From the IMG/VR virus record IMGVR_UViG_2537562190_000012: a stretch of 16,968 nucleotides of DNA. One strand, 5' to 3'. Position numbers and translations under genes: made by a program. Source of the DNA: a virus. Lineage: Duplodnaviria; Heunggongvirae; Uroviricota; Caudoviricetes. This document shows, piece after piece, positions 1 to 16,968 of this stretch. The notes under the pieces were generated by a model. That model had not been told where the DNA came from and did not search any database. It was given only the letters and a program-made list of their open reading frames with translations. Positions within the stretch are counted from its first letter, which is position 1. Every line of letters begins with the position of its first letter.

Positions 1-200
1 GAACACTGGTTCAGACCGTAACGGGATCGCTGGCGTGCGGCGTTCTTGCCATGGCCGTGGCCGGGTCGTTGCGCTTCTTCGGGTTTCCTGAAGATGCCGT
101 GACGTTTATCGGCGCATCAATCGGTTTTATGGGCGCAGAGAGAGCACGCGACAAGGTTATTGCGGCCTTTAATCGCAGGGTGAAGGAGAAGGACGAATGA
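1..200 (+). CDS. 3' fragment of a holin-like lysis membrane protein (5' end outside window)
   Basis: Open frame from position 3 to TGA at 198-200, overlapping the endolysin ATG (ATGA). Translation has hydrophobic stretches (GSLACGVLAMAVAGSLRFFGF, TFIGASIGFMGA) and a charged tail (ERARDKVIAAFNRRVKEKDE), typical of holin C-termini. Position directly upstream of the endolysin. Confidence 0.55.
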   Translation, partial: TLVQTVTGSLACGVLAMAVAGSLRFFGFPEDAVTFIGASIGFMGAERARDKVIAAFNRRVKEKDE

Positions 201-589
201 GCAACACATTTAAATTCAGCAGCCGGAGCGAAAAGAATTTGCAGGGTGTAAATCCTGATCTGGTGAAAGTGACCCGACGGGCACTGGAAATCTCGGAAGT
301 GGATTTTGGTATCACCGAAGGGGTGCGCAGCCGTTACCGCCAGAAGCAACTGGTGGCCACGGGTAAGAGCCAGACCATGAACAGCCGCCACCTTACGGGG
401 CATGCCGTGGATGTTGTGGCTTATGTCGGCAGCCAGGTGTCATGGGAATGGCCGCAGTACGAAAAAATCGCAGCAGCATTCAGACAGGCCAGCCGGGAAC
501 TGAATATTCCGGTGGAATGGGGCGGAGACTGGAAGACCCTGAAAGACGGACCGCATTTTCAGTTACCACACGGAGCCTATCCGGCATGA
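197..589 (+). CDS. Endolysin, peptidase M15 (VanY-like, L-alanyl-D-glutamate peptidase type)
   Basis: 130 aa ORF with SD AAGGAG (183-188) 8 nt upstream of ATG 197. Motif SRHLTGHAVDV fits the H-x6-D zinc-binding signature of M15 peptidases. Sits at the head of the lysis cassette before the spanins. Confidence 0.85.
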   Translation: MSNTFKFSSRSEKNLQGVNPDLVKVTRRALEISEVDFGITEGVRSRYRQKQLVATGKSQTMNSRHLTGHAVDVVAYVGSQVSWEWPQYEKIAAAFRQASRELNIPVEWGGDWKTLKDGPHFQLPHGAYPA

Positions 590-993
590 AGCTCTGGCCC
601 ACGCTGGGTGTCGCTTTCCTTCTGATTGCCGCATGGGGAACATCCATGCGTCTGTCGTGGTCGCTGGGTCGGGAGAACGCCAGAAACGAAGCGCAGGCCA
701 GCGCCCTGAAAAGTACCGCCGACACCCTGAATATCATCAGCGCCGGGGTACAGGATATGCAGCAGGTGCTGGCACAACTCCGCGCGGAAAATCAGCAACG
801 CAATCAGGACGGAGAGGCCAGACGTGAACAGCTACGCAACGATATTGCAAAAGATGAATGCGCCCACGCTTTGCCTGACGCTCGTTTTACTGACAGGTTG
901 CGCAGGCACGCAGAACGCGCCACGGCCAGCGCCGTCAGTCCGGCTTATACCGCAGACGCTGACCATACCGGTAATGCCTCCCCCCTTCCCTGA
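586..993 (+). CDS. lysB: i-spanin (Rz-like, P2 LysB equivalent)
   Basis: ATG 586 overlaps the endolysin stop (ATGA). N-terminal transmembrane segment (LWPTLGVAFLLIAAWG) followed by a charged, Q/R/E-rich helical periplasmic region. The track ORF 442..993 is an upstream extension in the same frame. Confidence 0.8.
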   Translation: MKLWPTLGVAFLLIAAWGTSMRLSWSLGRENARNEAQASALKSTADTLNIISAGVQDMQQVLAQLRAENQQRNQDGEARREQLRNDIAKDECAHALPDARFTDRLRRHAERATASAVSPAYTADADHTGNASPLP

Positions 994-1144
994 TACTCCC
1001 ACATGGGGAAATCTCGGTATATGGGGCGACCGCCTTCTGGATGCACTGGAAACCTGTAACGCGGATAAACGGGCCATTGAATTACTGGAACAGCGCCGGC
1101 TGCAACGACTGAACAACGAGGACAACAACCATGCTGAAAACTGA
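824..1144 (+). CDS. lysC: o-spanin lipoprotein (Rz1-like, P2 LysC equivalent)
   Basis: ORF in a different frame overlapping the 3' part of lysB. Signal peptide with lipobox LLTGC, and a proline-rich mature part. GTG 824 is preceded by GGAGAGG (808-814); the alternative start is ATG 854. Confidence 0.75.
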   Translation: MNSYATILQKMNAPTLCLTLVLLTGCAGTQNAPRPAPSVRLIPQTLTIPVMPPPFPDTPTWGNLGIWGDRLLDALETCNADKRAIELLEQRRLQRLNNEDNNHAEN

Positions 1145-1598
1145 TTCCCTGCGTGAAGCCATGACCCGTTCATGCCGATGGTGTCAGGCCAACCCGGAAA
1201 AATTCACCATTTTCGTGGAGAGCGGCAACATTGAAACGACCGGAGAAACGCCCTCGTTTGTTTACCGCTATCAGATGGTGATGTTTGTCATGGATTACGC
1301 CGGGGAGCTGGACGACCTCACGCTGCCGCTACTGGCGTGGTTATCCGAAAATCAGCCACAGTTGTTGCTCAACCCTGAGCGTAATCAGGACATCAAATTC
1401 TCCGCCGTTATCAATGACGATGACAGCGCCGATCTCCTGTTTACGCTCCCCCTGCGGGAACGCGTTCGCATTACGCGCAACAGTCAGGGGACACCGCAGG
1501 CAGAACACCTGCCGGAGCCAAAACCCCGTCTGCCCTCTTCCGAAGGCGACTGGTCGCATGTATTCCAGGATGTGACGTGGGGTGAAAGCGATAGATAA
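1131..1598 (+). CDS. R: Tail completion protein R (P2 gpR family)
   Basis: 155 aa, the same length as P2 gpR as I recall it. Position after the lysis genes. ATG 1131 overlaps the lysC stop. Confidence 0.8.
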   Translation: MLKTDSLREAMTRSCRWCQANPEKFTIFVESGNIETTGETPSFVYRYQMVMFVMDYAGELDDLTLPLLAWLSENQPQLLLNPERNQDIKFSAVINDDDSADLLFTLPLRERVRITRNSQGTPQAEHLPEPKPRLPSSEGDWSHVFQDVTWGESDR

Positions 1599-2226
1599 GG
1601 CATTCACCCGCGTGGATGAAACCTTTGAGGCCATCCGCGACAGCCTGAATCAGCAGGCCATCAATAACATCGCCAGAAAGCTGGCACAGGATTTACGCCG
1701 CGCCCAGCAGGCGCGCATCCGGTCACAGAAAGCGCCGGACGGGACCGCATGGACACCACGCAGACGCCGCGTAACCCGGATACAGGAGCGCATTCGCTTT
1801 ATCTGGAATAACGAAGCACGCACGCTGAAAAACTGGCATCACGACACGGGGAAATACGGGCGAACCATTACCGGGTGGGATGAGGATAAAAACAATATCC
1901 GCACGTTTTACCGGGATGACATCGACCGTTTTCTGGAAATACGCACCCGGCGCATCAACCAGGACAGCACAAAGCGCGTCCCCATGTTCGTAAAACTGCG
2001 CACCGCCCGCTACCTGAAAGCCCGTGCAGATGCTTCCGGTGTGACGGTGGGTTACAGCGGCGTGGCTGCACGTATTGCACGCGTTCATCAGTTCGGTGAG
2101 CGCGATCAGGTTGCGCCGGGCATTTTCACCGATTACCCGGTACGTGAGCTGCTGGGTATCAGCCAGGCAGATGAACGCCTGATTTATAACACGGTGCTGG
2201 GCCGGATTGCGGAGGCTGTACGGTGA
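1582..2226 (+). CDS. S: Tail completion / virion morphogenesis protein S (P2 gpS family)
   Basis: ORF between R and V with its stop overlapping the V start (GTGA). Start is uncertain: GTG 1582 is the first start codon in frame, and a downstream GTG 1612 is possible. Product is longer than the roughly 150 aa expected for gpS. Confidence 0.7.
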   Translation: MKAIDKAFTRVDETFEAIRDSLNQQAINNIARKLAQDLRRAQQARIRSQKAPDGTAWTPRRRRVTRIQERIRFIWNNEARTLKNWHHDTGKYGRTITGWDEDKNNIRTFYRDDIDRFLEIRTRRINQDSTKRVPMFVKLRTARYLKARADASGVTVGYSGVAARIARVHQFGERDQVAPGIFTDYPVRELLGISQADERLIYNTVLGRIAEAVR

Positions 2227-2804
2227 GCGCAGAACTCATGCGACTGCTGAGCAACATCATCCGCACAGGGATTATCTCTGAAGTTGATGAGAAGTCCTGG
2301 TGCGTGCGCGTTCGCAGCGGCGAACTGGAAACAGGCTGGTTGCGCTGGAACACCACGCGCGCGGGAGCCTTCAATGTGTGGCTGCCGCCATCACCCGGCG
2401 AACAGGTGGTAATTGCCTGCATTGGCGGCAACCCGGAAACCGCCATGATAATTGGCAGCCTGTGGAGTGATGCCAGTCCGGCACCCGGCAAAAGCCTGAA
2501 AGAAATCGTGGTCAGCGCGCCGGACGGCGCGGTGTTCCGCTACGACGCGGACGCAGGCGCACTGAGTGCCAGCGGCATGAAAACGGCCACTTTGCAGGCA
2601 TCCGTCAGCGTGAAACTGGATACGCCCGTCGTGGAATGCACAAACCTTCTGAAAACAGCCGAGATTGACGTCACAAAAGGGGGAAAGATGAGCGGCAATA
2701 TCACGCACAGTGGCGGCGATTTCACCTCAAACGGCATCACAGTGCATACGCATAAGCACGGTGGCGTTAAAGGTGGCAGCGATTCGACAGGAGGCCCGCA
2801 GTGA
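2223..2804 (+). CDS. V: Baseplate spike protein V (P2 gpV family)
   Basis: 193 aa. The N-terminus (NIIRTGII) and C-terminal motifs (TKGGKMSGNITHSGGDFTSNGITVHTHKHGG) match gpV as I recall it. GTG start overlaps the S stop. Confidence 0.9.
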   Translation: MSAELMRLLSNIIRTGIISEVDEKSWCVRVRSGELETGWLRWNTTRAGAFNVWLPPSPGEQVVIACIGGNPETAMIIGSLWSDASPAPGKSLKEIVVSAPDGAVFRYDADAGALSASGMKTATLQASVSVKLDTPVVECTNLLKTAEIDVTKGGKMSGNITHSGGDFTSNGITVHTHKHGGVKGGSDSTGGPQ

Positions 2805-3151
2805 CAACCCGCTACACAGGAATGAACCCGGACGGGACGGGAAACCTGAACGATATGGAGCACCTGAAACAGTCAGTCAGGGACATCCTGACCACCCCGC
2901 TGGCAAGCCGGGTTATGCGACGGGAATATGGCAGCCTTGTGCCTGATTTGATTGACGAACCCATGAATAACACCACGCGTCTGCAATGCATGAGCGCTGC
3001 CGTGATTGCACTGACACGATGGGAACCCCGCATTGCCCTGGACGCCATCGACGTTGTCTGGAAGGCAGGAGGCCGCGCCGGGGTGACGCTGTCGGGCACT
3101 GTCATGCAGACCATGCAGAATGTTGAATTAACCATCACGCTGAGAGAGTAA
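2801..3151 (+). CDS. W: Baseplate wedge protein W (gp25-like, P2 gpW family)
   Basis: 116 aa. SD AGGAGG (2788-2793) before GTG 2801, overlapping the V stop. Sequence and size match gpW (RVMRREYGSL, TRWEPRI motifs). Confidence 0.9.
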   Translation: MTTRYTGMNPDGTGNLNDMEHLKQSVRDILTTPLASRVMRREYGSLVPDLIDEPMNNTTRLQCMSAAVIALTRWEPRIALDAIDVVWKAGGRAGVTLSGTVMQTMQNVELTITLRE

Positions 3152-3154
3152 ATC

Positions 3155-4051
3155 ATGCCTGCCGTTGACCTTTCCCAGTTACCGGAACCCGCCATCATCG
3201 CGGAGCCTGACTTTGAGGCAATTCTGGCTGACACAAAGGCCATGATGATTGCGTCCTATCCCGCCGAACAGCGTGAAGCCGTTTCCGCCGCGCTGGAGCT
3301 GGAATCAGAACCCCTTAACGTTATCGCTCAAACCATGTCGTTTCGTGAAATGCTGTTACGCCAGCGGGTTAACGAGGGCGCACGCGCCTGCATGTTAAGC
3401 CACGGTTCAGGGACAAACCTGGACAACCTCGCGGGCAATATGAACACAAAGCGCCTGGTTATCACTCCGGCAACGGATACCACCGACGCGGTGATGGAGA
3501 GCGACACCTCGCTGAGACTGCGGGCGCAGCGGGCGTATGACGGCCTGAGTGTTGCAGGCCCGTCAGGCGCATACGAGTATTTTGCACGCAGCGCCAGCGG
3601 TCTGGTGCGTGATGCGCGGGCCATCAGCCCGTCTCCGGCCTGTGTGACGGTTTCCATCCTGTCCACAGAGGGCGACGGCACAGCAACGGAGGCGTTGCTT
3701 AATACCGTTCGCGCTGTTCTGAATGCAGAGGATACCCGCCCGGTGGCCGACCGCCTTACTGTACAGAGCGCCAGAATCGTGACATGGCGGCTGAATGCAA
3801 AACTGTACTTTTACCCCGGCCCGGAATCCGAACCTATTCTGGCCGCGGCGGAATCGTCGTTCAGGAAGTGGCTGTCTGAGCAGGGGCTTATCGGTCAGGA
3901 CGTGGCGTTGTCAGCCATTGCTGCCGCACTGCATGTGCACGGTGTGCAACGCGTGGAGATAATCGAACCCACACAGAATATGGCCATCAGCGACATACAG
4001 GCGGCGCGCTGTGAGTCATTCACCATCAGCGAAGGTGGGCGTAATGAGTAA
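3155..4051 (+). CDS. J: Baseplate assembly protein J (P2 gpJ family)
   Basis: 298 aa, in the conserved V-W-J-I order. Stop overlaps the I start. Confidence 0.9.
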   Translation: MPAVDLSQLPEPAIIAEPDFEAILADTKAMMIASYPAEQREAVSAALELESEPLNVIAQTMSFREMLLRQRVNEGARACMLSHGSGTNLDNLAGNMNTKRLVITPATDTTDAVMESDTSLRLRAQRAYDGLSVAGPSGAYEYFARSASGLVRDARAISPSPACVTVSILSTEGDGTATEALLNTVRAVLNAEDTRPVADRLTVQSARIVTWRLNAKLYFYPGPESEPILAAAESSFRKWLSEQGLIGQDVALSAIAAALHVHGVQRVEIIEPTQNMAISDIQAARCESFTISEGGRNE

Positions 4052-4574
4052 TTCACTGTTACCGCCATCAGCCAGCAATTTCATGCGTTGTGCCGAAGCT
4101 GTCGGAACGCGCATTACAGACATTCCGGTAGACCTCAACACGCTGTGGTCGCCGGACACCTGCCCGGTGCATCTGCTGCCTTATCTCGCCTGGGCATTTT
4201 CCGTTGACCGCTGGGATCGCAACTGGCCGGAAGAGACAAAGCGACAGGTTATTCGTGATGCATGGCTGATACACCGACACAAAGGGACCATCAGCGCACT
4301 GCGCCGGGCCATTGAGCCGCTGGGATACCTCATTCGTGTGTCTGAGTGGTGGGAGTTCGGCGGAGAACCGGGAACATTTACCGTTGAAGTCGGCACGCTG
4401 GACAGTGGCGTGACGGAGGAAATGTATCTGGAAATGGAGCGGTTGATTGCTGATGCCCGCCCGGTCAGCCGCCACATGACAGGGCTGAATATCATTCAGG
4501 AGATCCCGGGGGATATTTTCGCGGCGGCAGCAACTTACGACGGTGAAGTCATTACCATTTATCCGGACGATTAA
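4044..4574 (+). CDS. I: Baseplate / tail fiber attachment protein I (P2 gpI family)
   Basis: ATG 4044 (176 aa) overlaps the J stop and is preceded by an SD-like GAAGGTGGG. The track ORF starts at an upstream in-frame GTG 4011. Confidence 0.85.
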
Positions 4575-4576
4575 GC

Positions 4577-6847
4577 ATGAGTACCACAACACGAAAATTT
4601 AAAACCATTATCACTGATACTGGTGCCAAAAAATTAGCTCAGGCAGCCGCGCCAGATGGTAATCCTGTCCACCTGACTCACATGGCCGTGGGCGACGGTG
4701 GCGGCACGTTGCCCACACCAGACAGTAAGCAGACCCGTCTGGTGCATGAGGTGTGGCGACATACTGTTAATCGCGTCATCCTGGACGCAACACATCAGAA
4801 CCGCATTATTGCGGAGCTGGTTATTCCTCCTGAAACGGGCGGATTCTGGATCCGGGAAATTGGTGTATTTGATGAGCACGGCGATTTGATCGCGGTGGGC
4901 AATACTGCCGAAAGTTACAAGCCAGCCGTTGCCGAAGGATCCGGACGTGCACAAACATTTCGCACCATTCTGACCGTATCCAGCACTGCCACCGTGGCGC
5001 TTACCGTGGATAACACCATGGTTATGGCCACAGTGGATTACGTGAATGACAAACTGAAAGAACATGAACAGTCACGACGTCACCCGGACGCCTCGCTGAC
5101 CGCAAAAGGCTTTGTTCAACTCAGTAGCGCCACCAACAGCACGTCTGAAGCACTGGCCGCAACGCCGAAAGCGGTCAAGGCAGCCTATGACCTTGCTAAC
5201 GGGAAATATACCGCACAGGACGCCACTACAGCGCGAAAAGGCATTGTCCAGCTCAGTAGCGCCACCAACAGCGATTCAGAAACGCTGGCGGCAACACCAA
5301 AGGCGGTAAAGGCAGCCTATGACCTGGCTAACGGGAAATACACCGCACAGGATGCAACAACAGCACAGAAAGGGATAATCCAGCTAAGCAGCGCGACCAA
5401 CAGCACATCTGAAACGCTTGCCGCGACACCAAAGGCAGTAAAAACAGCCTATGACAATGCTGAGAAACGTCTGCAGAAAGATCAGAACGGTGCGGATATC
5501 CCTGGCAAAGACACCTTTACGAAAAATATTGGTGCCTGCCGTGCCTTCGGTGGGTCAGTAAGCACAACAACAGGAAACTGGACGACTGCACAGTTTATCG
5601 AGTGGCTGGATTCTCAGGGAGCATTTAACCATCCATACTGGATGTGCAAGGGTTCCTGGTCTTATGGCAATAATAAAATCATTACTGATACTGACTGCGG
5701 TAATATTCATCTCGCCGGAGCTGTCATTGAAGTAATGGGGATAAAGTCAGCGATGACGATCCGCATTACCACACCGACCACCTCCACTGGTGGTGGAACA
5801 ACTAACGCCCAGTTTACCTATATTAATCACGGAACAGATTATTCACCTGGCTGGCGAAGGGACTATAACTCCAGAAATAAGCCAACGGCATCAGAGATCG
5901 GGGCGTTACCGTCAGGTGGAACAGCAGTATCATCAGTTAATCTGGCTTCAAAAGGTCAGGTAACCGCGCTGACAGACAATACGCAGGGGGCAACAGGTCT
6001 TGAGTTATACGAGGTGTATAACAACGGATATCCAACAGCGTATGGAAATATCATTCACCTGAAAGGGATGACAGCCGTTGGCGAAGGTGAGTTACTCATC
6101 GGCTGGAGTGGTACAAGCGGTGCTCATGCTCCGGCATTTATTCGTTCACGACGGGATACGACCGACGCAAACTGGTCGCCGTGGGCGCAGCTTTACACCT
6201 CGGCTCATCCTCCTGCAGAGTTTTATCCAGTCGGTGCACCAATCCCGTGGCCATCAGATACCGTTCCGTCTGGTTATGCCCTGATGCAGGGGCAGACTTT
6301 TGACAAATCTGCCTACCCGAAACTTGCAGCCGCTTATCCGTCAGGCGTGATCCCTGATATGCGTGGCTGGACGATTAAGGGCAAGCCCGCCAGTGGTCGT
6401 GCCGTATTGTCTCAGGAACAGGACGGCATTAAATCGCACACCCACAGCGCCAGCGTATCCAGTACGGATTTGGGTACGAAAACCACATCGTCGTTTGATT
6501 ACGGGACGAAAACAACCTCACTATTTGACTATGGGACCAAAACTACCAGTAACGCCGGGAGTCACACGCATTCAATACCAACATCAGATGGTGCAAACCA
6601 GTGGGGGAAAATTCCACTGACATCTGGGCGTCTGGCAACTCAATATACATCAGCAACAACAGGTTCCTCTGGCTCACATTCTCATACTGTAGGTATTGGT
6701 TCTCATCAGCACACTGTCGGTATTGGTGCACACACGCACTCCGTTGCGATTGGCTCACATGGACACACCATCACCGTAAACGCTGCTGGTAACGCGGAAA
6801 ACACCGTCAAAAACATCGCATTTAACTATATTGTGAGGCTTGCATAA
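4577..6847 (+). CDS. H: Tail fiber protein H (P2 gpH-like N-terminus; repeat-rich shaft; His-rich C-terminal tip)
   Basis: 756 aa. The N-terminal 170 aa or so closely resemble P2 gpH ([39 protein letters not shown]). Internal 44-aa tandem repeats and a C-terminal HxH-rich domain. Confidence 0.92.
5105..5480 (+). repeat. In-frame tandem repeat inside H: 132-nt (44-aa) unit, two full copies plus a partial third
   Basis: Unit KG[FI][VI]QLSSATNS[TD]SE[AT][27 protein letters not shown][RQ] begins at 5105, 5237 and 5369. Copies differ at many synonymous third positions. Confidence 0.85.
6473..6550 (+). repeat. In-frame 30-nt (10-aa) tandem repeat inside H, about 2.6 copies
   Basis: Peptide [10 protein letters not shown] / [10 protein letters not shown] / GTKTTS read directly from the translation. 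Nucleotide copies are diverged at synonymous sites. Confidence 0.8.
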
Positions 6848-7425
6848 TGGCATTCAGAATGAGTAAACAATCACGAACCCTCAAAATTTATAATCTGCTG
6901 GCCGGAACTAATGAATTTATTGGTGACGGTGACGCATATATTCCACCTCATACAGGTCTACCTGCAAACAGTACCGATATTGCACCGCCAGATATTCCGG
7001 CTGGCTTCGTGGCTGTTTTCAACACTGATGAGGCATCGTGGCATCTCGTTGAAGACCATCGGGGTTATACCGTCTATGACGTGGCTTCCGGCGACGCGTT
7101 ATTTATTTCTGAACTTGGCCCATTACCGGAAAATGTCACCTGGTTATCCCCGGAAGGGGAGTTTCAGAAGTGGAACGGTACATCCTGGGTGAAAGATGCA
7201 GAAGCAGAAAAACTGTTTCGGAGCCAGGAGGCGGAAGAAACAAAAAACAGCCTGATGCAGGTAGCTAGCGAGCATATTGCGCCACTTCAGGATGCTGTAG
7301 ATTTGGATATTGCGACGGAAGAAGAGGCATCGTTACTGGCTGCATGGAAGACATATCGGGTATTGTTGAATCGTGTTGATACAACAGTAGCAGCGGATAT
7401 TGAGTGGCCAGTCGCCCCACAATAA
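6847..7425 (+). CDS. G: Tail fiber assembly protein G (P2 gpG family)
   Basis: 192 aa. ATG overlaps the H stop (TAATG). Position immediately after the tail fiber gene. Confidence 0.85.
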
Positions 7426-7431
7426 AAAGAA

Positions 7432-7461
7432 AAAGCCATCGATAGAAATATCGATGGCTTT
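7432..7461. terminator. Bidirectional intrinsic terminator between G and the convergent minus-strand cargo gene
   Basis: Perfect 13-bp stem AAAGCCATCGATA / TATCGATGGCTTT with GAAA loop. On the minus strand it is followed by a T-rich tract (TTTTTCTTTTTATT), and on the plus strand by TATGTGCTCTATTTAT. Confidence 0.8.
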
Positions 7462-7468
7462 ATGTGCT

Positions 7469-8041
7469 CTATTTATACAATACAACACCGCTCTTTTTAG
7501 TTATATATGTGCAGTTCGATGGTATATCTTTATTTATAAAAGACATTGCGCCTATTTTTACATTATCCCCGATTTTACGTGATAATCCAATGATGCAACA
7601 ATTAGCTCCGATATCAACGTTACTACCAATTTTTACTCTTGAACCAGGTATGTCACCATCTATCTGTCCAATCGTAGTATTCTGTCGTAATACCAGATTT
7701 TCACCTGCATCAACAGCAAAATGAACAACAATTCCAGCATGATGGGGAATTGTTAACCCTTTTCCAATATTTGCTCCCAATCCTATTTCACAACCAAATT
7801 TGTTAATTATTTTACTGTTTAACTTTTTGGCTGCTTTTTTATGTAATTTATTACCATTAATATACATTTCGTTAGCCAACCGCCACCAGAAAAGGAAATT
7901 CCGGTTACGCTGCTTTTTCTCTCTTAAAAGCCTCCAGATATCCATACGTTTCCGCCGAATTACTTCATGTTTCCAGAAGTTTTTTAAATTAGTAGAGTTC
8001 CCAAATAAAACAAAGTGAATTGCCATTAAGTAAGACAGCAC
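7469..8041 (-). CDS. Hexapeptide-repeat (left-handed beta-helix) acetyltransferase, CysE/WcaB-like; cargo (moron) gene in a low-GC island
   Basis: ORF 7469..8074 in the track. Preferred start is GTG 8041 because AAGGAG (8053-8048) lies 6 nt upstream; ATG 8026 and GTG 8074 are alternatives. C-terminal half has serine-acetyltransferase-type hexapeptide repeats (GANIGKGLTIPHHAGIVV ... IGSNVDIGANCCIIG ... IGDNVKIGAMSFINKDIPSNCTYI). Strongly AT-rich compared with the flanking phage genes. Confidence 0.75.
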   Translation of the reverse strand: MLSYLMAIHFVLFGNSTNLKNFWKHEVIRRKRMDIWRLLREKKQRNRNFLFWWRLANEMYINGNKLHKKAAKKLNSKIINKFGCEIGLGANIGKGLTIPHHAGIVVHFAVDAGENLVLRQNTTIGQIDGDIPGSRVKIGSNVDIGANCCIIGLSRKIGDNVKIGAMSFINKDIPSNCTYITKKSGVVLYK

Positions 8042-8092
8042 GAAAATCTCCTTAATTATTATTTCAGACCACACATGTTATAAGGTTAAGAG

Positions 8093-8121
8093 ATTATAAA
8101 ATCCTGTTATTTGTTATTCAA
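8093..8121 (-). promoter_or_regulatory. Putative sigma70 promoter for the acetyltransferase gene
   Basis: On the minus strand: -35 TTGAAT (8121-8116), 17-bp spacer, -10 TATAAT (8098-8093). Predicted transcription start is near 8086, upstream of the SD and GTG 8041. Confidence 0.6.
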
Positions 8122-8197
8122 AAACAATTTTCTGAGAAGGACATACAACAGCAAGTCGCCAGTCACCTTCATCAGGAAATTGGCGACATACGTTAAA

Positions 8198-8692
8198 TCA
8201 GAGCAGCCCCTTAACTGAGCTGGCCGCGCTATTAAGGGATGATGTCACCTTATCTTTGAAGCCGGACAACATATCGCTGAACGATGAGGATTGCAGGCGC
8301 TCCCGCAAATCCTCATCACAGCGTTCAAGAGTCAGTGAAAATTCTATCTTTTTCGCCTTACCGTAGCGATCAAACTCGGAGCGGGTCGTATTCGTTTCAG
8401 TCAGGACATACATGCCGTAAATCTGCCCGACGCCATCAATCAAAGGCCAGGGTCGTCCTGTATACGCCTGCGTGGTCAGCAGCGACAGCGACACTTCGCC
8501 ACCTGTAATTTCAGGATAAAGCACACCAGAAAGAACGATGCGATCATCACCTGCACCGATATACTGCCAGCTTGCTGAACGGTTAACGCGTTCATTTTTC
8601 ACATGCCGCCAGCTTTTGTTTTGCTGTAACTGCTGATGCGGCAGCGTGCGCAGCTCAAAAACAAACATGCCGTAGATCATCATCATGGCCAT
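8198..8692 (-). CDS. U: Tail protein U (P2 gpU family)
   Basis: 164 aa, with gpU-like motifs (FELRTLP, WRH, LSGVLYPEITGG, WPL.DG.G.IYGMYV). Immediately downstream of T on the same strand. Confidence 0.85.
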   Translation of the reverse strand: MAMMMIYGMFVFELRTLPHQQLQQNKSWRHVKNERVNRSASWQYIGAGDDRIVLSGVLYPEITGGEVSLSLLTTQAYTGRPWPLIDGVGQIYGMYVLTETNTTRSEFDRYGKAKKIEFSLTLERCDEDLRERLQSSSFSDMLSGFKDKVTSSLNSAASSVKGLL

Positions 8693-8698
8693 GACTCC

Positions 8699-11515
8699 TC
8701 AATCTTTATCGTAAAAACTGCCACGCCCGGCACGGGCACGCCGTTCCATTTCTGCCCTGACCATTTCACCGACCAGTTTCGCCAGTTCGCGGGGATTCTG
8801 CGTAACAACGTTATGCAGATGAACATGAATTTCACCACCAAATCCGGAGGCAACAGGCTCCCGGTTACGGGAAGTTACAGGAACTGATGCCACTGGAGAT
8901 CGTATGGCCTCCGCCACCGGGCGGGAGCTGGCCGCAACAACAGGGACCAGCGCCGGAGGCAGCGGTGCCGGGACCACGGGGGTGATATTAATTGCGGGGG
9001 CAGGCTTACTGACCTGCGCAATCTTCCGCTCCTGCCACTCCCCACGAACAGCAAGTGCGCGGGGCAGGTTCTTAAAGACAATATCGCCGGGGCCAATGCG
9101 TTTTTTCGTCTCATCAACCAGCTTACCTGTGTTATCAGCAATTTTGCTGAGTCTGCGTAGCGTCCCGGTATTGCTGTCTGTGAGCGGTTTGTTGTCTTTG
9201 GGTTTATCACCTCCGGTGCCATTGCCATTTTCCACAGGCTTCGGCGGATTGATTTTCGCCAGGTCCCCCTGAAGTAAGGCAACCTTGTCCCGAAGAATGG
9301 CCGCACGCTGTGCGTCTTCGATTTTCTTGCGCGCCCTTTCAGCTTCATCCGGAAGGACGCCAAGTTTTTCAAGTATCCACGCCAGCGTATCCAGTAGCAT
9401 TTTTGCAGGTGTCAGAACAAGTTGTAACGCACCGCCAAGAACGTTACCGAATATCTCGCCAGCACTGGTACATTTATCCAGCGTTTCCTTGCTGGACTCC
9501 ATCGGTGACAGCAGCGATTTAAACCAGTTAAACACCTGGCTGATCCCGCTTCCGATTGCGTCAAAAACAGGGCCAAACCGTTCAAAGGTTTCGCGCAACG
9601 GGGTCAGCCTTTCCATAATCCCGCTGAACACCCCGGCAAAAAATGCCCTGATGGGATCCCAGTATTTCCAGATAAGAACGGCAGCTCCGGCAAGCGCAGC
9701 CACGATAAGACCAACCGGACTGAACAGCGCCCCGATAGCGCCTCCCAGCAAAGAAACGGAACCCGTCAGCATTCCCCACAGCGCAGGCAACACCCTGACG
9801 ACATTCATTGACCGGGTAAGAATGTCAAAACCAAGACGCAGGGTGGCCAGCTTTCCGTAAAGCACCCCAATAACCAGCGACAACGAGCGAATCGTTGCAG
9901 TCATTGCCAGCAACGCACCGCCTGCTATCAGTAGCTGGCGTGTCAGTACCGGATGGGCCTGCGCCAGCGAGGTGATTTTTTCAAGCACCCGCGTGAGCCA
10001 CTGCGTGACAGAACGCAGCGGACCGTCAACCAGATCACTGATGCGAATACGAAGACCTTCCCATGCGCTGTCGAGATTTTTCAGGTCCCCATCAAGATTA
10101 TCGGCCATTACTTTTGCGACGCGATCGACCTCTCCCCTTGCCCCCTGCAATTCTCTGGTCAGTTTTTGCAGCTCTCCTGAACCAGCCGCCGCAACAAGCG
10201 TCTGCAAACCAACGAACGCCTCTTCTCCGGCGATGTCCTTGAAGAAGGAAACCTGGTCCACCTGTCCGTATTTTTGTGTCGCCTTATAGAGATCAAGCAG
10301 CACATCCTCCATCGGGCGCATTTTGCCCCTGGCGTCAGCAACTGACACCCCCAGCTCTTTCAGCGCATCAGCCGCAGCTTTTGGCGGTGATGCAAGGCGG
10401 GACAGACTTGCGCGCATGGCCGTACCAGCATCGCTTCCACGAAGACCATTACTGGCAAGCATCCCGGCCATGGCTGCCGCTTCTTCAAGACTGATACCAA
10501 GTTTTGCGGCAACCGGACCGGTATACTTCATGGTTTCGCCCAGCGCGCGTAAATCAGTATTGGTCCGGGTGAATGCCGCTGTCAGCGTATCGCCAACCCG
10601 GTCCATTTGATCGGCTGTCAGGTTGAACTGTGTGAGGATATTGGAGCCTATATCAGCCGTCTCGCCGAGTTCGACGCCACCTGCCAGCGCCATATTAAGA
10701 ACACCGGGCAATGCGGCCTGAATGGCCTGCGGAGTAAAACCAGCCATTGCCAGAAAGCTCTGCCCACTGGCGGCATCACTCGCAGTAAACGGTGTTTCAG
10801 ATCCAAGTTTTAACGCCTGCTCACGCAGCGCCTTAAACTGCGGGCTGTTTTTGTCGATTCGCGTCAGTGCCTGAACGCGGGACATCTCTTTGCCGAACCC
10901 GATCGCAGGCTGCAAAAAACGCCCGGCAGCATAGCCGCCCGCCGCTGCCGCACCAATTGCCAGTGCACCACCTGTTTTCAGTTTTCCCGCTGTTTCCTGC
11001 GCGCGCGAATACCGCTCACGCGCCCGCGTTACACGCGCAAGCGCCTGCCGTTCGCGTTCAAGCTGGTTGTTGTACTGTTCGGTGCGTCTGATGGCCTGCT
11101 GGATGGTGTTATCGCTGCCTGTCAGGGAAATGCCGTGGCGTTTCAGCTCTCCGCCAAGCTCCCGCATTTTTTGAATTTCCCGTGTGCGCGATTCATTCAG
11201 GCGTTCAAGCCGGGTGCTTAACTGCTGCATCAGCTTTTGTTGTTTTTCGCTGAGCACTGTACCCGTACGTTGTAACTGATTAAGGGCGTTAAGCTGGCGT
11301 CGTGCTTTCACGATGCCAGCATCCGCTTTACTGACAGCGTCACGGGCGCGCTCAAATGAACGCGCCTGACGCTCGAGATTTTTAATCGCCCCCTGCGTTC
11401 GCTGGATGGAGTCACCAAACTGCCCCATCAGGCGGCGGGCGTTTTCGGCAGGCCGGGTCAGCCTGTCAACGGCGCTGAAAGCGACCCGGATATCAAGAGT
11501 CTTCATTATCTGCAT
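8699..11515 (-). CDS. T: Tail tape measure protein T (P2 gpT family)
   Basis: 938 aa; long helical, A/L/Q/R-rich protein with central hydrophobic segments. Follows the E/E' chaperone genes. An alternative ATG lies at 11506. Confidence 0.9.
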   Translation of the reverse strand: MQIMKTLDIRVAFSAVDRLTRPAENARRLMGQFGDSIQRTQGAIKNLERQARSFERARDAVSKADAGIVKARRQLNALNQLQRTGTVLSEKQQKLMQQLSTRLERLNESRTREIQKMRELGGELKRHGISLTGSDNTIQQAIRRTEQYNNQLERERQALARVTRARERYSRAQETAGKLKTGGALAIGAAAAGGYAAGRFLQPAIGFGKEMSRVQALTRIDKNSPQFKALREQALKLGSETPFTASDAASGQSFLAMAGFTPQAIQAALPGVLNMALAGGVELGETADIGSNILTQFNLTADQMDRVGDTLTAAFTRTNTDLRALGETMKYTGPVAAKLGISLEEAAAMAGMLASNGLRGSDAGTAMRASLSRLASPPKAAADALKELGVSVADARGKMRPMEDVLLDLYKATQKYGQVDQVSFFKDIAGEEAFVGLQTLVAAAGSGELQKLTRELQGARGEVDRVAKVMADNLDGDLKNLDSAWEGLRIRISDLVDGPLRSVTQWLTRVLEKITSLAQAHPVLTRQLLIAGGALLAMTATIRSLSLVIGVLYGKLATLRLGFDILTRSMNVVRVLPALWGMLTGSVSLLGGAIGALFSPVGLIVAALAGAAVLIWKYWDPIRAFFAGVFSGIMERLTPLRETFERFGPVFDAIGSGISQVFNWFKSLLSPMESSKETLDKCTSAGEIFGNVLGGALQLVLTPAKMLLDTLAWILEKLGVLPDEAERARKKIEDAQRAAILRDKVALLQGDLAKINPPKPVENGNGTGGDKPKDNKPLTDSNTGTLRRLSKIADNTGKLVDETKKRIGPGDIVFKNLPRALAVRGEWQERKIAQVSKPAPAINITPVVPAPLPPALVPVVAASSRPVAEAIRSPVASVPVTSRNREPVASGFGGEIHVHLHNVVTQNPRELAKLVGEMVRAEMERRARAGRGSFYDKD

Positions 11516-12031
11516 TCCCGCTGCGAAGTGCCGCCCGCTCGCGCCAGCTAACCACTTCGCCGGGCGTCATCATGAAGATTTCGGCGGGCGACCAGTTAAA
11601 AATGGCGGCAATATCCGCCACCAGATCTTCGATGTGCTCAAAGCACACCAGGGTGATTACGCTGCCGTCTCCTGCACGCTCTTCGCGCCAGAGTCTGGCT
11701 CGCTCATAAAATTTACAGCCACAGCGCACAACTGAATAAAATCGCGTGACGACATTTTTTTAATCATCACTTCATCCAGTCGTGGCGAGGTCACGCGAGG
11801 CAACAGCATAAACATGGTATCCGCTTTCAGATTCAGCACATCAGACAGCGACAGACCACGCAGGGATCCAGCCTGCTCAATAGCCCCGGTGATCTCCACA
11901 TACGTGATTTTTTCGCCACCACGCTCAATTGGTCGGGTCAGTTTTACGCCACGTTCGACAGCCATATCCTCACCTGCCGTCACATCATCCGCCACGGTGT
12001 TATTCCGGTATCGAGTATCGATCTCTTTCAT
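11493..12031 (-). CDS. E': Tail assembly chaperone E+E' (predicted -1 frameshift fusion of E with the downstream overlapping frame)
   Basis: The downstream ORF 11493..11729 is in the -1 frame relative to E and ends overlapping the T start. An A7 run (minus strand, 11761-11755) sits in the overlap. The arrangement mirrors P2 E/E+E' and lambda G/GT. Confidence 0.6.
11657..12031 (-). CDS. E: Tail assembly chaperone E (P2 gpE family), zero-frame product
   Basis: 124 aa ORF with SD AAGGAG 7 nt upstream of ATG 12031. Lies between the tube gene and the tape measure gene. Confidence 0.8.
   Translation of the reverse strand: MKEIDTRYRNNTVADDVTAGEDMAVERGVKLTRPIERGGEKITYVEITGAIEQAGSLRGLSLSDVLNLKADTMFMLLPRVTSPRLDEVMIKKMSSRDFIQLCAVAVNFMSEPDSGAKSVQETAA
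11755..11761 (-). other. Candidate slippery site (A7 run) for the E/E' -1 frameshift
   Basis: Minus strand reads ATT AAA AAA ATG in the E frame. The -1 frame has a TAA immediately upstream of the run and then stays open into E'. Confidence 0.5.
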
Positions 12032-12086
12032 CAGTTGTCTCCTTTTCAGTCAGAGGCGGCGCACTGCGCCGCCTGCATATTACTTA

Positions 12087-12599
12087 TCAGCCAAGCCCAA
12101 GCGCGGAACGGATACGGTCAGGCACAATGTCCTTGCCGTCCTTCCGGTAGATGTGGTTCAGCAGGTCGATTTCCCACAGCGGACGATCGTTAACGCTCAG
12201 CTTGTAGTAGGTGTTTTTGACAGCGTAAGTGTGTGATGTGGCTTCGCCCTGTTTGGCTTCCCCCATATCAATTTCCGTCACACGCCCGCGCATCTCGATT
12301 TCATACAGATCACTTTCTGCATCGGTGTAGTATTCACCCGCAAAACGCAGCAACGTGCCGTCAATCGTGCCGCCATATTTAAGGAACAGCTCATGAACTG
12401 CGCCCCCCATGACAAAACTCGCATCAAGCGCAGAATCATCAAGACCGAGGTCGATACTCACCGCCCCCATCATGCCACCGCCACGATAGCTTTCAGTTTT
12501 GCGCGTCAGTTTAGGTGGAGTGACGGATGTCACCTTACCCACTTCGTTTTCACCATTCACAAACAGCGTAAAAAAGCGAAGATGTTTTGGTACAGCCAT
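12087..12599 (-). CDS. FII: Tail tube protein FII (P2 gpFII family)
   Basis: 170 aa, with gpFII-like motifs (VTPPKLTRK.E.YRGGGM, RFAG.Y, GEAKQGE). ATG overlaps the FI stop (TGATG); SD GGGAGGTG upstream. Confidence 0.9.
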   Translation of the reverse strand: MAVPKHLRFFTLFVNGENEVGKVTSVTPPKLTRKTESYRGGGMMGAVSIDLGLDDSALDASFVMGGAVHELFLKYGGTIDGTLLRFAGEYYTDAESDLYEIEMRGRVTEIDMGEAKQGEATSHTYAVKNTYYKLSVNDRPLWEIDLLNHIYRKDGKDIVPDRIRSALGLG

Positions 12600-13783
12600 C
12601 AGACACCTCCCAACACCGCAAATGCGGGATCAAAGTATTCATCAGTAAACGTCTGGTAAAGCTCCATATCTTCCAGCGGAGGAACGGGCGTATATTTGTA
12701 GCGAATACGCACACGCCCCTGACGTAAATCCGTGGTGCTGTTATCCACCACGTCATACCAGCACGACGCGCCAATCAGTTTCCCGGCAGTAACCAGCGAA
12801 TCCAGTTTTGCCCTGATGGCACTGATAACATCCTTCACGTTCGCAGGCGTCAGTGGACTGTCGATGGTTTCAAACTGCGCTTCCGCAATTGAATCAGCCA
12901 GCACCTGTGCGGTTCGGGTATACACCTCAAAGATGTAGGCGTTCGTTTCCGGTGTGCGGTTGCCCCAGAAGCGGAACCCGTTGCGACGAATAATGGTCGT
13001 GATTTCTTTGTTATTGAGGCTGTTGGCATCACTGTCTTCGGCCTGCAACGACCAGAACACATGCCTGGACATTCCCAGCACATTTTTAACCGGAACATTG
13101 GACAGCGATTTGTGCCAGCCCTGCTCATGGTCAATGTACGCACGAAGGCCGCACGCATAAGCAGGCGCGGGGAACGTTTCGTTTTCGCCACTTTTCGGGT
13201 TGTAGGCGATGAAGTCAGGCCATAAGAGCATCACTTCACGTTCGTTGAATTTCTGGCGGTAGGTAATCGCTTCAGCCATCGTGTTACAGCCGTGACATGA
13301 GGCATACACAAATGCGCGCAGTTTACCCGCAATCACGCACAGGGATTTTGTCACCGCCTCCGTGTCCAGCTCCGGCGCGGCCAGAATACGCGGACGGTAT
13401 CCGATGCTTTCATCCTGCTCTGCAACAAGCAGCGCATACATCCCCGTATAGCTGCCGTCATCCTCAGAACCACCGATAACCAGTTGATCCTGCGTCTTAC
13501 CGTCTTCTTCTTTGTGTTCAGCCACGCGAACGACGATCACCTTTGTGCTCACCTGGTCTGCGATGGCCTTAAGCGCACGATAAAGCGTCCCCGTTGTTCC
13601 GCATTTTCCCAGCACGTCATTGACGCGGGTCAGCAGTGTAGGCTTGTTCAGCGGGAACAGCTTCGCGTCCGCATCATCCGCCGTTGCCACGATACCGATA
13701 ACGCTGGAATCAACATCGTTAATCGCTGTTACCAGGTCGGTATTTTCCGTAACACGGGCACCATGAAAACGAGTTTCACTCAT
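12599..13783 (-). CDS. FI: Contractile tail sheath protein FI (P2 gpFI family)
   Basis: 394 aa, with motifs matching gpFI as I recall it (FPLNKP, LRAFVYASCHGC, DQEQGWHKSLSNV, IRRNGFRFWGNRT, YTPVPPLE). SD AAGGGG upstream of ATG 13783. Confidence 0.93.
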   Translation of the reverse strand: MSETRFHGARVTENTDLVTAINDVDSSVIGIVATADDADAKLFPLNKPTLLTRVNDVLGKCGTTGTLYRALKAIADQVSTKVIVVRVAEHKEEDGKTQDQLVIGGSEDDGSYTGMYALLVAEQDESIGYRPRILAAPELDTEAVTKSLCVIAGKLRAFVYASCHGCNTMAEAITYRQKFNEREVMLLWPDFIAYNPKSGENETFPAPAYACGLRAYIDHEQGWHKSLSNVPVKNVLGMSRHVFWSLQAEDSDANSLNNKEITTIIRRNGFRFWGNRTPETNAYIFEVYTRTAQVLADSIAEAQFETIDSPLTPANVKDVISAIRAKLDSLVTAGKLIGASCWYDVVDNSTTDLRQGRVRIRYKYTPVPPLEDMELYQTFTDEYFDPAFAVLGGV

Positions 13784-13940
13784 AGCTTCAGCCCCTTGTA
13801 TCCGTTAAATGATTCGGCAACAATCATCACCCACCACGCGCGTAATCTCACCCCTGCGCCGTTCTCCCGACCCGGCGACAACAAAAAGCAGTAACCCCCT
13901 CCGCACGCACATGCGACCATGCCGCACAGGGAGGGAACAG

Positions 13941-15050
13941 ATGACCGACACCACCATGCAATTGCTCAGTCAGGGCACAGACCCCGTAAAAATGCCGGAT
14001 TTTGATATTCTCGCGGAGGGTAAAACGCTGTCCGGCGTGGCAGAGCGCCTGATGAGCCTGTCGCTGACCGACAACCGGGGATTTGAGGCAGACCAGCTCA
14101 CCATCACGCTGGATGATGCGGATGGTCAGTTGCGGCTACCGCCACGGGGCGCGCGCCTGACGGTTCTCATTGGCTGGAAAGGCGAACCGCTGACAGAAAA
14201 AGGCTCTTACATTGTTGATGAAATCGCACACGAAGGACCGCCGGACAGGCTGACTGTTTCAGCCAGAAGCGCAGATTTTCGGGATGAATTTAACGTTAAA
14301 CGTGAGGTGTCCTGGCATGATGTGACCGTTGAGCGTGTGGTATCCGCCATCGCTCATCGGTACGGTCTGAAACCGCAAATCAGCGAAATGCTGATGGATA
14401 TCGAAATCGACCACGCCGACCAGACCGAAGAAAGTGACATGTCCTTCCTTACGCGCATGGCGGAAATGCTGGGCGCAATCACCACGGTAAAAAGCGGTAA
14501 TCTGTTATTCATCATGCCCGGCGGTGGCGTGAACGCACAGGGCCAGCCGTTGCCATCGTTCGCCATCACACGCAGCAGCGGCGATCGCCATCAGTTCCGC
14601 ATTGCTGACCGCGAGGCGTATACGGGGGTACGCGCTTACTGGCTTGATCTTAATTACGGGAAAAAGAAAAAAGTCAGCGTGAAACGCCGCAAACCGCCAA
14701 AACCGAAAAAAGAGAAAAGCAGCAGCCGTGAAGGTGATTATATGGAAGGCGCGGAAGGCAATGTGTTTGTGTTACGCAAGACTTATCAGAACGAGCAGGC
14801 AGCAAGACGCGCAGCGGCGGCAAAGTGGCAACAACTACAACGCGGAGCCGCATCATTCTCCATCACGCTGGCACGTGGACGAGCAGAACTCTACCCCGAA
14901 ATGCATGGCACGGTAACAGGATTTAAAAGCGAGATTGATAATCAGGACTGGATTATTGCAAAAGCCGAGCACACCATTGATAACAGCGGCTTTACCACGC
15001 AGCTTGAGCTTGAGGCAAAAATCCCGGAATGGATAGCGGAAACAGAGTGA
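13941..15050 (+). CDS. D: Tail protein D (phage late control gene D family)
   Basis: Track ORF 13809..15050. ATG 13941 is preferred because AGGGAGG lies 5 nt upstream. Protein has gpD-like features and a lysine-rich internal segment. Confidence 0.85.
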   Translation: MTDTTMQLLSQGTDPVKMPDFDILAEGKTLSGVAERLMSLSLTDNRGFEADQLTITLDDADGQLRLPPRGARLTVLIGWKGEPLTEKGSYIVDEIAHEGPPDRLTVSARSADFRDEFNVKREVSWHDVTVERVVSAIAHRYGLKPQISEMLMDIEIDHADQTEESDMSFLTRMAEMLGAITTVKSGNLLFIMPGGGVNAQGQPLPSFAITRSSGDRHQFRIADREAYTGVRAYWLDLNYGKKKKVSVKRRKPPKPKKEKSSSREGDYMEGAEGNVFVLRKTYQNEQAARRAAAAKWQQLQRGAASFSITLARGRAELYPEMHGTVTGFKSEIDNQDWIIAKAEHTIDNSGFTTQLELEAKIPEWIAETE

Positions 15051-15092
15051 GCAACTTAGAATAGCGGCAGCACCACGTTAAAGGAGGTCGCT

Positions 15093-15353
15093 ATGTTCCG
15101 TTGTCCGCTTTGTGGCGCATCTGCCCGTATCCGCACCAGTCGTCCGGAAAATGATTCAAACACCGTGCGGCAAAAGTATTACCAGTGTAACAACCTGGAA
15201 TGCGGCGTATGCTTCTCAACACTGGAAGCTTTCCATAAATTCACATCGAAACACGCCTCCGGCGTTCACTCATCAGAAGGTATCCCGTGGCATGAGCTGC
15301 CAGCTTCACACAGGGGAAACAATCAGATGAGTTTGCCTTTACCTCAGAATTAA
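15093..15353 (+). CDS. ogr: Ogr/Delta-family zinc-finger late transcription activator
   Basis: 86 aa. SD AAGGAGG 5 nt upstream of ATG. N-terminal CPLC ... QCNNLEC Cys4 arrangement as in P2 Ogr. Position after D. Confidence 0.85.
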   Translation: MFRCPLCGASARIRTSRPENDSNTVRQKYYQCNNLECGVCFSTLEAFHKFTSKHASGVHSSEGIPWHELPASHRGNNQMSLPLPQN

Positions 15354-15491
15354 CAGGCAGAATTGCCGGAGTAACAAAAAAGCGATAGATTACGTGCGGG
15401 TGCCTTTCGGCTGATGGTCGGAGGGAATACCCGAAGGCCGGATGTGGAAAGGCCCCGGAAAACATTTCTGTTTAACCGAGGCCCTAACCCG

Positions 15492-16327
15492 TCAACCTAG
15501 CAAGTGATAGGTTAGCGCCTCTCCAACAAAGGAGCAAGCGCTTGTATGGGTCCACCACATATTGCAATTTTTATTCTCTTTTAAAATATATTCCACGGGC
15601 GTCATTAGTGCGAGCGCCTTGTGGGGTCTTTTGCTGTTATACAGCACCAGATATTCCGCCAGCTTCTGGTTAAATAGCGCCAGATCTTCAAAGAGTAAAA
15701 TCTCATTAAATTCAATAAACTGCTCTCTTAACGTCCGGTTAAAACGTTCACAGATAGCGTTCATTTTTGGCGTGTAGGGATAGGTCCAGAGGTGTTTGAT
15801 AGCGGCTTCCTGCAGCGTTTTGTCGAAGTTTCCCAGGAACTCTTTTCCGTTATCTGTGATTATCTGGCTGATACCGACCGGGAACAACCGGGCTGCGCGG
15901 CTGAAGAAGTGATTGACGATATCACTGTTGAGTGACGGCACAGCCAGCGCCAGCGCGTAATTGCTGCATTCGTCGATCATGGTGATGACATAGCGACGCA
16001 GTTCGCCCATTCTGAGCTCAATGGCGTCCATCCCAATGAGCTCACCTGTCTTTACCGGGCGGTAGTGCTTTGGCCTGCGGGGTTTGGCAGACCGCTTTTT
16101 GACAAGCAGTGCCTTCCCCCGCGATCCCAGACGCACAGGTATCATCCGCATTTTATCATGTGCGGCAGCGATCATTCTGCCGATGGTGGAAACACTCGGA
16201 CAGGCCAGATAGCGCTGTTCGCACCAGGGCTTCAGGCGAACAAAAATCTGCTCTTTACCGAGGTTCGGCAGCTCTGTCCTGAGGCGTCGAATCTCTTTCA
16301 GCACATCGGGATGCCAGTGTTTTTTCG
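15492..16327 (-). CDS. IS transposase OrfB (integrase-core / DDE domain), probably made as an OrfAB fusion by -1 frameshift
   Basis: Frame is open from 16343 downward. Integrase-core-like motifs (ITDNGKEF, YPYTPKMNAICERFNRTLRE). It is in the -1 frame relative to OrfA, with the heptamer A AAA AAC (minus strand, 16325-16319) in the overlap. Confidence 0.7.
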
Positions 16328-16579
16328 TCGCACCAGAGGTGCCTTACTGTGCGGGATTAGCCCCTCAGGTCCTTCCTTGTTCAGTAACTGACGCCACCAG
16401 TAAAGCGTGCGGCAGGACACGCCAAAGGCTTCAGAAGCTGCAGAAATACCGTGTTTATCCCAGAAGTGCAGAGCCTTCATTCTCATTGTTGCTATATCAG
16501 CCATCACTGAAAGCCTCAACGCATAATCGGCCGTTTGGTAGTATTTAGGATAGCCAACCATCAGATGCTGCATTTGCAT
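16298..16579 (-). CDS. IS transposase OrfA (N-terminal helix-turn-helix part)
   Basis: 93 aa. Motif AFGVSCRTLYWWRQLLNKEGPEGLIPHSKAP resembles the N-terminal HTH of IS481-family transposases. SD AGGGGAG upstream of ATG 16579. Confidence 0.7.
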   Translation of the reverse strand: MQMQHLMVGYPKYYQTADYALRLSVMADIATMRMKALHFWDKHGISAASEAFGVSCRTLYWWRQLLNKEGPEGLIPHSKAPLVRRKNTGIPMC

Positions 16580-16872
16580 AGTGCAATCTCCCCTTACTTA
16601 TCCGGAGGCAATTGCAATATCTCTGTGAACTTACACAGTGCTATGTCGCAAAAATCGCTTACGGCCATCACGTTCTGCGTGACGGCAATCCTCATCATCT
16701 GGATGTTGCACGGTTCGCTGTGTGAAATACGGATGAGCTTCTGGGGAGCGGAGTTTGCGGCGTTCTTACAGTGTAAGCAGTAAGGAAACCGCGACGGGGG
16801 AGCAATCCCCCGTCAATCGGTTGCCAGGGTAAGGTCGATAAGGCACCCTATCTCACAGACATGAACAACAAA

Positions 16873-16904
16873 CCCGCAGCATAAAAACTGCGGGTTTTCT
16901 TTTT
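16873..16904 (+). terminator. Rho-independent terminator in the 3' flank
   Basis: Stem CCCGCAG (16873-16879) / CTGCGGG (16888-16894) with an 8-nt loop, followed by TTTTCTTTTT. Confidence 0.65.
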
Positions 16905-16968
16905 GGTGTCCTCACCGACTTGAAACAGTGATCAGACTATAAGACAAAGCCCACAATGTAGCGGGCTT

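Follow-up and report, generated by a model that had tools for sequence, protein, structure and literature searches.

Tail fibre gene H of a P2-like Escherichia coli prophage: a probable mosaic ending in a T4 gp37/lambda Stf-type needle

Gene H, its neighbours and its prophage

The window, a 16,968-nucleotide stretch of viral DNA, contains a tail fibre gene, H (Table 1), annotated as 'phage tail protein' (WP_000108490.1) in NZ_CP027388. H occupies the same gene position as in the P2-type operon (V W J I H G): it is preceded by gpI, and its end overlaps the start of the tail fibre assembly gene G by one base. Its neighbours belong to the Pfam families Tail_P2_I and Baseplate_J upstream and Caudo_TAP downstream; NCBIfam has no model matching H or G. 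The initial annotation listed a series of sequence features, all of which are present in H. The span it gave begins at 5105, where the repeat array opens; the gene itself starts at 4577. H and the downstream G are 100% identical in ~20 independent complete E. coli (STEC) genomes, and at least 1000 contigs encode precisely the same H protein (P0121), which rules out an assembly artefact.

Table 1. Positions in the window of gene H, its subdomains and the adjacent chaperone gene
Feature	Residues	Position	Strand	Basis or detail
Tail fibre gene H	756 aa	4577..6847	+	ORF list, translation
N-terminal baseplate-attachment module, P2 gpH type (putative)	1-172	4577..5092	+	PF12571, identity to P2 gpH and Shae_phiSM H
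Three tandem 44-aa PF03406 'phage tail fibre repeats'	173-216, 217-260, 261-304	5093..5488	+	TRF, Pfam, HMM
Distal shaft block, lambdoid Stf/Mu S' related	293-547	5453..6217	+	PDB and Stf matches
gp37 D10 'collar', N-terminal part	548-619	6218..6433	+	PF07484, T4 alignment
Needle stem, ascending strand	620-665	6434..6571	+	HxH at aa 621, 663; 10-aa repeat
10-aa repeat, x2.6	631-660	6467-6556	+	three successive 10-letter stretches
Tip subdomain, putative receptor-contacting loop	666-694	6572..6658	+	T4 alignment, DNA cassette
Needle stem, descending strand	695-739	6659..6793	+	HxH at aa 701, 710, 719, 728
gp37 D10 collar, C-terminal part	740-756 and stop codon	6794..6847	+	T4 alignment; ends in the shared C-terminal 15-mer
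Tail fibre assembly chaperone G/Tfa, lambda Tfa type	192 aa	6847..7425	+	PF02413, E 7e-41

Gene H is intact and ordinary for the tail fibre of a P2-like E. coli prophage, and it is built from modules shared among phages. The prophage that carries it is apparently complete, of the P88/Xuanwuvirus type, and belongs to Shiga-toxigenic E. coli. Its genes include an integrase, a repressor-like gene, replication, packaging, head, lysis and tail genes, and D and ogr; an apparent truncation of gpD is an annotation choice, since the ORF aligns to residues 15-384 of P2 D. An IS3 element and a hok/gef gene lie at the right end of the prophage.

The interval from G to gpU encodes no invertase and no second fibre/TFA pair (ORFs, Pfam and annotation), and the Mu gix crossover sequence had no match at up to three mismatches. 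With neither an invertase nor a gix-like site, a relic of an invertible fibre segment of the Gin/Cin/Pin type, as found in Mu, P1, P88 and Shae_phiSM, was rejected. Likewise, the minus-strand FI-U block was rejected as an inversion: it lacks meaningful flanking inverted repeats, and the same order occurs in P88-like phages.

N-terminal module and shaft

The N-terminal region of H, described as P2-like in the initial annotation, matches PF12571 at aa 6-153 (E 7e-54, Pfam) and is 65% identical to P2 gpH over aa 7-172 (66% over aa 7-291), which bears that description out. Residues 1-172 are 97% identical to H of Xuanwuvirus Shae_phiSM, a P88-like Citrobacter phage. Past aa 291, BLASTP found no similarity between H and P2 gpH, so that H does not end in a P2/Mu-S-type receptor-binding domain; aligned with P2 gpH, lambda Stf and T4 gp37, it combines a P2-type N-terminus with a gp37/Stf-type C-terminus.

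The N-terminal module is followed by the tandem 44-aa repeats that had been noted initially. Tandem Repeats Finder places them at 5104-5455 (period 132, 2.7 copies, 82% matches, no indels), and Pfam recovers PF03406 in three stretches (total E 3.6e-62), the units having the ~42-aa length and 22-letter pattern of that family. A repeat HMM built in this analysis, by which copies were counted, locates the cores at aa 177-210, 221-254 and 265-298. The shaft is indeed expanded, as the initial annotation held: H carries three PF03406 copies, P2 and Shae_phiSM two, and lambda Stf and Mu S one each. Close relatives of H carry either two copies (712 aa) or four (796 aa), so that copy number is still changing.

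Divergence at synonymous sites was likewise confirmed. Of the 44 residues, 37 are the same in copies 1 and 2, and 12 of these 37 codons differ. Nucleotide identity is 80% between copies 1 and 2, 65% between 2 and 3, and 58% between 1 and 3; within the cores it is 85% for copies 1 and 2 and 70-74% for copy 3 against either. The tail of copy 3 also differs from that of the other two (TAYDNAEKR...).

This divergence had been read as the mark of an old duplication or of selection against recombination. In its full form, this explanation derives the three repeats from an ancient in-situ duplication within the lineage, the synonymous differences being kept by selection against recombination between copies. 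Copies 1 and 2 agree with it: both are of the 'internal' type, recognised by its 15-letter end, each matches the other best within the set of copies compared, no donor above 87% was found for either, and many identical residues are encoded by different codons. The explanation fails, however, for copy 3, which shares 99% of its nucleotides with the terminal copy (copy 2) of mEp460 Stf and sits in a block 97% identical to lambdoid Stf genes; moreover, identity to Shae_phiSM drops from ~97% to ~85% where the repeats begin and reaches background past them, and the copy number of relatives is not fixed. We therefore consider an in-situ origin of the whole array unlikely. The match to the mEp460 terminal copy indicates instead that copy 3 came in with a recombined lambdoid block, and together with the stepwise fall in identity to Shae_phiSM it points to the repeat array as a joint of recombination between lineages.

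The distal shaft block is 98-99% identical to residues 538-792 of lambdoid mEp460 Stf (97% at the DNA level). Its first part, aa 293-450, matches PDB 8JU3, a Mu S/S' chimera (domain E 1.5e-68, phmmer against PDB), and is 69% identical to Mu S' 17-168. The likeness of aa 293-547 to Mu S' and lambdoid Stf was absent from the initial annotation.

Predicted C-terminal needle and tip loop

The C-terminal 209 residues of H are 65% identical to T4 gp37 811-1026 over 216 columns (BLASTP), and aa 549-756 align full-length with residues 28-242 of the 2XGF structure (E 6.4e-78, phmmer against PDB). Identity differs by subdomain: the collar reaches 85% and the stem 62%, against 14% for the tip loop. PF07484 (Collar) is found at aa 553-600. 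The N-terminal part of the collar is 83% identical to T4 gp37 811-881, and its C-terminal part matches 1010-1026 at 16 of 17 residues (94%), with the last 15 residues the same in H, T4 gp37 and lambda Stf. Between these halves, the ascending strand is 60% identical to T4 882-931 and the descending strand 64% identical to 960-1009.

The stem contains six HxH motifs, the count behind the multiple motifs reported initially. Given the published domain boundaries and seven iron sites of T4 gp37 (PMC6957217), these align with T4 positions 883, 929, 966, 980, 989 and 998, that is, six of the seven iron rungs; all four rungs of the descending strand are kept, and the rung at 915 is absent, H915/H917 being replaced in H by a third FDYGTKTTS unit. 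All 12 histidines of aa 620-739 fall in HxH pairs, six motifs were reached in none of 20,000 whole-protein shuffles, and the H.H columns are invariant across 45 relatives. The assignment to a gp37-type tip, which had been made from motif likeness, is thus carried by direct homology to 2XGF and by motifs in register, and the full-length match counters the objection that the HxH region could be unrelated to fibre-tip domains. The 10-aa repeat is present in about 2.6 copies as noted initially, although it belongs to the ascending strand of the needle and not to the shaft; Tandem Repeats Finder did not report it at the nucleotide level. With the H915/H917 rung missing and five residues deleted from the descending strand relative to T4 gp37, the geometry of the H needle would differ in detail from that of T4.

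Turning to the tip loop, aa 666-694 share only 4 of 28 positions with T4 932-959. None of the T4 OmpC-patch residues K945, I951 and Y953 is conserved, and among the T4 residues for which replacement by alanine eliminated plaques (PMC6957217), only H929, H931, I933, G938 and G943 are kept. In a set of 120 relatives, the stretch from the final HxH of the ascending strand to the initial one of the descending strand is hypervariable, with nearly invariant flanks. By its sequence, the loop is a specificity variant unrelated to the tips of T4 and lambda, and for this reason no receptor can be inferred from it. The earlier suggestion of a host range unlike that of P2 stands insofar as the receptor-binding end differs, P2 gpH having neither HxH motifs nor similarity to H past aa 291; it does not extend to naming a receptor.

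At the DNA level, the tip loop is enclosed in a cassette of ~200 bp (about 6512-6708 in the window), which appears as a gap in relatives that are otherwise 91-97% identical. DNA comparison found no counterpart in mEp460, PhiR29 or lambda, and no DNA match was found in 50,697 phage records, where tblastn also gave no significant match (best E 0.02). The cassette is present in 52 of 5426 complete E. coli genomes (~1%), and all occurrences found are chromosomal prophages. At aa 676, the allele in the window encodes Trp in place of the Gly that this tip carries on other scaffolds, and the Gly-to-Trp change was seen almost only on the P2-like scaffold. Because residue 676 aligns with T4 G942, an essential Gly (PMC6957217), the W676 allele could be impaired rather than adapted, although the tip alignment is too weak to rely on.

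The absence of the tip from the 50,697 phage records, its occurrence in chromosomal prophages, the IS3 element and hok/gef gene and the Trp substitution would all suit a prophage that no longer makes particles, with H an unexpressed relic acting as a reservoir of fibre modules for superinfecting phages. Against this, no morphogenesis ORF is broken in H, G or their surroundings, the prophage gene set from integrase to ogr is present with gpD untruncated, H is 100% conserved across O103, O45 and O121 strains, and the relatives P88, Shae_phiSM and PhiR44_2 were deposited as phage genomes. We regard a defunct prophage as quite improbable.

An AlphaFold2 monomer model of aa 541-756, made with a 45-sequence alignment, was confident in the collar only (pLDDT 84-89 over roughly aa 551-590); the needle, the other part of the C-terminus for which structure prediction had been suggested, reached pLDDT ~40-55 (model mean 58.7, pTM 0.34). 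The top Foldseek match of this model was 2XGF (E 2e-17), but at a TM of 0.30 and an rmsd of 34 A, so the match is driven by sequence and not by the modelled fold. As the needle would be an obligate metal-bound trimer, a monomer model is uninformative about it, and the Foldseek match is not independent evidence. Finally, a T4 gp12-type short-tail-fibre domain, with a collar and a single His-coordinated zinc site in place of a gp37 needle, is effectively refuted: the PF07484 collar is common to gp12, the short-tail-fibre chain 9CUY matches aa 549-623 (E 5.7e-8) and the gp12 entries 1OCY and 5IV5 are weak Foldseek matches, but the gp12-type similarity stops with the collar, whereas the gp37 match spans all 208 residues (E 6e-78), aligns six HxH rungs and ends in the same 15-mer.

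A probable modular fibre and its relation to known systems

Homology between Stf and gp37, with Tfa as an assembly factor, has been stated before (PMC7291167), and a 'T4- and lambda-based RBP family' was named by Magaziner & Salmond 2022 (PMC9659904). Its members share ~215 conserved distal residues, diverge mainly around T4 932-965 and are followed at once by a gp38/Tfa gene. On sequence, the locus fits this family feature for feature: H ends in a ~215-aa region collinear with gp37 811-1026, its collar is split by the needle insertion, the HxH ladder is in register on both strands, divergence is concentrated in the specificity region (14% identity against 62-85% in the flanks), and a gp38/Tfa-type gene follows immediately.

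Together, these features very probably make H the mosaic trimeric tail fibre of a P2-like prophage, assembled from at least three exchangeable modules and ending in a T4 gp37/lambda Stf needle. The first, genus-specific N-terminal module would dock the fibre on the gpI/gpJ baseplate; the second, comprising the three PF03406 repeats and the Mu-S'/lambdoid-Stf-type block, would form the shaft; and the third would be the receptor-binding needle. From their homology to crystallised T4 gp37, the final 209 residues are predicted to form a collar bearing an antiparallel beta needle of six strands. Six metal ions (Fe2+ in T4) would staple the needle core, each octahedrally coordinated by one HxH from each of the three chains, and the 29-residue loop at the far end would contact the host receptor. 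Needle folding would depend on the lambda-Tfa-type chaperone encoded immediately downstream. The architecture of H, its homologies, the HxH register, the module boundaries and the distribution are shown directly. Trimerisation, metal binding, the need for the chaperone and the tip's contact with a receptor are inferred. The PF03406 repeats and the collar and stem flanks are probably homologous-recombination joints at which distal modules are swapped between unrelated phages, which would account for the extra diverged repeat copy and the private tip cassette.

Only the short, putatively receptor-contacting loop is an uncharacterised variant. A bolder and rather doubtful proposal is that the loop recognises a receptor other than the OmpC and LPS-glucose receptors of T4, lambda and PhiNP, and that the Gly-to-Trp change at aa 676 is an adaptive switch of specificity; the six-rung needle with three FDYGTK units would then form a structurally distinct subclass of the gp37 needle.

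That P2, Mu, P1, lambda and T-even phages have mosaic tail fibres has been recognised since the early 1990s; it was reportedly described by Haggård-Ljungquist in 1992 and Sandmeier in 1994. As both this mosaicism and the gp37/Stf-type tip family with its linked chaperone (PMC9659904) are already known, the locus carries little weight for basic biology. Its practical value is modest: it offers a clean natural example of fibre-module joints, located at the PF03406 repeats, where the collar begins and in the HxH segments that flank the tip, and its uncharacterised tip variant, from prophages of STEC O103, O45 and O121, is a candidate for host-range engineering of T4, lambda or tailocins.

Among known systems, the tip stands closest to side tail fibres of the lambda type and to fibres of other prophages, not to T4 itself. 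Lambda Stf is 66% identical over H aa 550-756, and lambda stf-tfa DNA is 85-88% identical across collar, stem and tfa; with mEp460 Stf, DNA identity reaches 97% over aa 220-645, and it is 91% for the part that runs from aa 712 through Tfa. The FDYGTK 10-aa repeat also occurs in ~2.6 copies in ur-lambda Stf; it is common to lambda Stf and, in part, T4 gp37. Lambda Stf differs in its N-terminal PF08400 (PF12571, the P2 type, in H), its eight HxH motifs against six and its longer tip insertion. G is 87% identical to lambda Tfa, 26% identical to T4 gp38 (E 3e-15), and 44% identical to P2 G and Mu U over the C-terminal 68 aa only; the chaperone of H is therefore of the lambda Tfa type, whereas that of T4 is gp38. 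To our knowledge, lambda-type systems do not need gp57A. A closely matching cassette is found in an unrelated myovirus-type prophage (L010), where aa 548-756 are 99%, Tfa 96% and the neighbouring acetyltransferase 94% identical. This acetyltransferase accompanies the Tfa gene in 265 genomes with various tips, so the link is not tip-specific, and a tie between the acetyltransferase and the tip in the window was rejected.

Outside the needle, T4 gp37 is unrelated to the rest of the H fibre. Family members bind their receptors through the tip: OmpC and LPS for T4, OmpC for lambda and LPS Glc-II for PhiNP. With Mu S' (G(-) orientation; PDB 8JU3 and 5YVQ), H shares the stretch aa 293-450, and neither the receptor-binding end of Mu S' nor its TFA (U') is present in the prophage of the window. 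P2 gpH resembles H in its PF12571 N-terminus followed by PF03406 repeats. The H proteins of P2 and Shae_phiSM have two such repeats, a Mu-S-type C-terminus (...NGTWYNVAQV) and no HxH, and H differs from them on all three counts. In the slot where the prophage of the window has the acetyltransferase, a DNA invertase and alternative fibre segments are found in P88 and Shae_phiSM.

Gene H and its prophage setting

The tail fibre feature placed at 5105–6847 by the initial annotation lies within a single open reading frame, gene H, but 5105 is the first base of its repeat array and the gene itself begins at 4577. The stop codon of H and the start of the assembly gene G share one base (6847; region 6845–6849), which suggests translational coupling of fibre and chaperone. 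Complete Shiga-toxigenic E. coli genomes (O103:H2, O45:H2, O121) contain a prophage that matches the window at 100% identity. In one of these, NZ_CP027388, the prophage extends from an integrase beside yecA to D and ogr, with genes for replication, packaging, head, lysis and tail in between, and therefore looks complete. H–G occurs at 100% identity in about 20 independent complete genomes and the exact H protein on at least 1000 contigs, which excludes an assembly artefact.

The window DNA is nearer the P88-like genus Xuanwuvirus than P2 itself: Citrobacter phage Shae_phiSM, Escherichia phages 500465-2 and PhiR44_2, and P88 match 46–73% of it at 93–96% identity, and P2 coordinates 14–30 kb gave a single short match. 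The U–FI block lies on the other strand from H/G and D/ogr, whereas FI-FII-E-T-U-D is collinear in P2. A rearrangement was rejected because P88 and Shae_phiSM have the same tail gene order, making the minus-strand block a genus trait; no inverted repeats of note flank it. The RefSeq call for gpD covers only 266 aa (14250–15050), with a small pseudogene fragment upstream. From residue 63 on, the longer frame aligns with P2 gpD residues 15–384 at 49% identity, and gpD appears intact and its RefSeq annotation truncated. Between ogr and a tRNA-Leu/Cys/Gly cluster, the right end of the prophage carries a Hok/Gef-family toxin gene and an IS3-family transposase.

Coordinates of H, its parts and neighbouring or comparison features (window nucleotides unless prefixed)
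Feature	Coordinates	Strand	Details
Baseplate_J, P2-type, upstream of H	3155–4051		
Tail_P2_I, P2-type baseplate gene, upstream of H	4011–4574		
Tail fibre gene H	4577–6847	+	756 aa
H N-terminal region	H aa 1–172		97% Shae_phiSM H; 65% P2 gpH
Three PF03406 repeats	H aa 173–304		Pfam and own repeat HMM
H middle region	H aa 293–547		98–99% lambdoid mEp460 side tail fibre
Part of the same region	H aa 293–450		69% Mu S'; PDB 8JU3 domain, E 1.5e-68
H C-terminal region	H aa 549–756		T4 gp37 tip 2XGF, E 6.4e-78; 65% T4 gp37 813–1026; 66% Ur-lambda Stf 530–774
Tip cassette	~6512–6708		H nt 1936–2132
G, Caudo_TAP tail-fibre-assembly gene	6847–7425		192 aa
Hexapeptide acetyltransferase	7469–8074	-	201 aa
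U, T, E, FII, FI	8198–13783	-	
D/ogr	13809–15353	+	
gpD, longer frame	13809–15050	+	
Hok/Gef toxin and IS3 region	L001:22967–25186		roughly window 15543–16968 and beyond
Invertase downstream of tfa, mEp460_ev081	L007:5352–5942		
Invertase downstream of tfa, Shae_phiSM	L009:9178–9777		
Needle–Tfa–acetyltransferase cassette	L010:6001–8271		GCA_002966045.1 contig PTRX01000003.1
Acetyltransferase within that cassette	L010:7699–8271		94% identical to that of the window

N-terminus, repeats and module exchange

The proposed P2 gpH-like N-terminus is borne out by PF12571 at aa 6–153 and by 66% identity to P2 gpH over aa 7–291. Beyond aa 291 similarity to P2 gpH is absent, and P2 gpH contains no HxH motif. 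The 44-aa tandem repeats were also found: Tandem Repeats Finder delimits an array at 5104–5455 (period 132, 2.7 copies, 82% matches, zero indels), and Pfam and our repeat HMM each recognise three PF03406 units. Nucleotide identity among the three copies is 58–80%. Their divergence at synonymous sites, noted earlier, holds for copies 1 and 2, which share 37 of 44 residues with different codons at 12 of those 37. The copy number is two in P2 and Shae_phiSM and one in lambda Stf and Mu S. Most close relatives of H have three copies (756 aa); others have two (712 aa) or four (796 aa).

An old duplication had been suggested for these repeats. Copy 3, however, matches the terminal repeat of mEp460 Stf at 99% nucleotide identity but copies 1 and 2 at only 70–74%, which argues that at least this copy was acquired with a recombined distal block rather than through duplication in place. 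Between copies 1 and 2 nucleotide identity in this comparison is 85%, with no donor found closer to either than the other copy; they may stem from an older duplication or from another exchange.

Against Shae_phiSM, H DNA is ~97% identical to about nt 530, ~85% over the repeats and at background past nt 740. From about nt 660–790 to nt 1935 it is 97% identical to the lambdoid Stf genes of mEp460 and PhiR29, which lack a counterpart of the next segment, comprising the distal stem and tip; after nt 2132 identity returns at 91–92%, through Tfa. Searches of 50,697 phage records turned up neither a DNA match nor a significant protein match to this tip cassette, which is present in 52 of the 5426 complete E. 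coli genomes. The whole H–G query matches 4880 genomes, owing to widespread collar, stem and Tfa parts. A prophage of an unrelated myovirus type (L010), with a different baseplate (Phage_Wedge1, Sheath_initiator, Baseplate_J) and a 358-aa fibre, has a needle 99% and a Tfa 96% identical to those of the window and a similarly close acetyltransferase; thus, the three genes travel together between unrelated phage types. Together, the identity breaks and the L010 match show that H is an at least three-way mosaic, joined within the PF03406 repeats, where the collar begins and in the HxH stretches on either side of the tip.

The left-handed-beta-helix acetyltransferase is CysE/WcaB/EpsC-like, yet falls under every NCBIfam cut-off, and its GC content is ~34% versus 50–55% for the phage. 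It occupies the moron slot held by Z/fun in P2 and by an invertase in P88 and Shae_phiSM. Tfa and acetyltransferase genes are neighbours in 265 of the 5426 E. coli genomes, in combination with several different tips. The gene may serve in lysogenic conversion as a putative modifier of surface polysaccharide. The serine recombinase/DNA invertase genes of mEp460_ev081 and Shae_phiSM indicate invertible fibre switches in these fibre-sharing relatives, unlike the window prophage, which has no invertase.

The predicted HxH needle and its apical loop

The proposed gp37-type receptor-binding tip is upheld by the match to 2XGF and by six HxH motifs (aa 621, 663, 701, 710, 719 and 728) in T4 register. 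All 12 histidines within aa 620–739 sit in HxH pairs, and as many motifs arose in none of 20,000 whole-protein shuffles, in keeping with the multiple C-terminal motifs first noticed. On the T4 gp37 boundaries for the collar D10 (811–881 and 1010–1026), stem (882–931 and 960–1009) and tip (932–959; PMC6957217), identity is 85%, 62% and 14% (4/28), respectively. The T4 needle has seven HxH motifs, and seven iron ions are spaced along it (PMC6957217); six of the seven motifs are retained in H, where a third FDYGTKTTS unit replaces rung H915/H917, and the descending strand has lost five residues. The 10-aa repeat (three units, aa 631–660; the same 2.6 copies in lambda Stf) is therefore real but belongs to the ascending needle strand, not to the shaft as initially annotated.

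An AlphaFold2 model of aa 541–756 (alignment of 45 homologues) had a mean pLDDT of 58.7 and was confident for the collar only; Foldseek ranked 2XGF first, with E 2e-17 but TM 0.30. Since needles of this type are obligate intertwined trimers, this prediction is uninformative, and the argument for a predicted gp37-type needle is carried by sequence homology to the solved structure.

In 120 relatives of the C-terminal domain, collar and H.H columns show little or no variation, and hypervariability is found in the ~30–35 residues that separate the last ascending HxH from the first descending one; six rungs are most common (88), with seven in a minority (23). The T4 OmpC-patch residues K945, I951 and Y953 are not kept in H, nor are several residues required for plaque formation in T4 (PMC6957217). 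Homology gives no basis for assigning a receptor. Residue 676 (codon 6602–6604) is Trp (NQWGK) in 110/111 P2-like H proteins and Gly (NQGGK) in 28/29 proteins that join this tip to another fibre scaffold; it aligns, within a tip alignment of only 14% identity, with the essential glycine G942 of T4 (PMC6957217).

Chaperone linkage and comparison with known fibres

G shares 87% identity with lambda Tfa and 26% (E 3e-15) with T4 gp38; its likeness to P2 G and Mu U is limited to the C-terminal 68 residues. Its position fits the published linkage in which a gp38/Tfa-type gene always lies directly downstream of this T4/lambda-based tip family (PMC9659904). The H–G pair likewise fits the reported resemblance of lambda Stf to T4 gp37 tip domains and the functional interchangeability of the two fibres (PMC7291167).

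Beyond the observed architecture, homology, metal-ligand register, linked chaperone gene, module boundaries and distribution of H, precedents from T4 and lambda suggest how the fibre may work. H would trimerise and dock on the baseplate through its N-terminal domain, G would fold the needle, six metal ions would staple its core, and the apical loop would bind a surface receptor that sets host range. The initial reading of a P2-type N-terminus, repeat shaft and gp37-type tip thus stands overall, refined as to the 5105 start, the 10-aa repeat and copy 3. That P2, Mu, P1, lambda and T-even phages exchange fibre segments is textbook knowledge, reported by Haggård-Ljungquist et al. (1992), Sandmeier (1994) and Hendrix & Duda (1992). 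H, whose particular tip loop is an uncharacterised variant, is an ordinary case of the T4/lambda-based receptor-binding-tip family already in print (PMC9659904), here on a P2-like fibre.

Follow-up and report, generated by a model that had tools for sequence, protein, structure and literature searches.

The window that we analysed, a 16,968-nucleotide stretch of viral DNA, belongs to a P2-family E. coli prophage with a P88-like backbone (Xuanwuvirus/Gemsvirus). Two of its tail genes are separated by an AT-rich cargo island (positions 7426–8197) that extends from the stop codon of the tail-fibre assembly gene G to the stop codon of gpU. The left neighbor, G/Tfa (6847–7425, plus strand), was identified by its Caudo_TAP domain (Pfam PF02413, E = 6.7e-41), and on the right the slot is bounded by the gene for the tail protein gpU (8198–8692, minus strand), with which an inverted tail module ends. 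The initial annotation had described this segment as a low-GC island with a single minus-strand gene, and analysis of base composition confirmed the description. GC content was 0.341 for the island and 0.344 for its coding sequence, compared with 0.506 for H and G on the left and 0.552 for U and T on the right. This value was the minimum among all 772-bp windows of the sequence (mean 0.532, sd 0.049) and was approximately 3.9 sd below their mean. The island contains one substantial ORF, and the length of its product, 190 aa, was as stated previously. The gene and G/Tfa are convergent partners. A repeat search around the island found no flanking direct or inverted repeats marking an insertion besides the terminator described below, and an Rfam scan of the island yielded nothing relevant within it.

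The ORF, located at 7469–8041 on the minus strand, encodes a predicted acetyltransferase. The mechanically called ORF covered 7469–8074; we placed the real start at the GTG codon at 8041 because this codon is preceded by AAGGAG, agrees with the RefSeq CDS (573 bp) and corresponds to an ATG at the homologous codon of the copies in P1-like elements. The Shine-Dalgarno sequence AAGGAG (8048–8053, minus strand), read directly from the sequence, is separated from the GTG by a 6-nt spacer and is kept in the copies L223, L227, L232 and L233. A candidate sigma-70-like promoter (8093–8121, minus strand) matches the consensus at 10 of 12 positions and consists of a −35 element TTGAAT (8121–8116), a 17-nt spacer and a −10 element TATAAT (8098–8093). 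This site is unchanged base-for-base upstream of L233, whose protein is just 71% identical, although the overall promoter scan, with 5 sites against 3.9 expected from shuffles, was not above chance. The gene is followed by an intrinsic terminator (7418–7461, minus strand) with a 13-bp perfect stem (7432–7461), a 4-nt loop and a T-run. Its folding energy was −18.1 kcal/mol (z = −5.7), and none of 200 shuffles was equally stable. Since the terminator is located 6 nt past the stop codon of G, it is probably shared by both convergent genes. Of the two expression signals originally assigned to the gene, the strong terminator was thus substantiated, whereas the sigma70 promoter is a conserved consensus match in a sequence whose number of such sites was not above chance. 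We also found that the gene is under purifying selection, with dN/dS of 0.04–0.18 in comparisons with copies in other backbones (P2-like, P1-like and others). We infer that the gene is expressed in the lysogen.

A cargo slot behind the tail-fibre genes

Comparison with P88 by blastn showed that the window is collinear with this phage up to position 5442 at 93–94% identity, and again from 8192. The intervening part of P88 comprises the variable portion of H, a pair of tfa genes, an alternative fragment of H and a DNA invertase; in its place the window carries another H C-terminus, a single tfa and the acetyltransferase gene. The resulting mosaic module (5442–8192) is composed of the C-terminal two thirds of H, G and the acetyltransferase gene. 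Within it, similarity to lambdoid stf-tfa cassettes stops at about 7410, and P88-like similarity restarts at 8192. Neither an invertase nor a gix-like crossover site was found in the window in comparison with the invertible segments of P88, Mu and P1. In P88-like phages (P88, 500465-2 and P88_4B11), the U-T-E-FII-FI module is located on the strand opposite to the baseplate and fibre genes. Because FI-FII-E-T-U is inverted in this lineage, the right neighbor of the slot is gpU and the inversion of the tail module is ancestral. The inverted module was also considered as a rearrangement caused by the island, which was rejected, as this is the normal P88-like order.

A position of the same type, directly after the tail-fibre assembly gene, is occupied in P2 by the Z/fun locus and in P88, Mu and P1 by invertible segments, and the P2 tail-gene/Z-fun region has been reported as a hotspot of variable cargo that includes defence genes (PMC13586616; bioRxiv 10.1101/2024.10.15.618418). 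The island had been placed at the Z/fun position. Its location after G and its variable cargo are consistent with this placement, but the two sites are only analogous: in P2, Z/fun is flanked by G and FI in a collinear late region, whereas the slot described here is flanked by G and U.

We surveyed the content of the slot in those 80 viral contigs whose gpU was most similar (at least 99% identity). A DNA invertase with an invertible fibre cassette was present in 51 contigs, and the usual slot content in the P88-like lineage is a Mu/P1-style invertible tail-fibre segment. Members of the acetyltransferase family occupied the slot in 19 contigs (61 had other content); 13 of them had the present allele (97–99%) together with the same tfa type, and in the other 6 a 37%-identical homologue was paired with another tfa (613R2 type). 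In 5 contigs the slot contained a gene of about 392 aa, low in GC, that matched glycosyltransferase family 9 (GT9, heptosyltransferase-family). Only tfa, with no further cargo, was found in 3 contigs, and a deleted remnant of the homologue in 1. One contig was too short for scoring. The expectation that cargo at this locus would vary among related prophages was therefore borne out, with the invertase cassette, the acetyltransferase and GT9 genes replacing each other and few slots being empty. A moron layout, as suggested initially, is also supported by the foreign composition of the island, its promoter-like and terminator elements and its absence from most close relatives.

The element is the P88-like prophage known from Shiga-toxin E. 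coli, and of the 5,426 complete genomes of the species, 510 carried the island. Strains of O103:H2 and O45:H2 had copies with 100% identity, and in O157:H7, O26:H11, O111:H8 and O104:H4 the identity was 97–98%. For example, the copy in O157 Sakai is gene ECs_2638 of prophage Sp13. Head and baseplate genes have been lost from this prophage, and its tape-measure and D genes are broken, yet ECs_2638 is intact. Together with the low dN/dS values, this intactness indicates a functional gene.

The gene also travels with tail-fibre cassettes. A block including the fibre tip, tfa and the acetyltransferase CDS (6222–8033) is common to the window and P1-like phage-plasmids at approximately 91% identity, and in the phage-plasmids JL22 and Ro157c2YLVW the gene is located inside the C-segment region, convergent with tfa. 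Similarly, phiNP, Hafnia phage yong2, 613R2 and a Salmonella prophage have more distant homologues (35–54% identity) directly behind their tail-fibre genes. Among IMG/VR homologues (44–99% identity), 68 of 76 that could be evaluated were convergent with tfa at a distance of less than 300 nt, and the remaining ones were mostly just behind tail-fibre genes. Homologues of the 613R2/yong2 type occur in the same slot and have neither the catalytic His nor the acid described below. Lambdoid phages whose stf-tfa is 94% identical have unrelated cargo (YbcY-like, sitABCD) at the corresponding place. The slot is therefore a general cargo site, and adjacency by itself is no proof of a functional tie to the fibre. 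Besides, two very different acetyltransferase alleles pair with two different tfa types. Such covariation of allele and fibre was considered as proof of a functional tie, and this argument was weakened both by the occurrence of the same stf-tfa with unrelated lambdoid cargo and by the variation of H tips under one allele. The present fibre tip is similar to the side tail fibres of lambdoid phages, and these may use a protein as receptor.

Fold, catalytic residues and known relatives

Profile searches and a structural model indicate that the product is a member of the hexapeptide-repeat (left-handed beta-helix) acyltransferase superfamily. The Pfam Hexapep match had E = 2.6e-5 and 24.2 bits, slightly under the gathering score of 27 bits. 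The top NCBIfam matches were EpsC, CysE and WcaB, every one of them far under its cut-off, and weak matches to maltose and galactoside O-acetyltransferases were also observed. In PDB sequence and fold searches, the best matches were serine acetyltransferases (SATs), and all 55 matches at E ≤ 1e-3 had the left-handed beta-helix fold. The AlphaFold model (pLDDT 86) has five helices (residues 2–82) followed by the beta-helix, and the N-domain (residues 1–82) is SAT-like and helical. Foldseek searches against viral structures (BFVD) gave no significant match. The product strongly matched PHROG 2154, a family of no assigned function. The His of the IPHHAG segment aligns with His158 of CysE, and E85 and H100 align with the D143/H158 acid-His pair of that enzyme. 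H100 is near-invariant across the family, and the E85/H100 pair is present in all aligned homologues except the yong2/613R2 branch. The CysE/WcaB-type hexapeptide fold with a catalytic His, which had been recognized from the sequence, was thus recovered by these searches. Three motifs, FWWR[LI]A, RQNTTIG and GAMSF[IV]NKD[IV]P, distinguish the family from both CysE and WcaB.

The protein and CysE (EC 2.3.1.30) have a common overall fold, to which the last N-domain helices belong, and the acid-His pair is also common to both. However, CysE has a helical N-domain of about 140 aa and a CysK-binding C-tail, whereas the island protein has an N-domain of 82 residues and no tail. Their alignment spans only residues 114–236 of CysE, and the island protein stops approximately 11 residues beyond the helix. 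The shortness of the N-domain implies that the hexamer interface is missing. Positions that bind serine in CysE are replaced (D157 by P99, and R192/H193 by S134/R135), and the region of CysE D92 is outside the alignment, in a part where the family is variable. The scores against the serine acetyltransferase models TIGR01172 (61.2 bits, cut-off 210.65) and NF008349 (36.3 bits, cut-off 397) were far too low for membership. With the serine-binding residues, the long N-domain and the C-tail all absent, the label "serine acetyltransferase" is probably wrong, and a bona fide CysE was rejected on the basis of the replaced residues and these scores. The retention of E85 and H100, together with the same replacements, short N-domain and missing C-tail, suggests that the product is very probably an active O-acetyltransferase other than a serine acetyltransferase.

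By profile comparison, the beta-helix domain is closer to WcaB, with an hhalign probability of 99.6% and 36% identity, than to CysE, for which the values were 98.9% and 28%. WcaB is the nearest named relative of this domain and is likewise small, with the same HH-type catalytic motif, and its acceptor is a lipid-linked sugar, as may be that of the island protein, but the WcaB model TIGR04016 also scored below its cut-off (53.3 versus 194.65 bits). WcaB differs in two further respects: it has no FWWR-containing helical N-domain and is encoded in the wca operon rather than in a prophage.

Among prophage-encoded enzymes, NeuO of prophage CUS-3 (E. coli K1) is likewise a single O-acetyltransferase of the beta-helix type that has a catalytic His. 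This trimeric enzyme acetylates polysialic acid, a surface glycan of cytoplasmic origin, and protects against K1 phage (PMC3046976, PMC13001214). In contrast to the island protein, NeuO belongs to the NodL/LacA-like branch, has a known acceptor and is phase-variable via 5' heptanucleotide repeats. A tandem-repeat search found no such phase-variation repeats for the island gene, and no significant direct sequence match was seen between the two proteins. The same role as proposed below, prophage-encoded LPS acetylation that alters phage receptors, is played by Oac of Sf6 and enzymes of the OafA/GtrC type (acyltransferase-3) (PMC9558356, PMC3630932). These are integral membrane proteins of an unrelated fold that act outside the cytoplasm, whereas a soluble or peripheral location is predicted for the island protein, whose action would precede export. 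Acinetobacter Atr proteins are other examples of prophage acetyltransferases modifying surface glycans. By analogy, the gene may be viewed as a member of this known kind, the prophage glycan acetyltransferases, from a beta-helix branch different from that of NeuO. The protein is probably trimeric, and we propose a cytoplasmic or membrane-peripheral location.

Possible role in envelope glycan modification

Homologues in bacterial chromosomes provided additional information on the possible acceptor. In a survey of 80 chromosomal loci (one genome per species), approximately 60 homologues were lone genes in unrelated contexts, and lone copies were also present on plasmids. Glycan-linked contexts were found for 13 of the 80, whereas a rough estimate for a random gene is less than 1%, and well under one locus would be expected by chance. 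The homologue in Leminorella is located between waaZ and the O-antigen ligase gene waaL, and those in Mixta and Pantoea are beside waaQ-waaG-waaP-waaO-waaY. In a Pseudomonas species, the homologue adjoins a GT2 gene and is about 4–6 kb from waaP/kinase genes; in two Orbaceae, orphan GT9 genes form a tandem with the homologues; and in a Photorhabdus prophage, the homologue adjoins a WaaZ-like gene. In six Halopseudomonas species, it is found between msbA-type transporter/kinase genes and neuB/GNAT. The tail fibres of P2, P1 and Mu recognize the LPS core. Taken together, the waa, GT9 and neuB contexts, the replacement of the gene by GT9 in sister prophages and the use of the LPS core as a receptor suggest that the acceptor is the LPS core or, at the least, an envelope glycan that is assembled in the cytoplasm.

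Based on these data, our preferred reading, to which we assign a probability of roughly 0.55, is that the island carries a lysogenic-conversion gene whose product adds O-acetyl groups to a glycan of the envelope, possibly to the LPS core. In this mechanism, H100, held by E85, would serve as the general base, and acetyl would be moved from acetyl-CoA to a hydroxyl group of an acceptor that is not L-serine. The LPS core oligosaccharide would be the best single guess for the acceptor glycan, with colanic acid, ECA and the O-unit as alternatives. Modification of the lysogen surface may lower adsorption of phages that use the altered structure and may also alter interactions with the host. In prophages, the gene is found beside receptor-binding (fibre) genes, as a NeuO-like role would have it. 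We know of no E. coli core type that is O-acetylated. In Pseudomonas, the LPS core is O-acetylated, and the enzymes were still to be identified according to a 2021 study (PMC8005017).

A broader idea, which we consider possible but doubtful, is that tail-fibre cassettes of P2-, P1- and Mu-type phages carry matched "receptor-editing" genes that rewrite the LPS core of the lysogen. Such genes would tentatively include the acetyltransferase family, GT9 glycosyltransferases and WaaZ-like proteins.

The other readings differ in the molecule that is acetylated. The island protein could modify another polymer (colanic acid, ECA, O-unit or capsule), with the main benefit going to the host rather than to phage exclusion, and we regard this as fairly unlikely. 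It would fit the position of WcaB as the nearest named relative, the Halopseudomonas homologues beside neuB and a GNAT gene, which suggest nonulosonic-acid glycans, and the example of NeuO, for which both phage and immune phenotypes are known. Host benefits of this kind would be serum, neutrophil or colonisation phenotypes. However, the island spans serogroups O157, O26, O111, O103, O45 and O104, and this distribution disfavors an O-antigen-specific acceptor; conserved polymers are unaffected by the argument.

An intracellular anti-phage effector, acetylating a phage or host protein, a nucleotide or tRNA and thereby blocking replication or aborting infection, appears unlikely. The hotspot in the P2 tail-gene/Z-fun region does include defence genes (PMC13586616; bioRxiv 10.1101/2024.10.15.618418), and the gene, like many defence genes, is AT-rich and putatively autonomously expressed. 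In addition, the homologue in ESSI2_ev040 is located next to a gene for an "abortive infection family protein", and the phiNP homologue adjoins HicAB. On the other hand, in a scan against PADLOC-DB 2.0 no family matched at E ≤ 1, the acetyltransferase is accompanied by neither a sensor nor a partner gene, chromosomal members in several genera are in or beside LPS-core clusters instead of defence islands, and the P2/P4 hotspot studies that we searched make no mention of the gene. Moreover, acetyltransferase toxins known to us use the GNAT fold and not a beta-helix. Thus, of the two functions envisaged in the initial annotation, acetylation of a surface glycan is favored by genomic association, and the defence effector received no support from the PADLOC scan.

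Acetylation of small molecules such as antibiotics, sugars or metabolites, as carried out by CatB/Vat, LacA and Maa for detoxification or fitness, is improbable: the weak maltose/galactoside O-acetyltransferase matches and the lone copies on plasmids and at many unrelated chromosomal sites would agree with it, but these families are much less similar to the island protein than WcaB and CysE are, and the enrichment near tail-fibre and LPS-core genes would be left without explanation. Least likely is a genuine serine O-acetyltransferase serving as an auxiliary metabolic gene that raises cysteine synthesis, since the name of the best solved-structure and NCBIfam matches and the conserved catalytic pair are outweighed by the replacement of D157, R192 and H193, the absence of the D92 region, CysK-binding tail and hexamer interface, the scores of 61 bits (cut-off 211) and 36 bits (cut-off 397), and a profile nearer to WcaB.

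If the enzyme acetylates the LPS core or another conserved envelope glycan, approximately 9% of complete E. coli genomes would bear an unrecognized surface modification, including the O157, O26, O111, O103, O45 and O104 Shiga-toxin lineages. Phage susceptibility could then be affected, which would be relevant to phage typing and therapy, as could antibody and innate immune recognition. The family would also be a candidate for LPS-core O-acetylation. Should the more tentative receptor-editing idea hold, these would be the first genes for LPS-core O-acetylation, and EHEC lineages would have a prophage-modified core. If the gene has no phenotype, it would be one further accessory gene in a known hotspot.

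The island had been presented as not a described system. The sequence itself is already known (ECs_2638, PHROG 2154), and no published function was found in the literature on ECs2638, on the protein accessions and in the P2 hotspot papers with their supplements, and ECs2638 led to one genome paper. Hundreds of genomes, and P1-like phage-plasmids as well, carry the gene under the annotation "serine O-acetyltransferase", probably a widespread misannotation, which our analysis corrects. The paper on JL22 stated that it was unknown why the gene was there (PMC9603915), and in a Citrobacter paper it was entered merely as a "fitness" gene.

Occupants of the slot following tfa

The position immediately after the tail-fibre assembly gene (tfa) was found to accommodate several different genes in related prophages. 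A divergent branch of the acetyltransferase family (35-37% identity), the 613R2/yong2 type, occupied the same slot 3' of tfa in eight of the compared sequences (L010, positions 283-846; L009, 4043-4588; and L118, L148, L149, L153, L158 and L175). Its members carried Tyr-Leu at the catalytic His-His position and the acidic partner was absent. This branch may be inactive or may work by different chemistry. In five sister prophages (L102, L111, L150, L152 and L156), the slot was filled by a GT9 (heptosyltransferase) family gene of ~392 aa with low GC content (0.34), located at about 5592-6770 in each sequence, and the adjoining tfa was 87-88% identical. Similar occupancy was observed in the lambdoid phages PhiR29_1 and SPF_0923 (L255 and L256), which had a 94% identical stf-tfa cassette and, directly 3' of tfa, either a YbcY-like gene in convergent orientation or the manganese transporter genes sitABCD. 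The post-tfa position is therefore a general site for cargo in phages of different types.

Acetyltransferase family members in other settings

Members of the acetyltransferase family were also detected in three further settings. In large APEC plasmids (L092), the copy was a pseudogene truncated by IS1; in EPEC bfp plasmids (L261-L264), a lone family gene was located 3' of the bfp operon; and in another P2/HP1-like prophage (L257-L260), the gene was found at the hok-proximal end, adjoining zntA/copA. Prophage Sp13 of E. coli O157:H7 Sakai (L093) was heavily decayed: IS629 takes the place of the head and baseplate genes and cuts tfa short, the gene for the tape measure has become a pseudogene, and IS30 interrupts D. 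Despite this decay, its acetyltransferase gene, ECs_2638, was intact.

Tail module, ogr and the fibre region

The tail module U-T-E'-E-FII-FI (8198-13783) is on the minus strand, whereas the baseplate and fibre genes lie on the opposite strand, as do D and ogr (13809-15353, plus strand). A local rearrangement was ruled out as the source of this orientation, as the same inverted order is normal for P88-like Peduoviridae. Since the module lies on the strand opposite to D, FI and D are divergent and need separate promoters. Directly 3' of ogr, comparison with phage P88 revealed a ~1.1 kb insertion (about 15542-16637), corresponding to two IS3-family transposase ORFs (15492-16579, minus strand) with HTH and rve domains.

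The invertible fibre segment of phage P88 (L004) is bounded by inverted crossover sites similar to Mu gix (2229-2293 and 5269-5333; core AAACCTCGGTTTACAGGAAAC); neither a gix-like site nor an invertase was found when the window was searched. Rfam family RF02111 ('IS009'), a candidate small RNA of E. coli, matched the window at 7190-7388 (plus strand), scoring 189 bits where the gathering threshold is 117, wholly within the 3' half of tail-fibre assembly gene G.

Follow-up and report, generated by a model that had tools for sequence, protein, structure and literature searches.

An inverted tail-gene block and a putative shared late promoter in the P88-like lineage of P2-related phages

How does a P2-like phage come to carry most of its tail genes on the strand opposite to its other late genes, and how would gene D, separated from them, be expressed? 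The question is raised by a stretch of viral DNA of 16,968 nucleotides (hereafter the window), in which the block from FI to U points away from D and ogr. The window covers the right, late-gene half of an Escherichia coli prophage of the P88-like group (Xuanwuvirus, Peduoviridae), a P2-like element of 35 kb located between yecA and the leuZ-cysT-glyW tRNA cluster. Directly after ogr there is a toxin gene of the hok/gef family (15543-15683), and a cluster of tRNA-Leu, tRNA-Cys and tRNA-Gly (16695-16968) forms the chromosomal side of the prophage end; both sets of coordinates come from the RefSeq annotation of L002.

The identities of the genes in the window were agreed by the open reading frame listing, by tblastn with P2 proteins and by Pfam (Table 1). 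Homologues of FI, FII, E/E', T, U and D were found in the internal order of P2, with tblastn E-values from 1e-112 to 1e-13. In the tail module, amino-acid identity to P2 is 33-48%; for V to I it is 44-61%. The P2 record (NC_001895) has V-W-J-I-H-G, FI-FII-E-T-U-D and ogr on the same strand, with the stop codon of U (22312-22791) overlapping the start of D (22791-23954), in agreement with the collinear P2 order given in the initial annotation. The window shares with the P2 F operon its genes, their internal order, the E/E' frameshift arrangement, an Ogr-type activator and a dyad upstream of FI. However, while the P2 operon runs the same way as V-G, with D translationally adjacent to U, in the window FI through U (8198-13783) lie on the minus strand, D and ogr on the plus strand, and FI and D diverge across 157 bp, as the initial annotation had described. 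A single F operon of the P2 type, with D right after U on the same strand, is therefore absent from the window, and the gene map set against the P2 record bears out a real inversion of the FI-U block.

Table 1. Genes and predicted regulatory features of the window, with strand and basis of assignment.
Feature	Position	Strand	Basis or remark
R, S, V, W, J, I, H, G	1131-7425	+	tblastn with P2 proteins
V-W-J-I-H-G, baseplate and tail-fibre genes	2238-7425	+	tblastn; RefSeq annotation of a 99.4% identical prophage
Palindromic hairpin with T-run, 13-bp stem	7432-7461		terminator scan, hit on minus strand; between convergent G and cargo gene
Cargo gene, hexapeptide-repeat (LbetaH / serine-acetyltransferase-like) protein, 35% G+C	7469-8041	-	Pfam; slot variable among relatives
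Cargo sigma-70-like promoter, TTGAAT-17-TATAAT	8121-8093	-	promoter scan
U, tail protein (Phage_P2_GpU)	8198-8692	-	tblastn, Pfam
T, tape measure protein (PhageMin_Tail)	8699-11515	-	tblastn, Pfam
E' (Phage_P2_GpE)	homology about 11493-11648; reading frame 11493-11729	-	tblastn, Pfam
E, tail assembly chaperone	11657-12031	-	weak Phage_TAC_7 match; 33-35% identical to P2 E
FII, tail tube (Phage_tube)	12087-12599	-	tblastn, Pfam
FI, tail sheath (Phage_sheath_1)	12599-13783	-	tblastn, Pfam
FI/D divergent intergenic region, 157 bp	13784-13940		proposed bidirectional late promoter
Predicted pF -10, GATGAT	13828-13823	-	offsets 43-48 from dyad centre; predicted start near 13816
Ogr-box-like dyad, GTTCT-N12-ACAAC	13861-13882		core TCT 13863-65, ACA 13878-80; centre 13871.5
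Predicted D extended -10, TG-c-GACCAT	13912-13920	+	offsets 40-48 from dyad centre; predicted start near 13927
D, baseplate hub / late control D protein (Phage_GPD)	13941-15050	+	tblastn, Pfam, RefSeq annotation
ogr, Ogr/Delta zinc-finger late activator (CX2C-X24-CX4C)	15093-15353	+	tblastn; Pfam Ogr_Delta E = 5e-14

Some details of the gene map bear on how the block is read. The start of D adopted here is preceded by a GGAGGG Shine-Dalgarno sequence and agrees with the RefSeq annotation; a longer open reading frame (13809-15050) was considered and rejected, as the conserved ATG and the Shine-Dalgarno sequence correspond to 13941. In the E/E' pair, a candidate slippery heptamer, A_AAT_TTT, is found on the minus strand at 11714-11708, about 17 codons ahead of the E stop, and the -1 frame downstream of it is open through to 11493, which makes it a candidate site for a -1 frameshift by which E' could be reached from E. 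Outside the inverted block, the tail-fibre gene H contains three tandem 132-nt repeats, 75-84% identical, at 5104-5499.

The arrangement is not peculiar to this prophage. The genus Xuanwuvirus includes P88, 500465-2 and P884B11, with the Citrobacter phage Shae_phiSM also close, and all four have the U-T-E-FII-FI and D-ogr order and orientation of the window together with the same overall prophage map. These phages, as well as PhiR44_2 and Chuche, align with the window from U to ogr without interruption, over 7.2 kb and at 91-96% identity (93.4% for P88 and 95.9% for 500465-2, each in one piece and, for the part of the genome compared with the window, with the same annotated order). Order and strands in the P88 annotation are those of the window. 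P88 and phiSM have been described as inducible or spontaneously active, infectious phages (PMC5285337, PMC6456863), so the inverted layout is functional. Two P88-like phage records, 520873 and 503458, carry an insertion of IS100 (IS21 family) within the tail gene block.

Beyond the genus, a scan with the D protein, limited to one genome per species, detected 47 loci spread over some 20 genera, among them Salmonella, Citrobacter, Klebsiella, Enterobacter, Kosakonia, Serratia, Erwinia, Pantoea, Pectobacterium, Brenneria, Edwardsiella and Symbiopectobacterium. FI was on the minus strand, divergent from D and ogr on the plus strand, in every locus that reached it (43/43), and U, T, E and FII were on the minus strand wherever they were covered. 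The same layout is common to SEN5 (Salmonella, Senquatrovirus) and Kp4871-3 (Klebsiella, Reginaelenavirus). Senquatrovirus (SEN4/SEN5) and Reginaelenavirus (3LV2017-like) differ from the window in that their D is only 63-70% identical and in having other cargo and other early regions. Two contigs filed under Firmicutes, L006 (Vagococcus sp. WN89Y) and L047 (a Planococcaceae MAG), carry a D that is 98-99% identical to that of the present E. coli/Salmonella prophage; the gene layout of L006 is that of the window, L047 holds part of D plus ogr only, and both are most likely contaminated assemblies.

Other P2-related phages have the order of P2: Wadgaonvirus 500465-1 and Shewanella phage M16-3 are collinear. 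When all phage records were searched by tblastn with a fusion of the U and D proteins, the two genes were adjacent and on the same strand in 395 of 526 records, among them phages of Pseudomonas, Burkholderia, Ralstonia, Mannheimia and Vibrio and even Mu-like phages. They were separately placed in about 50 records, a number close to that of the records whose best place is at least 60% identical (48); among the matches listed, the split always went with a D at least 60% identical and collinear adjacency always with a D below 60%. Because U-D adjacency is the rule elsewhere, the inversion is a derived character of a single clade. Judged from these comparisons, it is fixed in, and ancestral to, a clade that takes in Xuanwuvirus, Senquatrovirus, Reginaelenavirus and the prophages of about 20 genera of Enterobacterales, and has existed long enough to extend across three ICTV genera. 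The comparison with relatives that the initial annotation had called for thus has two sides: P2 is collinear, as stated there, but the close relatives have the orientation of the window, which is consequently not unusual among them. The inversion is real; it is not an event of this genome, but the fixed ancestral architecture of a P2-like clade.

D is uncoupled from the F operon and needs a promoter of its own, as had been pointed out initially. In an alignment of FI/D intergenic regions from 28 diverse, non-redundant relatives, the motif T(G/C)T-N12-ACA (extended GGTTGT...GACAACAAA) stands in the same column in all of them (14 perfect, 12 with one mismatch and two with two mismatches). Its spacing is invariant and its spacer sequence variable, and it is one of a few conserved blocks in an alignment that otherwise varies freely. 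TGT-N12-ACA is the consensus of P2 late promoters (PMC3931495). In late promoters of this type the dyad is centred about 55 bp upstream of the start site. The window carries TCT-N12-ACA (13863-13880), with one mismatch to this consensus and with a position relative to the start site that is predicted from -10-like elements at offsets 43-48. Because of this TCT variant, an exact search of the window for TGT-N12-ACA, which returned two hits, none of them in the FI/D intergenic region, missed the site, and it was seen only through the alignment of the 28 relatives. The distance from the dyad centre to the ATG of FI is 88.5 nt in the window and has a median of 83 nt over the clade, as compared with 82.5 for P2 pF and 85.5 for Wadgaonvirus, and that to the ATG of D has a median of 69 nt and a range of 67.5-76.5 in the 28 sequences.

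A second copy of nearly the same words, GTTCT-N12-ACAACAAAAGC, lies between P and O in the same prophage (L004 22120-22141). Exact matches to the ten bases of the dyad would be expected 0.07 times in 35 kb, and three were observed. In SEN5, Kp4871-3 and the E. coli prophage, representing three genera, the best-scoring dyads genome-wide are exactly those of the P/O and FI/D gaps, and the dyad is thus shared by Senquatrovirus and Reginaelenavirus in both places. The third exact match to GTTCT-N12-ACAAC lies on the minus strand inside T, the tape measure gene (9421-9442).

The best inverted repeat of the whole window involves the FI/D site: positions 657-679, within a lysB-like (DUF2570) gene, pair with 13860-13882 over 23 nt at 91% complementarity, that is, with the FI/D Ogr-box including its spacer. 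P88 has the 657-679 site too, and it was not found in SEN5 or Kp4871-3. It was considered as a stand-in for the P2 promoter pV and rejected, as neither strand has a convincing -10 at the offset where one would be expected; it may be an additional site for Ogr, or it may have arisen by chance.

Around the FI/D dyad, a weak -10 in which A2, A5 and T6 are conserved can be recognized on both sides, at offsets 43-48 outward from the dyad centre, together with, on the D side, a conserved TG at offsets 40-41, as in an extended -10. In P2 pF the -10 is at offsets 44-49 and the mapped start at 56. The predicted starts of D and FI would be about 110 bp apart and the predicted D leader only about 14 nt long. 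A consensus scan of the 157-bp region found no sigma-70 -35/-10 pair; the -10 candidates GACCAT and GATGAT match three and four of six positions, respectively, and the combination of a missing -35 and a weak -10 is that of P2-type late promoters. Late promoters of the P2 type depend on Ogr and on the alpha subunit of RNA polymerase, and a cognate activator of the Ogr/Delta zinc-finger type is encoded by the phage itself. There is a known precedent for such a geometry in the P2 pP/pO region, where one activator site (3057-3087) serves starts at 3016 and 3127, 111 bp apart. As in pP/pO, the FI/D region has one central dyad of the TGT-N12-ACA type in a divergent gap of about 155-175 bp, with starts (predicted in the window) about 55 bp to each side; unlike pP/pO, it is located elsewhere in the genome, would drive tail genes (FI-U and D-ogr) and is predicted from sequence.

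Conservation and geometry therefore argue for a model in which the FI/D region is a mirror-symmetric bidirectional Ogr-dependent late promoter, made by the inversion, that would keep D in the late regulon together with an ogr under direct, positive autoregulation. We consider this model reasonably probable, somewhat less so than the inversion history set out below. Its main competitor is that D and ogr are expressed from an ordinary promoter independent of Ogr, the conserved dyad serving pF only. Such a possibility has some appeal, since in P2 a separate promoter between D and ogr serves ogr, and a sigma-70-like match exists inside D (14913-14942). We nevertheless regard it as unlikely, given the result of the consensus scan, the location of the D-side -10 at the exact mirror offset of the FI-side -10, and the constancy of the distance from dyad to D in the 28 divergent sequences. 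Moreover, the D-side block, a G+C-rich run followed by the -10, is similar to the promoter on the P side in this phage.

S ends at 2226 and V begins at 2238, with orf30 missing, and because just 11 nt lie between them there is no room for a separate P2-like pV promoter; the head/lysis operon and the V-G operon appear to be fused in the window phage. The S/V gap of SEN5 is 157 bp and contains a perfect TGT-N12-ACA (L056 9263-9280).

Our overall reading, to which we assign a probability of roughly 0.8, is that the window represents a P88-like late half in which the segment from pF to U was inverted in the ancestor of the clade, probably leaving D on a second late promoter that shares the pF activator site. 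The segment from the pF promoter through U would have been inverted in place in the common ancestor, with one breakpoint upstream of the pF activator site and the other exactly at the U/D boundary, to give the now fixed layout G> <U <T <E/E' <FII <FI, D> ogr>. This event would have brought the dyad-symmetric Ogr-binding site of pF to a position some 69 bp ahead of the start codon of D. D would then be transcribed, and ogr probably along with it, from the other face of the same single activator site, D having gained a -10 at the mirror position of the pF -10, while FI-U would retain the original pF geometry. The convergent ends of G and U would now face the hairpin, with the variable cargo slot between them. 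As ogr begins 42 bp after D, it would come under its own control late in infection, an effect that P2 obtains in equivalent form by read-through from pF.

An alternative origin would be mosaic replacement, in which the FI-U module of another phage was taken up in reverse. P2-like phages are mosaic, with tail modules rearranged in some of them (Smp131, PMC3931495), and the absence of any remaining breakpoint scars would be compatible with it. However, the block and its neighbours have diverged from P2 to a uniform extent (FI 46%, FII 44% and U 46%, against D 48%, V 45% and W 44%), divergence from the collinear 500465-1 is likewise uniform, and the spacing from pF to FI has been kept (83 versus 82.5 nt). 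This uniformity favours inversion in place, and we consider replacement to be quite improbable.

Much less plausible is that the block is a phase-variable segment flipped by a site-specific invertase, for instance the Gin/Cin-type enzyme beside U in P88. The idea draws on the position of a DNA invertase gene directly adjoining the F module in P88 and in the collinear 500465-1, but the orientation of the invertase is the same in phages of the inverted and of the collinear layout, no invertase is present in the window, and the intergenic geometry is kept across genera. Inverted repeats at the two junctions, whose search had been proposed in the initial annotation, were not found in any of four genomes from three genera (the window, P88, SEN5 and Kp4871-3), and because of this an inversion mediated by repeats or by an invertase is neither supported nor traceable. 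The alternative orientation was also sought directly, with an artificial query in which the end of U was joined to the start of D as in P2. Both halves of this query matched in 1414 E. coli genomes, and none of the 1414 had at least 80% coverage of it in one place; the real FI/D junction was covered in one place in 1109 genomes. Finally, an assembly artefact, in which the FI-U block would have been mis-oriented when the genome was assembled, has nothing in its favour but the difference from P2 and can be excluded, as the full 8.6-kb stretch including both junctions is found with at least 80% coverage in one piece in 1351 complete E. coli genomes, and uninterrupted, with a best identity of 99.4%, in many that were assembled independently, the independently sequenced viable phages share the layout, and the collinear junction occurs in none of the 1414.

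The initial annotation had also left room for the cargo gene between G and U to be part of the inversion, and this is not the case. The slot is occupied by a low-G+C acetyltransferase-like gene in the window; P88 has alternative tail-fibre segments there together with a DNA invertase system, and SEN5 has nothing. It is the counterpart of the variable Z/fun position in P2 and has no part in the inversion. Transcription of FI-U is likewise directed towards the strong hairpin between G and the cargo gene, which may act as a terminator in both directions. A stretch from 6800 to 8033, covering the 3' end of H, G and the cargo gene, is 92% identical to a stretch of the unrelated phages vB_EcoM-Ro157c2YLVW and JL22, in which the annotated genes are fibre, tfa and serine acetyltransferase. 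The fibre end seems to move as one cassette with the tfa and acetyltransferase genes.

The inverted arrangement is already in public records, and is the ordinary architecture of P88-like phages and their sister genera. The literature on P88, SEN4/5, Xuanwuvirus and P2-like phages, with thin coverage of subscription journals, yielded no description of the inversion or of a D promoter. For annotation, divergent FI and D genes should be taken as a normal marker of the lineage (Xuanwuvirus, Senquatrovirus and Reginaelenavirus) and not as a sign of misassembly or recent rearrangement. The proposed shared bidirectional late promoter is a modest but testable addition. The clade appears to use two shared bidirectional activator sites, P/O and FI/D, as compared with the three of P2 (the shared pP/pO, pV and pF). 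The FI/D promoter, if it was made by the inversion as proposed, would offer a clear illustration from nature of the way in which a symmetric activator site can buffer a rearrangement that splits an operon.

What the first reader, a model, noticed from the sequence alone, without database searches (positions are those of the whole stretch)
15443..16637. Insertion sequence next to ogr with an A AAA AAC frameshift heptamer
Directly after ogr, where a P2-type prophage would be expected to reach its attachment site or integrase side, there is an insertion sequence with overlapping transposase frames. The OrfA HTH resembles IS481-family transposases, while the two-frame organisation with an A AAA AAC heptamer in the overlap is the IS3-type programmed frameshift layout. 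It could be a functional frameshifting IS or a homopolymer-inactivated copy, and it may have disrupted the prophage end or the att region.
Basis: partly seen in the sequence, partly recalled or inferred. Interest (0 to 1): 0.4.

Follow-up and report, generated by a model that had tools for sequence, protein, structure and literature searches.

The report
Broken IS481-type element inside phage hok/sok
This is an ordinary, widespread IS481-family insertion sequence whose single transposase gene is broken here by one missing A in a run of seven; it sits inside a phage-borne hok/sok toxin–antitoxin module rather than at the prophage attachment site, and across many copies this element lands exactly in front of bacterial promoters.

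Summary
The insertion sequence (IS) is real. It lies on the minus strand at 15543-16637, 1,095 bp, with TGT...ACA ends, imperfect inverted repeats of about 28 bp and a 5-bp target duplication. The left end is 100 bp too far out.

The A AAA AAC heptamer (16325-16319) is real and correctly phased, but it is not a programmed frameshift site:
- Every other full-length copy of this IS that I read has A7 and one 362-aa ORF.
- No record among 5,426 complete E. coli genomes matches an A6 probe exactly.
- The relatives ISKpn28 (TTCAAGG) and a 93% variant (AAAAAAG) keep the frame without the run.
- No structure follows the heptamer.

The window's copy is identical to an intact copy apart from that one base. 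It is either a private homopolymer deletion or a base-calling error.

The IS did not hit att. It split the hok/sok-type module that P88-like P2-family phages carry after ogr. It landed between the hok Shine-Dalgarno sequence and ATG, directly upstream of the sok promoter.

Side finding: across 37 distinct insertion sites, this IS and ISKpn28-type relatives insert immediately upstream of a sigma-70-like -35 hexamer, in one orientation. A -10-like hexamer lies 16-18 bp beyond it in 25 sites (25 of 35 in the scored set, P about 1e-26). That accounts for its repeated presence next to hok and ldr toxin genes.

The parts
15543..16637 (-). Insertion sequence, IS481 family (ISKpn28 group). It is 1,095 bp here and 1,096 bp in intact copies.
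   Evidence: The boundaries come from alignment with copies in unrelated contexts and from empty sites. It is 74.7% identical over its full length to annotated ISKpn28.
16609..16637 (-). Left inverted repeat (transposase-proximal end), tip 5'-TGTGTAAG. It contains the ATATTGCAATT core.
   Evidence: (I18). The same core is reported for ISKpn28 in PMC6101004.
15543..15570 (+). Right inverted repeat, tip 5'-TGTATGGG when read inward. It contains the ATATTGCAATT core.
   Evidence: 21 of 28 columns match the left repeat, with one gap.
15538..15542 (.). Target-site duplication, copy 1 (GCGCT).
   Evidence: The sequence is single-copy in the empty sites of phage P88 and strain 2011C-4251.
16638..16642 (.). 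Target-site duplication, copy 2 (GTGCT). It has one mismatch to copy 1.
   Evidence: The same insertion has perfect duplications in L001 (AGCGC on both sides) and L061 (AGCAC on both sides).
16298..16579 (-). OrfA, 93 aa. This is the HTH DNA-binding part of the transposase, ending prematurely at ...RRKNTGIPMC* because of the missing A.
15492..16304 (-). OrfB reading frame, 270 aa from an internal GTG. It holds the rve catalytic core with D185, D243 and E278 in intact-protein numbering. There is no stop codon inside the IS, so the frame runs 51 nt into the flank.
16319..16325 (-). The A AAA AAC heptamer, which is an A6 run plus C. Intact copies have A7 here.
   Evidence: It is the only indel in 16.9 kb against the closest genome.
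16643..16783 (+). hok-family toxin gene (46 aa), cut off from its Shine-Dalgarno sequence and leader by the IS.
   Evidence: Pfam HOK_GEF scores 29.9 bits (cut-off 22) and NCBIfam HokA gives E = 2e-8. It is annotated Hok/Gef or 'MokW-like host killing' in relatives.
15398..15542 (+). hok mRNA leader, including the hok Shine-Dalgarno sequence AAGGAG at 15529-15534.
   Evidence: Rfam sok RF01794 matches 15398-15548 with 48.5 bits and E = 2.6e-9, below the gathering score of 59. It aligns with uninterrupted loci.
15509..15537 (-). Putative sok promoter: TTGCTC (15537-15532), a 17-bp spacer, then TAACCT (15514-15509). It begins at the first base after the target duplication.
   Evidence: This comes from reading the sequence. 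The hexamers are conserved at the same position in other hok loci carrying the IS. It has not been shown experimentally here.
15448..15502 (-). Sok-like antisense RNA, approximate ends. It has a 5' tail, a 10-bp GC-rich hairpin and a U tract.
   Evidence: The fold gives -25.1 kcal/mol with z = -2.9. The ends are inferred.
16870..16897 (+). Terminator-like hairpin at the 3' end of the hok transcript.
15093..15353 (+). ogr/Delta-type zinc-finger late activator of the P2-type prophage.
   Evidence: Pfam Ogr_Delta, E = 5e-14. It is annotated in relatives.

Best explanation
Window 15543-16637 (minus strand) is one copy of a common enterobacterial IS481-family insertion sequence. Its closest named relative is ISKpn28.

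The intact element is 1,096 bp and has four defining features:
- imperfect terminal inverted repeats of about 28 bp, beginning TGT;
- a 5-bp target duplication;
- a single transposase gene of about 346 IS-encoded codons, with an N-terminal HTH and an rve DDE core (D185, D243, E278);
- no stop codon of its own, so the gene terminates in flanking DNA.

In this copy one A of an A7 run is missing. The gene is therefore split into a 93-aa HTH fragment and a start-less catalytic frame. This is a loss-of-function lesion or a base-calling error, not an evolved recoding site. At best a rare, unassisted -1 slip on A AAA AAC could restore a near-normal protein with one Lys changed to Asn. Otherwise the copy could move only if an intact copy supplied transposase in trans. 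Both of these statements are inference.

The element inserted into the hok/sok-type type I toxin-antitoxin module that P88-like (Xuanwuvirus, P2-type) phages carry downstream of ogr. It lies between the hok Shine-Dalgarno sequence and the hok ATG, with its right end abutting the -35 hexamer of the antisense (sok) promoter. The hok coding sequence is therefore cut off from its promoter, leader and ribosome-binding site, while the sok promoter and RNA stay intact. I infer that the toxin is silenced and the antitoxin retained.

This position is typical for the element. It inserts immediately upstream of sigma-70-like promoters, oriented with them.
For: IS boundaries, inverted repeats and target duplication. 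Empty sites in phage P88, strain 190693 and strain 2011C-4251.

Family assignment:
- The NCBIfam IS481 model aligns residues 33-331 of the restored protein in one piece, across the A-run, with 221.4 bits and E = 1.7e-65.
- ISKpn28 scores 234.8 bits, above the cut-off of 224.
- The IS3 model scores only 98 bits.
- RefSeq names intact copies 'IS481 family transposase'.

A7 is the native state:
- L001-L003 and every other full-length copy of this IS in the fetched loci have A7.
- The exact A6 probe matches 0 of 1,250 records, while the exact A7 probe matches 90. All 40 listed matches to the A6 probe span 77 bases, which is the A7 length.
- ISKpn28 has TTCAAGG and a 93% variant has AAAAAAG at the same place, both in frame.
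- Against the closest genome the window shows 77 substitutions and a single indel, this one. There are no differences elsewhere in the IS.

No fold stands out downstream of the heptamer (z = -0.68).

hok/sok. The phage origin of hok rests on P88, Chuche and P884B11 carrying ogr-hok uninterrupted at 96-97% identity.

Target pattern.
Against: - The restored transposase falls 2.6 bits short of NCBIfam's curated IS481 cut-off.
- I could not query ISfinder, so the element's registered name is unknown.
- The heptamer is in the correct phase for a -1 shift, and A AAA AAC is a recognised slippery pattern, so low-level rescue cannot be excluded from sequence alone.
- The exact 93-aa OrfA recurs on 23 contigs at several different insertion sites. 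In principle that could mean the A6 form is a maintained variant. However, several of those copies sit in assemblies with extra frameshifts in the same IS.
- The sok promoter and Sok RNA ends are read from sequence and by homology of position. They have not been mapped.
Confidence: 0.88

Rival explanations
1. The A6 run is a sequencing or assembly error. The real DNA has A7 and this copy encodes the intact 362-aa transposase.
For: The difference is one base in a 7-base homopolymer, the classic site for base-calling errors. The IS is otherwise identical to intact copies. The same A6 product turns up on 23 contigs at many unrelated insertion sites, including draft assemblies and assemblies whose IS copies carry further 1-2 bp losses, with IS lengths of 1,093-1,094 bp.
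Against: Over 16,906 aligned bases the window has no other indel against its closest relative, so the assembly is not generally prone to indels. Replication slippage in A7 runs is also a genuine, frequent mutation. Sequence alone cannot separate the two.
Confidence: 0.4
2. The element is a functional IS that uses programmed -1 ribosomal frameshifting, or transcriptional slippage, at A AAA AAC to make an OrfAB transposase, as IS3-family elements do.
For: The heptamer is correctly phased in the OrfA frame. The -1 frame is open from the heptamer and encodes the DDE core. OrfA stops 8 codons later.
Against: - No record among complete E. coli genomes matches the A6 probe exactly.
- Intact copies and the relatives ISKpn28 and L066 encode one continuous ORF, and the run itself is not conserved.
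- No downstream structure stands out.
- The IS3 family model is not met, at 98 bits against 160.
- AAC in the A site is a poor shifter in E. coli compared with AAG. This last point is established knowledge and was not tested here.
Confidence: 0.03
3. The IS interrupted the prophage end or its attachment site.
For: It lies after ogr, the last conserved late gene of P2-type phages.
Against: The sequences on both sides of the IS join seamlessly into the ogr-hok region found uninterrupted in free phages (P88, Chuche, P884B11) and in more than 1,100 E. coli genomes. Homology to these phages continues to about window 16904-16911, roughly 270 bp past the IS.
Confidence: 0.02

Closest known systems
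ISKpn28 (IS481 family; Klebsiella and other enterobacterial plasmids)
   Same: - Same length, 1,096 bp.
- The terminal about 30 bp at the right end are identical, and the left end is nearly identical, including the ATATTGCAATT core.
- 5-bp target duplication.
- Single transposase ORF that runs out of the right end.
- Same habit of sitting 13 nt upstream of a hok start codon. PMC6101004 gives the inverted-repeat core and the size of about 1,100 bp. PMC6339943 notes ISKpn28 'upstream of hokG'.
   Different: Only 74.7% nucleotide identity, so it is a separate IS by the usual naming convention. ISKpn28 lacks the A7 run and has TTCAAGG at that place.
IS481 / IS1002 of Bordetella (type members of the IS481 family)
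   Same: Single-ORF DDE transposase with an N-terminal HTH, a size of about 1 kb and TGT termini. The NCBIfam IS481 model is by far the best match.
   Different: From memory and not tested here: IS481 makes a 6-bp duplication at NCTAGN. This element makes a 5-bp duplication next to TTG(C/A)NN-17-TAnnnT.
IS3-family elements (IS911, IS150, IS2) with programmed -1 frameshifting
   Same: Related rve DDE core, a TG...CA-type terminus, and in this one mutated copy an orfA/orfB look with an A-rich heptamer.
   Different: In IS3 elements the two-frame layout and the A AAA AAG-type signal are conserved and backed by a downstream structure. Here the layout is a private lesion of a single-ORF element.
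hok/sok of plasmid R1 and the chromosomal hok loci of E. coli
   Same: A Hok/Gef toxin ORF, a structured leader matching Rfam sok, an antisense promoter and hairpin RNA, and a 3' terminator. IS elements lie close to chromosomal hok genes in K-12, where IS150 and IS186 sit near hokA, hokC and hokE (Pedersen and Gerdes 1999, recalled from memory; my one search for it found nothing).
   Different: This locus is carried by a P88-like P2-type phage. The IS is upstream of hok, between the Shine-Dalgarno sequence and the ATG, not downstream as in K-12.
Ty3 and Ty1 retrotransposon targeting of RNA polymerase III promoters
   Same: This is an analogy only. An rve-type integrase inserts at a fixed position and orientation just upstream of a transcription unit, a 'safe haven' strategy (PMC8632968 and PMC5911963, listed).
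   Different: These are eukaryotic elements, tethered by TFIIIB or Pol III subunits. No tethering factor has been shown for this IS.

Membership tests
IS481 family | Transposase matched by the curated IS481 family model above its cut-off | tested here: inconclusive
   The restored 362-aa protein scores 221.4 bits against a cut-off of 224 (E = 1.7e-65), covering the model at 2-283 of 284. ISKpn28 scores 234.8 bits and passes. The next-best family, IS3, scores 98 bits against 160. RefSeq labels intact copies 'IS481 family transposase'.
IS481 family | One transposase ORF, with no programmed frameshift | tested here: met
   Intact copies encode one 362-aa ORF. The window copy is the exception, because of a 1-nt deletion.
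IS481 family | DDE catalytic triad in an rve fold | tested here: met
   Pfam rve, rve_3 and rve_2 domains are present. D185, D243 and E278 show the D-35-E spacing. The residues are assigned by motif, not by structure.
IS481 family | Size of about 1-1.3 kb, terminal inverted repeats starting TGT, and a short target duplication (family table recalled from ISfinder) | tested here: met
   1,096 bp, TGT...ACA ends, inverted repeats of about 28 bp, and a 5-bp duplication.
IS3 family (programmed -1 frameshift elements) | Conserved orfA/orfB overlap with a conserved slippery heptamer | tested here: not met
   The A6 probe has no exact match in 1,250 matching records. A7, AAAAAAG or TTCAAGG occupy this place in relatives, all in one frame.
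IS3 family (programmed -1 frameshift elements) | Stimulatory RNA structure downstream of the heptamer | tested here: not met
   The 119 nt downstream fold with an MFE of -36.9 kcal/mol, against a shuffle mean of -34.3 (z = -0.68).
IS3 family (programmed -1 frameshift elements) | Transposase matched by the IS3 family model | tested here: not met
   98 bits against a cut-off of 160.
[quoted passage not shown] | Hok/Gef toxin ORF | tested here: met
   Pfam HOK_GEF scores 29.9 bits (cut-off 22). The NCBIfam HokA model gives E = 2e-8, below its cut-off.
[quoted passage not shown] | Leader and antisense region recognised by the Rfam sok model | tested here: inconclusive
   RF01794 scores 48.5 bits against a gathering score of 59, with E = 2.6e-9 and the full model length, at 15398-15548.
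[quoted passage not shown] | Antisense promoter plus a short hairpin RNA opposite the leader | tested here: inconclusive
   TTGCTC-17-TAACCT lies on the minus strand and a hairpin folds with z = -2.9. The strict consensus scan reported no promoter. No transcript data are available.
[quoted passage not shown] | Overlapping mok reading frame and a 5'-3' fold-back (fbi/tac) pairing | not tested
   Not examined. The IS splits the locus, so the fold-back could only be assessed on empty-site relatives.
P2-type prophage (P88-like, Xuanwuvirus) | Late gene D followed by ogr, with DNA identity to sequenced phages | tested here: met
   Pfam Ogr_Delta matches. The region is 96-97% identical to phages P88, Chuche and P884B11 across D-ogr-hok. 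The whole window is 99.5% identical to prophages in O103:H2 and O121 genomes.

The most novel reading that the evidence does not exclude
This IS and its ISKpn28-type relatives are promoter-targeting elements. They insert with a 5-bp duplication exactly at the upstream edge of the -35 hexamer of sigma-70-type promoters, so the duplication covers roughly -40 to -36. They are always oriented with the promoter. Target choice would be guided either by promoter-bound RNA polymerase holoenzyme or by the transposase itself reading a bipartite TTGnnn-17-TAnnnT site.

This would explain why the element so often sits between a type I toxin gene (hok, ldr) and its leader, because the antitoxin RNA promoter lies there. 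It would be a bacterial counterpart of the 'safe-haven' integration of Ty3 and Ty1 at Pol III promoters. I found no description of it in the searchable literature. ISfinder could not be consulted.
Probability: 0.45. Interest if true: 0.7.

Novelty: already known. Interest (0 to 1): 0.28.

Why it matters
As written, the finding is routine annotation. It is a known kind of IS, annotated in more than a thousand E. coli genomes, with a one-base lesion that mimics a frameshift signal. The practical lessons are three:
- Two overlapping transposase frames plus an A-rich heptamer do not on their own indicate recoding.
- Comparison with sister copies settles the question quickly.
- The phage's hok toxin gene is probably silenced here while its antitoxin is kept.

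The more interesting outcome is the insertion-site pattern seen across copies. If it holds up, it describes a DDE transposase that recognises active promoter architecture at base-pair precision. It would also explain a long-noticed association between IS elements and type I toxin-antitoxin loci, and it could be exploited for promoter-proximal, orientation-specific DNA insertion.

Tried and rejected
- **Naming the element.** Literature searches for IS481 plus hok, for ISEc20/ISEc21/ISKpn28, and for 'IS481 family' plus ISEc gave no name. My recalled candidate ISEc21 turned out to be an IS110-family element. ISfinder is not available here.
- **Rfam.** Other than sok, the hits in 15000-16968 were sub-threshold and taken as chance: Thr_leader with E = 0.55 and an archaeal snoRNA with E = 0.05.
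- **Promoter scan.** The built-in consensus scan found no promoter in 15300-16968. Its criteria, 9 of 12 matches and at least 4 of 6 in each hexamer, miss the sok-type hexamers, which are 3 of 6 each, 6 of 12 in all. I therefore read these by position and by conservation across loci.
- **Genome-contig scan.** One genome per species gave only two E. albertii fragments.
- **Shared ancestry or recombination as the cause of the hok association.** Rejected, because 11 different Hok proteins flank the IS, with different duplications and offsets of 2-15 nt.
- **A simple CTTGC target motif as the whole explanation.** Rejected, because a -10-like hexamer at a 16-18 bp spacer is present in 25 of 35 sites. 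The background is 1.5% per position in the same flanks, and 4.7% of 1,223 control CTTG[CA] sites carry one.
- **TTG belonging to the IS rather than the target.** Rejected, because TTG is present in the empty sites.
- **Post-insertion selection alone.** It cannot give base-pair register and a single orientation.
- **mgrB +91 insertion of ISKpn28.** I tried to fit it to the pattern from a remembered mgrB sequence. I dropped this as unverifiable.
Full report
**1. What is in the sequence**

The feature is on the minus strand.
- ORF listing and Pfam show a 93-aa HTH protein, OrfA (16579-16298).
- They also show an overlapping 270-aa frame with rve, rve_3 and rve_2 integrase-core domains, OrfB (16304-15492).
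- ogr lies just upstream on the plus strand at 15093-15353 (Ogr_Delta, E = 5e-14).
- The A6 run is 16325-16320 and is followed by C at 16319.

**2. Boundaries**

Megablast found the element in thousands of E. coli chromosomes and plasmids. Alignment with copies from three unrelated contexts fixes the ends at 15543 and 16637.
- The tips are TGT...ACA.
- The inverted repeats match in 21 of 28 columns with one gap, and share an 11-nt perfect core, ATATTGCAATT.
- A 5-bp direct repeat flanks every undisturbed copy. Here it is GCGCT and GTGCT, with one mismatch. The same insertion has perfect repeats in L001 and L061.
- Empty sites exist. Phage P88 and the sister prophage in strain 2011C-4251 read GGAGCAAGCGCTATGTCG, with the pentamer present once.

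**3. Family**

With one A restored, the protein is 362 aa and identical to RefSeq WP_032316181.1, 'IS481 family transposase'.
- The NCBIfam IS481 model aligns residues 33-331 in one stretch, across the A-run. It scores 221.4 bits (E = 1.7e-65), which is 2.6 bits below the curated cut-off.
- The relative ISKpn28 scores 234.8 bits and passes.
- The IS3 model gives 98 bits against a cut-off of 160.
- ISKpn28 is 74.7% identical over the same 1,096 bp, and its termini are identical or nearly so. Its published inverted-repeat core is the one seen here (PMC6101004).
- The transposase ORF has no stop codon inside the IS. It always ends in the flank, 51 nt out in this copy.

**4. The A-run**

- All three reference copies have A7 where the window has A6.
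- Every other full-length copy of this IS in the fetched loci has A7.
- A 76-nt probe with A6 has no exact match in any of the 1,250 matching records from 5,426 complete E. coli genomes. All 40 listed matches span 77 bases.
- The A7 probe is exact in 90 records, and the rest differ by substitutions.
- At the homologous place ISKpn28 and L066 read CGCCGTTCAAGGCAC (RRSRH). A 93% variant reads AAAAAAG. The frame is continuous in all of them.
- Against the closest complete genome (O103:H2 CEC12044) the window shows 77 substitutions and exactly one indel over 16,906 bases. That indel is this one, and the rest of the IS is identical.
- The 119 nt after the heptamer fold no better than shuffles (z = -0.68).

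The two-frame layout is therefore a private one-base loss in a single-ORF element.

Whether the loss is biological or a base-calling error cannot be decided from the sequence.
- In favour of a real mutation: the lack of any other indel.
- In favour of an error, or at least a recurrent hot spot: the identical 93-aa product occurs on 23 contigs at several different insertion sites, some in assemblies where the IS has further 1-2 bp losses.

**5. What was interrupted**

The 145 bp between ogr and the IS match the Rfam sok family over its whole length (E = 2.6e-9, below the gathering score). Immediately beyond the IS, at 16643-16783, is a 46-aa Hok/Gef protein, followed by a terminator-like hairpin at 16870-16897.

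Joining the two flanks in silico gives a sequence found uninterrupted in two places:
- more than 1,100 E. coli genomes;
- the sequenced P2-type phages P88, Chuche, P884B11 and others, at 96-97% identity, where the gene is annotated 'MokW-like host killing'.

The locus is therefore phage cargo, and the IS sits between its Shine-Dalgarno sequence (AAGGAG, 15529-15534) and its ATG (16643). Homology to these phages and to sister prophages runs on to about 16904-16911, so att is not involved. Four complete genomes (two O103:H2, one O121 and strain UTAK-14) carry the same prophage with the IS. The next-best matches listed, O103 and O45 strains among them, carry it without the IS.

On the minus strand, the first base after the duplication starts TTGCTC, followed by 17 bp and then TAACCT. 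Downstream lies a stable hairpin with a U tract (z = -2.9). This matches the expected sok promoter and RNA.

I infer that hok is disconnected from its promoter, leader and ribosome-binding site, while sok remains expressible.

**6. Insertion-site pattern (outside the original finding)**

In the first three contexts examined the IS lay next to three different hok genes. I then collected copies from IMG/VR, metagenomes, one-genome-per-species contigs, E. coli genomes and plasmids.
- Of 43 distinct left flanks, 11 are different Hok proteins whose start codon lies 2-15 nt from the IS end, always in the same orientation.
- ISKpn28 on IncF, IncHI1B and Enterobacter plasmids is at the same place. One paper notes ISKpn28 'upstream of hokG' (PMC6339943).
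- Other copies lie 13 nt upstream of an ldr toxin gene, in the dinQ-arsR interval, and directly before a tRNA-Gly gene.

Among 37 distinct right flanks:
- the first three bases after the duplication are TTG in 26;
- a -10-like hexamer (at least 4 of 6 matches to TATAAT, with A2 and T6) lies at a 16-18 bp spacer in 25.

In the 35-site analysis such hexamers start at position 23 in 19 sites, at 22 in 2 and at 24 in 4. The background in the same flanks is 1.5% per position. The binomial P is about 1e-26 for all sites, and about 1e-21 for the 28 sites outside the hok loci I had flagged.

On 22 reconstructed empty sites, a promoter-like match occurs at offset 0 in 11. It occurs in 0-1 at each of the 80 other offsets, and in 0-1 at each offset on the opposite strand.

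The TTG belongs to the target, because it is present in the empty sites. Selection after insertion cannot give this register and orientation. The element therefore chooses the upstream edge of promoter-like sites. How it does so is unknown. It might use promoter-bound RNA polymerase, or the transposase might read a bipartite site directly. The inverted repeats themselves contain TTGCAA.

I found no report of this in the searchable library. I could not consult ISfinder, so novelty is uncertain.

**7. Verdict**

The feature is a known kind of IS carrying a trivial lesion that imitates a recoding signal, inserted in a phage hok/sok module. The interest of the finding as stated is low. The promoter-edge insertion pattern is the part worth following up.

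Noticed in passing
window 15509-15542 and 35-37 distinct insertion sites in L001-L134: This IS and ISKpn28-type relatives insert with a 5-bp duplication immediately upstream of a sigma-70-like -35 hexamer (TTG in 26 of 37 sites). A -10-like hexamer lies 16-18 bp beyond it in 25 of 37 sites (25 of 35 in the scored set, P about 1e-26). The orientation is always the same.
   Followed up: partly
L002, L003, L011, L034, L037, L045, L051, L062, L066, L130 (hok); L080 and L081 (ldr); L073 and L074 (dinQ-arsR interval): The IS is repeatedly found beside type I toxin genes. Eleven different Hok proteins, and an Ldr toxin, start 2-15 nt from its left end. Another site lies about 240 nt from dinQ.
   Followed up: partly
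window 15492-15542: The transposase ORF has no stop codon inside the IS. Its last 17 codons and its stop are supplied by the flank, so each insertion site gives a different C-terminal tail. Annotated lengths range from 348 to 372 aa.
   Followed up: partly
window 15538-15542 versus 16638-16642: The two copies of the target duplication differ (GCGCT and GTGCT). Each version is the native allele of a related prophage: P88 and L001 carry one, L068 and L061 the other. This suggests either recombination between IS-bearing prophages or a point change.
   Followed up: partly
window 12009-13313: Fifty-five of the 77 substitutions against the closest genome cluster in this 1.3 kb. By position it corresponds to the tape-measure, gpE, tail-tube and sheath region of the relative's annotation. 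The rest of the window is nearly identical, so this looks like a recombination patch.
   Followed up: no
window 16907-16968: The last 62 bases do not match the prophages near leuZ in O103 and O121 genomes. They do match the copy of the phage next to ihfA in strain 190693 (L068). The window's prophage may therefore sit at a different chromosomal site, or carry a different end module.
   Followed up: partly
L065 and L046 (ColV/IncF-type plasmids, near iss): A 93%-identical, internally deleted variant of the IS (about 1,059-1,085 bp) carries A AAA AAG in frame at the same place and lacks a matching target duplication. It is common on E. coli plasmids.
   Followed up: no
window 15363-15391: TTGCCG-17-TAGATT lies just after ogr and ends 7 bp before the start of the Rfam sok-model match. 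It is a candidate hok mRNA promoter, read from sequence only.
   Followed up: no
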